Part shown: positions 1 through 61,270 of the stretch, piece after piece | Numbering within the stretch: position 1 is the stretch's first letter | Layout of the letters: each line of letters opens with the position of its first letter | From: an uncultured Candidatus Bathyarchaeia archaeon | GTDB lineage: Archaea; Thermoproteota; Bathyarchaeia; Hecatellales; Hecatellaceae | Assembly (NCBI GenBank): GCA_964569845.1 | Contig: CAZMUQ010000004.1 | Span: 1 to 61,270, forward strand | Length of the DNA stretch: 61,270 nucleotides | Direction: 5' to 3' | Notes under the pieces: generated by a model | The model's input: only the letters and a program-made list of their open reading frames with translations | Database searches by the model: none | What the model was told of the DNA's origin: nothing | Program-made: the position numbers and the translations under genes

Positions 1-45
1 CTAAAAGTCTTCTTTTCAATTTAACCACCATTTATCAGTATTCAA

Positions 46-345
46 CTAAAATGTTAACCCAAAAGCATCTATAAAACGTTTAACCTTCTTAAATTCCTCA
101 AGAAAATTGTAAGCTTTATCTGTAAGTTTATAGGATAAAATTTTTCCATCATTCTTTTTAACTTCAACGATAAACTCCTTCTCTTTAAGCTGGGAAATAT
201 ACTTTTGAAACCTATCATAAGATAAGTTTGCACCATAAAGTATCTTTGTTGGTTTTGCTTCTCCACCCTCCCTTCTTATAACTTCAAGCATATCAACATA
301 AATTTTAATCTTAGACCTGTAAGCTGCAGGTTTCCTAAGCACCAT
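46..345 (-). CDS. Winged-helix DNA-binding protein (DUF4364/COG3432-like predicted regulator)
   Basis: 99 aa with the pattern IYVDMLEVI...PTKILYGANLSY..FQKYISQL...Y.LT.KA, typical of small archaeal wHTH regulators; start abuts the stop of the upstream membrane gene. Confidence 0.75.
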   Translation of the reverse strand: MVLRKPAAYRSKIKIYVDMLEVIRREGGEAKPTKILYGANLSYDRFQKYISQLKEKEFIVEVKKNDGKILSYKLTDKAYNFLEEFKKVKRFIDAFGLTF

Positions 346-962
346 TATCTTTTATTCACCCGTAAAAGCATAACTAAAAGAAAAATGAAGCCTAAAAGCT
401 GAAATGTATGGGCTAAAATATAGCAAAACATGTAAATTGATGTTAAAAGGAAAAATATGTGAGCTAGGAGTATAAAAAGAAAACCAGTAAAAACAAGTAG
501 AGAATTTAGCTCCTTTCTCCATCCATAGCTAATTGAGGTTTGAATTGTAATATAGCTGAGCAAAAATATTAAAACAATCTCAACAAGCGGATTATAATTT
601 TTAAACATAAGAATAGGCAAAAAACTACTACTAGCAGTAATAAAGGAATACCTTACATAAGTGTAGGCAAGAAGAGTAAAAGCAGCAACCTCAGCAATGG
701 AGGTTATAACGTTTCCAGCCATAAAAACTATTTTTGATACCTGAGCACCTTTAAACATGGAAAGGTAAAAGTAAATATTAACTAAACCGTCAACAAGAAG
801 ACTAACACCTAATAGTGAAAAACTTAAACTAAGGTAGAGGAGAAGTTTCTCAGATGTTAACTTATAACCTTTACCCGCATAATAACCTATGGTTAATGCT
901 ATAATAGAGCTTACAAAAACCATAAAAACATCAAAACCAAGAAATAACCTTAAAGACATCAT
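345..962 (-). CDS. Polytopic membrane protein (about 6-7 TM), possible sensor partner of the wHTH
   Basis: 205 aa with repeated hydrophobic stretches; 1-nt overlap with the wHTH gene. Confidence 0.7.
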   Translation of the reverse strand: MMSLRLFLGFDVFMVFVSSIIALTIGYYAGKGYKLTSEKLLLYLSLSFSLLGVSLLVDGLVNIYFYLSMFKGAQVSKIVFMAGNVITSIAEVAAFTLLAYTYVRYSFITASSSFLPILMFKNYNPLVEIVLIFLLSYITIQTSISYGWRKELNSLLVFTGFLFILLAHIFFLLTSIYMFCYILAHTFQLLGFIFLLVMLLRVNKR

Positions 963-1023
963 TCTTCATTAACCTCTAAGAAACTAAAATTTAAGGTTAA
1001 CATGGTTTATGTATAACTTCTGG

Positions 1024-1045
1024 ATGATTCATCTAGATGACTCAT
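1024..1045. promoter_or_regulatory. 22-bp near-perfect palindrome, candidate operator between divergent promoters
   Basis: ATGATTCAT-CTAG-ATGACTCAT; 20/22 identical to its reverse complement; TATA-like CTTATAT follows at about 1054. Confidence 0.45.
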
Positions 1046-1085
1046 TCCTTAACCTTATATTTCCAGTTAAATTTTTAACAATTTT

Positions 1086-1592
1086 TTGGTGGTAAACTTG
1101 AAAAAGTCTAAGCTTTTAACAACTACCATCCTTATCCTAGTTTTATGTCTAACCATAACTAATCCAACAATGCTAGCTTACGCAGAGGAGGAAAACATTC
1201 ATAAGGTTGAAAGTGTTGAAGCTTTAGCATATACAAGAATAAACAATGAAACTATAACTTTGCCAGTAAAAATAGATTTAACTTTTAAGGTTACAGACTA
1301 CTTTAAACGGTTAACAACAACAAACCTTGTTGAAGGAAGTATAAGCATAGGGGACGAATCTTATGTGGTTGATAATGGTTGGGCTATAGCTTTACATCGT
1401 ACAAATATGCCAGGCATAAAAGCTTTTGCTGAGGGATGGTGCACTGGTGAAAATGCACACTTCATAATTTTAGCTGTAGATATAGGTAAGGCTGAAGATG
1501 GAAACGGAATTTTAATGAAGTTTAAATGTGGATTTAAGCATACCGAAGGATGGTACTATATTAACGGTACACTTTTAAGGTATAAACTTTAA
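1086..1592 (+). CDS. Secreted or surface protein of unknown function
   Basis: Lys-rich N-terminus, hydrophobic core and AYA cleavage-like site, then a beta-rich soluble domain. Confidence 0.65.
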   Translation: MVVNLKKSKLLTTTILILVLCLTITNPTMLAYAEEENIHKVESVEALAYTRINNETITLPVKIDLTFKVTDYFKRLTTTNLVEGSISIGDESYVVDNGWAIALHRTNMPGIKAFAEGWCTGENAHFIILAVDIGKAEDGNGILMKFKCGFKHTEGWYYINGTLLRYKL

Positions 1593-1657
1593 TCAGAAAA
1601 AATTTAAACCCTAAAATTTTTTTATGTTAAGCATCAAATTTTAATGGTTAAAGATTT

Positions 1658-2224
1658 ATGGTTATGGTTAATGAAACTTTAAATTTGAGGATCATCAGCC
1701 TGAGGAATGTTAATATTACGGATGTTGAGGTTTTTTTAGAGAAAATTAGGGAAAAATTCCCCAATATTAGTTTTCAAATTTTTGATGCTGACAAGATTGT
1801 TAGTAAAAGACATCTTGAGATTGCATTTTTAAATGCTGTTAAAGCTTTTAAATTAGGTAAAAATATATCAAAAAATTTTCCTGTTGAAGTTATGCTGTAC
1901 GTTTCAGGACAAAGACAAATTAGGAAAGCTTTTGAGCTTGTAGGTTTAACAGTTGAGACAAAAAACATTGTTTTAACAATTTTTAATGAAAAAAATGGGG
2001 AAAAGGTTGAAGAAATTTTAGGTTTTGTTATATCTTTAGTTGGAGGAGAAGTTGACGACAATGTTATAAATATCTACTCTGAAGAAAAAGCCAAGAAAAT
2101 TATGAAAACATTTAGAATTTCAAATGTTGAAATTAAAACTTTAAAAATGGGAAAAATAACTTTGAACGAAGTTCTAGAAAAGCTTGTTTTGGAAAGAGTT
2201 GCACTATTGGCAGCTCAGGAGTAA
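1658..2224 (+). CDS. cgi121: KEOPS complex subunit Cgi121
   Basis: HLEIAFLNA...E.MLYVSGQRQIRKAF..VG and C-terminal LERVALL signature. Confidence 0.85.
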   Translation: MVMVNETLNLRIISLRNVNITDVEVFLEKIREKFPNISFQIFDADKIVSKRHLEIAFLNAVKAFKLGKNISKNFPVEVMLYVSGQRQIRKAFELVGLTVETKNIVLTIFNEKNGEKVEEILGFVISLVGGEVDDNVINIYSEEKAKKIMKTFRISNVEIKTLKMGKITLNEVLEKLVLERVALLAAQE

Positions 2225-2234
2225 AAGACTGCAG

Positions 2235-3512
2235 TTACCTTCTCATTAAATCAACAAGTTTAGGCATAAGCTCAGGCCCGTTTAACAAACCTAGACTTCC
2301 TTTTTCACATGCTTTTTCACTAAAGCTTAAAACTTCATCAGGTTTAATATCTCCACCAGCAATTAATAGAGGAACAGGGTCATCAGTATGAGCTTTAAAT
2401 GTGCATGGTGTTGAATGATCTGCTGTTACAACAACAATAGTTTTTTTAAGGTTTAGATTTGGAAGAATTTCTCCAAAGAAGTATTTATCTATGAGAGTTA
2501 TAATTTCCATCTTCTCCTCACATTTACCTTTATGCCCAGGTTCATCAGGCCCCTTAATATGAATGTACACTCCATCAAGATTTTCTATGGATTCTAAAAC
2601 TTTCTTAGCTCTTAACTTGTAATCCTCCTTAAGATTTCCAGTTGAAGGTGGAAGAGGAATCTCAACCATTCCACAAAGAAGAGCTATTCCTTTTTCAACA
2701 GGCATTTCAGCCATAAACCCGAAGGTTATATTGTAAAGCTTTTTAAAACTTGGAAACTTTGGTACCGTACTTCCAGCATCCCTTGAAAGTATAATGTTTG
2801 CTGGAAGCTTACCCTCAGCAATTCTTTTAGCATTAACTTCATGCCTACTTAAAACGTCAAAACTTTTCTCGGTAAACTCATTTACAAGCTTTGCTGCCAA
2901 GTCAGCTTCAACACTATCATCTAACGGCTTACATTTTTCAACTTTTAAGATGCCCTCAGCTTTTGCAACAGATATATCTCCAACTCTTACATAAGCAGGA
3001 TCAATGTTTGAAATTTTCCCAGATAATTTACCATCCAACCTTTTTATGATAAGAACAGCCCTATAACCAATAGTATTTTTAAAGATGAATTCAGCTGGCG
3101 TAGATACCAGCTTAACTTCCCTATTTACAGATTCTGCAAGTTTTAAAGCTTCATCAAATGTTAGATCTCCACCACTTCTCCTATCAATAATTCTCCAATT
3201 GTTATCCACACTTGCAAAATTGCATCTAAGTGCTAACATACCATCCTCGATTTTTAAGCCTACACCATAAGCCTCTAAAACTCCCCGTGATGAAGAATAT
3301 TGTAAAGGATCGTAACCTAAGATACTTATAACTGCTGTATCAGATTCAGGTGCGAAACCTTTTCTTATAGGAAACATAAGCCCTGTTTTACCATTTTTAG
3401 CCAAAAAATCCATGTTTAAAGTTTCAGCAGCTTCAAGTGGTGTTTTTCCATTAAGACTAGGTGAGGGTCTATCTCCAAGACCATCTAAAACAACATATAG
3501 AAGCTTCTTCAA
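2235..3512 (-). CDS. apgM: 2,3-bisphosphoglycerate-independent phosphoglycerate mutase (archaeal type)
   Basis: VLDGLGD, PESD, KGPDEPGH and TADHSTP metal-binding motifs. Confidence 0.92.
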   Translation of the reverse strand: MKKLLYVVLDGLGDRPSPSLNGKTPLEAAETLNMDFLAKNGKTGLMFPIRKGFAPESDTAVISILGYDPLQYSSSRGVLEAYGVGLKIEDGMLALRCNFASVDNNWRIIDRRSGGDLTFDEALKLAESVNREVKLVSTPAEFIFKNTIGYRAVLIIKRLDGKLSGKISNIDPAYVRVGDISVAKAEGILKVEKCKPLDDSVEADLAAKLVNEFTEKSFDVLSRHEVNAKRIAEGKLPANIILSRDAGSTVPKFPSFKKLYNITFGFMAEMPVEKGIALLCGMVEIPLPPSTGNLKEDYKLRAKKVLESIENLDGVYIHIKGPDEPGHKGKCEEKMEIITLIDKYFFGEILPNLNLKKTIVVVTADHSTPCTFKAHTDDPVPLLIAGGDIKPDEVLSFSEKACEKGSLGLLNGPELMPKLVDLMRR

Positions 3513-3640
3513 AACTCATCAAACCCTAAAAAAGTTTAGACTCTAATGTAATTTATCTTTAATCTTTAATGAAAAGGCTTTTATCAGTAAAATATCATCT
3601 AGTTTTGTAAATATTTTAGCTAAATTCGTGGTGGGATATT

Positions 3641-4765
3641 TTGAGTAGCATGGTGGAGGATCCCATACAAAAATTAAATCTTTTTGGATGTATGCAATGC
3701 GCAATTTGTAGTGGCTCATGCCCTATATCCTTAAAGTTTGATGGATTTAACATTAGAAGAATAATACGTAAAGCAGTATTTAGCAGAGAACTACCAAAAC
3801 TTAGTGAAAATGAAGTTTGGGGTTGCACAACATGTGGAACATGCATGATTAGATGTCCAAGAGACCTTAAACCTTTTGAAACTGTTTTAGAGATTCGCAG
3901 TAAACTTATTGAGGAAGGGGGGATTCCTCCAACAATTAGAGATGCTTTAGAATCAGTTTATAAGCACGGTAATCCTTGGGGTAGAATTAGAGATAAAAGG
4001 TCCGAATGGGCTGAAGATTTAAATATTGAAAAACCTAAGGAAGGCGAAACAGTACCATTACTATACTTTGTTTGTTGCTCAGTAGCGTACGATCCTCGAG
4101 CTCAAAGCATCGGCAGAGCTTTAGTTAATATCTTCCGGAAAACCGGTTTAAACTTTAAAACTTTCGGGAATGAGGAGAATTGCTGTGGGAATGAAGTTTA
4201 CCATATGGGTGAAAAAGGTCTTTTTGAAATTCTTGTTGAAGACAACTTAAACCTTTTTAACCAATATAACATTGAACTTATGGTTACATCTTCACCCCAC
4301 TGTTATAATGCCTTTAAAAACCTTTATACTGGAATAAATTTTGAGGTTAAACACTACACCCAACTTCTCTCAGATCTTATAGACAAAGGTAAACTAAAGT
4401 TTTCAAAAAGTATTGAAAAAGTTGTAACCTACCATGACCCATGTTTTCTTGGTAAGAGGAACAATATCTATGATGAACCTAGAAAAATTATTGAAAGTGT
4501 TCCGGGAGTTAAGTTTGTTGAACTTATCTTAACAAGGTCTCAAAGTCTTTGTTGTGAGGGTGGTGGAGGAAGAATGTGGTTTGACCTTCCAAATGGACGT
4601 TTAGCTGAACGTAGAATTGAGGAGGCTTCTGAGGTTGGTGCTGAAATAATTTTAACTTCATGTCCATTTTGCTTGATAAACTTAGAGGATGCTGTTAAAA
4701 CTACTGGTAAAGAGGATGTTATACGTGTTATGGATATCGCTGAATTTGTTTCTGAAGCATTATAA
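3641..4765 (+). CDS. HdrD/GlpC-like Fe-S oxidoreductase (2x[4Fe-4S] plus two CCG domains)
   Basis: CMQCAICSGSCP, CTTCGTCMIRCP, NCCG, YHDPC, LCC.GGGG, CPFC. Confidence 0.87.
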   Translation: MSSMVEDPIQKLNLFGCMQCAICSGSCPISLKFDGFNIRRIIRKAVFSRELPKLSENEVWGCTTCGTCMIRCPRDLKPFETVLEIRSKLIEEGGIPPTIRDALESVYKHGNPWGRIRDKRSEWAEDLNIEKPKEGETVPLLYFVCCSVAYDPRAQSIGRALVNIFRKTGLNFKTFGNEENCCGNEVYHMGEKGLFEILVEDNLNLFNQYNIELMVTSSPHCYNAFKNLYTGINFEVKHYTQLLSDLIDKGKLKFSKSIEKVVTYHDPCFLGKRNNIYDEPRKIIESVPGVKFVELILTRSQSLCCEGGGGRMWFDLPNGRLAERRIEEASEVGAEIILTSCPFCLINLEDAVKTTGKEDVIRVMDIAEFVSEAL

Positions 4766-4851
4766 ATGGAAATTTTAAAATATGGATAGAAACATAAATT
4801 TCATACTGAAATCAACTTAAAACTATTTGGTAGTTAGGGAGGTTAAAAATT

Positions 4852-5649
4852 ATGGATATAATTGTATGCGTTAAGCATGTACCAGATACTGCTGAAGCAG
4901 AACTTACTATTGATGAAACAGGCAAAGATATCAGAAAAACAGGCCTTGTTTTTGATATAAATGAGTGGGATAATTATGCTGTTGAGGAAGCTCTTCTTTT
5001 AAAGGAGAAGTATGGTGGGAAGATAACAGCAATAACTATTGGACCTAAGGAAGCTGAAGAAACTTTAAGGAAATGTATTGCGAAAGGTGTTGATGAAGCT
5101 ATAAGGTTAACAGATGACTTGTTTAAAGGTTCAGATGGATACACAACTGCAAGAATTCTTTGTAGTGCTATCAAAAGCTTAGATTTAAAATACGATTTAA
5201 TACTAACTGGTGCTCAAGCTGGAGATGATGGTTATGCTCAAGTTGGAGTAACACTTGCAGAGCTTCTTGGAGTTCAACACGTATCACTTGTAAAGAAGAT
5301 AGCTGAAGTTAAGGATGATGCTTTAAAAGTTCATAGAGAACTTGAAGGAGGCTTAGAAGAGGTTGTTGAAGTTAAAAAACCTGTAGTTTTAACTATTCAA
5401 ACAGGTATTAATGAGCCTAGATATGTTTCTATTGCAGGGGTTAGGAAAGCTGCAAAAAAGGAGATTAAAGTTTTAGGAGCTGCAGATATAGGTTTAAAGG
5501 CTGAAGATGTTGGAGAAGCTGGTTCTCCAACCGTATTAGAGAAGTTGTTTATTCCACCTGTAACTAAGCAAGCTGAAATTTTAACTGGTGATGTTAGCGA
5601 GGTTTCAAAAAAGCTTGTATCAATATTAAAAGAGAAGGGGTTGATATAG
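4852..5649 (+). CDS. etfB: Electron transfer flavoprotein beta subunit
   Basis: VCVKHVPD, INEWDNYAVEEA, GAQAGDD, INEPRY. Confidence 0.95.
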   Translation: MDIIVCVKHVPDTAEAELTIDETGKDIRKTGLVFDINEWDNYAVEEALLLKEKYGGKITAITIGPKEAEETLRKCIAKGVDEAIRLTDDLFKGSDGYTTARILCSAIKSLDLKYDLILTGAQAGDDGYAQVGVTLAELLGVQHVSLVKKIAEVKDDALKVHRELEGGLEEVVEVKKPVVLTIQTGINEPRYVSIAGVRKAAKKEIKVLGAADIGLKAEDVGEAGSPTVLEKLFIPPVTKQAEILTGDVSEVSKKLVSILKEKGLI

Positions 5650-5650
5650 G

Positions 5651-6637
5651 ATGAAGGAAATTCTTGTTTTAGTTGAGCATAGAAGAGGAGAAATTAGAGA
5701 TGTAACATTTGAAATGCTTTCTGAAGCTGTAAGGTTTGCTAAGAAAATTGGTGGAAATGTTTCAGCATTAATTCTTGGTTACGGTGTACAGGAATATGCT
5801 AAAATAATTTCGGATTATGCTAACCAAGTTTTAGTTGTTGAAGATGAAAAATTAAAAGAGTTTAATTCTGAAGCATATCAAAAGGTTCTTGTAAAGGTTA
5901 TTGGGGAGCGTAAACCATTCTTAACTCTTATAGGGCATACAGCTATGGGTATGGATTTAGCTCCAGCTCTTTCAGCAACCTTAAACATACCTTTAACAAC
6001 AGATTGTATATGCATTGATGTTGAAGATGGAAAGTTTGTTGCTATAAGACAGTATTATGGTGGAAAAGTTAATGGTAAAGTTGTATTTAAAGAATCTGAA
6101 AGTTTCATGGTTACTGTACGTGCAGGAGCATTTTCACCTGAAAAACCTGAACCACCTCTTGGTGGAGGAATAATATCTATACCTTCACCTTTAACAGATG
6201 AGGATGTCAAATATAAGAAGTTTATTGAGTATGTAGAGGCTGAAAAAGGTGAAGTTGATATTTCTTCAGCAGATATAATAGTTGACATTGGACGTGGAAT
6301 TAAGGATGCAAAAAACATCCCGATAGTTGAAGAATTTGCTAAAGCTATTGGTGGTGTTCTTGCATGCTCAAGACCAGTAGTTGATAAAGGTTGGCTTCCA
6401 AAGGATAGACAAATCGGCATATCTGGTAAAACAGTTAAACCTAAGCTTCACATAGCTTTAGGTGTTAGTGGAGCATTCCAGCATGTAGCCGGAATGAAGG
6501 GGGGCTTAATAATAGCTGTAAATAAGGATCCTAAAGCACCAATATTTAATGTAGCAGATTATGGCATAGTTGAAGATATGTTTAAGGTTATACCTATACT
6601 TAAAGATTTGATTTCAGAATTAAAGGGTAAAAAATAG
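5651..6637 (+). CDS. etfA: Electron transfer flavoprotein alpha subunit
   Basis: GRGI, ACSRPVVD, QIGISGKTVKP, GVSGAFQH, AVNKDPKAPIF..ADYG. Confidence 0.95.
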   Translation: MKEILVLVEHRRGEIRDVTFEMLSEAVRFAKKIGGNVSALILGYGVQEYAKIISDYANQVLVVEDEKLKEFNSEAYQKVLVKVIGERKPFLTLIGHTAMGMDLAPALSATLNIPLTTDCICIDVEDGKFVAIRQYYGGKVNGKVVFKESESFMVTVRAGAFSPEKPEPPLGGGIISIPSPLTDEDVKYKKFIEYVEAEKGEVDISSADIIVDIGRGIKDAKNIPIVEEFAKAIGGVLACSRPVVDKGWLPKDRQIGISGKTVKPKLHIALGVSGAFQHVAGMKGGLIIAVNKDPKAPIFNVADYGIVEDMFKVIPILKDLISELKGKK

Positions 6638-6684
6638 CTAACTTACCTACCAACATTATTCGACTAAAAAATTAAATTTTTTAA

Positions 6685-9543
6685 TCAACTCCAAAACATC
6701 CTTGTTCTAATGTAATCTCTTTCAGCTTTCAATATTTCCATGTAAAATTTTTCCTCAGTTTTATACCCACCAGACAGTATTTTTGCAGCCTTAGTTGGTC
6801 CTACACCCTTTGCAGCTAAAGCTATTGCTGCCTTTTTACCATAGGTTTGAATTAAACTAGAAGCTTTCCATAATTCTAACCATTTTTTCTCTTCTTCTTT
6901 TGTGAGCTTTAACTTTTTAAGTTTCTTTTTCACTATTTTTCCAGCATCTTTATCTTCTTCACTAACCATTGCAATAAGTGTTGAACCGCAAAAAGGACAT
7001 TTAATCTTTTCAGGTAAATTTTCAATTCTTCTTAAAGTTTCCCAATCACCTTTAAATAAGCATATAAGCCTAACAGTTTTATTATTTAATCTTCTTTTTA
7101 ACAGCTCTAAAACTTCTTCACCCTCTTTAACAGGTCTTAAAAGGTCATGGGGAGCTATTTTATCAAGCATTGGTAAAGCTAAGGTTGATGGTTTTTCAAG
7201 GTTAGAGACAACCTCAACATTTAGGCTTCCAATATTAACACTTTCTACAACCTTTTTAGCTTCTTCAACAGCTAAATCTTCAACAAAAATTTCACGAAAA
7301 GTTTCTTTGTAAACTGGAGTATCTTTAAAACTCCTTAGTAAAGTTTTTACATAAGAAAGCTTATAGTCAGCATCTTTAGAAACAATTCCAAATCTTTTAG
7401 CATTATTCCAAAATCTCCAAAGAAAAAGGTTTGTTTGGCTTAAGCATACCTCCAAAATTTTTTCTAAATCTTCAGGTTTTAGGGAGGTTAATTCCTTCTT
7501 AATAAAGTATGGGTCAAGCTTGTAGGGAGTGATTAAGGCTATGTGATATGGACTTGATTGAAAAGCAACCTCTAAACCTATTTTTGAAGTTAAAAGTGAA
7601 GCCAAGATTATGCTTAAAGTTCTATTTACCTTATCACCAAAACATGCATGAATTATAATGTAGTTTTCAAAAGGTTCAATAACAATAAGCTTATCAGAAG
7701 GTATGGGAAAACCTTCCTTAACATTTCTTCTAATCTCATCAACAACTTTAACTTTAGCATCAAAGGTTAAAGGATAATCATCCAAAATCTTAAAAGAAGA
7801 ATTACTAACAACCCTAACTTCCTCAGCAAGTTTTCTCCTAAGAAAGCCAACTTCTAATGCTACATCAAACTCTACAGGAATAGTTTCCCCTTCCCAAGAG
7901 GGTATAGCTGCAGGGTTAGGTTCAGCTTCCTCAACTTCAACAATATTTTTCTCCTCATCAACTCTAAGAATCCTCCAAACAAGACCGTGAAGAATAAAAA
8001 GATTACCAGGTCTACCGTGACGTGCAACAAACTCTTGATCTAAACTTCCAACCCTTTTCCTACTTAAAAAATCTACAACCAGGTAATGCTTAACTTCAGG
8101 AATCATAGACAAATTTTCAAAATAATATTTGTAAGCTTGAGCAGAAGCAATTTTTAATTTTCCATTGTAAGTTTTAATTAAACCCTCAAGCTTAAGCTGC
8201 TCAATAACATCCAGAAAAACTTTAAAATCTAGGTTAATGTAAGGATAAGCATTTACAATAATCTTATAAGCCTCATTAACTGAGATTCCGCCAGCATTAT
8301 CTAGGACTAGCCCTATAAGTTGATGAGCTAAAACATCTAAAGCTTCAAAATGAATTAAAGATTTTTCAAAAATGCCTTTTACAGCCCTTTTACATAAAAC
8401 TGCAGCTTCTAAAATATCATCAAGCCAAGAAGCTATAATGCAGCCTTTAGGTTTACCGCCGACTACATGGCTGCTACGCCCAACCCTTTGAAGAAGCTTT
8501 AAAGCTTGTTTTGGTGATTGATACTGAATAACATAATCAATAAAACCTATATCTACACCAAGCTCAAGAGAAGAGGTACATACAACAGCTTTTAACTCCC
8601 CACTTTTAAGCTTCTGCTCAACATCAACTCTAACATCCCTTGAAATCGATCCATGATGGGTTGCAAAGTTAAGATTTGGATTCAGCATACGAATTTTTAG
8701 GCTTAAAGATTCAGCATGCTCTCTGGTATTTGTAAAAATTAACGTTGACCTATAACTTTCTAAAAGTTTAAGTATTCTTCTAACTCTTGCTAAAGTTTCA
8801 GCTGGAACCATTAAGCTTAAAGAATCATCATAATCTTTTTTTGTTGGTTGAGGACTTTCAACAGTAAATTCAACATCTTTAAAACTTTCAACCTTAACAA
8901 CTCTAAATTTTCTACCTTTTCCAGCAAGAAAACTTCCAGCAACATTTTCATCTCCAATTGTTGCTGAAAGACCTATTCTTTGAAAATCAAAATTACAGAT
9001 TTTTCTAAGCCTTTCAAGTCCAAGTGAAAGTTGAACACCCCTCTTATCAGAAAGAAGTTCATGGATTTCATCAATAATAACCCATCGTACACCTTTTAAA
9101 TTATTCCTCATCTTTTTCCCAGCAAGAATAGCTTGTAAGGTCTCGGGTGTTGTTATAAGCATTTGAGGCGGAGTTTCAGCTTGAATTTTTCTAAGCTGAT
9201 TTGGAGTATCCCCATGCCTAACATTAACACTTATTCCGAGCCTACCACCAACCTCAACTAGCCTTCTAAAGATATCTCTATTTAAAGCTCTAAGCGGAGT
9301 AATGTAAAGAATATTTACACCCTGAAGGGTTAAACCCTTCATTTTACACTTTAAAAACATATCGAAAACTGGGAGAATAGCAGCTTCAGTTTTACCCTCC
9401 CCTGTGGGAGCAACTATAAGTGTATTTTCACCTGAAAGGATTACAGGTATAGCTAAACTTTGAATTTCAGTTAATGTTTTAATGCCAATCCTATTTGCTT
9501 CCTCAACAATTTTTGAAGATAACAGCTCTAAAACATTAACCAA
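6685..9543 (-). CDS. lhr: Lhr-family SF2 helicase
   Basis: APTGEGKT, DEIH, SAT, HHGS, LELGVDIG, QRVGRS, IPSWEGE; C-terminal CPFC Zn finger. Confidence 0.92.
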   Translation of the reverse strand: MVNVLELLSSKIVEEANRIGIKTLTEIQSLAIPVILSGENTLIVAPTGEGKTEAAILPVFDMFLKCKMKGLTLQGVNILYITPLRALNRDIFRRLVEVGGRLGISVNVRHGDTPNQLRKIQAETPPQMLITTPETLQAILAGKKMRNNLKGVRWVIIDEIHELLSDKRGVQLSLGLERLRKICNFDFQRIGLSATIGDENVAGSFLAGKGRKFRVVKVESFKDVEFTVESPQPTKKDYDDSLSLMVPAETLARVRRILKLLESYRSTLIFTNTREHAESLSLKIRMLNPNLNFATHHGSISRDVRVDVEQKLKSGELKAVVCTSSLELGVDIGFIDYVIQYQSPKQALKLLQRVGRSSHVVGGKPKGCIIASWLDDILEAAVLCKRAVKGIFEKSLIHFEALDVLAHQLIGLVLDNAGGISVNEAYKIIVNAYPYINLDFKVFLDVIEQLKLEGLIKTYNGKLKIASAQAYKYYFENLSMIPEVKHYLVVDFLSRKRVGSLDQEFVARHGRPGNLFILHGLVWRILRVDEEKNIVEVEEAEPNPAAIPSWEGETIPVEFDVALEVGFLRRKLAEEVRVVSNSSFKILDDYPLTFDAKVKVVDEIRRNVKEGFPIPSDKLIVIEPFENYIIIHACFGDKVNRTLSIILASLLTSKIGLEVAFQSSPYHIALITPYKLDPYFIKKELTSLKPEDLEKILEVCLSQTNLFLWRFWNNAKRFGIVSKDADYKLSYVKTLLRSFKDTPVYKETFREIFVEDLAVEEAKKVVESVNIGSLNVEVVSNLEKPSTLALPMLDKIAPHDLLRPVKEGEEVLELLKRRLNNKTVRLICLFKGDWETLRRIENLPEKIKCPFCGSTLIAMVSEEDKDAGKIVKKKLKKLKLTKEEEKKWLELWKASSLIQTYGKKAAIALAAKGVGPTKAAKILSGGYKTEEKFYMEILKAERDYIRTRMFWS

Positions 9544-9784
9544 CTTTTCTTCGCCACAACTTTAAAAGAAATGTAAGATAAATTCTTAAGTCAACTTTCT
9601 TATCTTCTGAAACCTCATCTTTAATTCTTTCCTCAATAAACCCTTCAAACCCTTTTAAACTTTCAGTTTTCATTAAACCTTCAATAAGAATCTCTTTAAC
9701 CCATTCCATATTTTGAAGGTATGGTGTGGAATCTGCAAAAGCTTCATATGCAACTTTCCTTAAAAATTCTAGCTCCTTCTCCAT
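9536..9784 (-). CDS. Small hypothetical protein coupled to lhr
   Basis: 82 aa helical protein overlapping the lhr start by 8 nt; GGTAGG RBS-like sequence upstream. Confidence 0.55.
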   Translation of the reverse strand: MEKELEFLRKVAYEAFADSTPYLQNMEWVKEILIEGLMKTESLKGFEGFIEERIKDEVSEDKKVDLRIYLTFLLKLWRRKVG

Positions 9785-9973
9785 ACCTACCCTACTAATT
9801 CAATTTATTTTTCCAAGACATTTAAATTACGAGAAAAATTGAAAACCTAACGCTGACAATAGAAAAAGTCTTCTGATATCGTATAAGGTTTAAGCTTAAC
9901 TAACCATATATTTATGCGATTATGGAGAAATTTAAAGTAAAATTCTAGCAATATTAAGGTATGAGGGGTTAAA

Positions 9974-11893
9974 ATGTTTGATTACCTCTTTAAGCCAGGC
10001 AAAATCGGGAAATTAGAGCTTAGAAATAGAATTGTTATGTCTGCAACTCACCTTGGCTATGCAGATAACGGGTTTGTAACTGATAGGCTTGTAGATTTTT
10101 ATGTTGAAAGAGCTAAAGGTGGTACAGGATTAATAATTGTAGGTGGATGCGGGGTTCATCCTTTAGGAATAGTGGCTCCTAATATGATTATGATTTATGA
10201 TGATAAATATGTTAATGGTTTAAGAAGGTTAACAAAAGCTGTTAAAAAATATGATGCAAAAATTGGTCTTCAACTTTTACATGCTGGTAGATATGCATTC
10301 TCATCCGTTATAGGCGGTCAACCAGTTGCACCCTCACCAATACCTTCACGTTTAACAGGTGAAACTCCAAGAGAATTAAGTATTGATGAAATTAAAACAT
10401 TAGAAGCCGAGTTTGCTAAAGCTGCAGAAAGAGCAGTAGAAGCTGAATTTGATTTGGTTGAAATTATGGCTGGAGGAGGCTACCTTATAAGCGAATTCTT
10501 ATCTCCTGTAACAAATAAAAGGGAAGATGAATATGGCGGAAGTTTAGAAAATAGGATGAAATTTCTACTTGAAATTGTTAAACTTATAAGGGAAAAAGTT
10601 GGAAAAAATTTTCCGGTAATTTGCAGGGTTACCCTTGACGAATTTATGCCTGAAGGAAATACCATCGAGGAAGCTAAAATTATCGTTAAAGCTTTAGAGA
10701 AGGAGAGAGTTGATGCTATAGATGCACATGAAGGCTGGCATGAATCTCCAAGACCCTTAATAACATATCATGTTCCAAGGGGAGGATTCATCTATCTAGC
10801 TGAGGAAATTAAGAAAATTTTAAGTATACCTGTAATTGCAGGTACAAGAATAAATACACCTGAACTTGCAGAAAAAATTCTTCATGAAGGAAAAGCTGAT
10901 TTTATCCGTATAGGTAGACCATTAATAGCTGACCCAGAATTTCCTAAAAAGGCGTATGAAGGTAGAATTGAGGATATTAGACCCTGTATAGCTTGTAACC
11001 AAGGTTGTCTTGATATGGTTTTTATGAATAAGGATGTTACATGCCTCATAAATCCTATAGCTGGTAGAGAAGGTGAAGTTAAGATTACTTTGACAAGTCA
11101 ACCTAAAAATGTTTTAGTTATTGGTGGTGGACCTGCTGGGATGGAAGCAGCATTAATAGCTAAACTTAAAGGCCATAAAGTTACCTTACTGGAGAAGAAT
11201 GGGAAATTAGGCGGTCAAATAAATCTTGCATTTAAACCTCCAGGACACGAGGAACTTAAATGCTTAATTGAGTATTTTGAAAACCAGCTTAAGAAGCTTA
11301 ATGTGGATATTAAGCTTAACATTGAAGCTGATATCAATGTTATTGAGAAATTTAATCCTGATATTATTATTGTTGCAACAGGAGCAGAACCAATAACACC
11401 AAGAATAGAGGGGGTAAATAGGGAAAATGTATTTTTTGCTTGGGATGTTTTAGCTGAGAAAGTTGATGTTAAAAGTGATGTAGCTGTTGTTGGTGGTGGA
11501 GGTGTTGGTGTTTGGGTTTCAGAGTTTTTAGCTGAAAGGGGTAAAAAAGTTACTCTTATTGAAATGCTTGAAAGAATAGCCCAAGATGTTGGTATTACAA
11601 CAAGATGGATTGATATAATGTTTCTTAGGAAGCATGGTGTTAAAATTTTAACAAAAGCAAAGGTTACAAAAATTGTGGAAGATGGATTGTATGTTGAAAA
11701 AGATGGTAAAGAGGAATTTGTTAAGGCTGATAGTATAGTTCTCGCTACAGGTTCAAAACCAAATAAAACTTTAGCAGAAAAACTTAAACAAAAATTTAAG
11801 GAAAAAGTATACATGGTTGGAGATTGCGTAGAACCTCGTAAAGCTTTAGAAGCAATCCGTGAAGCTTTTGATGTTACGGTAAAAATACTTTAA
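9974..11893 (+). CDS. Old Yellow Enzyme/NADH:flavin oxidoreductase, 2,4-dienoyl-CoA reductase (FadH)-like
   Basis: OYE barrel (QLLHAGRY, GYLISEFLSP.TNKREDEYGG), CIACNQGC Fe-S motif, GGGPAG Rossmann fold. Confidence 0.88.
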   Translation: MFDYLFKPGKIGKLELRNRIVMSATHLGYADNGFVTDRLVDFYVERAKGGTGLIIVGGCGVHPLGIVAPNMIMIYDDKYVNGLRRLTKAVKKYDAKIGLQLLHAGRYAFSSVIGGQPVAPSPIPSRLTGETPRELSIDEIKTLEAEFAKAAERAVEAEFDLVEIMAGGGYLISEFLSPVTNKREDEYGGSLENRMKFLLEIVKLIREKVGKNFPVICRVTLDEFMPEGNTIEEAKIIVKALEKERVDAIDAHEGWHESPRPLITYHVPRGGFIYLAEEIKKILSIPVIAGTRINTPELAEKILHEGKADFIRIGRPLIADPEFPKKAYEGRIEDIRPCIACNQGCLDMVFMNKDVTCLINPIAGREGEVKITLTSQPKNVLVIGGGPAGMEAALIAKLKGHKVTLLEKNGKLGGQINLAFKPPGHEELKCLIEYFENQLKKLNVDIKLNIEADINVIEKFNPDIIIVATGAEPITPRIEGVNRENVFFAWDVLAEKVDVKSDVAVVGGGGVGVWVSEFLAERGKKVTLIEMLERIAQDVGITTRWIDIMFLRKHGVKILTKAKVTKIVEDGLYVEKDGKEEFVKADSIVLATGSKPNKTLAEKLKQKFKEKVYMVGDCVEPRKALEAIREAFDVTVKIL

Positions 11894-11931
11894 AGGCATA
11901 AAAGCCTAAATTTAAGGTTTGGTGAGAAAAG

Positions 11932-12738
11932 TTGAGTGAAATTGAAAAAATTAGGGAGTTAGGCTCACGTTTAAGTTTTTACCTTAGACCAAAAACTTTT
12001 CCCTTAGCCATAAAATTTGTTAAAAGTGGAGAATCTATACCAGAAAAAGCTTACAGACCATCAGCCCGCTTTGTTTTTTGTAGAATAATGCTACTTTCAA
12101 GAAGAACCGGCAGGTCATATGTTATTGGCAAGGAGAATATACCATGCTTAGGTGTTGTTATGCTTGGACTTGCAAACTACAGTAAAGATGTTTGGGAAGA
12201 AAGCAAAAAAATGCTCATAAAAGATTTTCTTGTTGGTTGGAGGTTTTATAAGTCTGAAGAAATTGCAGAAAAAGTGATAAACATTGTTGAAGAAGATTCT
12301 CTTCCACCTGGAAGTTTTACGGATGTTATTGTTTCACCTATTGAAAGAACAATTATCAAACCTGATATAGTTGTTGTTTATGGGGATGGAGCCCAAATAA
12401 ATAGGCTTGTTAGCGGTGTTGCTTACGCTGACGAGGAAACACCTTTTATTGAAGCTAAACTTACAAGCCTTGCAGGATGTAGAGCATTATCTAAATGCTA
12501 TAAAACAAGAAAAGCCCAATTTATTTTACCAGGCTATGGTGAAAGATATCAAGGATTTACTGGAGATGATGAGGTTGCTGTAGTTTTTCATATTGAAGCT
12601 TTGCCAAAAATTGTTGAAGGCTTAGAATACACGTTTCGCGGGGGGTTAAGATATCCAACACCTTACATGGTAGAATATAGTTCCCCTGCACCTGAACCTG
12701 AAGAAAAAGCAATTAAGAAGCTTTTAGGCGAATCTTAA
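11932..12738 (+). CDS. DUF169 family protein
   Basis: P.AIKF, FC, PDIVVVYGDGAQINRL, GC, PGYGER pattern. Confidence 0.75.
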   Translation: MSEIEKIRELGSRLSFYLRPKTFPLAIKFVKSGESIPEKAYRPSARFVFCRIMLLSRRTGRSYVIGKENIPCLGVVMLGLANYSKDVWEESKKMLIKDFLVGWRFYKSEEIAEKVINIVEEDSLPPGSFTDVIVSPIERTIIKPDIVVVYGDGAQINRLVSGVAYADEETPFIEAKLTSLAGCRALSKCYKTRKAQFILPGYGERYQGFTGDDEVAVVFHIEALPKIVEGLEYTFRGGLRYPTPYMVEYSSPAPEPEEKAIKKLLGES

Positions 12739-12758
12739 AAAGTATAGCAAAAAATTCG

Positions 12759-13875
12759 TTATTGAAGCATCCTAATTTTTTCAACCAATTCCTCCTTACC
12801 TTTAAAATATTTCCTTACAGGTTCAAGGATTCTTATTAATGCTTCAGCAACACTATTTTTTAAGTCCAGTGGATGAAGTTTACCATCCATATATACCTTT
12901 TCAAGTTCACTAATACTTGCAAACTCAACTTTACCACCATATTTTTCTTCTCTTTCAACAATCAGCTTCCCTTCCTTAGGAAAAATAATGTATTTTGCAA
13001 TCTCCATAACAGGATTACCAAAAACCTCTCTTGCAGGACAATAAGCAGCCAAAATTTTCTTTTTAATTTCCTCAGGTTTATCATGAATAAATATACAGTT
13101 TTGAGGCTTACTTTTAGACATCTTTGTTCCAATTTGAATGTTTAATGTTTCATCTTCATCATAAACAACTTCTCCATACTTTTCCACGGGACCAGAAAGC
13201 CCAGCTAAAAGGTGAGTATGAATACAAATAGGCTTCTTTCTTTTAAGCTTCTCTGCAACATCTCTTGCAAGCATGTGGGCTTTACGTTGGTCCATCCCTG
13301 CACATGCACAATCAACATCTAACCTAAAAATATCCGTAACCTGCATACAAGGATAAAATAACCATGCTGTTTCAACATCTTTTTGGCTTAAATCTCTACC
13401 CATAATAGGTAGAGACCTAAGAACCCTTGAAATTTTAACTTTTTTTGCAACAGTTAAAACCATATCCCAGTATTCTGGATTTTCCATAAGCTCTGAAGCC
13501 CAAACATATTTAACTTTTCCAGGTGTTAAACCTATGGATGAGAAAGCTTCAATAAAGTATTTTCCACACTCCCTAATAGCATCCATATTTCCATTAAATT
13601 TATCGTTTATCCATGCATGCCAATCAGCAAGAAAAATAGTAAAGTCAAATCCGGCTTCAACCATATCTAAAATCTTATAACCACAAACAAGTCCAGTACC
13701 TATATGCACCACTCTGGGCGGTAAACCATTTAAGGTTTAACCGCTATCCAGAAGGTTCAAAACCCCAGTAAGCCTTAGGCTTAGCTTCACACTCTAGAAG
13801 TCTACGTAACTCCTCCCTAGTTACAACCTCCTCCAAATTTCTTTCTACAAGTCTTAACTTTGCATCAACATCCAC
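12759..13875 (-). CDS. tyrS: Tyrosine--tRNA ligase split by a 34-nt intron (exon 1 13875-13746, exon 2 13711-12759; 360 aa after splicing)
   Basis: Exon 1 begins GTG after GAGGAGGTG and encodes MDVDAKL...AYWGFEPSG; exon 2 encodes VHIG, YPCMQVTD, GMDQRKAH, KMSKS; exons total 130+953=1083 nt, in frame. Confidence 0.95.
13712..13745 (-). other. BHB-type archaeal intron in tyrS mRNA
   Basis: Minus strand CTGG-AT^A-GCGGTTAAACC-TTAAAT-GGTTTACCGC-CCAG-AG^T: central 4-bp helix CTGG/CCAG, two 3-nt bulges, 10-bp inner stem; splicing gives GGA TTG GTG CAT. Confidence 0.88.
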
Positions 13876-14029
13876 CTTAAAGCACCTCCTCAACCTACAA
13901 CTTAAATATGTAGAGTACAAAGATACCAATTAACCTTTTACCCCTAAACGCTGCCACTCTTAAGCCTTCTAACATCAAGTTTAGATAGGAAATATTGTAC
14001 ATTAAACATTTAGCAAGAAAGGGGTAAAT

Positions 14030-14108
14030 GCCTGGTATGAGAGAGCTTAGCTGAGGTGAGCATAAAGCTCAACAATGAGGCTAAGTGTTAGTTATCCAGG
14101 CGACATCC
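14030..14108 (+). ncRNA. Box H/ACA guide sRNA (single hairpin with K-turn)
   Basis: Lower stem GCCTGG/CCAGGC followed by G-ACA; pocket TATGAGAGAG / TGTTAGTTAT; upper stem CTTAGC/GCTAAG; K-turn CTGA...AATGA with 3-nt bulge. Confidence 0.8.
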
Positions 14109-14223
14109 CCCTTGAAACCCTATTTAACCTTCCATCCTCAACAAAAATAGGGAATAGTTTAACAGTTAGATTTAAAATCAAGTTTAGAGTTAACTGAAGT
14201 ATAACCTCTATTCAAGCGGAAAA

Positions 14224-14988
14224 ATGATCGACATTCATTGTCATCTTACATTTGAAGACTACGATAAGGATAGGGATGATGTTATTAGGGATGCTAAAAA
14301 AGTCTTAAAAGCTGTTATTATAAGCGGGGTTGAACCTAAAGATGCTGAAAAAGCTTTAAACTTAAAATCTAAATATCCAGATTTTATATATGTAAGTTTA
14401 GGCCTTCACCCTATACATGTTTCAGAATTGTCAGATAGTCAAATAGATGAGTATATCAACTTCGTCAGGAGAAATAGGGAAAAAATTGTAGGTATAGGTG
14501 AAATCGGGTTAGACTACCATTGGGTTAAGAATCAGCATGAGATTATAAGAACAAAAAATGTTTTTGAAAAGTTTTTAAATTTAGCTGAAGATTTAAACCT
14601 ACCAGTTATTCTTCATTTTAGAAATGCATTAGAAGAGGGTTTTAGAATTATCTTAGACAATAAGGTTAAAAAAGCTGTTTTCCACTGTTTTACAGGTAAA
14701 CGTAAACTTGCACACGAGATAGTTGAAAAGGGATACTATATTTCAGTGGCACCAAACATCTTTGGAAGTAAGGATATAAAAAAAGCTGTTAAAGATATAC
14801 CCCTAGAAAAAATTTTAACTGAAACTGATTCACCTTTCCTTGCTCCAGGTGGTGGAAGAAACATTCCTCAGAATGTTAAGTTTGTTATCGAAAAAATTGC
14901 TGAAATAAAAAGGATAGATTCTTCAGAAGTTGAGAGAAATACTACTAAAAATGCTATAGAAATTTTTGATCTTAACATAAACCTTTAA
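14224..14988 (+). CDS. tatD: TatD-family hydrolase/nuclease
   Basis: DIHCH, GLHP, GEIGLDY, VILH, FHCF, ETDSP. Confidence 0.92.
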   Translation: MIDIHCHLTFEDYDKDRDDVIRDAKKVLKAVIISGVEPKDAEKALNLKSKYPDFIYVSLGLHPIHVSELSDSQIDEYINFVRRNREKIVGIGEIGLDYHWVKNQHEIIRTKNVFEKFLNLAEDLNLPVILHFRNALEEGFRIILDNKVKKAVFHCFTGKRKLAHEIVEKGYYISVAPNIFGSKDIKKAVKDIPLEKILTETDSPFLAPGGGRNIPQNVKFVIEKIAEIKRIDSSEVERNTTKNAIEIFDLNINL

Positions 14989-15004
14989 AGGTACATCTTA
15001 AATT

Positions 15005-15205
15005 ATGGTTTCAGGTTGGGAGAATAAATTGTCAAGGTTTAAATCATGGTTCTTGTCAAGTATCAGGGTTCTTAGATCCGCAACTAAACCTGGAAAATCA
15101 GAGTTTTTCCTACTACTACGTATATGTTTTTTAGGTATTGTTGTAATAGGGATTTTAGGCTTCATCATTAGACTTATTTCATCAATAATAGGGTTAATTG
15201 GATGA
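15005..15205 (+). CDS. secE: Protein translocase SecE/Sec61-gamma
   Basis: RVLRSATKPGKSEF followed by one TM helix; upstream of spt5. Confidence 0.87.
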   Translation: MVSGWENKLSRFKSWFLSSIRVLRSATKPGKSEFFLLLRICFLGIVVIGILGFIIRLISSIIGLIG

Positions 15206-15211
15206 TAAAAA

Positions 15212-15766
15212 ATGAGCGAAAAAGAAACAAAAACAGAAGAAGAAAAAGTTGGAGAAGCTGAAAAAGCTACAGTAGAAGCTGCTGAAGAGATTCAAGCTAA
15301 GAAAAGCCAAATTTACGTAGTTAAAACAACAGGTGGACAGGAAAATAATGTTGCAAACCTTATGTATGTTAGAGCTTCATCACAAAAACTTCCAATCTAT
15401 GCTATATTAACAATGGAGAGAATGAAGGGATACATCTTTGTTGAAGCTGCTGGACCACATTTTGTAGATGAAGCTACCTCCGGAATAAAGCATGTTAAGC
15501 AAAGACTTCCAGGGATAGTTAATATCTCGGATATTAAGAAATTTTTAGTTGTTAAACCAACTATTGAAGAGCTTAACCTTGAAGATATTGTTGAAGTTAT
15601 AAGTGGACCATTTAAAGGTATGAGAGCAAAAGTTACAAGAATTGATAAACCTAAAAACGAAGTTACCCTTGAACTTTTAGAAGCAACAATAACCTTCCCA
15701 ATAACAATACGTGCAGACCATGTAAGACTTATAAGTAAAGGTGGAGGTGAAAAAAAGGTTGGGTGA
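15212..15766 (+). CDS. spt5: Transcription elongation factor Spt5
   Basis: YVVKTTGGQE, KGYIFVEA, VEVISGPFKG KOW motif; about 30-aa charged N-terminal extension. Confidence 0.95.
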   Translation: MSEKETKTEEEKVGEAEKATVEAAEEIQAKKSQIYVVKTTGGQENNVANLMYVRASSQKLPIYAILTMERMKGYIFVEAAGPHFVDEATSGIKHVKQRLPGIVNISDIKKFLVVKPTIEELNLEDIVEVISGPFKGMRAKVTRIDKPKNEVTLELLEATITFPITIRADHVRLISKGGGEKKVG

Positions 15767-16247
15767 AAAAAAGGTTGTTGAAGCTTTAGTTAGTGGTGGA
15801 AAAGCAACAGCAGGACCACCATTAGGGCCAGCATTAGGACCTTTAGGTGTAAATGTTATTGCCATTGTTAATAGGATTAACGAGTTAACAAAAGATTTTG
15901 CAGGTGTTAAAGTTCCGGTAAAAGTTATAGTTGATATTGATACAAAAGAATTTGAAGTTGAAGTTGGAACACCTCCAACAGTTGCCTTAATTGTTAAGGA
16001 ACTTGGAGTAGAAAAAGGTTCAGGAAACCCTAGAGATGAAAAAATTGGAAATCTAACTATCGAACAAATAAAAAGAATAGCTAAAATTAGGATGAGTAAA
16101 AGTTATGCTAAAAGCTTAAAGGCTGCTGTTAAAGAAGTTGCCGGAACATGTGTAAGTATGGGAGTAACTGTTGATGGTAAAAACCCAAAGGAATTCCAAA
16201 AAGATGTTGATAAAGGCATTTATGATGATGTTCTTAAAGAAGACTAA
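15759..16247 (+). CDS. rpl11: 50S ribosomal protein L11
   Basis: GGKATAGPPLGPALGP, GTCVSMGV; TTG start at 15759 after GGAGGTGA. Confidence 0.97.
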   Translation: MGEKKVVEALVSGGKATAGPPLGPALGPLGVNVIAIVNRINELTKDFAGVKVPVKVIVDIDTKEFEVEVGTPPTVALIVKELGVEKGSGNPRDEKIGNLTIEQIKRIAKIRMSKSYAKSLKAAVKEVAGTCVSMGVTVDGKNPKEFQKDVDKGIYDDVLKED

Positions 16248-16372
16248 TTTTCCCTGCAAAGTTTAAAGTTATCTCTAATTTTATCTTCTTGTTTATAGGT
16301 GAGGACTTAAATATAGCTTAAACCCTATACCCTTAATAGTCTAACACTAACCTAAGCTTAAAGGGTTAATAG

Positions 16373-16990
16373 ATGTTTTTAGGCTTCCTTTTCCGTAAAA
16401 AAGAAAAGGAAAAAGAAGAAAAAGAAAATCCTCAAATACCTAAAACAATAGTTTTACCTGAAAGTATAAAAGTTGAAAAAAGTCTTACACGTGATGAGTT
16501 TGAAAAAATTAAAAATGAGCTTAGAATTTTAAATGTTGAAAGAGAAGTTTTAAGTGAAAGTTTAACACGTATTTATGAAGCTGCTGCTGAAGGAAGAATA
16601 ACAGAAGAGGAAAAAGAAAAACTTTTAGCAAAATATAGAAGCCAAATTTCAAAGCTTAATGATACCATTGAACATAACCAGAGAATTGTAAGTCTTTATG
16701 AGCTTGAAGAAACACGCATAGAGCTTGTCAAAATGTTTACAGAAAAATTTATGGAGATTAACAACAAGATTGAGGAGATTAGAAAGAAGCTAGGTTTGGT
16801 ACCTAAAGAATTTATCGAGCAGAAGCTTACACCTAAACCAGTAACCACAGCAACCAAGGAAGCTAAACCAGCAATTCAAGCTGAGAAACCTCAGCCAAAA
16901 AGGAGTAAAGCTGATGAAGAATTAGAAAGATTAAAAGAGGAGTTACAAAGGGAGCTTGAAAAACTTGAGCAAATAGAGCTTGAAGGTTAA
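16373..16990 (+). CDS. Coiled-coil protein with a CdvA-coiled-coil-like IYEA..EG.I.EEE motif
   Basis: 205 aa, E/K-rich heptads, Pro/Lys linker and C-terminal helix; family assignment tentative. Confidence 0.6.
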   Translation: MFLGFLFRKKEKEKEEKENPQIPKTIVLPESIKVEKSLTRDEFEKIKNELRILNVEREVLSESLTRIYEAAAEGRITEEEKEKLLAKYRSQISKLNDTIEHNQRIVSLYELEETRIELVKMFTEKFMEINNKIEEIRKKLGLVPKEFIEQKLTPKPVTTATKEAKPAIQAEKPQPKRSKADEELERLKEELQRELEKLEQIELEG

Positions 16991-16994
16991 CCTC

Positions 16995-17699
16995 ATGAGA
17001 AGCCTTTCTAATTGGCGTGAAGATGCAAAAAAAAGAGTCGCAGAAGCTGCTATAAGAAATGTTAAAGATGGTTGGGTTATTGGTTTAGGTAGTGGTACAA
17101 CCGTTGAATATGCTGTCTCCGCCTTAGGGAAAAGAGTTAGAGAAGAAGGGTTAAAAGTTTATATAGTTCCATCATCCTACCAAATTTTCTACAAAGCTTT
17201 AGAGGAAAAACTTCCTATCGTAACTTTAGACGAATATCCATGCTTAGAGTTAACAATAGATGGTGCTGATGAGGTTGACAAAAATTTAAACCTTGTTAAA
17301 GGAGGCGGCGGAGCATTAACAAGAGAAAAAATTATTGGTTATGCATCCAAGAGATACGTTATTATTGTGGATGAAACAAAACTTGTTGATAATCTTGGAT
17401 TTAAAAACCCAATCCCTGTTGAAGTTTTACCATTTGCTCTTCCAATTGTTCTTAAAGAACTTAAAAAAAGTTTTAATGTTAAGGTTAGAGAGGGGGAAGG
17501 TAAAGTTGGCCCTACGGTAACTGATAATGGAAACTTTATCGTTGATATTTACTGCGGAATTGTTAAAAATCCTGAAGCTTTTAATTCTAAGTTGAAAAGT
17601 ATACCTGGAATTATTGAAACAGGCTTATTTTTAAATATGGCAAATCTTGTTTATGTTGGAAGAAAAGATGGTAAGATTGATATTTTATCTAAAAGCTAG
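16995..17699 (+). CDS. rpiA: Ribose-5-phosphate isomerase A
   Basis: GLGSGTT, DGADEVD, KGGGGALTREK, TDNGN. Confidence 0.95.
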   Translation: MRSLSNWREDAKKRVAEAAIRNVKDGWVIGLGSGTTVEYAVSALGKRVREEGLKVYIVPSSYQIFYKALEEKLPIVTLDEYPCLELTIDGADEVDKNLNLVKGGGGALTREKIIGYASKRYVIIVDETKLVDNLGFKNPIPVEVLPFALPIVLKELKKSFNVKVREGEGKVGPTVTDNGNFIVDIYCGIVKNPEAFNSKLKSIPGIIETGLFLNMANLVYVGRKDGKIDILSKS

Positions 17700-17789
17700 C
17701 TTTAGGTAGGTTTAACAAAAAACTTTATCTATACTTTAAGTTTTAGACTTCATGTAAAAGCAAAAAAATGTTTGTGGGTGTGGCAGGAA

Positions 17790-17984
17790 ATGGTTAAGGT
17801 TGAAGTTGACCATGAAAAGTGTAATGGTGATGCTATCTGCGTAGAAGTTTGTCCTGTTGGAGTATTCGAGATGCAGGAAAAAGAAGGAAAAAAAGTTTCA
17901 GTTGTAGTAAACAATGACGCCTGCATTGTTTGCCGTGCATGCGAAGTTCAATGTCCAACTCAAGCAATAACCGTTACAGAGTAA
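17790..17984 (+). CDS. 2x[4Fe-4S]-type ferredoxin
   Basis: CNGDAICVEVCP and CIVCRACEVQCP; likely ATG at 17790. Confidence 0.9.
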   Translation: MVKVEVDHEKCNGDAICVEVCPVGVFEMQEKEGKKVSVVVNNDACIVCRACEVQCPTQAITVTE

Positions 17985-18053
17985 ATTAATGAAATAAAAC
18001 TTAAGCAACCTTTCCAGCTCAGCTAAAGTTTAAACTACAACTTAAGGGAAAAG

Positions 18054-19007
18054 TTAAACACCAACTTTTTCCTTACCATACCATCCTCCTCTAAGGTACA
18101 GGTAACTGTTTACAGCTGCTGTTATCCCTTCACCTACAGCAGTTCCTATCTGTCTAACATTCCCCGTTACATCACCTGCAGCATATACTCCCTCAATATT
18201 TGTTTCCTGCCGCCTATTTACTACAATAAATCCTTCATCATCAACTAAAACTCCAGCTTTTTTAGCTAAACCACTTTGAGGCTCCTCACCAACATAAATA
18301 AAAACTCCATCAATCTCAAGAAGGTTCTCCTCCCCTGTTTTCTTGTTAAAAACTACCACTTTTTCAACAAAGTTTCTCCCAACTATAGCTTTAACTTCAC
18401 TGTTAAAAAGAATACTAACTCCACTATCTATAACTCTCCTTTTAAGTATCTCATCAGCCCTAAGATCTTCCCTCCTATGTATAAGAAAAACATTTGAAGT
18501 TAAGTCTTTTAAGTACAAAGCTGCTGTAGCTGCAGCATTACCTCCACCAACAACAGCAACTTTTTTGCCTTTAAAAAATGGTCCATCACATGTTACACAG
18601 TAGCTTACACCCTTACCTTTAAACTCCTCCTCTCCAGGAATATTAAGCTTCCTATGAATACAACCAGTTGCAATAATAATAGCTCCACACTTATACGTAC
18701 TGGCTTCTGTTTTAACACTCTTAATCTTACCCTTTAAATCTAAATCAATAACAGTTTCAGGTAAATGAATAACCGCACCAAACTCTTCAGCCTGTTCACG
18801 CATTTTTTCAACAAGCTCAAGCCCGGATATTCTTCTAAACCCGGGATAATTTTCTATGATCGTTGCTTCAGCAGCTAACCCTAAACTTTCCCCTAAAACA
18901 AGGGTTTTTAACCCCATTCTTGCCGAATAAATTGCAGCTGATAAGCCTGCTGGACCTACACCAATAATTATTAAATCATAATAGTTTTCATCCACTTTTA
19001 ACCTCAC
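18054..19007 (-). CDS. trxB: Thioredoxin-disulfide reductase
   Basis: GVGPAGL, SYCVTCDG, GGGNAA, AAGDVTG. Confidence 0.93.
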   Translation of the reverse strand: MRLKVDENYYDLIIIGVGPAGLSAAIYSARMGLKTLVLGESLGLAAEATIIENYPGFRRISGLELVEKMREQAEEFGAVIHLPETVIDLDLKGKIKSVKTEASTYKCGAIIIATGCIHRKLNIPGEEEFKGKGVSYCVTCDGPFFKGKKVAVVGGGNAAATAALYLKDLTSNVFLIHRREDLRADEILKRRVIDSGVSILFNSEVKAIVGRNFVEKVVVFNKKTGEENLLEIDGVFIYVGEEPQSGLAKKAGVLVDDEGFIVVNRRQETNIEGVYAAGDVTGNVRQIGTAVGEGITAAVNSYLYLRGGWYGKEKVGV

Positions 19008-19155
19008 CTAAACTTTAAAAATTAACAGGTAATGTTAAGCTTTTTTCCTAGTAGCTTTATGTAAACATTTATATAACGTGGGAAGATATGGAAAAACGTA
19101 GAAGGAAATTTGGGTGGATTAATAAGTTTAGAAGGGGTGTGGTGGAAGGGCTAGT

Positions 19156-19815
19156 TTGACGATTCTACGTTTTGATATACTTGGTAGTCCAAATATAGGA
19201 GTATTTTCCCTTGCAACTGATAAGTTTGTAATTTTGCCTAACGGTTTACCTGAAAGAAAAATTGAGAGAGTTGAAAAAACCTTAAATGTTCCATCCATTA
19301 CCATAGACCTAGCTTACTCTAAACTTATTGGTGTTTTAGCTTCAGCAAATTCTAATGGAATAATTTTACCTCACTACGCTGGTGAGGATGAAGTTGCGCT
19401 TTTAAAAAGAAGCCTTAAAGTTAATGTTGAAAAAATTTTAAGTACAAAAACTTCATTCGGAAATCTTATTTTAGCTAACGATAAAAAAGCTATAGTTTCA
19501 CCTATCTTAACCAAGAAAGAACTAAAGATTGTTGAAGATATACTTAATGTTGAAGCCTGCTTTGGAATGATTGCAAACTCACCTTATGTTGGTTCTGTTG
19601 CAAGAGCAACTAATAAAGGTGTTATTCTTCATCCAAAAACATCTAGAAAGGAGGAAGAATTTATCTCAAAATTTTTTGATTTACCAACAGTTTTAAGCAC
19701 AGTAAATAATGGTGTACCGTTTATTGCTAGCGGGATACTTATAAACAGTTATGGAGCTTTAGTAGGCTCATTAACAACAGGCCCCGAATTGATGATTATC
19801 TCCTCAATACTTTAA
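19156..19815 (+). CDS. eif6: Translation initiation factor aIF6
   Basis: GSPNIGVF, LIGVLASANSNG, GNLILAND, TVNNG, TTGPEL. Confidence 0.93.
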   Translation: MTILRFDILGSPNIGVFSLATDKFVILPNGLPERKIERVEKTLNVPSITIDLAYSKLIGVLASANSNGIILPHYAGEDEVALLKRSLKVNVEKILSTKTSFGNLILANDKKAIVSPILTKKELKIVEDILNVEACFGMIANSPYVGSVARATNKGVILHPKTSRKEEEFISKFFDLPTVLSTVNNGVPFIASGILINSYGALVGSLTTGPELMIISSIL

Positions 19816-19823
19816 GGGGTTAA

Positions 19824-20234
19824 ATGTTGAGGAGAGGAATAAACGAGGAAAGAGAACTTGTACATAAGCTTAATAATCTAGGTTTTGCTGTCTTACGTGC
19901 ACCATCTTCAGGTTCAAGAACAAAACTTGATAGACCTGATATCTTAGCTGGTAGAAGGGGGTTATATCTAGCTATTGAGGTTAAATCTACGAGAAAAAAT
20001 ATAATCTACATCGCTGACGAATCTGTTAAACAGCTTATAAGATTTTCCGAAAAATTTGGTGCAAAACCTTTTATTGCTGCAAAATTTAAGAAAAAAGGTA
20101 TTGGATGGCGTTTAATAGAACCTGAAAAACTTGAAAATACAGGTAAACACTATAGGTTAACATTTAACCAACTTTTATCTGAAGGTAAAAGTTTAGAAGC
20201 AATTATAACAAAAACTCTTACAAACTATATTTGA
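19824..20234 (+). CDS. hjc: Holliday junction resolvase Hjc
   Basis: G...ERELV, FAVLRAPSSG, PDILA, IEVKS. Confidence 0.93.
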   Translation: MLRRGINEERELVHKLNNLGFAVLRAPSSGSRTKLDRPDILAGRRGLYLAIEVKSTRKNIIYIADESVKQLIRFSEKFGAKPFIAAKFKKKGIGWRLIEPEKLENTGKHYRLTFNQLLSEGKSLEAIITKTLTNYI

Positions 20235-20235
20235 A

Positions 20236-20958
20236 CTACAATTTTTTAAGTAAAATCTTATAAATCTCCCTAATATGTGAATCTCTCCTTAAGTTTAACA
20301 GTTTAACAAGTTTCCATTTTCTTAAAACTTCTTCAGCTAGGTCAAAAATTTTTTCAACTCTATCAATTATAACAGTATCACTACTAACAGCAATATCTCC
20401 ATAATTTAGAACTTGATTATCAGCCTGCTTTACAGCCAAGAAATCCCCTTTTAAACTTTCATCTAAAAATATTTCCTTAGCAAGTGAGGCTAGTTTTCCA
20501 CTATAGCTTACCTGAGAATCAAAAAATAATCCTACACTTTTAGGTTTAAGGTTTTTAAGAGTTTTAGCAATCAACTTTAAAGCTTTTAAGGTTACCGGGG
20601 TTATCTTATGTTTTCCATGTACTGCTGAAACATCTCTAACAAAATAGTCATCACAAAAGATTACCAGTTTACCTTGAAGAGAAGATTCAACAGTGATAAG
20701 TACATTATAACCATCAATACCAATTCTTCTTCCACAAACATCATGCTTAAGAACTTTTTTTTCTTTATGTTCTAAAGCTTTTTTAAATCCATAAACACAA
20801 CGATAAAGTATAAGTCTAAATTGCTTGTTAAGCTGGTAATGATCACCTACAAATTTTAATGCACTTTCTCTATCGTATTCTCTATCCAAAAGATACCTAA
20901 AATCTTCAATAGCCATTTTAAACTTTAGAAAACCATTAAACTCTTTAGAGGCAGCCAA
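20236..20958 (-). CDS. DUF434 domain protein (PIN-like)
   Basis: YLLDREY..ESAL..VG.HY, IDGYNVLITVES, RD, SSD..IID. Confidence 0.8.
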   Translation of the reverse strand: MAASKEFNGFLKFKMAIEDFRYLLDREYDRESALKFVGDHYQLNKQFRLILYRCVYGFKKALEHKEKKVLKHDVCGRRIGIDGYNVLITVESSLQGKLVIFCDDYFVRDVSAVHGKHKITPVTLKALKLIAKTLKNLKPKSVGLFFDSQVSYSGKLASLAKEIFLDESLKGDFLAVKQADNQVLNYGDIAVSSDTVIIDRVEKIFDLAEEVLRKWKLVKLLNLRRDSHIREIYKILLKKL

Positions 20959-21006
20959 TTTATGGAACCTATAAAGAATAGTTAGGAGGAAGATTGCCTA
21001 TTAAAA

Positions 21007-23898
21007 CTATTCTTCAATAAATATTGCTGGACGGTACGGCTCCGCAATCTGAGATTTACCTTTTGGATCTACTTTAGCTTTATCATCCTCTCTAAAAACA
21101 TAAACTAAAGCGTTAAACTCTTTTTCAAAAAATTTTTTAGCATCCATTAAAACTTCATACTCATCTATAAAGCCAACTTTTAATCTTTTACCTGCAACAT
21201 CTTCAGGCATCTTTAAGATATCCTCAACAATTTTTTTAATGTACTTAGCAGCTAAAGCACCCTTCTCCTTTATTTCAAGGGAAGATATAAGATTTTTAAT
21301 TATTCCTTTATTAAGACTTTTTTCTAAACGTTTACTTAAAACTTCAAGGTAAATCTTCCATTTCCAATCTGATGCCACATAGTAGAATATTCTTTTAGGT
21401 TTAACTTTTATCACTTTAACAATATCCTTTGTATCCTCAAAAAGATTTTGAATAAGTTCTTCTGAAACCTCATCTTTAAGGCTAGGTTCAACTTCACCTC
21501 TAGGCCATCTAGCAGTTGAAATGAAACCTTTTTCACCAAATTTTTCCCAAAGTTCCTCAGCTAGGTGAGGCATGAAAGGGGCTAAAATTCTAACCCATAC
21601 ACTTGTAGCCTTTAAAATAGCATTTCGATTCGGTTTTTCAACTCTCCTAAGGTACCATCTGAAACTTCTCCAAACTTCGTAAAGGGCTGTTTCTAAAGCT
21701 GTTCTTGTTTTTAAAACTTCAATATTCTTGGAAACCTTTTCCACGTGATGATAAATAGATGTTAAAAGCCATCTATCCATATGTGTTTCATCTTCACGAG
21801 TATCCCTAATTTCCCTAATTTCCAAAAGGAAGTTGTATAAGGCATTTAAGTTGTTTCTAATCTCTATAAGGCTTGTATTTCTCCAATTTGGGTCATCCAT
21901 GTCTTCAGCCGCAAGCAGAACAGTACACCTTGTTATATCAGCCCCAACATCATCAAGAGCCTGCCTTAAAGGAATAAAGTTCCCCTTTGATTTATGCATC
22001 TCTTCTCCTTCAACCCTCATAAAACCATTTACACCCACAGCTTTAGGCCAATGTTCAGGTGGGAAAAGTGCTGCATGATGAAAAATGTAAAATGTTAGAT
22101 GGTTTGGTACAAGATCTTTCCCAGAATTTCTTAAGTCTATTGGATACCAGTACAAGAATTCTTTGCGAATATCGCTAATAAGGTTAGCTGGTATCCCTAT
22201 TTCTTTTGAAATTTTCTCAGCATCTCCTAGTCCATAAAAAACATAGTCAAAAAAGTTTTCAGTTAACTGTTCAGCTTTTAACCCGTACATTCTAATATGC
22301 TTATTTACAGTGTAGAAAGCTGGATAAATTGTTGAGTCACTAAGTGTTTCAACAATCCAATCTTTTGCCCAAGGTAAGGGAGTTCCAAGCCCTGTTTTTC
22401 TTGTACATGCCCAATCATGAAGCCAGTCTATAACATCCTCAAACCATTTTCTAGCTTCTTCAGGATAAATCTTCATTTTTGATAAAAGATTCTTCGCCTT
22501 CTCTTTCCATTCAGGGTTAGAATAGTTTAAAAACCATTGATCTTGAAGAACTTTTACTACGCATCGTGTTGTACATCTACACACAACTTTTTCAGGCAGC
22601 TCATACATAACATCAAAAAAACCTTTATCCTTAAAATCTTCAATCAATTGTTGCTTAACCCTTGAGATAGGCTGATTAGCATAATTTCCGCAATTTTCCT
22701 TTAAAATTCCGGTATGAAACTCTTTTTTATAGATAATTTTTGTTGCTTCCTCAGCTTTGGGGTCACCCTGATCCTTAATATTCATTTTACTAACAATTTC
22801 AATAGCTGGAAAATCTCCAAAACCCTCAACCTTAACTATTGATATAGGCTTAATATTCTTAACATCCTCAACATCAATGTTAAATTTTTTAAGTAGTTCA
22901 GGATTTTCTTGTAAATCTTTTAGAGCAAGCCAATCATAAGGTGCATGGGCTGGAACACTATAAACAACACCTGTAGCATTATCAGGATCTACAAACCAGC
23001 CTGGTAGGATAAGAAGATTCCGCCCATTAACAGGCTCCATGCAAGTTTTACCTATAAGTTCTAAACCTTTAATTTCATCTAAAATTTCAACTTTTTTTAA
23101 TTGTTCTTTAAGTTTTTCAGCAGCTTCTTTACTTATTATCCATCTTTCTCCATCAACTAGAGTTTTAACATAAGTAGCATCAGGGTTTATCCATAAATTT
23201 GTAACACCAAAAATAGTTTCAGGTCTTAAAGTTGCGGCTGGAAGATAAAAGTCATTAAACCTAAACTTTACAAGAGTATATTCTTCAGGATATACTCCTG
23301 AACCTTCAAGCCTATCAGCTTCACCTGTTGGACTTTCACATTTAGGGCACCAAACAACTGGGTGAGTCCCCTTAATAACGTAGCCTCTCTCTTTAAGCTT
23401 TAGATATTGCCATTCAATAAATTTACTAAAAGTTGGACATAGAGATGATGTATGAAATTCCCTTCTCCAATCTATTGATAAACCAAGTTTTTTAACAGCC
23501 TCCCTATTATACCTGGTGTAGTATTCAGCCATGTAAGCTGGATTAACAAATTTTTTAAGCTCATCTTCAGGAACACCATCAACCTCCCTTAAAGCTTGAA
23601 TAAACTTTTCATCCCCAAGCTTTATTCTTTCAGAGGCTCCTGCAACAGTTTCTCCAGTCCAATGCCAAGCCCATGGAAAAAGAACATTAAAACCGCACAT
23701 ACGCTTATATCTAGCATAAACATCAACCCTTGCAGCTGAGTATGCATGTCCAACATGAAGCGGCCCACTCATGTAGGGGAAAGGAAAAGTTACAAAGCAT
23801 TTAGGCCTACTCCAATCAGGGTCAGCTTCAAAAATTTTTGCTTCAAACCACTTTTTCTGCCATTTTTCTTCAATAGCTTTAAAATCAACTTTTTTCAC
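21007..23898 (-). CDS. leuS: Leucine--tRNA ligase (archaeal type)
   Basis: FPYMSGPLHVGH, TLRPET, SGKDL..NHL, MHKSKGN. Confidence 0.97.
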   Translation of the reverse strand: MKKVDFKAIEEKWQKKWFEAKIFEADPDWSRPKCFVTFPFPYMSGPLHVGHAYSAARVDVYARYKRMCGFNVLFPWAWHWTGETVAGASERIKLGDEKFIQALREVDGVPEDELKKFVNPAYMAEYYTRYNREAVKKLGLSIDWRREFHTSSLCPTFSKFIEWQYLKLKERGYVIKGTHPVVWCPKCESPTGEADRLEGSGVYPEEYTLVKFRFNDFYLPAATLRPETIFGVTNLWINPDATYVKTLVDGERWIISKEAAEKLKEQLKKVEILDEIKGLELIGKTCMEPVNGRNLLILPGWFVDPDNATGVVYSVPAHAPYDWLALKDLQENPELLKKFNIDVEDVKNIKPISIVKVEGFGDFPAIEIVSKMNIKDQGDPKAEEATKIIYKKEFHTGILKENCGNYANQPISRVKQQLIEDFKDKGFFDVMYELPEKVVCRCTTRCVVKVLQDQWFLNYSNPEWKEKAKNLLSKMKIYPEEARKWFEDVIDWLHDWACTRKTGLGTPLPWAKDWIVETLSDSTIYPAFYTVNKHIRMYGLKAEQLTENFFDYVFYGLGDAEKISKEIGIPANLISDIRKEFLYWYPIDLRNSGKDLVPNHLTFYIFHHAALFPPEHWPKAVGVNGFMRVEGEEMHKSKGNFIPLRQALDDVGADITRCTVLLAAEDMDDPNWRNTSLIEIRNNLNALYNFLLEIREIRDTREDETHMDRWLLTSIYHHVEKVSKNIEVLKTRTALETALYEVWRSFRWYLRRVEKPNRNAILKATSVWVRILAPFMPHLAEELWEKFGEKGFISTARWPRGEVEPSLKDEVSEELIQNLFEDTKDIVKVIKVKPKRIFYYVASDWKWKIYLEVLSKRLEKSLNKGIIKNLISSLEIKEKGALAAKYIKKIVEDILKMPEDVAGKRLKVGFIDEYEVLMDAKKFFEKEFNALVYVFREDDKAKVDPKGKSQIAEPYRPAIFIEE

Positions 23899-26651
23899 TT
23901 TTTAAATCCCCCTAATTCCTCACATAAAATATTTTCAACATTTTCTAAAGCTTCTAAGGCTTTTTCTGGATGCTGACTTCCACCCTGACCAAAATCTTGT
24001 TTTCCTCCTCCACTTCCACCAGCTAGCTTAGAGATTTTTAAGGCAATTTTACCTGCATGCAAACCAAGTTTTAAGGCTTCCTTTCCAACCATAACAATAA
24101 CCCTAACATTTTTTTCACCTAAAACTACGAACACCGAAACCAAGTTCGGTTTTGCCTTTGTAAGCTCAACTAGTGTTTTTATCGCTACTTCAACATCAAC
24201 TAGTTTTGATGCGTACTTAAGAAGCTGTATCCCTTTAAACTCCTTAATATTAGCTGACAATGTTTCAGCAAGCTGTCTAGCGATATTTTCCCTCAATTTT
24301 TCAACATTTTTTCTTAAACCTTTAATTTCATCAATAAGTCCTTCAATAGATTTTTCAATATCATCAGCAGAACATCCTAAAATTCTGCTTAAACTTTTAA
24401 ATCTAGAATCAACTTGCTGAACGTATTCAACTGCTTGAGGTCCAACAGTAAAATGTATCCTTTCAACACCATCCTGAATTCTCTCAGTTTTAACAATCTT
24501 TATTAAACCAATTTCACCAGTAAATTTACAATGAGTACCTCCACAAGCTTCAACATCCCAATTTTCAACCTCAACAATCCTTATCTCCCGACCTGGAACA
24601 ACACCACCCTGATAAAGTCTAAAGCCGTATTTTCCTTCAGCAACTTCTCTTGGAAGCCAAAAAGTTTTTACTGGAACATTCTTAGCTACAATATCATTTG
24701 AAAGCTTCTCAATTTCTTTAACCTGCTCATCAGTTAACCTTAAATAATGGGATATATCAAGTCTTGATCTTTCAACACCCTTTAAAGCTCCTGATTGCCA
24801 AACATGATCCCCTAAAACTTTACGTGCAGCTCCAATTAAAATGTGAGTTGCAGTATGACTTCTCATCAAGCTTTTTCTCCTTTCCCAATCTATAACTCCT
24901 ACAACATGGCAACCTACATTTGGCAGTTCTCCCTCAACCTTATGAAGAATAACATTTTTTACTTTTTGTACATCAATAACCTTAGCCTCCCCATTATTCC
25001 ATTTTAGAATTCCAATATCAGGAGGCTGCCCCCCACCTTCAGCATAAAAACATGTTTGATTTAAAACTACGTAACCTTCCTTGAAAACCTTTAGAACTTC
25101 AGCTTTAAATTCCTTTAAGTATGCATCCTCATAGTACAGTAATTTTGTTGGAGGAAGTTCCTCAACTTCTCCTTCAAATCTTAAAGTAACCTCATCTTTA
25201 ATAACCTTAGGTTTTTGAAATTTCTCGTGCATCTGCACAATTTGGGTGTAAAAGTCTTCAGGAATCTCTACATTGACCCCAAATTCCTCAGCAACTTGTG
25301 AAACATAATCTGGAGTTAAACCATGAGAATCATAAAGCATAAGAAGACTCTTTGTAGAAATCTTACCCTTTTCCTCCTCAATTAACCTTTTAATAATAGT
25401 CTTACCTTTTTGCATTGTTTCTTTAAACCTTCTTTCTTCAACATCAACCATATCAAGAATAACTTCACTTTTCTCAAGATACTCAGGAAAACTTCTAGAA
25501 ACTTCCTTAATCTGAAAATCTACAAGCTCTATAATGGGATAGTTTAAGCCTAAATAATGCATATTTCTTAAAATTTTTCTTATAAGAAGTCTTGCAAGAT
25601 AACCTGCACCCATATTTGATGGAACAACACCATCTCCAAGCATAAATACAAGTGTTCTAGAAAAATCAGCAATAGCATAAGCTGTTTCTACAGGTAAAAT
25701 TATCTTTTCAAGCTCCTCAACACTTAAACCAAGCTTTCTTGAAACATTTAACCTAAACTCCTTAAGGCTAGATTTACCTTTAAGGCTAAAAGAACCTGCA
25801 AGCTTAGATATTTCAGCAAAAATCTTTTTTTCTGGAGGTTTAATCCCAGCTAAATTATAAAACTTTCTTAAGAAGGAAGAAAAAATAGCATCATATACTG
25901 TAGGTGTTTGATTTGTAAGCCAAACAATCCTTTCAAGCCCGTAACCAGTATCAACAGTTTGAATTTTTAATGGTATAAGCTTATCTTCAGCTTGCTTATA
26001 ATGCATAAATACAAGTGTTGCAACTTCAATTCCTCCAATAACTACTTCAAAATCTTCTCCAGCATTTCCTCCTCCACTCCACATATCCTCAATAAAATTT
26101 ATTTTTTCAGGTTGAACCTTAACTTCCTCAGTAAAAAATCTAAAACAGTATTCTACTGTTTCATCATTCCAGTAAATCTTTTTATCTGGATAGTTAAAAG
26201 CATGATGAGCCATCATTTCAAACTCTGTTAAATGTCTACCAGACTTACCTACAAGGTCTATATCAGTAAACCTTATACATGGTTGGGAAATTGTTAAAGG
26301 ATTTGAGGGGGGAGGAATTACTCCATCCGTAACCCAAGGTTGGAAATCGTAAATTGAGGCCCCAACAAGATATACATCATCCCTCCACCTAGCTACAACA
26401 GGATATTTCCCTATTCTTACATGGTTGTTCCTCTCAAAAAATGATAGAAATTTTTCCCTAGCATTATCAATGTTAAGCTTTATACTAGTTGGAGGTTCAT
26501 CAATAAAGGTATAGGTTACACATGGTTGGTCTCCGCAATAATTAGCATCAGGGTTAAGTGTCCAAAAGTTTCTTCCGCACGAGATACATTTTTTCCTAAT
26601 ATACCCTTTTTCCTTAAAAAGGGAAACCTCATATATTGAGGTTAAAGTCAT
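23895..26651 (-). CDS. alaS: Alanine--tRNA ligase
   Basis: CISCG Zn site, HLTEFEMMAHH, DTGYGLER, HTATH and ACGGTH editing motifs, C-terminal GGG..GQGG; real ATG at 26651. Confidence 0.97.
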   Translation of the reverse strand: MTLTSIYEVSLFKEKGYIRKKCISCGRNFWTLNPDANYCGDQPCVTYTFIDEPPTSIKLNIDNAREKFLSFFERNNHVRIGKYPVVARWRDDVYLVGASIYDFQPWVTDGVIPPPSNPLTISQPCIRFTDIDLVGKSGRHLTEFEMMAHHAFNYPDKKIYWNDETVEYCFRFFTEEVKVQPEKINFIEDMWSGGGNAGEDFEVVIGGIEVATLVFMHYKQAEDKLIPLKIQTVDTGYGLERIVWLTNQTPTVYDAIFSSFLRKFYNLAGIKPPEKKIFAEISKLAGSFSLKGKSSLKEFRLNVSRKLGLSVEELEKIILPVETAYAIADFSRTLVFMLGDGVVPSNMGAGYLARLLIRKILRNMHYLGLNYPIIELVDFQIKEVSRSFPEYLEKSEVILDMVDVEERRFKETMQKGKTIIKRLIEEEKGKISTKSLLMLYDSHGLTPDYVSQVAEEFGVNVEIPEDFYTQIVQMHEKFQKPKVIKDEVTLRFEGEVEELPPTKLLYYEDAYLKEFKAEVLKVFKEGYVVLNQTCFYAEGGGQPPDIGILKWNNGEAKVIDVQKVKNVILHKVEGELPNVGCHVVGVIDWERRKSLMRSHTATHILIGAARKVLGDHVWQSGALKGVERSRLDISHYLRLTDEQVKEIEKLSNDIVAKNVPVKTFWLPREVAEGKYGFRLYQGGVVPGREIRIVEVENWDVEACGGTHCKFTGEIGLIKIVKTERIQDGVERIHFTVGPQAVEYVQQVDSRFKSLSRILGCSADDIEKSIEGLIDEIKGLRKNVEKLRENIARQLAETLSANIKEFKGIQLLKYASKLVDVEVAIKTLVELTKAKPNLVSVFVVLGEKNVRVIVMVGKEALKLGLHAGKIALKISKLAGGSGGGKQDFGQGGSQHPEKALEALENVENILCEELGGFKK

Positions 26652-26661
26652 CAAGCCCCCT

Positions 26662-27804
26662 TTATTCGCCAAAAAAGAATAATGCTGAATAAAGATAAAT
26701 GTTAGCCGCATCAACAACAGAATTAAGATATACATACTCATCAGCTGAATGTTCATTTCCACCCTTAGGACCAATAGTTACCGTAGGTATTCCTGCTCTA
26801 ACAACAAGGTAATTTTCATCTCCGACACATCTCCCAATAGCTTTTTTTGGAAATCTACCTTTAACTATTTTACAAGCTTTTTCAACAGCCCTAATTATTC
26901 TACTACCCCTACTACCTAATATGTAAGGTTTCATGTATGGAGTTGGTCTCTTAAAAACCTTAACTATAACTTTAGACTTCAATTTAAGTTTTCCAGCTAA
27001 GCCTTTAATCTCCTTTAAAAAAACTTCTCCAGATTCTTTTAAGCCAAGTTGTTTATCAACAACAATTCTACAAGTATCTGGAGTTGATAAAAATTCTGTT
27101 CCACCATTTATGGCTAAAACTGTAAGACCTCCCCCACCCTTCAACTTTCTAAGGGATAAAACAATTTTTGAGGCTTCAACAACAGCATCAACCTTTCCTT
27201 TTAAGCTTGAAACATGAGAACTTTTACCCTTAACAATAATATCATAAACTACACGACCAAAACGTCCAACTTCCATTCTTAGAACGCCTGTAGGTTCAGC
27301 TGAAATTGCAGCATCAATCCCTCTAAGTTTCCCAAGTCTTATAAGCTTATCACAACCTCTAGAATAAAGCTCCTCATCACTTGTTAAAGCAACAAAAATA
27401 TTTCCATGAATCTTTTTAAGATTTGTAAGCCTCTTTAAAGCCTCAAAAACAGCTGTTAAGCCTCCTTTCATATCACATGAACCAAGTCCATACATTTTAC
27501 CACCAATTATTTTAGGTTTAAATGGAGGAAAAGTCCAACCTTCAACAGGTTTAACAGTATCAAGATGGCCATAAAAAAGAAGATTTAAACCTTTAGAATT
27601 AGCTTTATAATAAGCAAAAATCGTAGGTCCACAACCTTCAACAAGTATTCTTTCAACCCTAAAACCGTAAGCTAAAAGTTTCTCTTCAACATAATCTGCA
27701 ATTTCATGCTCGTTTCCACTTACACTTGGGATTGCAATAAGCTTCCCTAATGTTTGCTTAACCTCATCAACACTAATAAGCTTAAATTTATCCAATTCAT
27801 TCAA
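26662..27804 (-). CDS. M20 family metallopeptidase (ArgE/DapE-like)
   Basis: GHLDTV, GLGSCDMKGG, SDEE, AEPT, GNEHSADE. Confidence 0.88.
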   Translation of the reverse strand: MNELDKFKLISVDEVKQTLGKLIAIPSVSGNEHEIADYVEEKLLAYGFRVERILVEGCGPTIFAYYKANSKGLNLLFYGHLDTVKPVEGWTFPPFKPKIIGGKMYGLGSCDMKGGLTAVFEALKRLTNLKKIHGNIFVALTSDEELYSRGCDKLIRLGKLRGIDAAISAEPTGVLRMEVGRFGRVVYDIIVKGKSSHVSSLKGKVDAVVEASKIVLSLRKLKGGGGLTVLAINGGTEFLSTPDTCRIVVDKQLGLKESGEVFLKEIKGLAGKLKLKSKVIVKVFKRPTPYMKPYILGSRGSRIIRAVEKACKIVKGRFPKKAIGRCVGDENYLVVRAGIPTVTIGPKGGNEHSADEYVYLNSVVDAANIYLYSALFFFGE

Positions 27805-27890
27805 CCTAGGCAGCCTAACTTAACTTGAGAGAATCTGTAAACATGCAACATTAAATAAAATGTTTAGGGAAGAAGAAAAAATTCCTTAAA

Positions 27891-28496
27891 CTATTTGAAG
27901 TCTATACTTTCCTCTCTTGAGCCATCAGCTGTTATAATTAAAAAGTCTACACCATCCCCACTTTGGATGTCACGTGCAACTGCAGCTTTAATACTTCTAA
28001 GAGCAAGATTTTTACCTTGCTCAATGGTTAAATCATCCTTATATTCAGCCTCTAAAATACCTGTAGCAATTTCAGCACCGGAACCAACACTAGCGTATTT
28101 ATCAGGTATAACAGAGCCTAACGGATCAAGCACATAAACATGGGAACCCTCAATATCAACTCCACCAATTATTGTTTGAGTTATTAACGGGAAAAGTCTT
28201 CTCTCAAAAAGTAAGTTTGCAATAAGTTTAGCCATAGCTCCAACACTAATAGGTCTTCTCCTCTCCAAAGCATAAATGCTTGCATAAGCCGATGCTTCCC
28301 TAACAAGTGTTTGCATATCACCAATAAGACCTGCACATGCTGCTCCAATTCTATCAGTTAACTTAAAAATCTTTTTCCCGGTTTTGCTTAAAAGAAGATA
28401 ACCATAGGTAACTCTCTTCTCAGCAGCTAAAATAACCCCATCCTTACATGCAATACCAACAGTTGTTGCTCCAGGTACTGGGTACTCACGGTACAT
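27891..28496 (-). CDS. psmB: Proteasome beta subunit
   Basis: Short propeptide then G-A-TTVG..CKDGVILAAEKR, GSG, RD..SGDG. Confidence 0.95.
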   Translation of the reverse strand: MYREYPVPGATTVGIACKDGVILAAEKRVTYGYLLLSKTGKKIFKLTDRIGAACAGLIGDMQTLVREASAYASIYALERRRPISVGAMAKLIANLLFERRLFPLITQTIIGGVDIEGSHVYVLDPLGSVIPDKYASVGSGAEIATGILEAEYKDDLTIEQGKNLALRSIKAAVARDIQSGDGVDFLIITADGSREESIDFK

Positions 28497-28651
28497 TACT
28501 TTACCCCTTTAAATTAAGCCTAAGAAGATTATAAAACCTTGAACCTATAAATCTCTATCGAAAATTCATTCTTTAAATTTTTAGTCTTAACTCTACCCAG
28601 AAAAGCCTAGGCATTATTATTAGGTTAAATTTTCCTACGTGTTATGCAAAA

Positions 28652-28921
28652 CTATTTTTCCTCGATGTTAGCTAAATCTGCCAATAGCCTCCTAAGCTTC
28701 CTAAGCCTTCTTATTTTTTCTATTTTTGGGAGGTAGGGTAAGCAAAGAGGGTCATGTTCAATATTGTCAATTATTTTTAAAACCTCATCTAAGGTTAACT
28801 GTTTTGATACTATGATCCCTTTTATACTGTTAAAAACCCATTCAAGGTTAATACTTCCTTCCAAACTACTTAAATAATCTATGATATAACCTCTAACAAG
28901 CCTAACAGTTGGAGGAAACAT
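28652..28921 (-). CDS. Hypothetical small helical protein
   Basis: 89-aa ORF filling the intergenic gap; no recognisable motif. Confidence 0.55.
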   Translation of the reverse strand: MFPPTVRLVRGYIIDYLSSLEGSINLEWVFNSIKGIIVSKQLTLDEVLKIIDNIEHDPLCLPYLPKIEKIRRLRKLRRLLADLANIEEK

Positions 28922-29080
28922 AAAGCTTAAAACTCCCTCCGAAAGAAACGAAATGGTTAAATACCACCAAATAAATTTAGCCCCAAATTTTTAAAAACTT
29001 TATTCTAAAACTTACAAAACAAAAATAGAAAGAAAATTAAACATGTTTCTAGCTTAAATCAACTATTCTGGAGATTAAAG

Positions 29081-30286
29081 ATGCTAAATGTTAAAAGGAT
29101 AAGAGAAGATTTTCCTCAGCTAAAATCTGGCATCATATATTTTGATAATGCTGCCAGCAGCCTAACACCAAAACCAGTTATAGATAAAATGCTAGAATAC
29201 TACATTGAATATCGTGCAAACATTGAAAGAGGTTTATACGAATCCTCCCAAAAAGCTAGTGAGGAGTATGAGGATGCTAGAAGAATAATCGCTAACTTTA
29301 TAGGTGCAAAATCAAAAGAGGAAATCATTTTTGTTAAAAATGCTACTGAAGGAGTAAACATAATTGCACACAGCATAAATTTTAAGAGAAACAATAAAAT
29401 TGTTACAACTCTTTTAGAACACCACTCAAATCTTTTACCATGGATACGTTGTAGCGAACTTTATGGGGTTAAAGTTGAATTTATTAAACCAACAATTGAA
29501 GGTTTCCTAAACCTCCCAGATTTTGAAAAAGCTATAAACGACCAAACAAAAATTGTAGCTGTAACACATGTTTCAAATGTTTTAGGGGTTGTATCACCAG
29601 TTAAAGAAATAACAGAAATAGCCCATAAGCATGGTGCAATGGTACTTATAGACGGAGCACAATCAACACCCCATATAAAAATAGATGTAAGCAAGATAGG
29701 TTGCGATTTTTTCACATTTTCAGGCCACAAAATGTGCGGACCCACAGGTTCAGGTGTCCTTTATGTACGCAAAGAGCTAATGGAAAGTTTAACACCAATC
29801 TATATTGGTGGGGGAACTATAGAGGCTGTTGATATTGGTAGTTATAAGCTTCTTAAAGGCCCCTCAAAATTTGAAGCTGGAACTCCTGCTATAGGTGAGG
29901 TGCTAGGATTAAAGGTTGCTGCTGAGTATTTAAAGAGAATAGGGCTTGAAAAAATAGAACAGCATGAAAAGATGCTATCTAAGAAAATTTATAATGGATT
30001 AACAAAAATACCCAATGTAGAAGTTTATGGACCAAAACCCGAATTTAAGTTAGGAGTAACCTCATTTAACATTAAAAACCTAAGTCCCCACGATTTAGCA
30101 TTAATACTCGATTCTAAAGCTAAGATTGCTGTAAGGTCAGGATTACACTGTGCTCATCCTTTAGTTAAATTTATACTGGGTAAGCCTCAGGGAACTGTAC
30201 GTGTATCAACCTATCTTTATAACACAATTGAGGAGGTAGAAAAATTTTTATCAATTATTGAGGAGGTTTCACGCTCAATAAGGTGA
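29081..30286 (+). CDS. sufS: Cysteine desulfurase, SufS (group II)
   Basis: YFDNAAS, EHHSN, DGAQ, FSGHKMCGPTG, FEAGTP, RSGLHCA. Confidence 0.93.
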   Translation: MLNVKRIREDFPQLKSGIIYFDNAASSLTPKPVIDKMLEYYIEYRANIERGLYESSQKASEEYEDARRIIANFIGAKSKEEIIFVKNATEGVNIIAHSINFKRNNKIVTTLLEHHSNLLPWIRCSELYGVKVEFIKPTIEGFLNLPDFEKAINDQTKIVAVTHVSNVLGVVSPVKEITEIAHKHGAMVLIDGAQSTPHIKIDVSKIGCDFFTFSGHKMCGPTGSGVLYVRKELMESLTPIYIGGGTIEAVDIGSYKLLKGPSKFEAGTPAIGEVLGLKVAAEYLKRIGLEKIEQHEKMLSKKIYNGLTKIPNVEVYGPKPEFKLGVTSFNIKNLSPHDLALILDSKAKIAVRSGLHCAHPLVKFILGKPQGTVRVSTYLYNTIEEVEKFLSIIEEVSRSIR

Positions 30287-30293
30287 TAATCAA

Positions 30294-31508
30294 ATGTCAT
30301 TTGAAAGTGTTAAAGATATTCTTAAGGCACACGAAGGACTTAAGAAGGAGGTTTATCTTGACTTAGAGAATTCTAGCCCTGTCTTTCCAGAGGTTGTTGA
30401 AGAAATGCTACCATATTTCAGTTTAAAAAGTTATGGTAATCCTACTATTACCCATAAGTATGGTTGGGAAGCTTATGAAGTAATCATGGAAACTTCTAAG
30501 CTTATTTCAAGCTTTATAGGCGCATCATCCCCTGAAGAAATTAACTTTATGAATAGCGAGGTTGAAGCAAATAATGTTGCACTAATAGGTGGAGTTTTGG
30601 CTAATAAAGGAAAGGGAAAAAAGGTTATCATATCTAATAGTGAGCCAGTAACCATAGACCTTATTGCTCAAATGTTAAGTGAAAAAGGATTTCAGGTAGT
30701 TAAGATTCCGGTTGATAGGGAAGGTTTTGTACAACAGGATAAGCTATTAAAAAGTGTAGATAGGGACACTATTCTTATAAGTATTGCAATGGTAAACCCT
30801 GAAATTGGGACAATCCAACCCTTAAAAAGTATAGTTGAAGCTGTTAAAGATAAAAATCCAAACTTAATTTTCCATACAGATGCTTCAGATGCTTATGGCA
30901 AAGTAGATTTTAATGTTAAAAATTTAGGAATAGACTTAGCAACTATAAGTAGTTATAAAATTCAAGGTCCAAGAGGCGTAGGAGTCTTGTATGTTAGAGA
31001 AGGTGTTAAAGTTAAACGCTTAATTGAAGGCCCCCTTGGAACACAGCAGCTTTGGCCTGGTATTGAAAATACTCCAATGATTGTTGGCTTTAGGAAGGCT
31101 TCAGAAATATGTTTTAAAAATTTTAGAGAGGATATTTGGCAAATGAAGTATTTAAGAGATAAGCTTATTAAAGGTATACTTGAAGAAGTTGAAGATACCA
31201 TCTTAAATGGTCCTTACGGAGATAAAAGAGCGCCGGATAATGTTAATATCAGCTTTTTACATTGTGAAGGTGAATCATTAACGATAGAGTTAAGTTTAAG
31301 AGGGGTATATGTTTCTAGCGGAAGTGCATGTACAAGAAGAATGCTCCAACCAAGCCACATACTTATTGCTATAGGGAGAAAATTTGAAGAAGCTCACGGA
31401 AGCATTCTAATGAAGATTAGCAGGAGACATACCGAGGAAGACATAGATTACGTACTAACTCAGCTACCAGAAGCAGTTAAAAGGTTAAGGTCAATAAGCC
31501 CGGTATAA
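30294..31508 (+). CDS. IscS/NifS-like protein (group I) with atypical PLP-site residues
   Basis: YLD..NSSP, YGNP, EIGTIQP, SSYKIQGPRG, SSGSAC; SEPV in place of EHxxV. Confidence 0.85.
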   Translation: MSFESVKDILKAHEGLKKEVYLDLENSSPVFPEVVEEMLPYFSLKSYGNPTITHKYGWEAYEVIMETSKLISSFIGASSPEEINFMNSEVEANNVALIGGVLANKGKGKKVIISNSEPVTIDLIAQMLSEKGFQVVKIPVDREGFVQQDKLLKSVDRDTILISIAMVNPEIGTIQPLKSIVEAVKDKNPNLIFHTDASDAYGKVDFNVKNLGIDLATISSYKIQGPRGVGVLYVREGVKVKRLIEGPLGTQQLWPGIENTPMIVGFRKASEICFKNFREDIWQMKYLRDKLIKGILEEVEDTILNGPYGDKRAPDNVNISFLHCEGESLTIELSLRGVYVSSGSACTRRMLQPSHILIAIGRKFEEAHGSILMKISRRHTEEDIDYVLTQLPEAVKRLRSISPV

Positions 31509-31529
31509 AGAAGGGGGTTTTATAAAAAA

Positions 31530-32021
31530 TTGTCCAGAGTACCATTACCATATAACCCTAAAATACTTGAGCTATTTAGAAACCCCAAAAATGCAGGTAA
31601 AATGGATGATGCAACAGTATCCGCTACTGCAGGTAGCCCTACATGTGGAGATATGATAACAATCTACCTGAAGATAGATGAAGAAAAGAACGTTGTAGAG
31701 CAAGCATCATTTGAAAGTTACGGTTGTGCAGCTAACATTGCAACAGCAAGTATACTTACAGAAATGATTAAAGGTAAAAGTCTAGCTGATGCATGGAAAA
31801 TAGGCTGGAAAGATGTTATTAAAGAGGTTGGAGGCTTACCATCAGTAAAATTTCACTGTGGAATATTGGCTGCTGGTGCCTTAAAAAGAGCTATAAGACA
31901 GTACTATGATAAAAAGGGTTTTACGCCTGAATGGCTTCCCAAAAATTTAACTACAGAAGAAAAACATGCATTAGAGGAAGAAGAATTAGCCAAAATTCTC
32001 TCGAAAAAGATGGAAACCTAA
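31530..32021 (+). CDS. iscU: IscU/NifU-N Fe-S scaffold
   Basis: FRNPKNAG, PTCGD, YGCAA, KFHC. Confidence 0.92.
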   Translation: MSRVPLPYNPKILELFRNPKNAGKMDDATVSATAGSPTCGDMITIYLKIDEEKNVVEQASFESYGCAANIATASILTEMIKGKSLADAWKIGWKDVIKEVGGLPSVKFHCGILAAGALKRAIRQYYDKKGFTPEWLPKNLTTEEKHALEEEELAKILSKKMET

Positions 32022-32034
32022 AGGTGTTCCGTAT

Positions 32035-32304
32035 TTGCGTGAAAAATTTAAAGATTATGTTAAAAGTATTGAAGTAGCATGCGGAACTACAGGAGAATAT
32101 GTTACTTTACTCAAATATGACAAACAAAAAGAGGCGGTTGAAAAAATAATCAGTAAAGGTAAAGTTATCAGCAATATTTCAGGTGTACTGGTAAAAGTTA
32201 ACTATAAGGACAAAGAGCTCAGTATTAGCGGTGGAAAAATTCTAATTAAAAGTGCCCAAAGTATAGAGGAAGTTAAAAATCTGCTAAATGAGCTTTTAGA
32301 TTAA
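32035..32304 (+). CDS. Small hypothetical protein at the end of the suf/isc operon
   Basis: 89 aa, 13 nt after iscU; one Cys (ACGT). Confidence 0.6.
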   Translation: MREKFKDYVKSIEVACGTTGEYVTLLKYDKQKEAVEKIISKGKVISNISGVLVKVNYKDKELSISGGKILIKSAQSIEEVKNLLNELLD

Positions 32305-32308
32305 GATA

Positions 32309-33247
32309 TTACGTGTGCTGCATATTTTTTAAGATAGATTTTATCTCAATAATTCTTCTGCAACTTCCACAAATTTTGGTTGAAGCAGGAAAACCGCAAA
32401 TTTCACATGTAGTAAAAACTTTCTCCTTTTCTTTCTCCTCTAAAATTGGAATTAGCTTCTTTAGAAAAACTGAAAGAAGCTGATACTTAAAACTTGGATT
32501 TTCTTTTGAAAAAATTTCTAAAAGTTTTTTCCTTTTTAAAAGCCTTGAGCCAACAACATGAGGGCACTCTACCTCCCTAACAGGGAGGTTATTAAATAAA
32601 GCATACAAAGCTATTTCACTTTCTGGTATCCTAAAAAGAGGCTTAACCTTTTTTACAAGTTTTGGATGGAAAGGTAAGATAACTGGTTTTAACTTAATAA
32701 GTTGTTCAAAGTTTCCAGCTAAAAAATTTGAAAACATAATTTCAACTAAATCATCTAGATTATGGCCTGTTGCTAAAACATCTACACCGATTTTTTCCGC
32801 TACTTCATTAAAAACTTGTCTTTTTATTATCCCACAAACTGAGCATAACTTTCTTTTATACCTAGTTTTTTTAAAATCATCTATGCTAAAACTTTTCTCC
32901 TTCCTTAAATCATAAACAAAAAGGTCTAAATCAAGCATTTTTGTTATTTCCTCAGCTTTTTTTAAGCAATTTTCAGAATAATTTTCTATTCCAAGGTTTA
33001 TATGGAAAGGTATAAAATCAACATCTGGAAATGCTTTTTTTAAGGTATAAAGCAAAACTGCACTATCTTTTCCACCTGAAATAGCCACACCAACCCTATC
33101 ATCTAAATTAAACATTTTATACTTTTCAATAGTCTCTTTTACCCTTTTTAAAAGAAAAGCATTAAAACATTTCTTACAATAATAAAGCTTTGCATAAGGA
33201 ATCCATACAGATGCTTCCTCAACTAAACATTTATAGCATTTAACCAT
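32309..33247 (-). CDS. TtuA/Ncs6-like tRNA 2-thiolation protein (TtcA/Ctu1 family)
   Basis: N-terminal CYKC...CKKC, SGGKDS PP-loop, CSVC, TGHNLDD, ECP, C-terminal CEIC..C..C. Confidence 0.88.
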   Translation of the reverse strand: MVKCYKCLVEEASVWIPYAKLYYCKKCFNAFLLKRVKETIEKYKMFNLDDRVGVAISGGKDSAVLLYTLKKAFPDVDFIPFHINLGIENYSENCLKKAEEITKMLDLDLFVYDLRKEKSFSIDDFKKTRYKRKLCSVCGIIKRQVFNEVAEKIGVDVLATGHNLDDLVEIMFSNFLAGNFEQLIKLKPVILPFHPKLVKKVKPLFRIPESEIALYALFNNLPVREVECPHVVGSRLLKRKKLLEIFSKENPSFKYQLLSVFLKKLIPILEEKEKEKVFTTCEICGFPASTKICGSCRRIIEIKSILKNMQHT

Positions 33248-33287
33248 TAAGCATCCCCGGATATTGATGAGATCGGAAATTTTCTAA

Positions 33288-33512
33288 TTAAAATTGTATA
33301 TCTTTTGATGAAAGGTAAGCTTTTGCACAATGCTCACAGCAAAAAGCTAATTCTTTATCATCAACTTTAACTTTTACTGGTTTTTCAAATATTGTTTTAC
33401 CGCATGATTCACATTTCAATATTTTCTCGCCTCCTTTAAATTTTAATCTTTTCCTTATTTGAGTATAAGCTATAAGCCCTAACAAGATTAAAAAGCTTAA
33501 ATCTTCAATCAT
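33288..33512 (-). CDS. Small membrane-anchored TRASH/YHS-like metal-binding protein
   Basis: One TM then CESCG...FCCEHC; ATGA overlap with the permease stop. Confidence 0.6.
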   Translation of the reverse strand: MIEDLSFLILLGLIAYTQIRKRLKFKGGEKILKCESCGKTIFEKPVKVKVDDKELAFCCEHCAKAYLSSKDIQF

Positions 33513-34456
33513 ATCCAACCAACCAAGCAAAAACCATATGCAATAAAAACTGTGAAAAAGATTATTGAGGAAACATAAAGTATTGCTGTTCTTTTGCCCA
33601 TAACTTTCCCGATTACTAAGATTGTTGAAAGATTTGTTGCTGGACCTGCCACAAGAAAAACTAGTCCTGCAGCAAGATGCATACCTTTAGCCGCCATTGC
33701 TGCAACAAATGGAACAGAAGCCGTGGAGCAAATATACATGGGTGTTCCGATTAAAACCATTATAAAGAGTGGAAGAAGACCTTTACCAAGATAATTCTCA
33801 ATAATTGTTTCAGGTATAAGAGAAGCAACAATTCCAGCTGTAAGTAAACCAATTAAAATGTAAACTCCAACATCATCAACCATTTCAATGAATCCGTAAT
33901 GAAACATTTCCCTAAATTTTTCTTTCAAGCTTGAATTTCCCGGATTTTTTGAATTCTCACATAAAGCACACTTATTGCTAACCTCAGCTATTCTAAAGTT
34001 TACCTTACCAGTTTTTTTAACTTCCCCTTTTTCTAGAAGAAACAGTGCAAGCATCCCCGTTAAGAAAGCCACACCAAAACATGTTACTATTTCTGCAATA
34101 GTAAACTTCCAACCAAGCATACCTACAGAAATCATTATGGTTGTAACCGTTGTTGCAGGTGTAGATATAAAAAAAGCTAAAGTTGATGCTTTAGATACAC
34201 CTTGACGGTAAAGCCCAATACCTGTGGGAATAACACCGCAAGAACATAAAGGTAGAGGTATACCCAGTAAAGTTGCCATGAAAATAGATCTAAAACTACC
34301 TTTCCCGAGATATTTATAAAGAAAATCTGAGGGGATGAAAACTTTAAGAAAACCTGCAAAGAGAAAACCTAAAATAAGCCAAAATGAAGCTTCCCTACCA
34401 TAATTAAGGGTGTTAACTATTATTTCGGCTAAAATTTTAGTAAAATCATTTAACAT
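33509..34456 (-). CDS. DUF318/SO_0444-type permease (putative metal efflux)
   Basis: PLPLCSCGVIP, AFFISTP, GTPMYICSTASVP, FLVAGPATN. Confidence 0.88.
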   Translation of the reverse strand: MLNDFTKILAEIIVNTLNYGREASFWLILGFLFAGFLKVFIPSDFLYKYLGKGSFRSIFMATLLGIPLPLCSCGVIPTGIGLYRQGVSKASTLAFFISTPATTVTTIMISVGMLGWKFTIAEIVTCFGVAFLTGMLALFLLEKGEVKKTGKVNFRIAEVSNKCALCENSKNPGNSSLKEKFREMFHYGFIEMVDDVGVYILIGLLTAGIVASLIPETIIENYLGKGLLPLFIMVLIGTPMYICSTASVPFVAAMAAKGMHLAAGLVFLVAGPATNLSTILVIGKVMGKRTAILYVSSIIFFTVFIAYGFCLVGWI

Positions 34457-34491
34457 TTAAATTAAACCTCCAAAAATAGAGTCAAATACAC

Positions 34492-35322
34492 CTAACTTTT
34501 AGTTTCCCACCCTTTAAACTGATAATCAAAACTCCCCGACCTATAACCTTCCAAGTCTAACGTTATAAATTTAAAGCCAAGCCTCCTTAATTTGCTGATA
34601 ACATCATCCACGGATTTTTCGTTACTTAAAAACACTTTATAATCCTTTTTTTCAATTTCTATTCGTGCTAGCTCACCATGATCCCTAACTCTAACAACAT
34701 TTAACCCTAATTTAGCTTTAATGTAGGATTCAGCTTTATCAACACGTTTTAACTTATCTAAGCTTAATTTAATCCAATATGGAAACCTTGATGCTAAACA
34801 TGCACTTGAAGGTTTATTGTAAACTGATAACCTAAGATTTTTTGCAAGTCTTCTAATCAACATTTTTCCTAAACCATGCTCTAAAAATGGGCTATAAATG
34901 TTCTCCTCCTTTAAAGCCAGAAGCCCAGGCCTATATTCACCTGCATCATCAAGGTTTGTTCCATCCATAACGACATTAAAATTCTTTTTTATTGCTATCT
35001 TTTTGAGCACTTTAAAACGAAACTTTTTACAGATATAGCAACGGTTTGGCGGGTTTTTAACAAAATCTTTTAACCTAAGCTCATTTAATTTAACTACCAA
35101 ATGCCTTATACCTATTTCTTTTGCAACTCTTTTTGCATTTGTAATCTCCCCATACGGAAGAAGTGGTGAATTAATGGTTACAGCTAAGGCTCTATTTTTT
35201 AATGCTTTATAAGCTAATGCAGCAGCAACAGAAGAATCGACACCACCAGAAAAAGCTACAATAACACTCCCCTTTTTCTTAATTTCTTCAGTAAGAGAAT
35301 TCACCAATTTCTTAATGCTCAT
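34492..35322 (-). CDS. larE: LarE-like ATP-dependent sulfur insertase
   Basis: AFSGGVDS, NRCYICK, DGTNLDD, RPG, KPSSACLASR, VRVRDHG, LDLEGYRSGS. Confidence 0.9.
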   Translation of the reverse strand: MSIKKLVNSLTEEIKKKGSVIVAFSGGVDSSVAAALAYKALKNRALAVTINSPLLPYGEITNAKRVAKEIGIRHLVVKLNELRLKDFVKNPPNRCYICKKFRFKVLKKIAIKKNFNVVMDGTNLDDAGEYRPGLLALKEENIYSPFLEHGLGKMLIRRLAKNLRLSVYNKPSSACLASRFPYWIKLSLDKLKRVDKAESYIKAKLGLNVVRVRDHGELARIEIEKKDYKVFLSNEKSVDDVISKLRRLGFKFITLDLEGYRSGSFDYQFKGWETKS

Positions 35323-35719
35323 TTATGCTTTATTCCCCTAGCTTTTTTAAGTTCATTAAGTAAAAGAAGAAAGAAATCTATCCTTAGTGAATTAATGTTT
35401 TCTTCAGCACTTTGCCACAAATCTTTAAAAAATTTTCTTGGATAACCTATGCTTTCATAATCTAAAAAACTATCAGCAGCTTTAACGATTTTTGCTTCAA
35501 TACTTTCTTTTTTAAGGTCCTTAAACATTTGTTGATAACTTAACCTTAGCTTGTGTAAAGGCAAATCATTAAGCATAAATCTTTACGCCTCACTTATAAT
35601 TCTTTCCTTCAACTTTTTTCCATTACTAATAAGTCATGCAGTATAGACATTTTTATAGCCTTTTCACCATCAAAAATTAGGAGCCTACCTACTAATGGTT
35701 CTCCTATACCAGTTATAGG
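35319..35719 (-). pseudogene. Degraded HD-domain (YfbR/HDDC2-like) gene remnant
   Basis: Fragments DGEKAIKMSILHDL* and, after a frameshift and TAA stop, EAKIVKAADS match the conserved HD and later D motifs. Confidence 0.45.
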
Positions 35720-35736
35720 TTAAAAAACCAATCCTT

Positions 35737-36876
35737 TTAAGGAATTTTACATTTAAAAACTTTTGTTGGAAGATTTCCATGCATAACAGTTTTTTCTTCA
35801 ACATCTTGAACATTAAGTTCTTTTAAAACACTTTCAAACTCAACCCATGCATTAGTAATCAAGGTTAACGTTGTATTTTCTGAAATTTCTTTTACAGAGA
35901 ATAGGAAATCCTTGTAAAGTTTTTCTATAGCTCTCCTTCTTAGGCTTCTTACACCGTAGGGAGGATTAACTATGACATGTTCAGGGTTAAAATTAACATA
36001 CTTTTTTAGTTTTCTAGCATCACCAAGAATAAAAACTATATCATCATAAACACCAGCAGATTTAGCATTCATTACTGCTCCATTTAAATGTTTAGAAGAA
36101 ATGTCAATACCATAAACCTTTAAATTTTCAACCTTCTTCTTCCTAAACTTCTCACATATTTTTTCATATTCTTCTTTATCAAAAAATTTTAACTTAAAAA
36201 ATGCAAAATCATGTTTAAAGCTATTTAGGGGCTTTTGCTTAGCCATTAAAGCAGCTTCTATAGGTATTGTTCCGCCACCACACATAGGATCTAAAAGAGC
36301 TTGATTAAATTTCCAACCACTATACCTTATAAGGCAACATGCCAAACTTGTTTTTAATGCTGCTGGATGACTATAAACCCTATAACCACGTCTATGTAAA
36401 GATTCCCCTGTTGTATTCAAACCTAAGATAAATTTTGAATTTTTAACAAGAGCATAAAACTCTACATCAGGATTTTTAAGGTTAACTTTTAACCTTACAT
36501 TGTATGCTTCTAAAAAGCTTTCTATAATTGCTTTACCCACAATAGCTGCAACATCAAGGCTTGTAAAAGTATGAAAACCATGCCTTTCAGCTCTAACAGC
36601 AAAAGATTGGTTTGGATTTATAATCCAACCGTAGTCGATTCTTCTAGTTTCACGATAGATGTCATCCAAATTTTTAAACTTTAAAATTCCTAAAACAAGG
36701 AAAACTTTATGGAGACACCTACCATTAAGGTTTAATACATAAATAGCATTAAGATTTGAGCTAAAGAAAACTTTTCCAACATCAGGTTCAACTTTAACAC
36801 CTAAAATCTCCTCAATTTCTCCTGCAGCAATATCTTCAAAACCTGTTATAGTTGTAGCCATAAAGTTAAAATTCAT
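35737..36876 (-). CDS. trm14: THUMP-domain tRNA m2G6 methyltransferase (Trm14-like)
   Basis: TTITGFEDIA, SFAVRAER.G.H, NTTGESLHRRGYR, HPAALK, DPMCGGGTI, NPPYG. Confidence 0.88.
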   Translation of the reverse strand: MNFNFMATTITGFEDIAAGEIEEILGVKVEPDVGKVFFSSNLNAIYVLNLNGRCLHKVFLVLGILKFKNLDDIYRETRRIDYGWIINPNQSFAVRAERHGFHTFTSLDVAAIVGKAIIESFLEAYNVRLKVNLKNPDVEFYALVKNSKFILGLNTTGESLHRRGYRVYSHPAALKTSLACCLIRYSGWKFNQALLDPMCGGGTIPIEAALMAKQKPLNSFKHDFAFFKLKFFDKEEYEKICEKFRKKKVENLKVYGIDISSKHLNGAVMNAKSAGVYDDIVFILGDARKLKKYVNFNPEHVIVNPPYGVRSLRRRAIEKLYKDFLFSVKEISENTTLTLITNAWVEFESVLKELNVQDVEEKTVMHGNLPTKVFKCKIP

Positions 36877-36985
36877 GGAAAAAACCTCTGCAAGGCTAAA
36901 CTTTAGATTTAAAGGTAAATGTTAAATTTAATGTTCACCCAATTAGAATATAACAATAAAAGATAAGGATTTTATGGTAGGTTTT

Positions 36986-37516
36986 ATGCGTTGTGAAGTT
37001 TGCGGAAAACCAATTCAGGGGAAACCTTACAGAATAATAATTGAGGGTGCAAAACTTACAGTATGTGAAGAATGCTCAGGATACGGCTCGCCGATAACAT
37101 GGGAAAAACCAGTCAAAAAAATTGAAACTAAACTTCAAACTAGAAGAATTAGCGGAACTCAAACAGATTTTGATGAAGATTTTATGCTAGTTGAGGATTA
37201 TGGTTTAAAGATTAAAAATGCAAGAGAAAAACTTGGTTGGTCTCAGGAAGAATTAGCATCAAAAATGAATGAAAAAGCATCATTTATAAGTAAAATTGAA
37301 ACTGGCAAGGTTATTCCAAGTTTAGCTACTGTTAGAAGGTTGGAGCATGTGCTTAAAATTAAGCTTACTACCAAGGCTCCTAAACCTTTAAAGTTTGAAG
37401 AGTTTAAGCCTAGATTCGATGAAAGGCTAACAATAGGCGATATAATTTCAACCTCTCTTACACGAGGTAAAGGTAAAAAAGGTGGGGAAACTGAAAGTAG
37501 TTCTAGTGGAACGTAG
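36986..37516 (+). CDS. Multiprotein bridging factor aMBF1
   Basis: CEVCG...CEEC Zn ribbon plus HTH (IKNAREKLGWSQEELA), TIGD tail. Confidence 0.92.
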   Translation: MRCEVCGKPIQGKPYRIIIEGAKLTVCEECSGYGSPITWEKPVKKIETKLQTRRISGTQTDFDEDFMLVEDYGLKIKNAREKLGWSQEELASKMNEKASFISKIETGKVIPSLATVRRLEHVLKIKLTTKAPKPLKFEEFKPRFDERLTIGDIISTSLTRGKGKKGGETESSSSGT

Positions 37517-38759
37517 ACTTCCTGGTGAAAAAAGTCTTTTACATGAACTTAAAATTCTAGCTGAAACTGTTGGATACGAGGTTGTTGGATATTTAAGTCA
37601 GGTTAGGTATCCAAGTTCAAAGTATCAGATTGGCAGTGGTAAGGTTGAAGACCTTGCAAAAATTGTTAAGGAAACAGGTGCCGAAAGGGTAATATTTGAG
37701 AATGAACTTAAACCTGTTCAAGCCTATAATCTTGCTAAAAAAACTGGTGTTGAGGTTATAGATAAGTTCCAACTTATTCTTGAAGTTTTTAGTAATCATG
37801 CATCAACAAGGGAAGCAAAACTTCAAATAGAGCTTGCAAAACTTAAATATGAGCTTACAAGAGCAAAAGAGAAAGTCAGACTTGCAAAACTTGGCGAACA
37901 GCCAGGATTTCATGGACTTGGAAAATATGAAGCTGATGTTTATTATGAAGCTATAAGAAGAAGAATTTCAAATATTGAAAAAGAGCTTCAAAAAATTAGA
38001 GTTGAAAGAAGAATTAAGCGTGCTTTAAGAGCAGACTTAGGATTTCCAACAGTTTCTCTTTGTGGTTATACTGCTGCTGGAAAAAGTACACTTTTTAATA
38101 CTCTTACTGGTGAGAATGTTAAAATTTCAAATAGTGTTTTTACAACACTTTCAACAAAAATTTCAGCTGTAGATTTTGATGGTAAGAAAGCTTTACTTAT
38201 AGATACCGTAGGGTTTATTGATGGTTTACCTTTAACTTTAATTGAGGCATTTAAATCAACTCTTGAAGAAACAATTTATTCAAATCTTATTATAGTTGTT
38301 GTTGATTGTAGCGAGGATGTTGAAGAAGTTAAAAGAAAAACTAAGTGCTGTTTAGATGTTTTAAAGGAAATTGGTGTTATTGGAACACCGATTGTAACTG
38401 CTTTAAATAAAATAGATCTTGCTAATAGTATAAGGGTTAAAGAAGCTGCAAAAAGTATATCCAGTATAGCTTCAAATATTGTCCCAATAAGTGCACTTAG
38501 AAAGATTAATATCGAAAGTCTTAAAGAAGCTGTTGCTAAAAACTTAAGAAATTTTGTTCAATTATCCTTACAACTACCACTAAATTCTGAATCTCTTTCA
38601 CTCCTCTCAAAAATAAGGAGATTTTCTACAGTAGTTAACCAAGATTTCCATGAAAACATAATACTTGTTGATGTTAAGTCCACAGAACATTTTGCAGATA
38701 AAATTTTAGGTAAAGTTGAAGATCTTGGTGGACGTGTAATTGAGGTTATAAAAGTTTAA
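37482..38759 (+). CDS. hflX: GTPase HflX
   Basis: [35 protein letters not shown]. Confidence 0.95.
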
Positions 38760-39291
38760 TAACTTGTTTACCACGAGGCGTAGGATTAATTTTAAGTTTT
38801 GCATTTTTAAATTCTTTTGTTAACTCTTTACCTTCAAAAAATCTATCAAGAAAAATAGCTAAACTTGCACACTCAGAGTGGGGTTGATTACTAACAGCAA
38901 CATTAAAATCAGAAACATCGTTAGAAAAAAATTCTCTCGGAACTTTTTGACTTCCAATAATTACTAAAATATCTTTACCTGTAGCTTTAATTCTCTCCAT
39001 AACATCACTACAACCAATATTTTCCCCATAAGCGGTAAGATGAACAACAATCCCACCTTCACTTCTCCATTTTTTAACAACCTCTCTCCAAGGTATTCCC
39101 ATTTCGAAAAAGAATGGCCCGCCCCAAATTTTTACAACCTTTTCAACAGTTCTCTTAATAGACTCATCATTAACATCAGACAAAATCATGCCATCAGCAC
39201 CAAGCGCACGAGCAACTAGGGCTACATGTGAAGTTAACCTTTTATCTCTTTCAGGCCTATGACCCCAACGTAAAACTACAACTTTAACCAT
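38746..39291 (-). CDS. trm56: tRNA (cytidine(56)-2'-O)-methyltransferase
   Basis: [40 protein letters not shown]. Confidence 0.95.
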
Positions 39292-39341
39292 AACCCACCT
39301 AACTAAACTTAAGGTAAAAATGAAAAATAAAATTAGGGTGT

Positions 39342-39680
39342 TTAAGTTATCTTTAAACCTGGAGGAGCATCTCCTTCGACAGTTACAAGGTAAGGTTTAT
39401 CATTTACTGCTGCTAGTATCATCCCTTGAGATTCTATTCCCCGAATCTTTTTTGGTGCAAGATTTGCAACTACAACAACGTTTTTACCAAGAAAATACTC
39501 TGGCGGATAGTACTCTGCTAAACCTGCAACAATTTGTCTAATTTCACCACCAATATCAACTTCAAGTAAAACTAGTTTTGTTGAATCTTTAACCTTTGAA
39601 GCTTTTAAAACTTTACCAACCCTTAAATCTAGCTTATTAAACTCCTCCATAGTTATGTATTGACTTCCACCTTTACTCAT
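39342..39680 (-). CDS. Stand-alone tRNA-binding OB protein (MetRS-C/Trbp111/CsaA family)
   Basis: [32 protein letters not shown]. Confidence 0.9.
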
Positions 39681-39857
39681 CTTCTAACACAAAAAGAAAG
39701 AGTAAGCTCCAACCCTTAAATCTTTCTTAAATAGCTTTAAAATCTAATGGGTAGCTACATTTTAAGCAAAAACCTTTAAATCTTAAATCTTTCCATGAAA
39801 CAAAATATATTACAAGGAAAAAAAAGACTAAAAAACCCGGAAAACAGCCGATGAACA

Positions 39858-40367
39858 TTGAGTAAAAAAGAAGCAATATTACTTGATAAAATTGTGGAGA
39901 AAATTGGTGGCGAGGATGCAGTAAAAATTATTGGTGAGCTTAAAAAAAGAGGAAAAGCTACTGAGGAGGAGCTTGTAAGGTCTACGGGAGTTAAGCTAAC
40001 TGAGGTAAGAAAGATCCTTTTCAGGCTTCATAATTTTTCCATAGTTTCATCAGAAACAGTTCAGGATAAGAATACTGGTTGGATGACGTTTTATTGGGTT
40101 CTTCAAAAAGACCAGCTTAAAAGTTTAGTAAGAACTCAGAAAAGAAGAATACTTGAAAAACTTAAGGCTAGACTTGAATTTGAAAAAACCCATGATTTCT
40201 TTTACTGTGAAAGTGGCCATGGAAGATTTACTTTTGAAGAAGCTATGGAAAATATTTTTAGATGCCCAACCTGTTCAACTCCTCTAAAACATTTTGATAA
40301 TTCAAAGATTGTGGAAGTTTTAGAGAAAAAGGTTAAAGAATTAGAGGAAGAAATAGAGCATGAGTAA
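39858..40367 (+). CDS. tfe: Transcription factor E alpha subunit
   Basis: wHTH (VRKIL..L, GW..FYW) and Zn ribbon (C..GH.RFTFEEAME..FRCPTC). Confidence 0.93.
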   Translation: MSKKEAILLDKIVEKIGGEDAVKIIGELKKRGKATEEELVRSTGVKLTEVRKILFRLHNFSIVSSETVQDKNTGWMTFYWVLQKDQLKSLVRTQKRRILEKLKARLEFEKTHDFFYCESGHGRFTFEEAMENIFRCPTCSTPLKHFDNSKIVEVLEKKVKELEEEIEHE

Positions 40368-40896
40368 TTTACCATCCAGAGTTGAAGCTGAAAAAATCCT
40401 CAAAAATATAGGTTGCCCAAAAAGTCTTATAAAACATTCAAAATTTGTTGCGGATTTAGCTGTAGAGATAGCTAAGAAGATCTTAGAGAGGGGTTTGATA
40501 GATGTTGATGTAAATCTTGTTGAAGTTGGGGCAATTTTACATGATATTGGAAGAATTAAAACACACTCAATTTTACATGGCTATATTGGAGGAGAAATTG
40601 CTAGGAAACTTAACCTTCCTAGCTCTGTGGTAAATATTATAGAGAGACATGTAGGTGCAGGCATACCTAAAGAGGAGGCTGTAAAGTACGGTTTACCTAG
40701 AAAAAGTTTTCTTCTAGAAACTATTGAAGAGAAAATTGTTGCTTATGCTGATAAGAGGGTTAAACGTAGCATGGTTATAGATTTTAATGATTGTGTTAGA
40801 GAGTTTGAAAGAAAATTGGGGAAAAATCATCCCGCAATTAAGAGGTTAAAAAATCTTCATAGGGATATAGTTGATGCTCTAGGTTACGAATTTTAA
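40360..40896 (+). CDS. HDIG-domain phosphohydrolase (TIGR00295-like)
   Basis: H, LHDIGR..TH...HG..G, ERHVGAGI, EEKIVAYADK. Confidence 0.85.
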   Translation: MSNLPSRVEAEKILKNIGCPKSLIKHSKFVADLAVEIAKKILERGLIDVDVNLVEVGAILHDIGRIKTHSILHGYIGGEIARKLNLPSSVVNIIERHVGAGIPKEEAVKYGLPRKSFLLETIEEKIVAYADKRVKRSMVIDFNDCVREFERKLGKNHPAIKRLKNLHRDIVDALGYEF

Positions 40897-40972
40897 ATTT
40901 AAATTTTATTAACATTCAATAATTATTTGGTTTAATATAAAAATTAACCTTTTCTTTAGGTGAATTAAAACC

Positions 40973-41821
40973 ATGATTAAAGAAGAATTGATTAAAAGAG
41001 CTGCGGAGGATATTGTTTCGTCTAGGAGAACTGTTGCATTAACAGGTGCAGGAATTTCAACTGAAAGTGGTATTCCAGATTTTAGGGGGCCTCATGGCAT
41101 CTGGAAAAAATATGATCCAAGCCTTTTTACCTATAGCAGGTTTCTTAGAAATCCTAAGGAATTTTGGGAGGTAATGGTCAGGCTTAGTAGTGAAATATTT
41201 AATTTTACACCTAAACCTAATCCGGCTCATTATGCTCTAGCTAAACTTGAGGAATTAGGTTTGTTAAGGTGTATTATAACTCAAAATGTTGATGGGTTAC
41301 ATCAAGAAGCTGGTAGTAAAAATGTTATAGAGTTTCATGGAAACCTTAAATGGGCTAAATGTGTAGGGTGTAATGTAAAATATCCTTTAGCAGAGGTTGA
41401 AGAAAAGGTTAGAAATGGGGAAATTCCGCCAAAATGCCCCTCATGTAGCTCCATTCTTAAGCCTGATTGTGTATTTTTTGAAGAACCTATACCTGTTGAT
41501 GCTCTTGTTAAAGCTGAAGAGGAAGCTAAAACTTGTGATTTAATGATTGTTGCAGGAACATCAGCTGTAGTTTATCCTGCAGCAGGGTTACCTTTGGTTG
41601 CGAAAACTCGTTTAAACTTTTCTATGTGGTCTTCTATGTTCTTCAGTCTTAGTGATATAATCAGGAGAGGAGATTTTGGAAAAGGAGCAAAAATTATTGA
41701 GGTTAATGCTGAGCCTACACCTTTAACAGGGATAATATCAGATTATATTATTGAAGGTAAATGCGGAGAAATCCTGCCAAAAATAGTAGAGGAAGTAGAA
41801 AGGAGGCTGAAGAAAAAATAG
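40973..41821 (+). CDS. cobB: Sir2-family NAD-dependent deacylase
   Basis: GAGISTESGIPDFRG, TQNVDGLH, HG, CVGC/CPSC, GTS..V.PAA; about 24-aa insert before GAKIIEVN. Confidence 0.93.
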   Translation: MIKEELIKRAAEDIVSSRRTVALTGAGISTESGIPDFRGPHGIWKKYDPSLFTYSRFLRNPKEFWEVMVRLSSEIFNFTPKPNPAHYALAKLEELGLLRCIITQNVDGLHQEAGSKNVIEFHGNLKWAKCVGCNVKYPLAEVEEKVRNGEIPPKCPSCSSILKPDCVFFEEPIPVDALVKAEEEAKTCDLMIVAGTSAVVYPAAGLPLVAKTRLNFSMWSSMFFSLSDIIRRGDFGKGAKIIEVNAEPTPLTGIISDYIIEGKCGEILPKIVEEVERRLKKK

Positions 41822-41877
41822 TTTTAACTAAGTTTTACTTTTAAAGCTTAAATAACTTCTTGTTTTTACAATGTCGT

Positions 41878-41891
41878 GTTAACAATGTTAA
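41878..41891. promoter_or_regulatory. Palindromic operator candidate, copy 1 (HTH regulator promoter)
   Basis: GTTAACAATGTTAA, 30 nt after the start of TATA-like TTAAATA (41848). Confidence 0.55.
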
Positions 41892-41908
41892 TTTTGGAAG
41901 TGTAAACA

Positions 41909-42292
41909 ATGAAAACTCCATGCATGGTTATAGTTAAACTTATTGTACCAGCTATAAGGGGGGCTGTTGCTAGAAAACTTATTGAAGAGTATGGTTTAAG
42001 CCAGGTGGATGTTGCAAGGAAACTTCAACTTACACGTGCAGCAGTAACTCAATACCTTAAGGGTTTAAGAGGCGCTAAGTCTCCAAATGTTGTAGAAAAT
42101 TTGGATGAGGTTAGAGAAACAGTAGAAAAAATTGCAAGAGGATTAGTAAATGGCGAAATTAATATGATTTCAGCAACAAAAATGGTTTGTGAAGTATGTA
42201 AGATTATACGAAGTAAACGTTTGATATGTAATTATTGTATTGAGAGCACACCATCTGTAGGGAAAGATGAATGCGACATATGTTGTGGTTAA
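41909..42292 (+). CDS. HTH transcriptional regulator with Cys-rich C-terminus (COG2522-like)
   Basis: PC...PAIR..VAR.L..YGLSQ..VA..L..TRAAVTQY; CEVC, CNYC, CDICC. Confidence 0.85.
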   Translation: MKTPCMVIVKLIVPAIRGAVARKLIEEYGLSQVDVARKLQLTRAAVTQYLKGLRGAKSPNVVENLDEVRETVEKIARGLVNGEINMISATKMVCEVCKIIRSKRLICNYCIESTPSVGKDECDICCG

Positions 42293-42320
42293 CTTTATAT
42301 ATTTCTTTATCTTACCATAC

Positions 42321-42335
42321 GTTAACAATGTTAAC
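42321..42335. promoter_or_regulatory. Palindromic operator candidate, copy 2 (TFE-beta-like gene start)
   Basis: GTTAACAATGTTAAC, 27 nt after the start of TTTATATA (42294); contains the ATG at 42328. Confidence 0.55.
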
Positions 42336-42753
42336 TACAGCAAGAGAAGACCAGCTATTCCTACAATCACGTTTAAGGAAAAAATTTAAGGTTAAAAGGA
42401 AGTACAAACATTTAGACTATTACGAGGCTCTTCAGATAATAAAGGAAAGTGGAAGAGAAGGTATAACTCAAGCTGAATTGTGGAAAAAGATAGGGGCTAC
42501 AAGCAGAGAAGGGTCAAGAATAACTGCAAAACTCTTAAAACTTGGACTTATTAGTAGGGAGCGTAAACTGTTTAAGGGTAAGTGGACTTACATTCTAACC
42601 TCAAACAGGGATAAGATAAACCTAGATTCCATAATTGATATACCATGCACATTCTGTATGCTGCAGGATAAATGTGGAGAAGAAAAGTATGTTACACCTG
42701 CAAAATGCTCTAATCTTACAGAGTATATTGAAAAGTTAGCTAAATCCATTTAA
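42328..42753 (+). CDS. TFE-beta / RPC34-like protein (wHTH plus [4Fe-4S] Cys cluster)
   Basis: GITQAELWK..G.TSREGSRI..KL...GLI.R wHTH; C-terminal PCTFC....C......P..C; start uncertain. Confidence 0.8.
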   Translation: MLTTAREDQLFLQSRLRKKFKVKRKYKHLDYYEALQIIKESGREGITQAELWKKIGATSREGSRITAKLLKLGLISRERKLFKGKWTYILTSNRDKINLDSIIDIPCTFCMLQDKCGEEKYVTPAKCSNLTEYIEKLAKSI

Positions 42754-43078
42754 GTTTTACAGCAGTTCCATAAGCAACAATTTCAGCAGCACCTGTTGTA
42801 ACCATTGAAGTTGAAAATCTAAATCCAACAACAGCATCAGCACCAAGCTCCCTCGCCTGAGAAGCCATCCTTGAAATTGCTTCTCTTCTTGCCTCCTCAA
42901 GCATTTGAGTATATGCCCCAAGCTCGCCTCCAACAATCTTCTTTAAACCCATAGCAATATCCTTACCTAGGTGCTTAGCTTTAATGCTTGAACCCCAAAC
43001 AACACCTAAAACCTCACTAACTTCTACACCAGGTATTTTCTCCATGGTTGTTATAATAATCTGCTTTTCAGACGCCAT
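42740..43078 (-). CDS. YbjQ/UPF0145 family protein
   Basis: GGEL..YTQML.EAR..A..RM...A..LGADAVVG.RF, YGTAV. Confidence 0.9.
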   Translation of the reverse strand: MASEKQIIITTMEKIPGVEVSEVLGVVWGSSIKAKHLGKDIAMGLKKIVGGELGAYTQMLEEARREAISRMASQARELGADAVVGFRFSTSMVTTGAAEIVAYGTAVKLKWI

Positions 43079-43091
43079 AAAATTCCCCTCC

Positions 43092-43331
43092 CTATACTCT
43101 CTCATATCTCTCCCATAAACCTTTATACTTTACCGTAAGAAGAACCCCCCATAAAATTGATGTAGCAATAAAAAGTAGCAAAAACGCTCTAACAGCAACT
43201 TCAGAGGAAAAAATGTTTGGTATCTCCCCAGTTATAACCCAAAAGAAGACCAGAAAAATTCCGACAATAGATAATATACTTAAAATTGTAAGTATTAACC
43301 AGAGGAATACATACTTTAGAAGTTTACTCAT
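43092..43331 (-). CDS. Small two-TM membrane protein
   Basis: Two hydrophobic segments; co-oriented with ybjQ. Confidence 0.55.
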   Translation of the reverse strand: MSKLLKYVFLWLILTILSILSIVGIFLVFFWVITGEIPNIFSSEVAVRAFLLLFIATSILWGVLLTVKYKGLWERYERV

Positions 43332-43423
43332 AAGTCTTCTACCTAGGAAAAGCTTAAAACCAATACTTAACCTACAATTAAGCAATAGTATACTTTAAAC
43401 ATTTAACCCTTTAAACTGGTGGT

Positions 43424-44233
43424 TTGAGAGTGGAAGATAAAGTTTTTAAGAATATTCTCCTTGAAAAGGGGGAGGGTATAGGGAAAATCATCTTAAATAG
43501 GCCTCAGGTTTTAAATGCTATTAGCCCTGAACTTCTTGAAGAATTTTCTGAAGCTGTTAAACTGATGGCTGAGGATGAAGATGTTAAGGTTGTCATTGTT
43601 AAGGGTGCTGGAAGAGCATTTTCCTCGGGAACAGATTTAAAAGCATTTGGTCAAGCATTTAAAGAAATTGATACCGAAAAAGTTCGAAGAGATATAAGAA
43701 GAATCAATGATACACTCCTCCTCTTGGAGAATATGAGCAAACCCACTATAGCAATGATTCATGGTGTTGCTTTAGGTGCAGGATTAGAGTTAGCTTTAGC
43801 ATGTGATATGAGAATTGCATCAAGAAGTACTAGGTTAGGTCTTCCAGAGGTTAGTTTTGGGCTTATACCGGATATGGGTGGAGCACAAAGACTTCCAAGA
43901 ATTGTTGGACTTGGAAAAGCTAAGGAACTTGTTTTAACAGGAGAACTTATTGATGCTGAAGAAGCTGAAAGAATAGGCTTAATTAATAAGGTTGTATCTG
44001 AAGATAAGCTTGAAGAGGAAACTGTAAATTTAGCTAAAAAACTTATGGAAAATAGTCCAATAGCAATAAGTATGGCTAAAAGTATTTTAAATAGGGCTTT
44101 AGATATTGACCTTACAAGTCTTATAGATTACTCAGCAGATATTCAAGTTTTATGCTTTAAATCTGAAAACCAGCTAAAATACATAGAAAAATTTCTTGAA
44201 AAAAGAAAAAAAGAAGCCCAGAAGCAAGTTTAA
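43424..44233 (+). CDS. Enoyl-CoA hydratase/isomerase family
   Basis: LNRP..LNA, AFSSGTDL, GAGLELALACD, PEV..GLIPDMGG. Confidence 0.92.
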   Translation: MRVEDKVFKNILLEKGEGIGKIILNRPQVLNAISPELLEEFSEAVKLMAEDEDVKVVIVKGAGRAFSSGTDLKAFGQAFKEIDTEKVRRDIRRINDTLLLLENMSKPTIAMIHGVALGAGLELALACDMRIASRSTRLGLPEVSFGLIPDMGGAQRLPRIVGLGKAKELVLTGELIDAEEAERIGLINKVVSEDKLEEETVNLAKKLMENSPIAISMAKSILNRALDIDLTSLIDYSADIQVLCFKSENQLKYIEKFLEKRKKEAQKQV

Positions 44234-45666
44234 ACTCCCTTCCGCTCTACTCTATCCAAGTAAATCTTATACTGTCTTAACTGGTTTAAAACTTTTATTG
44301 GAGCATCAATCGACTGATAGAAAAGAACACCCTTCTCATTAAATAGTTTAGTAACTTTATTTAACTCATCAACAGTTAGAGGCTCACCTATAGTACTTAA
44401 AATAAGAGGTTTCTCAACAACCCTATCCAAGTGTTTAAGTATTATCCTCGGGCTAAGCCCCCAAAATTCAGGGAAAAACCTTGAAAAACCTTGAAAAACT
44501 ATTATTGAGTCAACGTTTGGATCATTAAGAAGAGCATCGATAGCTATTGGATAAACATTTTCGGCACCTTTAACCATGACCGCAGGCCAAATATCAACAG
44601 GGTTCGAGATATTAACGTAGGGTGGAGAAAGATTTCTAATCTTGCTTAATGTTTCATCTGAAAGTTTAGCTAATTTTAATCCATTTTCAACACATAAATC
44701 CGTTAGAAGAGCTGCAAATGCACCTGAGAAAGTTAAAATTGCAACATTATCTCCTTTAGGTAAAGGTGAAAATTTTAAAGCTTGAATTAAGTTTAAAAGT
44801 TCCTCTAAATTGTTAACTCTCAGGATTCCAGCTTGTTTAAAAGCTGCATTATAAACATTTTCTAAGCCTGCAAGAGAACCTGTATGGGAAGCTACAACTC
44901 TTGCCCCTTCATCTGTTCTTCCACCCTTCAAAACTATTATAGGCTTTTTTCTTGAAACTTTTCTTGCTACATCAAAAAATCTTCTACCATCCTTAACACC
45001 TTCCATATGAATAAAAATAAACCTTGTATCAGGGTCCTCAAGAAAATATTCTAAGAGTTCTGCATCATCAACATCACACTTATTTCCAAGGTCTATAGAT
45101 TTACTTAAACCAAAAAAGTTAAAGGACAGGAGCCATATTAAACCTGCACCACAGAAAACTCCTGTTTGAGCTATTAAAGCTATATCTCCAACTTTAAGAT
45201 TGGGAATTGGGACAAAGGTTGTTATAAGGCTGTTTGAAGCATTAATAATACCCATTGAATTTGGCCCAATAACTCTTAAACCTGTCTGCATAATAATTTC
45301 ATCAATCTTTTTTTGTAAAGCTTCACCTTCTTTTCCAGCATCAGAAAATCCTTGAGCAACAACTATAGCAAATTTTACATTTTTTCTTGCACATTCACTT
45401 AAAATTTCCGGGACATTCTGAGCGGCAACTGTTACTACTGCTAGGTCAATATCCTCAGGAATGTCGAGAATTGAAGGGTACACTTTTAAACCTAAAACTT
45501 CGCTTATCTTGGGGTTTACAGGGTAAATTTTACCATTTTTGTAGTTTAAAAGGTTTGCAGTAATAATGTATCCAGCCTTTTCAGGGGAGTTGGATGCACC
45601 AATAACAGCCACAGATTTTGGTTGAAGAAGGTGTCTAAACTTTGAGTCAACATTACTCATAACCAA
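44230..45666 (-). CDS. ADP-forming acyl-CoA synthetase alpha subunit (AcdA-type)
   Basis: VAVIGAS, GPNSMG, LGNKCDV, HMEG, KGGRT..GA....SHTGSLAG, NPVD. Confidence 0.9.
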   Translation of the reverse strand: MVMSNVDSKFRHLLQPKSVAVIGASNSPEKAGYIITANLLNYKNGKIYPVNPKISEVLGLKVYPSILDIPEDIDLAVVTVAAQNVPEILSECARKNVKFAIVVAQGFSDAGKEGEALQKKIDEIIMQTGLRVIGPNSMGIINASNSLITTFVPIPNLKVGDIALIAQTGVFCGAGLIWLLSFNFFGLSKSIDLGNKCDVDDAELLEYFLEDPDTRFIFIHMEGVKDGRRFFDVARKVSRKKPIIVLKGGRTDEGARVVASHTGSLAGLENVYNAAFKQAGILRVNNLEELLNLIQALKFSPLPKGDNVAILTFSGAFAALLTDLCVENGLKLAKLSDETLSKIRNLSPPYVNISNPVDIWPAVMVKGAENVYPIAIDALLNDPNVDSIIVFQGFSRFFPEFWGLSPRIILKHLDRVVEKPLILSTIGEPLTVDELNKVTKLFNEKGVLFYQSIDAPIKVLNQLRQYKIYLDRVERKGV

Positions 45667-45783
45667 GCAACCTCTTGAAGCTAGATCTTTTTAAGTTTAT
45701 TTAGGAAGCTATATATACTAGAATCTGATAAAACCATAACTTAAAAGTATCTTTAGCATTTTGAAGTTAAAGGGGGTCTAAGG

Positions 45784-46494
45784 ATGGTTGAAGGTAAGAG
45801 GGGTTTTGAAATTATTCAAAAAGCCTTAAATGAAGGTAGAAACTTCCTAATGGAGGATGAAGCCAAAGCTCTATGTAAAATTTACAACATACCTACAACT
45901 GAAGTTAAGGTTGCTAAAAGTGAAGATGAAGCTGTAAAATATGCTAGAGAAATAGGTTATCCTGTAGTTTTAAAGATTGTTTCACCAGATGTTATACATA
46001 AGTCTGATGTTGGTGGAGTTATGTTAAATATCGACAGCGATGAGAAGGTTAAAGAAGCATATTCAAAAATAATTTCAAATGTTAAAAAGCATAAACCTGA
46101 TGCAAAAATTGTTGGAGTTATTATTCAGGAAATGGCTCAACCATCAACAGAAGTTATTGTTGGTCTTATAAAAGACCAACAATTTGGCCCAACGGTTATG
46201 TTTGGTCTTGGGGGAGTTTTTGTTGAAATTCTTAAAGATGTTTCATTTAGAGTTTGCCCAATAACAGAACTTGATGCTAGAGAAATGATTTCAGAAATTA
46301 AAGGTTACCCGATTTTGAAGGGTTATAGAAACTACCCTCCAGCAGATATAGATACAATAGTTAAAATTTTGCTTAATGTTTCTGACATGGCTATGGATCA
46401 TCCTGAAATAAGCGAAATGGATCTAAACCCTATACTTGTTTATGAAAAAGGGGCAAAGGTTGTAGATGCAAGAGTAATTTTAGCTAAAAGTTAG
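45784..46494 (+). CDS. ADP-forming acyl-CoA synthetase beta subunit (ATP-grasp)
   Basis: GYPVVLKIVSPD..HKSDVGGV, FGPTVMFGLGGVFVE, DLNP, VVDAR. Confidence 0.92.
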   Translation: MVEGKRGFEIIQKALNEGRNFLMEDEAKALCKIYNIPTTEVKVAKSEDEAVKYAREIGYPVVLKIVSPDVIHKSDVGGVMLNIDSDEKVKEAYSKIISNVKKHKPDAKIVGVIIQEMAQPSTEVIVGLIKDQQFGPTVMFGLGGVFVEILKDVSFRVCPITELDAREMISEIKGYPILKGYRNYPPADIDTIVKILLNVSDMAMDHPEISEMDLNPILVYEKGAKVVDARVILAKS

Positions 46495-46495
46495 A

Positions 46496-46918
46496 TTAAC
46501 TTTTTTTAGCTTTAAAAACGTAAAATGTTCCAGTAGCTTTAGCGATAAGTCTCCCATCCTCAGAATAAACCTCAGACTCTAGGAAAGCTATTTTTCCCTG
46601 TTTATGGACAAGTTTACTTTTGCATGTAATTCTGCCTGAAGAAACAGATGAAAAATAGTTTATTTTAACTTCAATACTTGCACAAAGCTCATCATCCTCC
46701 ATAGCTGTATAAAGAGCAGCCCCCATATTGGTGTCAGCTAGAGAGTATATTACTCCACCATGTAAAACCCCATGAGGGTTTAAAAGTTTCCTATCGATTG
46801 TTAACGTGCAAAGGCTAAAACCGTCTTTGACTTCAATAAACTTTAAGCCTATAAGGTCACCGAAAGGATTAACACCATCAACATTTAAGGGAAGCTCTTT
46901 AGGCATAGGTCCCACCAA
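46496..46918 (-). CDS. PaaI-family hotdog thioesterase
   Basis: NPHGVLHGG.IYSLAD. Confidence 0.9.
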   Translation of the reverse strand: MVGPMPKELPLNVDGVNPFGDLIGLKFIEVKDGFSLCTLTIDRKLLNPHGVLHGGVIYSLADTNMGAALYTAMEDDELCASIEVKINYFSSVSSGRITCKSKLVHKQGKIAFLESEVYSEDGRLIAKATGTFYVFKAKKS

Positions 46919-47100
46919 AAGTAGGTTATCTAACTTACTCTACGTTTATTTTTTATTTAAGCATAATCGCTAAAGTTTTAAAAATATTCAAACTTTAGGA
47001 AAAAATTACATAACATACTCTAAAAAAGATATACCAACAAGTATGAGAAATAAATATATCTAGATAAACAGATAAACTAAAGTAGGTTTAGTGGTGAACA

Positions 47101-48300
47101 ATGGATTTTAAGTTTAGTGAGAAAGAGGAAAAATTAAGAAGGGAAATCAGGCAACTTGTAAAAGAAGAATTACCAGAAGGATGGCTGATAGCTGCATTAG
47201 AGGAAGAAAGCAGAGATGAGGATTGGCAATTTGCAATGTCAATGTCTAAGAAACTTGCTAAAAAAGGATGGTTAACCATGCATTGGCCTGAGGAGTATGG
47301 AGGTAAAGGTGCATCCATGTGGGAGTTTATAGTTTATAGAGAGGAAGCAGCCTACTGGGGTATCCCTGGTGTATCAATGGGAGTTAGCGGTGTAGACTGG
47401 GTTGGACCAACCCTTATAAGGGTTGGCACCAAAGAGCAAAAAGAAAAATATCTTCCACTTATAGCTTCAGGAGAACCTGATGGTGTCTGGTGTACCGGAT
47501 ATAGTGAACCTAATGCAGGCTCAGATTTCGCTAATATTCAAACTAGAGCTGTAAGGGAAGGGGATGAATACATCGTTAACGGACAGAAAATATGGACAAG
47601 TGCTGCTCATAGAGCTAGATGGTGCTGGCTTGCGGTTCGAACAGATCCTAACCCCCCAAAAAAGCATTTAGGTATAAGTATTTTGATTGTTGATATGAAA
47701 AGCCCAGGAGTTACTGTTAATCCTTTACTAAACTATAATGGTTATCACATATTTAACGAAGTTTTCTTTGATAATGTTAGAGTTCCCGTTGAAAACCTTG
47801 TTGGAGAAGAAGGAAAAGGATGGTATGTTTTAATGGGTTCTTTAGCTTTTGAAAGAGGAAGTGTTGGTGCAGCAGGTTATGGATATTGTAGACGAATATT
47901 AGATGAGCTAATTAAGTATGCTAAGGAAACAGGCTTAATTAAGAACCCCATTATACGCCATAAGTTAGCTGAAAGATTAGTTGAAATTGAGTCTTTAAGA
48001 ATGATTGCATATGAAACAGCCTGGAAAATAAGTAAGGGAACAATCCCTGTTTATGAGCCATCAAGAGATAAAGTTTACTACGACCAAGTAGCTGAAAGAT
48101 TAGCTATTACTGGAACAGAAATCCTTGGAGCTTATTCTCAAGTAGACCCTATGCATAGAGATTCAAAATGGACTAAGCTAAGAGGATGCATAGAAAGCCT
48201 TTATTGGCTTTTCCCAGGTTTATCCATTGCTGCTGGAACAGATGAAATCGAGAAGAATATTATCGGCAGATTTGGCTTAGGATTACCTAAATCATACTAA
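47101..48300 (+). CDS. Acyl-CoA dehydrogenase, probable catalytic subunit of a heteromeric ACAD
   Basis: GYSEPNAGSD, NGQKIWTS, FNEVFFDNV, FERG, AAGTDEI. Confidence 0.93.
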   Translation: MDFKFSEKEEKLRREIRQLVKEELPEGWLIAALEEESRDEDWQFAMSMSKKLAKKGWLTMHWPEEYGGKGASMWEFIVYREEAAYWGIPGVSMGVSGVDWVGPTLIRVGTKEQKEKYLPLIASGEPDGVWCTGYSEPNAGSDFANIQTRAVREGDEYIVNGQKIWTSAAHRARWCWLAVRTDPNPPKKHLGISILIVDMKSPGVTVNPLLNYNGYHIFNEVFFDNVRVPVENLVGEEGKGWYVLMGSLAFERGSVGAAGYGYCRRILDELIKYAKETGLIKNPIIRHKLAERLVEIESLRMIAYETAWKISKGTIPVYEPSRDKVYYDQVAERLAITGTEILGAYSQVDPMHRDSKWTKLRGCIESLYWLFPGLSIAAGTDEIEKNIIGRFGLGLPKSY

Positions 48301-48317
48301 AAACGGGGTGTTGTAGA

Positions 48318-49481
48318 ATGGATTTTAGCTATTCTGAAGAGCAGGAAATTTTTAGGAAGTCTGTTAGAGAATTTTTGAAAAAGGAATGCCCAAAAGATAA
48401 AGTTCGAAGTTTAGAAGAAGATGAAAAAGGGTATGATCCTGAAACGTGGCGGAAAATGGCTGAGTTAGGATGGGTGGGTGTTATACTTCCCGAGGAATAT
48501 GGGGGTGTTGGAGGAGAATTTATGGATCTTGCTCTTCTAATGGAAGAAATCGGGAAAAATATACTTCCAAGCCCGCTTCTTCCTACAATCTTATGTTCAC
48601 TTCCAATCTTAGAGTATGGAACAAAAAAGCAGAAAGAAGAGTTCTTACCAAAGATTGCTAGCGGGGAAGAAATTTGGACTTTAGCCTTAACAGAGGCGCC
48701 TTTAGCTACTTATGAAGCTTCAGGTATTAGGCTTAATGCGAGATTAGAAGGAGATAACTATATTCTTAAAGGAACAAAAATTTTTGTTCCTTATGCTCAT
48801 GTAGCTAATTATCTTCTAGTTGCTGCTAGAACTAGTGAGGAAAAAGATCCTGAAAAAGGAATAACAATGTTTATTGTAGATGCCAAAAATCCTAACATTA
48901 AAGTTGAGGTTATACCTACAGCAGCACGTGATAAACAATGTGAGGTAAAATTTGAGGAGGTTAAAATTCCCAAAGATAATGTTTTAGGTGAAGTGGGTAA
49001 GGGTTGGGAGATTATAGAATTTATTCTTCAAAGAGGGGCAGTTTTAAAATGCGCTGAAATGCTTGGAGCAGCTGAAGCTGTTCTGGAGATAGCTAATAAT
49101 TATGCTAAGGAAAGAGTTCAATTTGATAGACCTATAGGTTCATTTCAGGCAATTCAACATAAACTTGCTGATATGCTTTGCGAAGTTGATGGATTAAAAT
49201 ATCTTGTTTATAAGGCTGCTTGGGAGATAAGTGTAAGTTCACCCTCTAAGCTTAGTATATCAATAGCAAAAATTAAGGCAAATGAGGTTTACCAGCAAAT
49301 ATGTATTAGTGGTATAAGGATTCACGGTGCCATAGGATTTACAATGGAGCATGATATAGGCCTCTACTTCCGCCGTGTTAAAGCATCAGAATATGCATTT
49401 GGAGATTCTAGCCTTCATAAAGAAGTAGTTGCTGATGAACTAGAGAAATATAAACCTCCAAACCCATGGAAAGAAGAATAA
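48318..49481 (+). CDS. Acyl-CoA dehydrogenase, probable non-catalytic partner subunit
   Basis: GTKIFV, R.QFDRPIGSFQAIQH, HGAIGFT.EHD, ends with AFGD instead of GGT.E. Confidence 0.9.
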   Translation: MDFSYSEEQEIFRKSVREFLKKECPKDKVRSLEEDEKGYDPETWRKMAELGWVGVILPEEYGGVGGEFMDLALLMEEIGKNILPSPLLPTILCSLPILEYGTKKQKEEFLPKIASGEEIWTLALTEAPLATYEASGIRLNARLEGDNYILKGTKIFVPYAHVANYLLVAARTSEEKDPEKGITMFIVDAKNPNIKVEVIPTAARDKQCEVKFEEVKIPKDNVLGEVGKGWEIIEFILQRGAVLKCAEMLGAAEAVLEIANNYAKERVQFDRPIGSFQAIQHKLADMLCEVDGLKYLVYKAAWEISVSSPSKLSISIAKIKANEVYQQICISGIRIHGAIGFTMEHDIGLYFRRVKASEYAFGDSSLHKEVVADELEKYKPPNPWKEE

Positions 49482-49535
49482 GTTAAGGCTAAAATTTCTC
49501 TTCTTTTTTCTCTATAAACTAAGATAATTTTTATA

Positions 49536-51065
49536 CTACTGAAAGTTTTTAGATAATTCTTTTAACCGTTTTAAGCAAATTCTTAAAAGTTTTAATCTTA
49601 ATTTTTCACCCCTAAACTTACATTTACTAATAAGCTTAAACTTTTCAGCAAGAAAAGAATCATGTAAGCTAAATTCAGCCCATTTTTCAAAATCACCACG
49701 TTTAACATGAAACTCTAGACTTTTAACATTAACTTTAAGTAAAGCTTGAACAAAGCCTTTTAAACTTAAAACTTCAATTCCCGTAAAATTTTCATCACCA
49801 ACATCAACATAAAACCTAAAAGGTTCATCAGCAGCAAAAGTATAGCTTCTTAGCTTAGCTTCAAAATCAAGAACAGCAATTTGGCATGTAATATATGCAT
49901 CAAACGGGCTACCATAAGGATTAAAATATGAGTGAACTTCACCTGCAGATCCTCCAGCGGTGAACATGTAGTACAAGTGGTCACTTACCTGGAAAAGTCT
50001 CCATATTTTTTTGAATAATAAATTTTGTGATTCTTTAACAAGCTTACTTAAGTTTTTTATAGTTGTATAATATGCCCATTGCATAGAATTACTAAGCCAA
50101 CCGCTTATATCTTTCTCCAAGTCAGCCCATGAAACACCCCCTTTAAAATCTTCAAAATCTATAAAACCTTTAGGCTTATGTTTAGCTAAAACTTCTGATG
50201 GCGTAGCCATAGTTAAATGATTCCATTTCAAAATTTCGATTGGAAGAAAACGTAAAAAATCATGAATACCTGTTTCAGGCCAATGGTGTTCTCCAAAAGT
50301 TTCGTAATCTGGGAAAATGCTTATACATCGACCTGGTGTTGAAGCTAACCATGAAGCATATTTATCTGCTGTTAAAGGCCATTGATCCCAGCTTCTCATA
50401 GAAAACCTGAAGCTTATATCATCTGTAAGCCTACAATTTCTTAAAAGAACCTTTAGATTTTTACATCCAGCTGCTGCGTAAACATAATTTGGCGATAAAC
50501 CCTTAAGAAGTTTTTCTACACCCTCAGCATAAATACCCTTAAAATTAAGCGTTTCAACAGTTTTTGCAATCCTGTTATTATATAAAAGTTCAGTATTTTC
50601 AAAAATTTTAGGTTCAAAATTAAGAAGATCCTTAATAGCTTGCTTATGCATTTTAACTTGCTCAATAAATTCATCCATAGAAGGGTATAGACTGCAAAGA
50701 GAATGGTAGTAAGTTTGACCTAAAAACTCAACACATCCGGTTTCTGCTAACTGTTTGAAGGACTCTAAAACATCCTTATTAAAAAGTTCACATTGTTCAA
50801 GGAAAGTTCCAGATAGGCTAAAGGATACTTTTACCTTTCTTTTTTCATGCTTAAACTTGTCAATTAAGTCTAAAAGAATATTATTAGCTGGAAGGTAGCA
50901 TTTTTCACTAATACGTTTAAAAATGTCTCTGTCAAAATTAATATCAAAATAGTGTTCAAAAAGTTTTTTATTATCAGTTTTTCGAAAGAATTTATGTTCC
51001 CAAAAGAAATTTCTTCTTATTCTGAAGGGTTGATGAACCTCAAAAATTAAAATTATATCAGTCAA
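49536..51065 (-). CDS. GH57 alpha-amylase-like glycoside hydrolase with C-terminal DUF5752-like domain
   Basis: FEVHQP, QTYYHSL, ENTEL, DYETFGEH, QVSDHLYYM; C-terminal FH...DF..W. Confidence 0.9.
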   Translation of the reverse strand: MTDIILIFEVHQPFRIRRNFFWEHKFFRKTDNKKLFEHYFDINFDRDIFKRISEKCYLPANNILLDLIDKFKHEKRKVKVSFSLSGTFLEQCELFNKDVLESFKQLAETGCVEFLGQTYYHSLCSLYPSMDEFIEQVKMHKQAIKDLLNFEPKIFENTELLYNNRIAKTVETLNFKGIYAEGVEKLLKGLSPNYVYAAAGCKNLKVLLRNCRLTDDISFRFSMRSWDQWPLTADKYASWLASTPGRCISIFPDYETFGEHHWPETGIHDFLRFLPIEILKWNHLTMATPSEVLAKHKPKGFIDFEDFKGGVSWADLEKDISGWLSNSMQWAYYTTIKNLSKLVKESQNLLFKKIWRLFQVSDHLYYMFTAGGSAGEVHSYFNPYGSPFDAYITCQIAVLDFEAKLRSYTFAADEPFRFYVDVGDENFTGIEVLSLKGFVQALLKVNVKSLEFHVKRGDFEKWAEFSLHDSFLAEKFKLISKCKFRGEKLRLKLLRICLKRLKELSKNFQ

Positions 51066-51077
51066 GTTTGCAAAATC

Positions 51078-52271
51078 TTAAGCTTTAGCTATAACTTCAA
51101 TAGTTGTTTGACTTGTTGTTGCTAACTCAACTCCACCTCTAAAACCCTGTTTTGAAGAAACATTTTTTAGTTTAACCTTTAAACCCAATGGAAGCTTTGA
51201 AAGTATTTCTGCATGGTCACGCCAAGCTGAAACCTTAATTTCTCCGGTTTCATCCTTTAATAAAAACTCATAAATCTTAACTTTACTACCATCCTTTAAA
51301 GTTACATCTCTAACTCCAAAACTATCTTCAATTACACCTTCAATGGTTAAACCTCTAAGATTTGGTTGGATTTCCTCAATTTTTAAAACTTTTTCTTCAA
51401 CTTTTTCTGTTGAAGGCACAACTTTAACTCTTGAACGTTTACTTAAATGTGCCTCTAAACCTCCAAACATATTTTCTTTAATTCTGCTTCCAAAAATTTC
51501 AAGCTTATCTCCGATTTTAACATCTTTAATTTCATCAACTTTACTATCCCAAAAAACAACATCAACTTCCCCAGTTTCATCTTTAACTTTAACTCTTTGA
51601 ACTTTTCCTTCACCAACAATTCTTTTAAAAAGTTTAACAGGAGAAATGCTTATAACCACACCTTTAAAGTTGAAATCTTTTAGGCCGCTTTTCATCTCTG
51701 AAATTTTACCAAAAAACTCCTCATACTCTGGAATTTCAACCTCAGCAAGATCCGGAGATTCTAGAGTTATTCTACCCTTTTCTCCTAGATGAAGCTCAAC
51801 TTTACCATCAACAGAAAGCCTAGAGTATGCATGTTCAATCTTGACTATGCTGTTAACTTTAACCTCCTGCTCCTCTAAATCCTTAACCTTACCATTCCAA
51901 ACATAAACTTCAACAGTTCCAGTTTCATCTCCAATAAGAATTCTTCTTAAAACACCTTGAGAACCATTACTTCTCTTAAACTTTTGCAGAGGATTAATTG
52001 CTAAAACACGTCCATAAACTGTGACATCATTAAGCCCTGAAACAAGATTTCCAATTCTCATTCTCCTAGAAATTTTAGTATCACTAGTTAAAGAAACACC
52101 AAGTTCAGTAGCAACAAGAAAAGCCGCACCCTCAAAATTTAAAAGATTTTTAGCTTCGATTCTTTTCTCCTCAATAAGTCTAAAAACATCCTCTCTTGTA
52201 AGGTTAGGCTTCTCCTTTAAAATTCTCTTAACAATATCCTCAAGACTATAAGAAAAAACTCCCTGACTCAA
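51078..52271 (-). CDS. rpa: Replication protein A (three OB folds)
   Basis: N-terminal helical domain and three DETG-containing OB repeats. Confidence 0.88.
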   Translation of the reverse strand: MSQGVFSYSLEDIVKRILKEKPNLTREDVFRLIEEKRIEAKNLLNFEGAAFLVATELGVSLTSDTKISRRMRIGNLVSGLNDVTVYGRVLAINPLQKFKRSNGSQGVLRRILIGDETGTVEVYVWNGKVKDLEEQEVKVNSIVKIEHAYSRLSVDGKVELHLGEKGRITLESPDLAEVEIPEYEEFFGKISEMKSGLKDFNFKGVVISISPVKLFKRIVGEGKVQRVKVKDETGEVDVVFWDSKVDEIKDVKIGDKLEIFGSRIKENMFGGLEAHLSKRSRVKVVPSTEKVEEKVLKIEEIQPNLRGLTIEGVIEDSFGVRDVTLKDGSKVKIYEFLLKDETGEIKVSAWRDHAEILSKLPLGLKVKLKNVSSKQGFRGGVELATTSQTTIEVIAKA

Positions 52272-52340
52272 CAGTCTTCAACCCTTAAACAACAAGAAGA
52301 AGAGGAAGGCAAAAAAGTTAACTATTTAGAAAAAGGAGAA

Positions 52341-52570
52341 GCTAACCCCCTCTGGGTCTTGGTTGGGGGTAATTTACCGGCTTCCGCCTGGCTCCCGTCT
52401 ACACCGGTAAATTTCCCCACCCATCACAGTTACACCCAGGCGGGTTTGCTTGGGGTTTCCGAGCCCAGCCCCCAAGCCAAACTAGACGGGATGTAACTGT
52501 GAGAGGGGCTTGTGCCAGCCAACATAAAAATGCTGGCTGAACACAAGACCAAGCTTACCTGGAGGTTAGC
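52341..52570 (-). ncRNA. Unassigned highly structured RNA with terminal BHB-like stem and two pseudoknots
   Basis: GC-rich island in an AT-rich genome; eight helices of 6-12 bp identified by eye; pyrimidine/T tract follows on the minus strand; strand inferred from G-U pairs and BHB polarity. Confidence 0.72.
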
Positions 52571-52679
52571 TGAATTTAAGTTGTTTTCTAAGCCTAATAT
52601 TGTTTATCGATAAAATCGTGAAAAAAGTTGCTTTAAGGGTTACTTTTGATTAACTGAGTATAGGTAAAAGAGGTTTTGT

Positions 52680-52693
52680 CGAAAATTTTATAT
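52680..52693 (+). promoter_or_regulatory. BRE + TATA promoter for the small RNA / fau-1 leader
   Basis: CGAAAA-TTTTATAT; predicted start at about 52718, exactly where the duplicated 31-mer begins. Confidence 0.65.
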
Positions 52694-52717
52694 TTGTAAG
52701 TCGATTTTAGTATATTT

Positions 52718-52768
52718 GAGCCTAGCCCCCAAGCTAAACTAGATGGGAGGGGGGCGTTAAGCCCCCTT
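52718..52768 (+). ncRNA. Small RNA: 31-nt copy of the structured-RNA core plus an 8-bp hairpin
   Basis: 28/31 identity to 52461-52491; hairpin AGGGGGGC-GTTAA-GCCCCCTT followed by T-rich tracts. Confidence 0.6.
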
Positions 52769-52823
52769 AAAACTTTTCTAACACAAGTTTTTTCTTCTTT
52801 TTAGGTTTTGCTGACTTCTTTAG

Positions 52824-53840
52824 GTGAACTATTTGGCTAGCAGATTTAAGGTTGAAGTTAGAGGAATCTATTCTACAGCTCTTACTAGCCTCCTTTCTAA
52901 GGAGTTTGAAGTTGTTAGGATGTCTGGGAAAATTAGGAAAAGATTTAATGTTAACCATGTTTCCCAAGATTTTGGAGATGTTTCCATTTTTGATAGGGAT
53001 GACAAACAAGGAGTTGTTATTCTTGGAATTTTTGAAGCTGCTGAGGCTGTTGTAGATTTTTTAAGAAGAAAACTTCCAGATGTTGTTGTTAGAGAAAAAG
53101 GTGTTAAAGGTTGGTTTGGCTATGGGCATTTTAACGTTGAATTTCCATATTTATCAAAGAGATTTTTAGATGAGGAAAGAAGTAAAATTGTTCCAACAGC
53201 AAACTTACACCATAGATTTAGAGTTTTTGCCTCAGATATTCTTGATGAAGCTGAAAAAATGCTTACTGTATACCCTGAAAAAAGATGCGAAATCGAAGAG
53301 GAGCTTAAAAAGCTTTTAAAATTTAGTGTTGGATGCGAAATTGAGGTTCAACATGTTAAAGTTTTTGGTGGAAGCATCAAGCTTAAGGGTTCTATTGTTG
53401 AAGTTAACTATCTTTTAAAGGTTAAAAGAACATTTAAGGGTTCAGGTTTTTATGATGGCTTGGACATCAAGAAGGAAGAAGGAGATTATGCAATAACTGA
53501 GATTGCTGAAGGCTCGTGGATAACAAAACATTCATATTATAGTTTTGATGGAAAACTTAAAGGAGAATTTTACAATATAAATACTCCAACAGAACTTTAC
53601 CCTTCAAAAGCTAGATATGTAGATCTTGAAGTTGATGTTGTAAAAATTCCAGGTCAAAGACCAAAAATCATTGATAAAGATAAGCTTACAATTCTAGTTG
53701 AAAATAAATGTATTAATGAAGATTTAGCAAGAATAGTTTTGGAAAAAGCTGAAAAACTCTCTAAAATGCTTCAAAAAGGTGAAGAATTATCCATTCTTGA
53801 TGATGAGATTAAACCTTTAGCTTTAAATCTTAGTGCTTAA
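52824..53840 (+). CDS. FAU-1-like RNA-binding protein/ribonuclease (DUF402), shortened
   Basis: VRGIYSTALT, H.VK, YDGL, GDYAITE, GEFYNINTP.E.YP...RYVDLEVDVV. Confidence 0.85.
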   Translation: MNYLASRFKVEVRGIYSTALTSLLSKEFEVVRMSGKIRKRFNVNHVSQDFGDVSIFDRDDKQGVVILGIFEAAEAVVDFLRRKLPDVVVREKGVKGWFGYGHFNVEFPYLSKRFLDEERSKIVPTANLHHRFRVFASDILDEAEKMLTVYPEKRCEIEEELKKLLKFSVGCEIEVQHVKVFGGSIKLKGSIVEVNYLLKVKRTFKGSGFYDGLDIKKEEGDYAITEIAEGSWITKHSYYSFDGKLKGEFYNINTPTELYPSKARYVDLEVDVVKIPGQRPKIIDKDKLTILVENKCINEDLARIVLEKAEKLSKMLQKGEELSILDDEIKPLALNLSA

Positions 53841-53848
53841 GTTAAAAA

Positions 53849-54172
53849 TTAAACTTCTTTTCCTTCTCTCCTCTTAGGGTTATAAACTATTGTGCAATTC
53901 TCCTTATCCACATAAACTTTTTCGATCACCTGAGAAAAAATCCACCAAAGATATGTTTGACCATTCATTGTCCTTAAAAGCTTTTCTTGATTATCAAAAA
54001 GCTTAACATTTCTGAGAATATAAGCCTTTAAAAGGCTACTACCAGAAATTAAAAGAAAAGCTAAACCTTGGTTAACAAAATCTTTAATCTGCTTGACACT
54101 TTTAAAACTTGATTTATGCTCTTCTTTAAGCCAATCTTCAAACTCTTTACAGGTAAACTTAAACTCTACCAT
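53849..54172 (-). CDS. Hypothetical protein
   Basis: 107-aa ORF with GGAGG upstream; no recognisable motif. Confidence 0.55.
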   Translation of the reverse strand: MVEFKFTCKEFEDWLKEEHKSSFKSVKQIKDFVNQGLAFLLISGSSLLKAYILRNVKLFDNQEKLLRTMNGQTYLWWIFSQVIEKVYVDKENCTIVYNPKRREGKEV

Positions 54173-54546
54173 AAGTTAGTAAGCCTCCAATTACAAGATT
54201 AAGCTTAAGATGATATTTATGTTAAGTTAATTTTAGAAAAGCCTAAAAGGAATAATAGCAAAAGAAGAGAAGATTTATAGGGATAAAAATCTCAAATTAT
54301 CCTTTGTGCTACCCTAATTGTTATTATTCCATTTATCTTCAACTTCTGGATGCTTCTAATCCCAACCACAATTTTAGGGATTAACGGAGTTTTTATGTTG
54401 CTGTTTGCTTTTCTATTGCTACATCCATTTTAACATCAATTATAGTAGGAAAAGTTAGAGTTTAAGCTTTGGGAACAATTCTTTAAAATCTTTTCTACTA
54501 GAAAAATTATGAAAAAACTGTTCAGTAAATGTGGGCTTGGTGAAGT

Positions 54547-55398
54547 TTGAGGAGGATAGGAGTTTTTTATGATGAAACTCTAGGCTTAGAAGGTTACCCT
54601 ATCCTTAAGGATAGAGTTAAAGCTGGAATTGAAGGTTTAAGGGAAGAAGGCTTACTGGAGAAAATTCTAATTTTTAAACCTATACAACCATCAGAAGAAC
54701 TTCTTAAAACAATCCACTCTGAAGGGCTGATTAATGCAGTTAGAAAAACAAAATACTATAAAGCTGCACTTCTTTCAGCTGGAGGAACAATTTTAGCTGG
54801 TGAAAAAGTTTTTTTAGGTGAAATTGATAATGCATTTGTTTTTACAGGTACAGCTGGACATCATGCAGGTATTGATGATTTTTGGGGTTTCTGTTATTTT
54901 AATGATGTTGCACTTTCAATCTCAAATTTAAGGTTGAAATTTAACCCTAATCTTAAATTTTCAATCTTAGATACAGATAGCCACCATGGGGATGGAACTA
55001 GAGATATTTTTAAAACTGATAGTTATGTTCAGCATGTTTGCTTCTGTAACCTAGATGAAACTTCAACTGATGAATTAAAAGTTGATATTTCAGTTCCATC
55101 AAGCATTTCTGATGAAGATTATGTTAAACTTGTAGAAGAAAACTATTTTCCAAGATTAAGAAACTTTAAACCTGACATGGTTTTCTGGCATTTTGGTTAT
55201 GATACTTATAAGGAGGATTATGGTTCAAGAGGATTAACTGAGAAATGTTTTCTAGATTTAACTAGGAAAGTTAAAAATGTTGTTGATGAAGTTTGTAATG
55301 GAAAGCTTATTGTTGTTCTTTGCGGAGGTTCAAACAGAAGATTTGCAAAGAGTATTATTCCTAAGCTTATTAGGATTTTAGCTGAGATTGAGGGATGA
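54547..55398 (+). CDS. Compact histone-deacetylase-family protein
   Basis: GHHA, GFCYFND, DTDSHHGDGT, GYD; CGGS in place of GGY. Confidence 0.85.
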   Translation: MRRIGVFYDETLGLEGYPILKDRVKAGIEGLREEGLLEKILIFKPIQPSEELLKTIHSEGLINAVRKTKYYKAALLSAGGTILAGEKVFLGEIDNAFVFTGTAGHHAGIDDFWGFCYFNDVALSISNLRLKFNPNLKFSILDTDSHHGDGTRDIFKTDSYVQHVCFCNLDETSTDELKVDISVPSSISDEDYVKLVEENYFPRLRNFKPDMVFWHFGYDTYKEDYGSRGLTEKCFLDLTRKVKNVVDEVCNGKLIVVLCGGSNRRFAKSIIPKLIRILAEIEG

Positions 55399-56487
55399 TT
55401 GTTGGGCAATCCTGTAGGATTTGTTTATCATGAAGCATACGAAAAATACTTTTTCGGTGAAGAGCATCCTTTTAAGCCAATAAGAGGTAAACTCACCTTA
55501 GAAATTCTTAAGCAGCTAAATGTTTTTAATAGTAAAGCTAAGATTTTTGAAGCTAGACCAGCTTCTATTGAGGAGTTACAATTAGTTCACACAAAAACAT
55601 ACATTGAATATGTAAAAAGAAGGTGTGGTGCAGATTTAGGCTACCTTGATTATGGAGATACACCTGCAAGAAAAGGTGTTTTTGAAGGCGCATGTTGGAG
55701 GGTAGGAGGAACAATTAGGGCTGCTGAGCTAGTTATGGAGAAAGTGGTTTCTCATGCATTTAACCCTGGTGGAGGGTTACATCATGCAAAAGAAAGCTCC
55801 GCTGCAGGTTTTTGTGTTTTTAATGATATTGCTGTAGCTACCAGGTTTTTGCAAAAAAAGTTTAATGTTAAAAGAGTTGCAATAGTTGATGTTGATGGTC
55901 ATCATGCTGATGGAACACAACAAATATTTTACAATGAACCTATTCTCACAATTTCAACTCATAGGTATGATGGAATATTCTACCCTGGAACAGGTAAAAT
56001 TGATGAGGTGGGGATTGGAGAAGGTTATGGTTACAGTGTAAATATACCATTACCTATTGAAGTTGATGATGAAACATACCTTTACTGTTTTAGGGAAGTA
56101 GTTGAACCTTTAATTAGGGCTTATAAACCTGAGGTAATTATAAGCCAGTTTGGGGTTGATGGACATTATCAGGATCCACTTGTAGGTTTAGCCTTAACAA
56201 CAAAAACATACATTGAGGTTGCTAAAAGTCTTCATAATTTAGCCCATCAATTTTCAAATGGTAAATTAATTATTGTTGGTGGCGGCGGATATGATGTTAA
56301 AAATACTGCTAGATGTTGGGCTTTAATGTTTATAACTATAGCTGAAGTTGAAGTTAAAAATGAGGAATATGATAAACTTAAAGATAAGGTTGAATTTAAA
56401 AAAGATGAGAAAAAATTTCTCCTCATTAAGAGGGTAGTTGAAGAATTAAAGAGGAAAATTTTCCCTATACATAGATTAGAGGTGTAA
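55399..56487 (+). CDS. acuC: AcuC-like Zn-dependent deacetylase
   Basis: HPFKP.R, YGDTP, GGLHHA, GFCVFND, DVDGHHADG, GVDGH..DP, GGGGY. Confidence 0.92.
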   Translation: MLGNPVGFVYHEAYEKYFFGEEHPFKPIRGKLTLEILKQLNVFNSKAKIFEARPASIEELQLVHTKTYIEYVKRRCGADLGYLDYGDTPARKGVFEGACWRVGGTIRAAELVMEKVVSHAFNPGGGLHHAKESSAAGFCVFNDIAVATRFLQKKFNVKRVAIVDVDGHHADGTQQIFYNEPILTISTHRYDGIFYPGTGKIDEVGIGEGYGYSVNIPLPIEVDDETYLYCFREVVEPLIRAYKPEVIISQFGVDGHYQDPLVGLALTTKTYIEVAKSLHNLAHQFSNGKLIIVGGGGYDVKNTARCWALMFITIAEVEVKNEEYDKLKDKVEFKKDEKKFLLIKRVVEELKRKIFPIHRLEV

Positions 56488-56495
56488 GTTAAATT

Positions 56496-56912
56496 TTGAA
56501 GAATAAACCTATTGTTGCATCTTCAGCTTTAGTTGAAAAAAACGGAAAAATTTTGCTTGTTAAAAGGAGATTTCAACCCCACCCAGGTTGGTGGGCTCTA
56601 CCTGGAGGAATAGTGGAATACGGGGAAACTGTGGAAGAAACAGCTATAAGGGAGATTAAAGAGGAAACAGGAGTAGATATTGAAATCAAGAAGCTTCTTG
56701 GAGTTTATGACCTGATAATTAGAGATAAAATTTCAGGAAAAATTGAAAAACAATATGCTATTGTATGCTTTATTTGTGAATGTAAAGATGAGGGAAGAAT
56801 AAAACCAAATTATGAAGTTTTAGATGCAAAATGGTTTAGCCCTGAGGAAGCCAAAAAACTTCAGCTTGTACCAACAACTAGGAAAGCCCTAGAAGATGCG
56901 GGATACATTTAA
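56496..56912 (+). CDS. Nudix hydrolase
   Basis: Nudix box GGIVEYGETVEETAIREIKEETG. Confidence 0.92.
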   Translation: MKNKPIVASSALVEKNGKILLVKRRFQPHPGWWALPGGIVEYGETVEETAIREIKEETGVDIEIKKLLGVYDLIIRDKISGKIEKQYAIVCFICECKDEGRIKPNYEVLDAKWFSPEEAKKLQLVPTTRKALEDAGYI

Positions 56913-57082
56913 AGAAGACAACTAGTTAGCAGATTAGCTCCCTGCAGAACAATTAACGCATCCTTAGTTTCTACGATAACTTCGATGCCGCATATCTTTA
57001 TGGACAAAATTTGTAAGGGTATGTTTATAGCTGAACCTTCTACTACTAAATAAAGCTTTGAGGTTAAGCATTTTAGCGTGTT

Positions 57083-57286
57083 TTATGGTGGCTGAACATG
57101 TTTAAGTTTTTTGCTGGCTTGTTCTCCTCCAATACCCCAATTTTCTTTTGGGACCTCATGAATTATAACTTCAACTGCTTCTTTAGGTATACCCATTTCC
57201 GTGAAAAGATTAGTTATACCTGATATTACCTTTCTTTTAGCTTCATCTGAAAAGCCACTCCAAACATATACATGAACAACAGGCAT
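57083..57286 (-). CDS. 4-oxalocrotonate tautomerase family protein
   Basis: Pro-1 start MPVVHV, K.....IT, EV.I.EVP.ENWGIGG. Confidence 0.92.
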   Translation of the reverse strand: MPVVHVYVWSGFSDEAKRKVISGITNLFTEMGIPKEAVEVIIHEVPKENWGIGGEQASKKLKHVQPP

Positions 57287-57536
57287 AAACTAAAATTCTA
57301 CCCAACACAATTTAAAGCTTTACCTATCCCTTATCATTACCCCTTCTTTTCAAACCCTAACTTAAACCTTACCAAGAAAAACCAATTCTAGCATCAAATC
57401 ATATTTCTTCTGTCCTTAATTTGGCCTTATGAACCTTTACTTATAATTTTTCATGTGTTGCACTATGCATAAGCTCAGCCTTAGAAGTATCAATTCCTGC
57501 TCCCCAACACTATTAAACAGCTTAATTAGTCTAGTA

Positions 57537-58904
57537 TCACCAGTTTAATCCTGCTTTCTTTCTTTCATCTTTGTAGTGTTGCATTGTTTCTTCAAATGCT
57601 TCCGCCTTTCTTAAAGCATCCTCAGGATTGAAAACTCTTAAATCTACTATATCTCCCTCAACAATTAGGGATGGAACTTTAAGTATTCTCTCCAAAATTT
57701 CTCTTATTTCATAAAGTTGGGTTGTTGCAGAGCGACAACTTATAAGCGGGTGAAGCATAGCACCATCTACTTTATAATCTCTAGCCCAAATGGGATAACA
57801 AGCTGAAAACCCTTGACATTTTAAACCCATTTCTGCAGCCTTTTTAACATAACCTATAGAGAATTGGTAGAAGTGGCGGGCAATACGTTCTAATGGGTCC
57901 TCTATTTTTTCTAGGAGGTCTTTGCTTAACGGTATTGGTGGATGATAACCATAGCTTTCAATTACAAAGTTCCACCCTTTCTCGGCAAGATCTTCAAAAA
58001 ATCCTAGACTATGCCATGGTGGAAGTTCAGCAAACATTAGCCTATACTTTTCCTCCGGAACAGCGCCAATTCCATTATCAACCCTATACTTAACCTCCTT
58101 GTATAAATTCTCATAAAGTCTTATGTTATCCTCAAGATCCCCTAATAGAAAATATGCTGGTGGCATTGTTGACCAAAAATCTCTTGAATGCATTGGGCAG
58201 GGTATAGCTTTTCTTAACTCATTAATTTCAAACCAAATCCTATGTAGCTCTATTGTTTCATCAACGATTTTACTTAGCTTAGCCCAATCCATCTTCCTAC
58301 CTAAAAGTTTCTCTAAAAACTTTACAAATTCCATCAAATCCTTAACCAAAAACCTTATGCATTGGTTAACGTACTTTTCATCTAGGTAATGTTCTATTAT
58401 AGCTGGAGCTGGCGTATCAAGTGTCCATATTGGCGTATCCATATATCTACCCAATAATTGGAACCATTTGTATCTTGGGTCACATCCGGTTGAGGATGCT
58501 AAAAGTAAAACTGGTTTAGCCATTCCACCTAAAGGTGCTTCAGGGGGGATTTGCCCCTTAAGCTCTTTCATCATCCTTATAGTGTAGCCTAAGCAATTTC
58601 TACTATAGCCACATACGTGGCTTGGTATTCCATCTGAATCTGCTAGGTTTAGATATTTTTCTGCTACACCAAATGCTGCACAAACAGCACCATAATTTTC
58701 AGGATAAACAGCAACAACATCCATAGCCTTAAGAACAACATCACCAATCCACACATTAAACATGCACCAAGCTACAGGTTTACCCTCCTGCATAGCCTTA
58801 ACACTATCCATATAAGACTGGTCAACCTTAGCCCTAAGAGGCCTCATAGCCTCTAAACGCCTAATAACTCTTTTTCTTCCACTAGACAAGAAGAATACCT
58901 CCAA
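57537..58904 (-). CDS. 2-hydroxyacyl-CoA dehydratase / benzoyl-CoA reductase subunit (HgdB/BcrB family)
   Basis: GKPVAW, YPENY.A.C, VCGY, CDPRYKWF, ISCR, EGD..D.R.F. Confidence 0.87.
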   Translation of the reverse strand: MEVFFLSSGRKRVIRRLEAMRPLRAKVDQSYMDSVKAMQEGKPVAWCMFNVWIGDVVLKAMDVVAVYPENYGAVCAAFGVAEKYLNLADSDGIPSHVCGYSRNCLGYTIRMMKELKGQIPPEAPLGGMAKPVLLLASSTGCDPRYKWFQLLGRYMDTPIWTLDTPAPAIIEHYLDEKYVNQCIRFLVKDLMEFVKFLEKLLGRKMDWAKLSKIVDETIELHRIWFEINELRKAIPCPMHSRDFWSTMPPAYFLLGDLEDNIRLYENLYKEVKYRVDNGIGAVPEEKYRLMFAELPPWHSLGFFEDLAEKGWNFVIESYGYHPPIPLSKDLLEKIEDPLERIARHFYQFSIGYVKKAAEMGLKCQGFSACYPIWARDYKVDGAMLHPLISCRSATTQLYEIREILERILKVPSLIVEGDIVDLRVFNPEDALRKAEAFEETMQHYKDERKKAGLNW

Positions 58905-59013
58905 CTCATTAGATTATTATTAAATAAATATTTTTATTATATTTAACTAAATAAATAGTATGCATAATAAATAATATACATAATGGTATTTAGTTATGGT
59001 GAGGTGAGTTTTC

Positions 59014-61059
59014 TTGAAACAATTTGAAGAAGGAAGAAAAATTAAAATTGGAGATAAGGAAGTTGTTGTTCCACTGGGTGAGCTTGAATTAAAACCGAAT
59101 CCATCAGAATATGTAGCTGAAGTTCTTGTTGAACAAGGAGTTGATGTTGCATTTGGTGTTCATGGTGGAGATGTATGGCAACTTGCTGATGAAATGTCAA
59201 ATGCTGGAATAAAACTTATAACTTTCAGGCATGAACAAAATGCTGTTTACGCTGCTGAAGCATATTCTAAGGTTAGAAGAAGACCGGGCATTGTTTATGT
59301 TGATATGGGTCCTGGTTTAGCTAACGCTGTACCCGCACTTCACCAAGCATGGATAAGTAGAAGCCCAATAATACTCTTAGCTGGTGGAAGTATAGAGGAG
59401 CAAGATTACCTTTGGGCTACAATCCAAGAATCGCATTCAACAGAGTTACTTCATAGTATATGTAAGTGGACCTGTAGAGTTACTCATACAAACCAAGTTA
59501 AACAGTTTTTAACTAGAGCCTTCAAAATAGCTATGACCTACCCTTACGGACCTGTATCCGTAGAACTAACTTTCTCATTAAAAATCAAAAAAAGGGAAAG
59601 AGGTAAGGTATACCATACCGATGGTTTCTTTGGTGTATTTGGTGAACATCACCTATATATCCCAAGCTGGCTTGGCAATAGAACAAAAGAAAATCCCCGA
59701 ACTGGAGGTGGAGATCCAGAACTTATTGAAGAAGCTGTTAAGAAGATATATGAAAGTAAAGGACCCATTATTTTTGCTGGTGATGGTGCACATTGGGCTA
59801 ATGCTGGACCTGAAATTCAAAGGTTTTGCGAGCTTGCACAAGTTCCTGTAAGTGGTAGAAGACTTGGTAGGGGCTGCATACCAGAAGACCACCCATTACA
59901 TTTCAGAGCTAGAGCTATTAGACCTATTGGAGATGCAATAGACCTTGTTGTAATAGTTGGACATAAGGTTGGATTTTTTGATGGTTGGGGTTCAAACTGG
60001 AAGAGAGTTATCCAAATAAATGAGTCAACTGAGCATATTGCGACATGGCTTCCAACCGAAACTCTAATCATCGGTAATCCTAAGCTTGTATTTAAACAAA
60101 TGATTGAATACGTTGAAAAGCATAACCTTAAACCTCCACCTGAAAGAAAAGAATTTATTAAACTTGTACAAAAAGCTGAAAAAGAGCAAGAGCAAAGACT
60201 TCATGAAAGAGCTGAAAAGTATAAGGATAACAAGCCAATACATTATGGTTGGCTTGCCAAAGTTGTTTGGGATGTATGCGAAGAAAGATATGGCGGCAGA
60301 AACTACATAATCCAAGATGGTTACACTATTTCATACTACAGCCCACAATTTGTTAAAGCAAGATTCTCAGGCCAATGTATGGATGCAGCTGAGCATGCAG
60401 GTGTTGGCCATGGTATTGGTATGGCTATCGGTATATGTTTTGCTGACCCAGATTATGTGAAAAAATATCCTGTTGTTGTTATGATGGGTGATGCAGGCAT
60501 GGGTAATGCAGGAATGGAAATAGAAACGGCGCAAAGATACAACTTACCAATAGTATACATTGTCACTAATAATGATGGATGGTTAACAGGATGCAAATAC
60601 ATTGCTTGGTCAATATCTAAAGGTGAAAAATATGATGCATTAGGACCTCAAGACCAAACTCATCCTTATGGACATACAGAGTTTATAAACAATTTAAGGT
60701 ACGATAAGCTTTCAGAGGTTATCCCGGGAGTTTATGGTGAATGGGTTACTGATCCAAGTGAGCTTAAATCAGCAATAAATAGAGGATTTAATGCAGCAGA
60801 AACAGGACATACTACAATAATTAATGTTGACATTGACAAACGCTTAGTAAATCCTGTACAATGGACAACACCTTACGCATTCTGCTATGCTCACATATCA
60901 TGGGAAAAACTTCCGAAAACAGGTAAGGCTCTAAGGAAATTATGGTGTGGAACAATAGCTAAAATGTTAACAGGTAAACCAGTATTTGACTTTGAAAAAT
61001 GGGGTATCCCAGACCTACCATTACCTGACCCGTGGGATCCTCAAGAAGCAGAACCCTAA
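59014..61059 (+). CDS. TPP-dependent enzyme, acetolactate synthase/2-hydroxyacyl-CoA lyase-like
   Basis: FRHEQNAVYAAEAY, GPGLANA, GHGIGMAIG, GDAGMG...NND. Confidence 0.88.
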   Translation: MKQFEEGRKIKIGDKEVVVPLGELELKPNPSEYVAEVLVEQGVDVAFGVHGGDVWQLADEMSNAGIKLITFRHEQNAVYAAEAYSKVRRRPGIVYVDMGPGLANAVPALHQAWISRSPIILLAGGSIEEQDYLWATIQESHSTELLHSICKWTCRVTHTNQVKQFLTRAFKIAMTYPYGPVSVELTFSLKIKKRERGKVYHTDGFFGVFGEHHLYIPSWLGNRTKENPRTGGGDPELIEEAVKKIYESKGPIIFAGDGAHWANAGPEIQRFCELAQVPVSGRRLGRGCIPEDHPLHFRARAIRPIGDAIDLVVIVGHKVGFFDGWGSNWKRVIQINESTEHIATWLPTETLIIGNPKLVFKQMIEYVEKHNLKPPPERKEFIKLVQKAEKEQEQRLHERAEKYKDNKPIHYGWLAKVVWDVCEERYGGRNYIIQDGYTISYYSPQFVKARFSGQCMDAAEHAGVGHGIGMAIGICFADPDYVKKYPVVVMMGDAGMGNAGMEIETAQRYNLPIVYIVTNNDGWLTGCKYIAWSISKGEKYDALGPQDQTHPYGHTEFINNLRYDKLSEVIPGVYGEWVTDPSELKSAINRGFNAAETGHTTIINVDIDKRLVNPVQWTTPYAFCYAHISWEKLPKTGKALRKLWCGTIAKMLTGKPVFDFEKWGIPDLPLPDPWDPQEAEP

Positions 61060-61270
61060 AATAGGGTTAACAATCCTTTTTTTATATCTACACTTATACC
61101 TATACCTACCTTTAAGGCTATTTTATGAATAAGTTAAAAACTGCTGAAAATTTTTCCAGTATAATCGCTATTACTATAGGGTTTGATTACAATATTTTTG
61201 GCTGTTTTCCCTTTACCCATGGTTCTTGCTCAATAAAAATGCTTTAATGCTTTTAAGCGATTTAGCGCGC

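Follow-up and report, generated by a model that had tools for sequence, protein, structure and literature searches.

The tyrS gene of an uncultured Bathyarchaeia archaeon, which encodes the essential enzyme tyrosyl-tRNA synthetase (TyrRS), was found to be interrupted on the minus strand by a hairpin of 34 nt. With a probability which we put at roughly 0.85, this insert is an archaeal BHB intron within the tyrS coding sequence that is removed by tRNA-type splicing; there is no RNA-level evidence for the process. The parts of the gene, named according to the proposed splicing, are located as follows in the 61,270-nt stretch of DNA that was analysed (the window):

13883..13889, minus strand: Shine-Dalgarno-like GGAGGUG, 8-14 nt 5' of the tyrS GTG start; read from the sequence, function inferred
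13746..13875, minus strand: tyrS exon 1, with GTG start, 43 codons (MDVDAKLRLVERNLEEVVTREELRRLLECEAKPKAYWGFEPSG) and the U that begins the junction Leu codon; from translation
13712..13745, minus strand: proposed tyrS intron, 34 nt, AGCGGTTAAACCTTAAATGGTTTACCGCCCAGAG (the same stretch also given as AGCGGUUAAACCUUAAAUGGUUUACCGCCCAGAG)
12759..13711, minus strand: tyrS exon 2, with the UG of the junction Leu codon followed by VHIGTG... up to the stop at 12759-12761; from the ORF list

The insert shifts the reading frame and creates an in-frame UAG directly after Gly43, such that the upstream frame closes with GFEPSG followed by TAG, while the downstream ORF (12759..13712) encodes 317 aa with VHIGTG as its first residues. 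An earlier note on this DNA had described a 34-nt insert at 13712-13745 which splits tyrS with a TAG and a frame shift, and these coordinates proved exact. Deletion of positions 13745 to 13712 was observed to restore an open frame of 360 aa reading GFEPSG-L-VHIG across the junction, as had been claimed for cuts after the second nucleotide of each bulge, and homology to known enzymes continued without a gap. The spliced product matched NCBIfam NF006330 (tyrosine--tRNA ligase) over residues 1-357 with a score of 455 bits (cutoff 220), was similar to PDB 2cya with E = 5e-107, and aligned with the TyrRS proteins of A. pernix, P. horikoshii and A. fulgidus with no gap over the junction. Only this product met the definition of an archaeal-type TyrRS with an intact HIGH-type signature. 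Alignment of exon 1 with solved TyrRS begins at residue 1-2, and the homologous TTG or GTG is the start codon in exon 1 of relatives; TyrRS structures align with exon 2 as far as the C-terminus, and a Pfam PF00579 match was recorded on the database copy of this part. Intron-less relatives have GFEPSG[L/M]MHLG at the position of the junction. The junction codon lies two codons 5' of the signature His, so that of the earlier claim of an intron inside the HIGH motif the interruption of tyrS stands and the location does not, the intron being placed just before the signature. The predicted spliced junction of the mRNA is CCUUCUGGAU followed by UGGUGCAU (the exon-2 side also given as UGGUGCAUAUAGG), and the predicted junction-spanning tryptic peptide of the spliced enzyme is AYWGFEPSGLVHIGTGLVCGYK.

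The elements of the BHB structure in the window's copy are as follows:

13752..13753, minus strand: 5' strand UU of outer helix h, forming only two G-U pairs, with G13710 and G13709; the weak side
13748..13751, minus strand: 5' strand CUGG of central helix H, exonic, comprising CU of Ser UCU and GG of Gly GGA
13745..13747, minus strand: 5' bulge AUA, with the predicted cut U13746/A13745; unpaired in every MFE fold
13718..13744, minus strand: inner helix h' and loop, GCGGU(U)AAACC - UUAAAU - GGUUUACCGC; from the fold
13714..13717, minus strand: 3' strand CCAG of central helix H, intronic
13711..13713, minus strand: 3' bulge AGU, with the predicted cut G13712/U13711; from geometry

The BHB criterion of two 3-nt bulges on opposite strands with a 4-bp helix between them is met by CUGG/CCAG between AUA and AGU. 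Of the canonical hBHBh' flanks, the inner helix is strong (GCGGU(U)AAACC/GGUUUACCGC, 10 bp with one bulged U in the MFE fold), while the outer helix amounts to two G-U pairs which are outcompeted in MFE folds; throughout the window's clade this helix consists of only two G-U or A-U pairs. The 10-bp stem, the CTGG/CCAG helix and the ATA bulge named in the earlier note were recovered in the MFE fold, the AGT bulge was supported by geometry and did not form in that fold, and the description of the outer helix as weak or relaxed was borne out, U-G and U-G being its only pairs. The 3' bulge is absent from the MFE fold because UCUGG pairs with CCAGA, with A13713 tending to pair with U13752, and the 3' site, and hence the window's copy as a whole, is therefore a relaxed motif. 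Unconstrained folds favoured a helix of 5-6 bp (UCUGG/CCAGA in the window, UUCUGG/CCAGAA in relatives) into which the 3' bulge is absorbed, and the BHB-constrained fold was 2.5-11 kcal/mol less stable than the unconstrained one, so that cleavage at the 3' site would need an enzyme which tolerates or induces a relaxed motif.

Local fold stability at the insert was modest (z = -2.3, with 3 of 200 shuffles folding equally well). A loose BHB pattern (central helix of 4 bp, inner helix of at least 4 bp and outer helix of at least 2 bp) gave 452 and 709 matches on the two strands of the window compared with 335-431 per strand in five shuffles; as the pattern is this common by chance, the motif alone is uninformative. 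Its significance lies in its position exactly at the cuts required by protein homology, together with its conservation and covariation in relatives. By our own estimate, 10 fixed pairs would arise in random sequence with a chance of (6/16)^10, or about 5e-5.

When removal of a candidate was required to join long open frames, 28 candidates were left in the window. All except tyrS were rejected: they spanned 20-157 nt, had helices of A/U and G-U pairs only or little internal pairing, and lay mostly between or at the ends of neighbouring genes, with flanking genes that were complete and unrelated (Pfam); the candidate at 26618-26759, for instance, lies between a peptidase M20 gene and alaS. A GC-rich element at approximately 52310-52570 had no BHB at the base of its closing stem. 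The expectation that more such introns would be present genome-wide was not met within the 61-kb window, the only part scanned, where no second split gene or ORF-restoring compact BHB was found.

Other identities for the insert were also considered. A dispersed repeat or mobile element was rejected, as the core C[UC]GGA[ACU]AG...CC[CU][AG]GA.U occurred 26 times in the 685 kb compared and always at tyrS. A group I or group II intron or an intein was ruled out by inserts of only 24-53 nt that are out of frame or stop-bearing, and no Rfam family reached the gathering score in the window. Neither a tRNA nor another known RNA was indicated at the site, with 0 genes from ARAGORN and 0 Rfam matches at the gathering score. 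Mimicry of the tRNA(Tyr) anticodon arm by the exon side was likewise rejected, in that CUGGAU taken as positions 32-37 would give the anticodon GGA and not GUA; that a 7-nt loop remains after splicing is accounted for by the BHB geometry alone.

Alignment of tyrS from relatives, which had been put forward as a check on the proposal, yielded a same-site insert in 19-20 distinct sequences, compensatory changes, frozen codons and purifying selection on exon 1. The site was interrupted in 26 of 161 scorable loci, all of them in the Bathyarchaeia-type tyrS group, including Ca. Hecatellales; these came from independent assemblies and represent 19 distinct sequences when the motif and its immediate flanks are compared, or 20 with 30-nt flanks. 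Inserts ranged from 24 to 53 nt, with frame classes 0, 1 and 2 represented by 5, 7 and 7 variants respectively, and splicing by the BHB rule gave GFE[P/C/S]SG[L/M][M/V]H[I/L/V]G for all 19. The central helix was paired at 4 of 4 positions, and the inner helix had at least 4 contiguous bp, in every distinct insert (19/19). The outer helix measured 3-5 bp in most relatives of the GFECSG/GFESSG clades, reaching 5 bp (GUGUU/AAUGC) in the GFECSG clade. A relative with 89% identity carries a 33-nt version of the insert, and 14 near-identical exon-2 ORFs of 315-317 aa (one of 275 aa) were found in sequences from JGI, ENA, NCBI and Logan. All sampled members of the Ca. Hecatellales-like clade to which the window belongs carried the intron, and its occurrence in other clades was patchy; intron-plus and intron-minus sister alleles are 78-79% identical. 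The genes are annotated in public records as N-terminally truncated TyrRS of 314-317 aa; the earlier note had foreseen annotation as pseudogenes for further genes with such introns, and the records give a truncated 316-aa 'tyrosine--tRNA ligase' instead.

Helix cells were paired in 87.5% of cases, compared with 31-46% when the 3' partner was slid by 1-3 columns. Both sides had changed in 8 pairs, and the observed covariation score was reached in 0 of 500 shuffles, a control which overstates independence because the intron alleles share descent. Changes on both sides were seen among relatives in 6 of the 7 inner-helix pairs, and at locus L087 a U-A pair of the central helix has become C-G, giving CCGG/CCGG (UCU/CCAG to UCC/CCGG). 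Judged from these alignments, the helix structure has been maintained in evolution by compensatory changes. Selection was also observed on the exon side of the helix, where all 20 intron alleles have UCU-GGA as their Ser-Gly codons (UCC-GGA once, compensated), a combination that none of the 70 intron-less Bathyarchaeia alleles has; these use 19 others. The junction codon of intron alleles, whose first nucleotide comes from bulge 1 and whose second and third come from exon 2, is UUG, UUA or CUA (Leu) or AUG. Purifying selection acts on exon 1, whose last 36 codons have a dN/dS of about 0.1.

Among alternatives to an intron, the one that fares best, unlikely as it is, is a split gene in which an N-terminal peptide of 43 aa and a main part of 317 aa, beginning with V/M-HIG, are made separately and assemble non-covalently, the hairpin being merely intercistronic. 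Split essential genes do occur in some archaea, such as Nanoarchaeum; both tyrS ORFs are conserved and under purifying selection, and exon 2 opens with a GTG in the window's copy, or an ATG in most relatives, at which gene callers start the protein. However, intron-less relatives also read LMH, so the Met or Val before His is ancestral and did not evolve as a start codon, and no Shine-Dalgarno-like sequence precedes exon 2, whereas exon 1 has GGAGGUG. The break precedes the catalytic His of the Rossmann fold by two residues and does not coincide with a domain boundary. A split gene also leaves unexplained the BHB geometry in 19 of 19 distinct sequences, the compensatory changes in the helix, the frozen UCU-GGA and the cut sites, from which a Leu or Met codon and the exact spacing of intron-less relatives result in every case.

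Translational recoding, in which the ribosome would bypass the insert or shift frame over it, is a weaker candidate still. The hop in T4 gene 60 starts from a GGA codon with a UAG beside it and likewise involves a hairpin, and GGA-UAG followed by a stable hairpin is indeed present here and in most relatives. The matched take-off and landing codons of a T4 gene 60-type bypass are nevertheless absent, as there is no GGA or conserved GGN landing codon (the 3' ends are CCAGAGUGG, CCAGAAUGA, CCAGACUAA and CCAGAAUAA), and the stop is not adjacent in every allele (GGA AAG CGG UAG in L087, GGA CAG UGA in alleles with an ACA bulge). With inserts of 24-53 nt spread over frame classes 0, 1 and 2, a single frameshift rule would not work, and the geometry of a 4-bp helix with 3-nt bulges, with its covariation, is foreign to bypass signals. 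Least credible is a dead gene or an assembly or sequencing artefact, with TyrRS supplied by another copy, since against the broken frame with its stop after Gly43, and a second tyrS that cannot be directly excluded from a 61-kb window, stand the recurrence of the interruption in many independent assemblies (JGI, ENA, NCBI, Logan), two open exons with dN/dS of about 0.1, an insert that evolves by compensatory changes, and the presence of one tyrS locus each in five intron-bearing MAGs (L007-L010, L018) among the best 80 matches listed, which come from species-representative genomes and extend down to 46-50% identity (weak evidence, as MAGs are incomplete and only the best 80 matches were listed). 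The data effectively rule out a pseudogene, an assembly artefact, frameshifting and ribosomal bypass.

For the BHB intron, the enzymes, the actual splicing and the fate of the excised RNA are inferred. In the pre-mRNA, exonic CUGG would pair with intronic CCAG to give a 4-bp helix with bulges AUA and AGU, stacked on the 10-bp hairpin. The tRNA-splicing endonuclease EndA is predicted to cleave 3' of the second nucleotide in each bulge, and an RtcB-type ligase could then join ...UCUGGAU to UGGUGCAU..., producing a UUG (Leu) codon and the 360-aa TyrRS frame; the 34-nt intron would be released, probably as a circle. Unspliced mRNA would yield a 43-aa peptide only, being limited by the UAG after Gly43, and on this ground it is proposed that active TyrRS depends on splicing. 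Neither EndA nor RtcB is among the 64 ORFs of the window; the circular or near-complete archaeal genomes analysed in PMC12918454, Bathyarchaeia included, all contained both, and circular 23S rRNA, formed in a BHB-dependent manner, was found in all archaea studied there. The history of gain and loss is also an inference: the intron seems to be old within Bathyarchaeia, the simplest course of events being one gain followed by several precise losses.

A short BHB-type intron in coding sequence is likewise carried by the cbf5 pre-mRNA of Crenarchaeota (Aeropyrum, Sulfolobales, Desulfurococcales), reportedly studied in Watanabe 2002 and Yoshinari 2006. Like that of tyrS, it lies at or beside catalytic residues of an essential enzyme with an RNA-related function (in phase 1, inside the catalytic Asp codon; PMC2738675, Yokobori 2009), has a relaxed or unconventional BHB with cuts predicted between bulge residues 2 and 3, and is patchy in distribution, with inferred gain and loss and confused gene predictions (PMC2738675); both the EndA cleavage rule and the cbf5 parallel invoked in the earlier note are confirmed in that paper. 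The two differ in gene and in lineage (Thermoprotei for cbf5, Bathyarchaeia for tyrS), and for cbf5 there are spliced cDNA and in vitro EndA cleavage, whereas the evidence for tyrS is comparative only. The tyrS motif of one Bathyarchaeia clade differs further in having the complete canonical hBHBh' form, its outer helix measuring 5 bp. As its host is tyrS and its lineage Bathyarchaeia/Ca. Hecatellales, the present intron is analogous to the cbf5-type intron and not the same one. The BHB intron of HVO_1309 in Haloferax volcanii is also an mRNA substrate of the archaeal splicing endonuclease, and its removal appears to matter for expression (PMC7714728; PMC10485636). It differs from that of tyrS in lying in the 5' UTR and not in the reading frame, in belonging to a euryarchaeon with a homodimeric alpha2-type enzyme, and in having experimental support.

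With the canonical pre-tRNA intron at 37/38, whose hBHBh' motif was reportedly set out in Marck & Grosjean 2003, the tyrS insert shares its small size, the strand order (the 5' side runs from the outer helix through a 4-nt helix strand and a 3-nt bulge to the inner helix, and the 3' side from the inner helix through a 4-nt strand and a 3-nt bulge to the outer helix) and the 7-nt loop, closed by the outer helix, that is left after splicing. Unlike the pre-tRNA intron, it is hosted by an mRNA without a tRNA body, and its exon half is also constrained by coding (Ser-Gly-Leu). RtcB is the ligase of XBP1-type splicing in metazoans. The HAC1/XBP1 system of eukaryotes (IRE1 plus tRNA ligase or RtcB; PMC13149111) resembles the proposed tyrS splicing as a spliceosome-independent pairing of endonuclease and ligase that acts on a coding mRNA and changes its frame; it differs in being a regulated stress switch, no regulation being shown for tyrS, and in its endonuclease, IRE1, which recognises twin stem-loops and not a BHB.

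It can be speculated, without any test and with little confidence, that the intron is a retained checkpoint which makes TyrRS synthesis dependent on, or a competitor for, EndA/RtcB capacity; were this true, charging capacity would be tied to the maturation of tRNA and rRNA. Retention across the sampled Hecatellales-like clade and strict conservation of the bulges and central helix over deep divergence fit such a role, but such a pattern would also be expected were precise loss of the intron just a rare event.

No report of a tyrS BHB intron was found in the literature, and reviews list only cbf5 (coding region; Crenarchaeota) and HVO_1309 (5' UTR; Haloferax) over more than 20 years (PMC7714728, PMC10485636). 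After cbf5, tyrS would be only the second protein-coding sequence of an archaeon for which a need for tRNA-type splicing is reported, in this case that of an essential aminoacyl-tRNA synthetase and in a different, globally abundant and uncultured lineage, the Bathyarchaeia. The truncated annotations distort completeness estimates, marker-gene phylogenies and metabolic reconstructions of these MAGs, and the UCU-GGA plus BHB signature is a template for finding further introns. The 19-20 natural variants allow the sequence and structure requirements of the enzyme to be read from evolution, and the intron-plus and intron-minus sister alleles of tyrS offer a natural system for the gain and loss of archaeal mRNA introns.

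The tyrosyl-tRNA synthetase (TyrRS) gene tyrS was found in two pieces separated by an insert, the position of which in the sequence was exactly as reported in the earlier note.

13875-13746, minus strand: upstream piece (exon 1), with a GTG start at 13875 that follows a GGAGGUG box
13745-13712, minus strand: insert of 34 nt, AGCGGTTAAACCTTAAATGGTTTACCGCCCAGAG
13712-12759, minus strand: downstream ORF of 317 aa, starting VHIGTGLVCGYK, in a frame different from that of the upstream piece (exon 2 from 13711)

The frame from GTG 13875 encodes MDVDAKLRLVERNLEEVVTREELRRLLECEAKPKAYWGFEPSG on the minus strand and then hits UAG. In the predicted fold of the region UCUGG pairs with CCAGA, the 5' strand bulges out at AUA (3 nt), and there is a hairpin of 10 bp, GCGGU(U)AAACC-UUAAAU-GGUUUACCGC. 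In bulge-helix-bulge (BHB) terms, the outer helix is UU/GG (two G-U pairs), CUGG/CCAG forms the central helix between the bulges AUA and AGU, and the hairpin lies innermost, with the same strand order as a canonical pre-tRNA intron. Judged by the local fold (z = -2.3) and by matches to a loose BHB pattern in shuffled sequence (335-431 per strand), the motif alone was not beyond chance; the evidential weight lies in the position of the insert and in the relatives, not in the motif by itself.

The rule documented for tRNA introns and for cbf5, a crenarchaeal gene with a known BHB mRNA intron (PMC2738675), places each cut behind the second bulge nucleotide; applied here, it joins ...UCU GGA U to UG GUG CAU... 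and yields Ser-Gly-Leu-Val-His. The spliced product (360 aa) scored 455 bits against NCBIfam NF006330 (tyrosine--tRNA ligase; cutoff 220) and its alignment with the TyrRS of A. pernix, P. horikoshii and A. fulgidus starts at residue 1-2, runs through to the C-terminus and has no gap at the junction (E = 5e-107 to 1.5e-78). At this position the closest homologues without the intron have GFEPSG-L/M-MHLG. Because removal of the insert yields a TyrRS with these properties, the original observation that tyrS is split and that a BHB-rule cut restores its frame is correct.

A protein search placed tyrS in the Bathyarchaeia. Among its closest relatives, several have database entries of 314-327 aa that begin at MHIG/MHLG; their DNA was found to carry the same interruption in the same place. 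Further loci, some of them from MAGs that bear the name Candidatus Hecatellales (a bathyarchaeial order), were obtained from scans of species-representative genomes and JGI metagenomes. This comparison of tyrS among relatives, which the earlier note had asked for, covered 171 sequences (170 loci and the window), of which 161 were scorable; a same-site insert was present in 26 and absent from 135. The 26 inserts represent 19 distinct sequences when the motif and its immediate flanks are considered, or 20 with 30-nt flanks, with lengths of 24, 29-37, 41 and 53 nt and frame classes 0, 1 and 2 occurring 5, 7 and 7 times. In all inserts the central helix was paired 4/4 and the inner helix had at least 4 contiguous pairs, the bulge consensus being A[U/C/A]A for bulge 1 and A[A/G/C]U for bulge 2, with inner-helix sequences that diverge widely (GCGGUU.., GCUGAG.., GCAAGCG, GUGAGCG, GUGGAC..). 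Splicing of every insert allele by the BHB rule gave GFE[P/C/S]SG[L/M][M/V]H[I/L/V]G. In most alleles of the GFECSG/GFESSG clade the Cys or Ser codon supplies an outer helix of 3-5 bp (5 bp, GUGUU/AAUGC, with UGU as the codon), which makes the motif a full canonical hBHBh' (both outer and inner helices); at this position the window's Hecatellales-like clade encodes Pro (CCU), and its outer helix is only 2 bp.

The exon-2 ORF of the window belongs to a 90%-identity cluster (n = 14; 315-317 aa except one of 275 aa) drawn from JGI, ENA, NCBI and Logan assemblies, its members being named tyrosine--tRNA ligase at NCBI (e.g. MCX8176125.1), and a relative at 89% identity has a 33-nt version of the insert with one loop base different. 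In the 685 kb of sequence searched, the conserved core occurred only at tyrS. On these grounds the insert is neither an artefact nor a repeat.

Gene callers start tyrS at the Met/Val just before HIG in the public records of several relatives (the P0001 and P0015 protein clusters, P0011-P0013, P0026, P0075 and P0096). Such entries (314-327 aa) lack the first ~45 residues, and some are named tyrosine--tRNA ligase by NCBI with the break unflagged; databases list truncated proteins instead of the pseudogenes that had been anticipated. One contig binned as 'Krumholzibacteriaceae bacterium' (L019, DATKLC010000064.1) bears a Bathyarchaeia-type tyrS, likely a binning error, and locus L004 (positions 1-420) differs upstream of exon 1 codon ~10 from the otherwise identical L002 and L003, which may reflect chimeric assembly or rearrangement. 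Several intron-bearing loci lie in an aromatic amino-acid neighbourhood, tyrS adjoining pheS/pheT and prephenate dehydratase and dehydrogenase genes in L001, L005, L006 and L090, and trpA/trpB in L088 and L089; the window has a DUF169 protein and a TatD-family hydrolase instead (11932-14988).

Covariation was assessed in a gap-free, bulge-anchored alignment (per side 6 nt outer, 4 nt helix, 3 nt bulge and 7 nt inner). Pairing was observed in 87.5% of cells, compared to 31-46% when the 3' partner was slid by 1-3 columns, with changes on both sides in 8 of 16 pairs and compensation in 6 of 7 inner pairs. None of 500 shuffles reached the observed covariation score. Shared ancestry of the sequences means that this figure is not a probability, but the slid controls, like the number of different pair types, still point the same way. 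The sole central-helix change, U-A to C-G in L087, combines a synonymous exon change (UCU to UCC) with intron A to G. Of the distinct intron alleles, 19 encode the Ser-Gly that gives CUGG-A as UCU-GGA and one as UCC-GGA. UCU-GGA was absent from 70 distinct intron-less Bathyarchaeia alleles, which between them use 19 other combinations of Ser/Gly codons. The junction codon, its first base from bulge 1 and the remainder from exon 2, was UUG, UUA or CUA (Leu), and once AUG. Between intron-bearing relatives the dN/dS of exon 1 was ~0.1, from which it follows that this exon is translated in its own frame.

Without protein data it cannot be excluded that the split gene is translated into two separate polypeptides, but this would not account for the geometry of the BHB, its covariation, the frozen codons or the exact recreation of a Leu/Met codon. 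A gene-60-like ribosomal hop over the insert is suggested by GGA-UAG and a hairpin, yet there is no landing codon and the gap length is not constant. Conservation of the insert across many assemblies, together with purifying selection, contradicts the idea of a pseudogene or mis-assembly. A group I/II intron or intein was ruled out by insert size and frame.

In a neighbour-joining tree of exon-2 proteins, the intron was present in all 12 members of the window's clade and patchily among other Bathyarchaeia-type sequences (L113; L018/L107; L166; L160; and L155, L157, L158, L159 and L161, which neighbour one another). It was found in none of the tree loci labelled Heimdallarchaeota or other Asgard lineages, Thermoplasmata, Theionarchaea, or Desulfurococcales and relatives. 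The intron-bearing protein P0026 (L087) shares 78-79% identity with five intron-less proteins. The simplest reading, an inference, is that the intron was gained once, long ago, and then lost precisely several times, echoing the gain-and-loss story of cbf5.

Other features of the window were as follows.

52310-52570, probably minus strand: GC-rich island (54-58% GC vs 34% for the window)
21007-26774, minus strand: leuS (963 aa) and alaS (mechanical ORF of 959 aa), adjacent with a 4-nt overlap
35737-39680: tRNA-related cluster of a THUMP/UPF0020 methyltransferase, an HflX-like GTPase, aTrm56 (tRNA 2'-O-methyltransferase) and a free-standing tRNA-binding-domain protein
54547-56487: two adjacent histone-deacetylase-family paralogues (283 and 362 aa), after a 375-nt gap

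The island occupies part of the 553 nt that separate an OB-fold/SSB-like gene from a DUF402 gene; its predicted structure is a long closing stem that encloses three hairpins (-127.6 kcal/mol; z = -6.4 for the minus strand, -4.6 for the plus strand). No Rfam family matched at gathering score, matches at E < 1 being only chance-level, and the island is probably an undescribed structured non-coding RNA. Both leuS and alaS are uninterrupted; the true start of alaS is probably internal, since its ORF runs ~100 codons upstream of the Pfam match and overlaps a peptidase M20 gene by 112 nt. The first deacetylase paralogue does not match the first ~75 profile positions, has its own N-terminus of matching length and does not look split. 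The tRNA-related cluster holds no splicing endonuclease or ligase.

Overall, the BHB-intron interpretation of tyrS is supported, at a probability of roughly 0.85 and without RNA evidence. The tRNA-splicing endonuclease EndA would recognise the motif and cut at U13746/A13745 and G13712/U13711, the ligase RtcB would join the exons, and the intron would be released as a 34-nt RNA, probably circular; unspliced mRNA would give only a 43-aa peptide. A Pfam comparison of the window's 64 ORFs, from which the tyrS pieces and a few very small ORFs were left out, showed neither enzyme's gene. Both enzymes occur in all circular and near-complete archaeal genomes examined, Bathyarchaeia included, and circular 23S rRNA, with canonical BHB motifs at the circularisation sites, in all archaea studied (2026 study, PMC12918454). 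When the variants are folded without constraints, the two U before CUGG usually pair with nucleotides 1 and 2 of bulge 2, so that a 6-bp helix absorbs the 3' bulge; imposing the BHB costs 2.5-11 kcal/mol. In thermodynamic terms the 3' site is thus relaxed, most of all in the window's clade. This suggests a broad-specificity endonuclease, as was likewise argued for cbf5.

The proposal that more such introns occur genome-wide gained no support from the 61-kb window, the only part of the genome considered, in which no further example was evident. Before the HVO_1309 5'-UTR case, cbf5 was the only additional archaeal mRNA BHB intron reported, according to the 2020 paper that presented the HVO_1309 intron (PMC7714728). 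Full-text literature searches found no report of a tyrS intron; subscription journals were mostly outside their scope and an earlier report is not ruled out. The proposed mechanism is as known, while the gene and lineage are new, and it is possible, if untested, that TyrRS supply in these archaea is coupled to EndA/RtcB activity.

Follow-up and report, generated by a model that had tools for sequence, protein, structure and literature searches.

The spacer between a gene for an RPA-like OB-fold protein (rpa; 51078-52271, minus strand) and a FAU-1/DUF402 gene (fau-1; 52824-53840, plus strand) of an uncultured Bathyarchaeia archaeon contains a segment whose base composition departs sharply from that of its surroundings. 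The locus raises the question of whether this segment encodes a structured RNA and, if so, to which kind of RNA it belongs and how it is processed. The window, i.e., the whole 61,270-nt stretch of DNA that was analysed, has a G+C content of 34%, compared with 56% for the 230-nt element at positions 52341-52570. The element lies within a G+C island of 280 nt (51%), the only island this large in the 61-kb window. The original prediction described it as a minus-strand RNA with two long-range pseudoknots and a closing stem of bulge-helix-bulge (BHB) type from which a circle of 203 nt could be released. The reading favored here, at a probability of about one half, is that of an independent and lineage-restricted non-coding RNA gene, whose transcript would be excised at the BHB motif as a 203-nt circle and act as a stable scaffold or regulator.

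Fold, strand and proposed transcription unit

Read on the minus strand, with RNA nt 1 at window position 52570 and nt 230 at position 52341, the element folds with a minimum free energy of -119.6 kcal/mol, corresponding to z = -6.65 in a shuffle test in which none of 200 shuffled sequences reached this energy. The domain takes the same fold inside the complete 552-nt spacer, i.e., autonomously, and at 75°C its folding energy still amounts to -43 kcal/mol. The proposed structure comprises 89 pairs and 52 unpaired bases. Canonical pairing is found in 88 of the 89 pairs, three pairs are G.U, and A11.C217 is the single non-canonical pair. Three arms (P2, P3, and P4) extend beyond a perfect four-way junction with linkers of 0-2 nt, and every helix of the original prediction was recovered in the sequence at its expected position. 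The main parts of the fold are the following:

52341-52570, minus strand: whole structured RNA, 230 nt; four-way junction of P1 to P4 plus two pseudoknots
52509-52547, minus strand: P2, nt 24-62; 16-bp hairpin whose AU-rich loop reads UUUUUA
52420-52507, minus strand: P3 arm, nt 64-151; 3 bp, an 11-bp helix, an internal loop and an apical hairpin at nt 94-123
52366-52418, minus strand: P4 arm, nt 153-205; helices of 4 bp and 10 bp on either side of an A.A mismatch, capped by a 23-nt loop
52483-52491, minus strand: strand a of the 9-bp pseudoknot, UCCCGUCUA, nt 80-88; pairs perfectly with nt 170-178, invariant among strains
52436-52443, minus strand: strand b of the 8-bp pseudoknot, CCGCCUGG, nt 128-135; pairs perfectly with nt 180-187
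52384-52401, minus strand: P4 loop segment UAGACGGGA-G-CCAGGCGG, with a' at nt 170-178 and b' at nt 180-187

The P3 arm includes the helix CACAGUUACA/UGUAACUGUG, and its internal loop bears the pseudoknot strands a and b. The P4 loop segment is complementary to both strands of this internal loop. Pairing is of the Watson-Crick type at 9/9 positions between a and a' (duplex energy -14.3 kcal/mol) and at 8/8 positions between b and b' (-15.8 kcal/mol). When the 23-nt P4 loop was shuffled, not one of 20,000 shuffles gave a 9-mer together with an 8-mer complementary to unpaired segments, and the P4 loop segment has no second occurrence in the window even with three mismatches tolerated. The 9-bp and 8-bp pseudoknots that had been predicted are thus both perfect.

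Counted as far as the internal loop, P3 spans about 15 helical layers, and so does P4 as far as its terminal loop. The cross-helices a/a' and b/b' would therefore create a three-way junction, made of the P3 helix, a/a' and b/b', as well as a second four-way junction, made of P4, a/a', the apical hairpin and b/b'. In this arrangement, the RNA would be a closed frame of helices. The transcript would presumably fold co-transcriptionally into the four-way junction, and the adjacent arms P3 and P4, equal in length, would be locked together through an 18-nt P4 loop core that pairs with both P3 internal-loop strands over 9 bp and 8 bp.

Several lines of evidence point to the minus strand. Canonical pairs number 88/89 on this strand but 86/89 on the plus strand, where three A.C mismatches arise, and the minimum free energy is better by 11 kcal/mol on the minus strand. 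The polarity of the BHB-like motif (see below) and two putative transcription signals in the AT-rich sequence around the closing stem agree with this assignment:

52595-52609, minus strand: BRE/TATA-like element CGATAAACAATATTA, its centre at about -28 relative to nt 1; a resemblance to the consensus, unchanged in all strains
52330-52334, minus strand: T5 tract beginning 7 nt after nt 230; possible terminator of archaeal type

Fold energy, perfect pairings and strand evidence together support the predicted minus-strand RNA with its two long-range pseudoknots, and the element is very probably a genuine structured RNA. Open reading frames in the region reach at most 45 aa and none has relatives. 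A chimeric six-frame pseudo-peptide query against a set of 5.8 billion proteins returned zero matches, and it follows that no gene caller placed an open reading frame on a close homologue of this region.

The RNA ends 70 nt upstream of rpa on the same strand and could, by position, be part of a long rpa 5' UTR, either as a leader BHB intron or as a cis-acting structural switch of rpa. A BHB intron in a 5' UTR has a precedent in Haloferax HVO_1309 (PMC7714728), and read-through past the T5 tract may occur. However, the stretch separating the RNA from the rpa start codon contains the promoter-like and SD-like block AAATAGTTAAC...GGGTTGA. This block is kept in all four related species, also where the RNA is missing, which argues that rpa has its own promoter and leader downstream of the RNA. 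The T5 tract lies directly 3' of the RNA, between the latter and this block. Given both features, the RNA is most simply regarded as its own transcription unit. Furthermore, the RNA is absent from the rpa/fau-1 spacer of three related species (L002-L004) and decayed in a sister species (L001/L017), although rpa is intact there. The leader switch that the original prediction had considered is not supported in view of this distribution and of the intervening signals, and any version of the 5' UTR reading appears quite unlikely. The favored reading consequently starts from an independent small-RNA gene of a thermophile-related Bathyarchaeia archaeon, from which a minus-strand transcript would be made.

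The closing stem and its predicted processing

A BHB motif is defined as a four-position helix between two three-nucleotide bulges (PMC7714728). The original prediction had assigned this geometry, with one A.C mismatch, to the closing stem of the RNA, and the stem indeed contains it in the correct polarity:

52561-52570 (nt 1-10) with 52341-52350 (nt 221-230), minus strand: outer closing helix, 10 bp including one U.G
52554-52560, minus strand: 5' half of the BHB-like motif, AGGU at nt 11-14 followed by the bulge AAG at nt 15-17
52351-52357, minus strand: 3' half of the BHB-like motif, ACCC at nt 214-217 followed by the bulge AGA at nt 218-220
52548-52553 (CUUGGU, nt 18-23) with 52358-52363 (ACCAAG, nt 208-213), minus strand: inner helix, 6/6 Watson-Crick
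52352-52554, minus strand: predicted excised circular RNA, 203 nt (nt 17-219), derived from the BHB geometry

Within the central helix (nt 11-14/214-217), G12-C216, G13-C215, and U14-A214 are paired and A11.C217 is mismatched. Each 3-nt bulge is located 3' of its central-helix strand, as in the canonical hBHBh' arrangement. This polarity is right on the minus strand only, as the plus strand would place the bulges 5' of the central helix. The 3' half of the motif has the same sequence in all strains. By the usual rule of cleavage behind the second base of a bulge, EndA, the tRNA-splicing endonuclease, would be expected to cut at A16|G17 and G219|A220, and an RtcB-type ligase would join nt 17-219 to an exonuclease-resistant circle of 203 nt with the junction sequence ...ACCCAG|GCUUGG.... 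The segment 52554-52352 had been correctly derived from this rule, and its excision is plausible on structural grounds.

The same stem could belong to a linear, stable small RNA whose ends it merely protects, in which case the BHB likeness would be coincidental and there would be neither an EndA cut nor a circle. Such a coincidence would be in keeping with the A.C mismatch in the central helix and with the preferred register of the stem, which differs from the BHB register; the latter lies 0.6 kcal/mol above the minimum at 37, 60, and 75°C. A combinatorial scan of the window with G.U pairs allowed found BHB geometry at six sites, showing that such likenesses arise by chance, and the promoter-like element and the T tract already frame the helix ends. 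On the other hand, chance has to account for two exact 3-nt bulges, four positions apart and in the right polarity, between helices of 10 bp and 6 bp. The motif of the RNA contains 11 G-C pairs compared with at most six at the other window sites and is the only G-C-rich one, and its register costs no more than 0.6 kcal/mol. The (alpha-beta)2 endonuclease of TACK archaea tolerates relaxed motifs and has a wider substrate range (PMC7714728). Since bulges, spacing, polarity and flanks fit, while one central pair is A.C and the geometry recurs at six sites, the motif is credible in its context and on its own no proof. A linear RNA is a possible but rather doubtful outcome, and the chance that the RNA is processed at the motif and circular falls slightly short of even.

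Strain variation, decay in a sister species and selection

The distribution of the RNA was followed in a synteny survey of 11 genome loci reached through FAU-1 and of further loci reached through RPA homologues. The FAU-1 relatives assign the organism to Bathyarchaeia, close to Candidatus Hecatellales. Five further, independent same-species assemblies (L061-L065), obtained through a 90%-identity RPA cluster, all carry the RNA in full and intact (5/5), so that an assembly artefact can be dismissed. Three distinct RNA sequences occur among the strains. The helix sites at which several strains share a variant are U31C in P2 (U.G56 to C-G), A33G in P2 (A-U54 to G.U) and G223A in the outer helix (U8.G to U8-A, in four strains), and all three changes retain pairing on the minus strand only. 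In strain L065, C35A breaks one P2 pair. This strain also carries G93A and G111A, both of which render its RNA identical to a partial repeat copy upstream and thus point to gene conversion. Compensatory double changes are lacking among the three sequences and the pseudoknot arms and the BHB motif are invariant, which leaves a covariation test powerless. Segregating sites are similarly dense in the RNA (6/230) and at third codon positions (15/398), and the strain data alone therefore reveal no sequence constraint.

The closest relative outside the species is the sister species (L001, identical to L017), with 87% identity in RPA and 81% in FAU-1. Its spacer holds a remnant only, which joins the 3' third of the RNA to the 5' portion of the upstream copy and has further deletions. 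Alignment over 76 bases shows 19 mismatches, of which 15 are GC to AT, and the remnant has neither a G+C island nor structure (z = +1.27). In the more distant L002-L004, the order of rpa and fau-1 is kept around a spacer of about 200 nt without a trace of the RNA, and in more distant RPA relatives (L066-L068) the rpa/fau-1 arrangement is not kept. Covariation accordingly gives no backing to the new RNA class suggested in the original prediction, as all homologues found are same-species strains. A G+C patch upstream of FAU-1 in another related locus (L006) lies within a Pro/Thr-rich open reading frame and is unstructured.

A covariance model built from the strains was run over related and other loci totalling about 235 kb without a match, and it detected no second copy in the window. 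Among viral contigs, two of five sequence patterns gave chance matches, which were rejected by nhmmer. A 17-base loop pattern retrieved 42 chance matches in high-G+C contigs of JGI metagenomes, none of them homologous, and blastn against plasmid and phage records returned no homologue of the RNA. Across these collections and the related loci, the RNA has so far been found in one species only.

The contrast between the window and the sister species provides the best evidence on selection. RPA of the two species shows 20.5% divergence at fourfold-degenerate sites, which corresponds to about 0.1 neutral substitutions per site along either lineage. If unconstrained, the 178 paired bases would be expected to have undergone about 18 substitutions, under a mutation pressure biased toward AT. 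The window copy retains 56% G+C and has one non-canonical and three G.U pairs, whereas the sister copy decayed at about the neutral rate. With a neutral divergence of about 20% and yet 88/89 pairs canonical, the structure has evidently been selected in this species. The loss in the sister species indicates that the RNA is not essential, and it would be dispensable there.

A different history would make the RNA a mobile or extrachromosomal remnant, such as an ORF-less BHB intron, a MITE-like element or a virus or plasmid RNA, that lacks a host function and entered the spacer between rpa and fau-1 in a recent ancestor. Its confinement to the clade formed by this species and its sister is in line with such an origin, as are the outgroup spacers without the RNA, the loss by deletion and decay in the sister, and the partial duplicate and 31-nt direct repeat that adjoin the RNA. 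Near-perfect helices, too, would equally suit a young element. A remnant of this kind is nevertheless improbable, as the structure has been kept despite about 0.1 neutral substitutions per site and AT-biased mutation, which speaks for selection and not for a relic. In addition, there is one copy in 61 kb, and the searches of viral contigs and of phage and plasmid records yielded no homologue. The immediate neighbours are of housekeeping type, GH57, deacetylase and acyl-CoA dehydrogenase genes lie farther away, and the ten other large open reading frames tested are metabolic or housekeeping genes without a mobile-element signature (transposase or integrase, 0/10).

The duplicate itself allows a further reading. 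Two features are located on its side of the RNA:

52718-52748, minus strand: upstream partial copy of RNA nt 80-110, 28/31 identical
52750-52766, minus strand: hairpin GGGGGC-UUAAC-GCCCCC, preceding the upstream partial copy

Acting in trans, the RNA might be antisense to a transcript made on the plus strand from the fau-1 side, and so regulate fau-1 or a short antisense RNA. RNA nt 80-110 can form 31 bp with a plus-strand transcript of the copy, given that all three differences in the window (3/3), as well as an additional one in strain L064, are G in the RNA and A in the copy and hence G.U in the duplex. A strong BRE/TATA-like element, CGAAAATTTTATATTTG, is present on the plus strand at 52680-52696, with a predicted start at about 52718-52722. 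This interaction is nonetheless less probable still than a mobile origin. Gene conversion combined with GC-to-AT decay in a duplicate free of selection explains the repeat pattern equally well; such conversion is indicated by the way in which the RNA and the copy swap states between strains. The chance probability of an all-G-to-A pattern is only about 0.09. TATA-like strings are frequent where spacers are AT-rich, the promoter block that fau-1 has in common with its counterpart in the sister species sits downstream of the copy, and nt 80-110 are buried in a pseudoknot and a helix of the folded RNA.

Relation to known RNA systems

No known family was matched by the RNA, in sequence or in fold. 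At gathering score, Rfam 15 yielded no match in the entire window, and ARAGORN detected no tRNA in it. The corresponding Rfam scan of seven related loci returned tRNA-Leu alone. With E-values up to 10 and queries of 901 nt and 241 nt, only sub-threshold chance matches were obtained, mostly to microRNA-hairpin models. The original prediction had seen no signature of RNase P, SRP, tRNA, C/D or H/ACA RNAs, and these searches agree with it. Together with the fold and the distribution, they lead to the verdict that the element is a real, new and lineage-restricted structured RNA.

The individual candidates fail for separate reasons. A tRNA, including one with a giant intron, would require a cloverleaf, which neither Rfam nor ARAGORN found, and the stem flanks are AT-rich and not G-C-rich exons. 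A C/D RNA is rejected because the RNA contains no CUGA and no credible Rfam match; the C/D-box model sR52 did align to the plus strand at 52299-52322, just outside the RNA, but its 12.4 bits (E = 9.3) fall below the gathering score of 50 and represent noise. For an H/ACA RNA, the hairpins lack a pseudouridylation pocket. Omega RNAs (TnpB/IscB) and bridge RNAs (IS110) are rejected by neighbours that are not nucleases or recombinases, by the single copy in the window and by the pairing of both RNA ends. Self-cleaving ribozyme classes gave no Rfam match, and the hammerhead core CUGANGA/GAAA was not seen by eye. A replication origin does not fit an element that is G+C-rich and missing in relatives.

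A known essential RNA, such as a permuted SRP RNA or a reduced RNase P RNA, could in principle have escaped the Rfam models. Thermoproteus does have a permuted SRP RNA that is circularised through a BHB motif (PMC4731332), and the loop includes CCAGGCGGAAGCC, a faint reminder of SRP helix 8. The 241-nt query, however, matched no model of SRP RNA (the permuted form included), of RNase P RNA (types A, M, and T) or of another ncRNA family at E-values up to 10. Inspection likewise did not find the helix 8 motif order (GNAR loop, AGCA and AGG loops), the AGCA/GGAA arrangement of this helix or the P4 consensus of RNase P RNA. Moreover, the copy of the sister species is decayed, which would be unlikely for an essential gene unless another copy existed elsewhere. 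This possibility is accordingly very remote.

The function assigned in the favored reading is that of a stable protein-binding scaffold or a regulatory RNA, which would most likely be useful and yet dispensable. A bolder reading treats the RNA as the first member seen of an undescribed archaeal family, defined by a stand-alone gene, a BHB-excised circle of 203 nt and a frame clamped by a double pseudoknot, which would serve as a ribozyme, an RNP scaffold or a self-assembling RNA that uses the pseudoknot complementarity between molecules. This we consider conceivable but doubtful.

Similar base composition has marked structured RNAs before. Composition screens by Klein et al. in 2002 and by Schattner in 2002 reportedly found the Hgc and SscA RNAs in AT-rich hyperthermophiles, and both families are in Rfam. 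The present RNA likewise stands out as a sharp G+C island in an AT-rich genome. It differs in matching neither of these families and in the greater complexity of its topology, which combines a BHB stem with a pair of long pseudoknots.

The ornate orphan RNAs raiA, OLE, ROOL, and GOLLD are bacterial or phage-borne, mostly larger, widespread and supported by covariation. The RNA described here is a similarly elaborate and pseudoknotted orphan, but comes from an archaeon, measures 230 nt and has been seen in one species. The long complementarity between its loops might in principle operate between molecules as well. With HDV-like, glmS, and twister ribozymes, none of which was matched in Rfam, it has only the label of a double pseudoknot in common. 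The HDV fold has the nested order P1/P1.1/P2/P3, whereas the strand order here is a - hairpin - b ... a' - b', and the helices bridge two arms of a four-way junction.

As to its processing, the closest known counterparts would be archaeal BHB circles, above all the Thermoproteus SRP RNA; the architecture of processing would be shared, while the cargo matches no family. Archaeal BHB circles include circular pre-16S and pre-23S rRNA intermediates, tRNA introns and the HVO_1309 5' UTR intron (PMC7714728). The present RNA has the same long stem with two 3-nt bulges and a 4-position helix, and EndA cleavage with ligation would be expected. In contrast to these circles, it is not an rRNA, a tRNA intron or a C/D RNA, it has no host gene, and its predicted "exons" are 16 nt and 11 nt of the same hairpin; its central helix contains an A.C pair, and its processing is a prediction.

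Its occurrence in one uncultured species limits both comparative support and general importance. Provided that the RNA is transcribed and circularised, RNA structural biology would gain a compact, thermostable fold of 203 nt with an unusual and very rigid topology, and archaeal RNA biology would gain a new EndA substrate beyond tRNA and rRNA. The two sister species would, in addition, form a natural presence/absence pair in which the role of the RNA could be addressed. In Thermoproteus, the permuted SRP RNA gains its function by BHB cleavage and circularisation (PMC4731332). The RNA described here resembles it as a stand-alone ncRNA gene of a TACK archaeon whose mature form is a predicted BHB circle, and differs from it in carrying neither an SRP signal nor a permutation of a known RNA and in being dispensable in the sister species. 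If the circle is formed, this would be the second free-standing archaeal gene with a BHB circle as its functional product, after the SRP RNA of Thermoproteus.

Probable exchange between the RNA and its upstream copy

Part of the 230-nt pseudoknotted RNA is found a second time in the spacer, on the side of fau-1, where a partial upstream copy of its nt 80–110 forms one member of a direct repeat.

Window 52718–52748 (the upstream copy) and 52461–52491, minus strand: 31-nt direct repeat, 28/31 identical

In the strain alignment, the RNA and the upstream copy have swapped states. Two of the further assemblies of the species (L061 and L065) have the RNA's G at two sites of the upstream copy, and in L065 the RNA has taken over A, the state of the upstream copy, at nt 93 and nt 111. 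Because the two copies trade states between strains, the sequences indicate that gene conversion between them is still ongoing.

Sequences flanking the upstream copy

Window 52680–52696, plus strand: strong BRE/TATA-like CGAAAATTTTATATTTG
Window 52750–52766, minus strand: perfect 6-bp G-C hairpin GGGGGC-UUAAC-GCCCCC, immediately upstream of the partial copy

The BRE/TATA-like element would place a plus-strand transcript start near 52718–52722. The first 31 nt of this predicted transcript would be antisense to nt 80–110 of the RNA (28 Watson-Crick pairs and three G·U pairs). Beyond them would come the hairpin GGGGGGCGUUAAGCCCCC and then a U-rich stretch (region 52718–52770). Such a transcript could be a short antisense partner; alternatively, it could form a long leader of fau-1.

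On the minus strand, the left arm of the G-C hairpin resembles the 3′ end of the RNA (GGGGGUUAGC), and the GCUUAAC..CCUCC that follows this arm resembles the 5′ end. These resemblances may reflect an old copy, either tandem or rearranged. The sister species lacks the hairpin and carries AGAAGCUUAAC-CUCC in its place.

Observations in related genomes

L006 (distant Bathyarchaeia genome) 5481–5620: G+C-rich patch upstream of FAU-1
Window 52272–52330 and orthologous spacers of L001–L004: AAATAGTTAAC...GGGTTGA block upstream of rpa
L001 (sister species) 5822–5925, identical to L017 2831–2932, minus strand: decayed remnant of the RNA

The L006 patch was rejected as a relative of the RNA, as it lies within a Pro/Thr-rich ORF (5138–5863, minus strand) and is unstructured (z = +1.6). 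The AAATAGTTAAC...GGGTTGA block, kept in all Hecatellales-like relatives compared (L001–L004), is probably the promoter and ribosome-binding region of rpa; rpa as annotated begins with TTG or GTG, as do several ORFs near it.

In the sister-species remnant, the upstream copy's 5′ end runs directly into the RNA's 3′ third, an arrangement that a deletion between the 31-nt repeats would explain. Loss of the pseudoknot loop and of the apical hairpin followed, together with GC-to-AT decay.

Follow-up and report, generated by a model that had tools for sequence, protein, structure and literature searches.

The window, i.e., the whole stretch of 61,270 nt analysed here, belongs to a genome of 34% GC that homologues of its FAU-1 gene place in the Bathyarchaeota. 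Within it, we studied a 561-nt intergenic region between an RPA-like OB-fold gene (51078-52271, minus strand) and a DUF402/FAU-1-like gene (PF04167; 52833-53840, plus strand; 335 aa as called in relatives). For the latter, two start codons are available (GTG at 52824, TTG at 52833), accompanied by a Shine-Dalgarno sequence AGGTGA at 52822-52827. Since the GTG falls inside this Shine-Dalgarno-like motif, the gene probably starts at the TTG. The intergenic region holds a large GC-rich structured RNA (52334-52571, minus strand), which has the RPA-like gene downstream of it, and a short second copy of a piece of the RNA's own gene (52718-52748) in front of FAU-1.

The large structured RNA

The large RNA spans about 238 nt and is predicted to form a four-way junction, made up of closing helices (P1/P2) and the hairpins A, B and C. 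Its GC content is 58%, and the GC-rich island it occupies (52321-52574) is the only such island in the window. With regard to its orientation, the fold z-score is -7.2 for the minus strand vs. -5.6 for the plus strand. Furthermore, three sites that are polymorphic among strains (52348, 52538 and 52540) preserve pairing when read on the minus strand, where they correspond to U-G/U-A, A-U/G-U and U-G/C-G exchanges, while on the plus strand one allele of each site results in a C.A mismatch. Because the polymorphisms keep pairing only in this orientation, the large RNA is a minus-strand RNA, and the copy read on the plus strand is therefore antisense to it. An earlier sequence-only reading of this DNA had considered both orientations; its minus-strand option is the one supported here. 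We also considered the island as an ORB/replication origin and rejected this reading, since the polymorphisms obey RNA pairing rules.

The 23-nt terminal loop of hairpin C is perfectly complementary to the internal loop of hairpin B on both of its strands. That is, UAGACGGGA of the C loop is complementary to UCCCGUCUA (9 nt) and CCAGGCGG to CCGCCUGG (8 nt); such joint 9 + 8 nt complementarity was observed in 0/20000 shuffles. The segment of the RNA gene that recurs in front of FAU-1 (52461-52491) lies inside hairpin B, where it covers UCCCGUCUA (the predicted pseudoknot strand), the 5' side of the apical stem and most of the apical loop (nine bases). The predicted fold thus agrees with the sequence-only reading, which had assigned a hairpin loop, one stem strand and one pseudoknot strand to this segment.

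We next compared the locus with known RNA families. At gathering thresholds, Rfam gave 0 matches over the window, for the large and the small RNA alike. When the large RNA was searched up to E 10, the best match was a sub-threshold hit to an unrelated Enterococcus sRNA (25 bits, threshold 61). A tRNA/tmRNA scan returned no hit, and a literature search on Bathyarchaeota non-coding RNAs returned no paper. Hgc RNAs are GC-rich non-coding RNAs of AT-rich archaea that were found by GC-content screens. The large RNA resembles them in being a GC island within a 34% GC genome, but it has no match to the HgcC/E/F/G families of Rfam. This unclassified RNA is arguably a more notable object than the copy.

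Two further observations concern the surroundings of the large RNA. The contigs of three assemblies from independent metagenomes (L012, L017 and L020) all end inside hairpin A (~52509-52513 equivalents), which suggests that coverage or assembly breaks off in this structured, GC-rich region. In addition, a palindromic, GTTAAC-centred AT-rich element (52311-52324 on the plus strand, 52315-52335 on the minus strand) is conserved in the closest relative outside the species (L001, see below). Read on the minus strand, it resembles a promoter of the RPA-like gene, situated just beyond the 3' terminus of the large RNA; in the plus-strand direction, in which it matches 12/14 consensus positions, it would start a transcript antisense to the entire large RNA.

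A 31-nt repeat in front of the FAU-1 gene

The segments 52461-52491 (GAGCCCAGCCCCCAAGCCAAACTAGACGGGA) and 52718-52748 (GAGCCTAGCCCCCAAGCTAAACTAGATGGGA) form a direct repeat with 28/31 identical positions, 257 nt apart from start to start and with 226 bp between the copies. They are the only two matches of the 31-mer in the window when up to 3 mismatches are allowed, compared to none in 100 shuffles. The repeat described in the sequence-only reading is hence present and is genuine rather than a chance similarity. Neither the large RNA nor the 31-mer has further copies in the window, and the 7-kb loci of relatives hold none beyond an orthologous relic. The three differences (copy positions 6, 18 and 27) are all C in the large RNA's gene and T in the small copy. 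With 12 C and 8 G on the plus strand of the 31-nt segment, three GC>AT changes fall on C throughout with a probability of ~0.2. Thus, the C>T pattern, to which weight had been given before, is not significant on its own and provides no evidence; moreover, the species itself is polymorphic at two of these three sites.

We also assessed the extent of the duplication. Its left boundary is sharp, as the sequence before 52718 does not resemble the source. On the other side, there is a collinear but poor alignment of 52749-52823 with 52492-52571 (the remainder of the RNA's 5' part, minus sense), with an 11-nt gap directly after the 31-mer. The score of this flank alignment is of marginal significance, ranking among the top 2.2-4.6% of equal-sized windows of the 61 kb and being reached in 0-18 of 1000 shuffles, such that homology beyond the 31-mer is suggestive, not established. 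If the flank similarity is true, the 31-mer has been kept far better than its flank, via conversion or selection; if it is false, only 31 nt were copied. A tandem duplication of 257 bp was rejected because the spacer is unlike the FAU-1 start. The copy was likewise rejected as an original 5' half of the RNA left in place, since no room for a promoter would remain before the conserved N-terminus of FAU-1.

For the search for promoters, we scored both strands of the window against the archaeal BRE+TATA consensus RNWAAW+TTTAWATA (14 positions). As claimed in the sequence-only reading, a BRE/TATA match precedes the copy: GAAAATTTTATATT at 52681-52694 (plus strand) agrees in 13/14 positions and has its TATA centre ~27 nt before 52718. 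Given the usual archaeal TATA-to-start distance, we infer a transcription start at ~52716-52719, i.e., on the first base of the copy. Matches of at least 13/14 occur 10 times in the window, 7 of them within coding sequence and 3 in the 8.5 kb of non-coding sequence. Consensus matches are common at 34% GC, so the match alone is weak evidence and no proof of a promoter. The chance of a non-coding 13/14 match at the right distance (within 3 nt) is estimated at ~0.001-0.02. The BRE/TATA match is part of the distal one of two tandem promoter-like units of 19 nt each (52678-52696 and 52700-52718, plus strand), which follow a 22-nt period; the proximal unit ends on the first base of the 31-mer. A duplication of the 19-nt unit would shift the start 22 nt upstream, such that the entire copy would be transcribed. 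Upstream of the large RNA, the best BRE/TATA-like match is the same AT-rich element read backwards (52697, 11/14); the large RNA and the plus-strand unit may share a bidirectional promoter region.

The copy adjoins a GC-rich hairpin of 8 bp (52748-52768, plus strand; AGGGGGGC GUUAA GCCCCCUU), which is followed by the T tracts T4 (52774-77), T6 (52788-93) and T5 (52798-802), in line with what had been read from the sequence before. Perfect GC-rich hairpins (at least 6 bp, 5 of them G-C) occur four times in the 61 kb, and this one alone is intergenic. Apart from a single-base deletion in a contig of 2x coverage, it is invariant among strains. Copy and hairpin together form a 49-nt block of 65% GC that is intact in a 34% GC genome. 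The T tracts may act as archaeal terminators, or they may belong to the promoter or leader of FAU-1. They are conserved in L001 (the 80% relative), whose FAU-1 expression they must allow.

The distance from the TATA element to the FAU-1 start is 134-143 nt, compared to 20-105 nt for other plausible promoters of the window. The spacing is thus ~49 nt too long, which equals the size of copy plus hairpin. The long distance therefore fits an extra element of ~49 nt or a separate transcript. Alternatively, since relatives with 55% identical FAU-1 have TATA-like boxes 85-95 nt upstream of this gene, the promoter may simply be the FAU-1 promoter, with the 49-nt block inserted at the head of the leader. 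When treated as an mRNA leader, the region shows nothing special in its fold (z = 0.03). From the suggested role as a regulatory leader of FAU-1, the location beside the gene stands, but the link is positional only, and the order of the RPA-like and FAU-1 genes predates the RNA.

Relatives and strain variation

Nine more assemblies of the same species (L003, L011-L017, L020) were found by FAU-1 genes of 99% identity. The resulting 10 strain-level assemblies are 98-99% identical; all of them have the copy, and all that reach far enough also have the large RNA. The carrier contigs stem from ERZ1742239, ERZ27248328, ERZ26872901, SRR6823441, SRR7051320 and JGI 3300021472. The next relative (80% FAU-1 identity; L001/L002, GCA_052246955.1) has the same gene order with an intergenic region of 238 bp (2763-3000), which contains what is left of the large RNA's 3' half, an AT-rich remnant with gaps of 5, 11 and 2 nt. 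Here, a deletion of ~300 bp has removed the 5' half of the RNA together with spacer and promoters, as well as the small copy in large part or entirely, and has fused the RNA remnant to the hairpin/T-tract region, in which the GC hairpin has decayed too. The deletion does not date the copy, i.e., its junction (ACACC joined to AGAT..GGGAGG) fits the end of the small copy and CAGGCGGG of the large RNA alike, so this approach was dropped. At ~55% identity (L004-L006), the RPA-like and FAU-1 genes are adjacent with short AT-rich spacers and without the RNA. Because L001 keeps a remnant while the 55% relatives have none, the RNA reached the locus in the ancestor of the window and L001 lineages and was lost in one of them afterwards. 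By the same comparison, the two genes became neighbours before the RNA arrived.

No other carriers were found when we scanned GTDB genomes, JGI metagenomes and viral contigs with patterns of the 31-mer core and the C loop; two genome hits were 22-nt chance matches in high-GC bacteria and were discarded along with four viral hits, also chance. The locus has no blastn match in phage and plasmid collections, and relatives at intermediate distance that keep the large RNA were not found. Among the sequences searched, the large RNA and the copy are thus known from one species-level clade only.

We then studied variation among the ten assemblies. The intergenic region has 13 variable sites in 561 nt and FAU-1 has 21 in 1008 nt, while the 31-nt copy has 2 (52723 and 52744). 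With 2/31 vs. 13/561 and 21/1008, the copy is no less variable than its surroundings, and a sign of purifying selection is therefore not apparent. The two sites form two haplotypes without intermediates, namely T,T in seven assemblies and C,C in three, whereas 52735 is T in all. Since 52723 and 52744 are polymorphic and 52735 is not, the ancestral small copy was one base off its source, and two further C>T changes arose in the window's haplotype. In the plus-strand antisense duplex, pairing would be kept as G-U at the three differences and at both polymorphic sites of the copy. At two sites of the spacer (52637 and 52670), strains show every one of the four possible allele pairs, pointing to recombination in the population or to recurrent mutation.

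One assembly (L011; ERZ26872901 NODE_315) has three private changes in the large RNA, two of which (52460 and 52478) introduce the bases of the small copy. These correspond to positions -1 and 18 of the repeat, and both copies thereby become identical (32/32). By random substitution, such a pattern is expected with a probability of ~1e-4 (estimate). The sequence is a single SPAdes contig of 6x coverage, with both sites within one 21-mer. Possible causes are gene conversion from the small to the large copy, selection for pairing or an assembly artefact. The sequence-only reading had proposed to look for co-variation of the two segments in relatives; this is the one case that fits, but conversion or artefact explains it at least as well.

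Possible function of the copy

To the large RNA, a plus-strand transcript of the copy would bind in a 31-bp duplex with a computed energy of -65.7 kcal/mol, in which each of the three differences becomes a G-U pair, as the sequence-only reading had stated. Opening the sites for the full duplex costs 6.9 kcal/mol in the small and 23.1 kcal/mol in the large RNA, and co-folding is favoured over the separate folds by ~27 kcal/mol. According to the predicted structures, the plus-strand RNA is unpaired in its first ten bases and the apical loop of hairpin B is open. Accordingly, a nine-base contact between loop and 5' tail yields -17.4 kcal/mol at opening costs of just 0.7 (small RNA) and 1.7 kcal/mol (large RNA). 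The derived T,T haplotype weakens this nucleation contact. For the claimed invasion and unfolding of the large RNA, both the strong predicted duplex and the accessible nucleation site hold up, but the evidence for selection is weak.

On this basis, our main reading is that the copy is the antisense 5' segment of a plus-strand transcript, be it a small RNA or the leader of FAU-1, that could invade hairpin B; we assign this reading a probability of roughly 0.4. It is favoured because the copy starts at the predicted start site and adjoins the sole intergenic GC hairpin, and because this hairpin has decayed too in the 80% relative, in which the large RNA is dead. In detail, a 31-nt piece of the RNA gene would have been copied to the first transcribed bases of a divergent plus-strand unit driven by the BRE/TATA element at 52681-52694. 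If the transcript ends at the T tracts, it would be a small RNA of ~60-85 nt, composed of a 31-nt antisense head, the GC hairpin and a U tail; alternatively, it would run on into FAU-1 and form the 5' leader of that mRNA. With its first 9-10 nt, which are predicted to be unpaired, the transcript would touch the open apical loop of hairpin B, and the duplex could extend from there along the apical stem into UCCCGUCUA, the strand that would otherwise pair with the hairpin C loop. The completed 31-bp duplex would unfold hairpin B and break the B-C contact, such that one of the two RNAs would be inactivated, sequestered or destabilised, with control being conceivable in either direction. A wider claim, i.e., an archaeal two-RNA switch in which an antisense RNA derived from a fragment of the RNA's own gene is made from a bidirectional promoter region and controls fold or stability of the large RNA, with dinQ/agrB-like architecture but a non-coding target, we consider rather unlikely.

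Among the competing explanations, a neutral origin deserves most attention, and we regard it as a serious though doubtful possibility. Here, a fragment of the RNA gene (31 nt, possibly ~110 nt at first) would have been copied near the FAU-1 promoter by a repair or replication accident and be functionless, with its similarity kept by occasional gene conversion with the source 257 bp away. The promoter would then be that of FAU-1, and hairpin and T tracts would be older features of its leader, which is compatible with the hairpin- and T-tract-like sequence in L001 and with the TATA-like boxes of the 55% relatives, by which a long FAU-1 leader is normal. The identity block ending at a breakpoint on one side and at the 11-nt gap on the other suits a copying accident, as does the weak collinear similarity past the copy (top 2-5% of windows), but the latter is marginal. 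Likewise, the change to 32/32 identity in L011 (~1e-4 by chance) is what gene conversion would leave behind, yet it comes from a single 6x-coverage assembly. The variability of the copy is not reduced, as expected for a relic. On the other hand, a random insertion into a 250-nt spacer would have to fit both the start site with the copy's start and the hairpin with its end, a coincidence of ~0.03, and the 49-nt block of 65% GC has stayed intact in an AT-rich genome while the sister lineage lost it. With regard to the antisense transcript of our main reading, a variant in which the copy is transcribed in the sense of the large RNA (within a long precursor or alone) and competes for the 3' strand of B or for the hairpin C loop seems quite improbable. 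In minus sense, the copy does fold into a 9-bp hairpin of its own, in which two of the three differences turn G-U into A-U pairs, and a BRE/TATA-like match exists on the minus strand at 52811. This match is weak (11/14), however, and past the copy no clear T tracts are seen on that strand. Furthermore, the A at 52744 (minus sense) results in an A.C mismatch with the hairpin C loop in 7/10 assemblies, and such a transcript is predicted to pair far less strongly with the large RNA (-35 kcal/mol) than the plus-strand one.

The repeat could also act at the level of DNA, as a recombination or protein-binding site, i.e., a duplicated att core or two operators of one regulator; we consider this improbable. 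Integrative elements in tRNA or ncRNA genes leave att-site direct repeats of a few tens of bp, and 31 bp is a usual size for att cores. The repeat is similar in that it is short and direct, has one copy inside an RNA gene and shows a sharp left boundary. In addition, compared with the 55% relatives, the RNA locus as a whole is inserted sequence, and the sister lineage carries a 300-bp deletion spanning the inter-repeat region. But the 226-bp interval holds no ORF, and thus neither an integrase nor an element body; it comprises the 5' part of the RNA gene, which is co-adapted with the 3' part, and the promoter. No mobile-element genes were seen among the neighbours (RPA, DUF402, deacetylases), phage, plasmid and viral collections gave no match, and the deletion in L001 does not run from repeat to repeat. 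A type I toxin-antitoxin system of the dinQ/agrB or tisB/istR kind, with the large RNA as toxin mRNA and the small RNA as antitoxin, would be laid out in exactly this way, down to the 31 nt with which the small RNA begins (5' end). The large RNA's sole ORF (40 aa, 52430-52552, minus strand) has a partly hydrophobic N-terminus, but its hydrophobic run of only ~13 residues is below membrane-spanning length. Each of the three strain substitutions that fall in this ORF is non-synonymous, with Ser>Pro and Ala>Asp affecting the hydrophobic stretch, so that a coding role is unlikely; the changes instead conform to the pairing of the RNA. A conserved small hydrophobic peptide is thus not found, and we rejected the toxin reading as very improbable indeed.

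Beyond the toxin question, the arrangement can be related to known RNA pairs. In tisB/istR-1, shoB/ohsC and zorO/orzO, a divergent neighbouring small RNA with short near-perfect complementarity blocks the active form of its target; these blocks are of 18-21 nt and act on toxin translation, whereas no translation is involved here. Anti-sRNAs or RNA sponges (AgvB, SroC, 3'ETS-leuZ) are short RNAs or mRNA pieces that titrate or destabilise a regulatory RNA. They mimic target sites of Hfq-dependent sRNAs via short seeds, in contrast to a 31-nt copy of the RNA's own gene. The closest relation is to dinQ/agrA-agrB of E. coli, where divergent, non-overlapping RNAs are encoded in one intergenic region and their complementarity stems from a direct repeat (PMC3567139). 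There, the complementary 31 nt (30/31 for agrB, 25/31 for agrA) are at the very 5' end of the small RNA, and agrB has its own promoter, a hairpin terminator and a structured target RNA of ~330 nt (PMC3567139). In our locus, divergent neighbours are likewise complementary via a direct repeat (28/31, with a minus-strand large RNA and -65.7 kcal/mol for the copy if transcribed on the plus strand), and the 31 nt are at the predicted 5' end of the small RNA. By analogy, the layout proposed for the antisense pair appears to be the same as in this established system. It differs in that the target is non-coding, pseudoknotted and without a conserved toxin ORF, and in that the host is archaeal, with BRE/TATA and oligo-T signals and a single small unit.

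If the copy is a relic, it is a tidy short repeat kept alike by gene conversion, and the main interest is in the large RNA. If, in contrast, the small RNA is made and pairs as predicted, archaea would offer a clear example of a trans-encoded antisense RNA that acts on a structured non-coding RNA rather than on an mRNA. This would also mean that a regulator can arise in one step, i.e., by copying a gene fragment behind a neighbouring promoter, and such a natural inhibitor or partner would provide a handle on the large RNA of this uncultured phylum.
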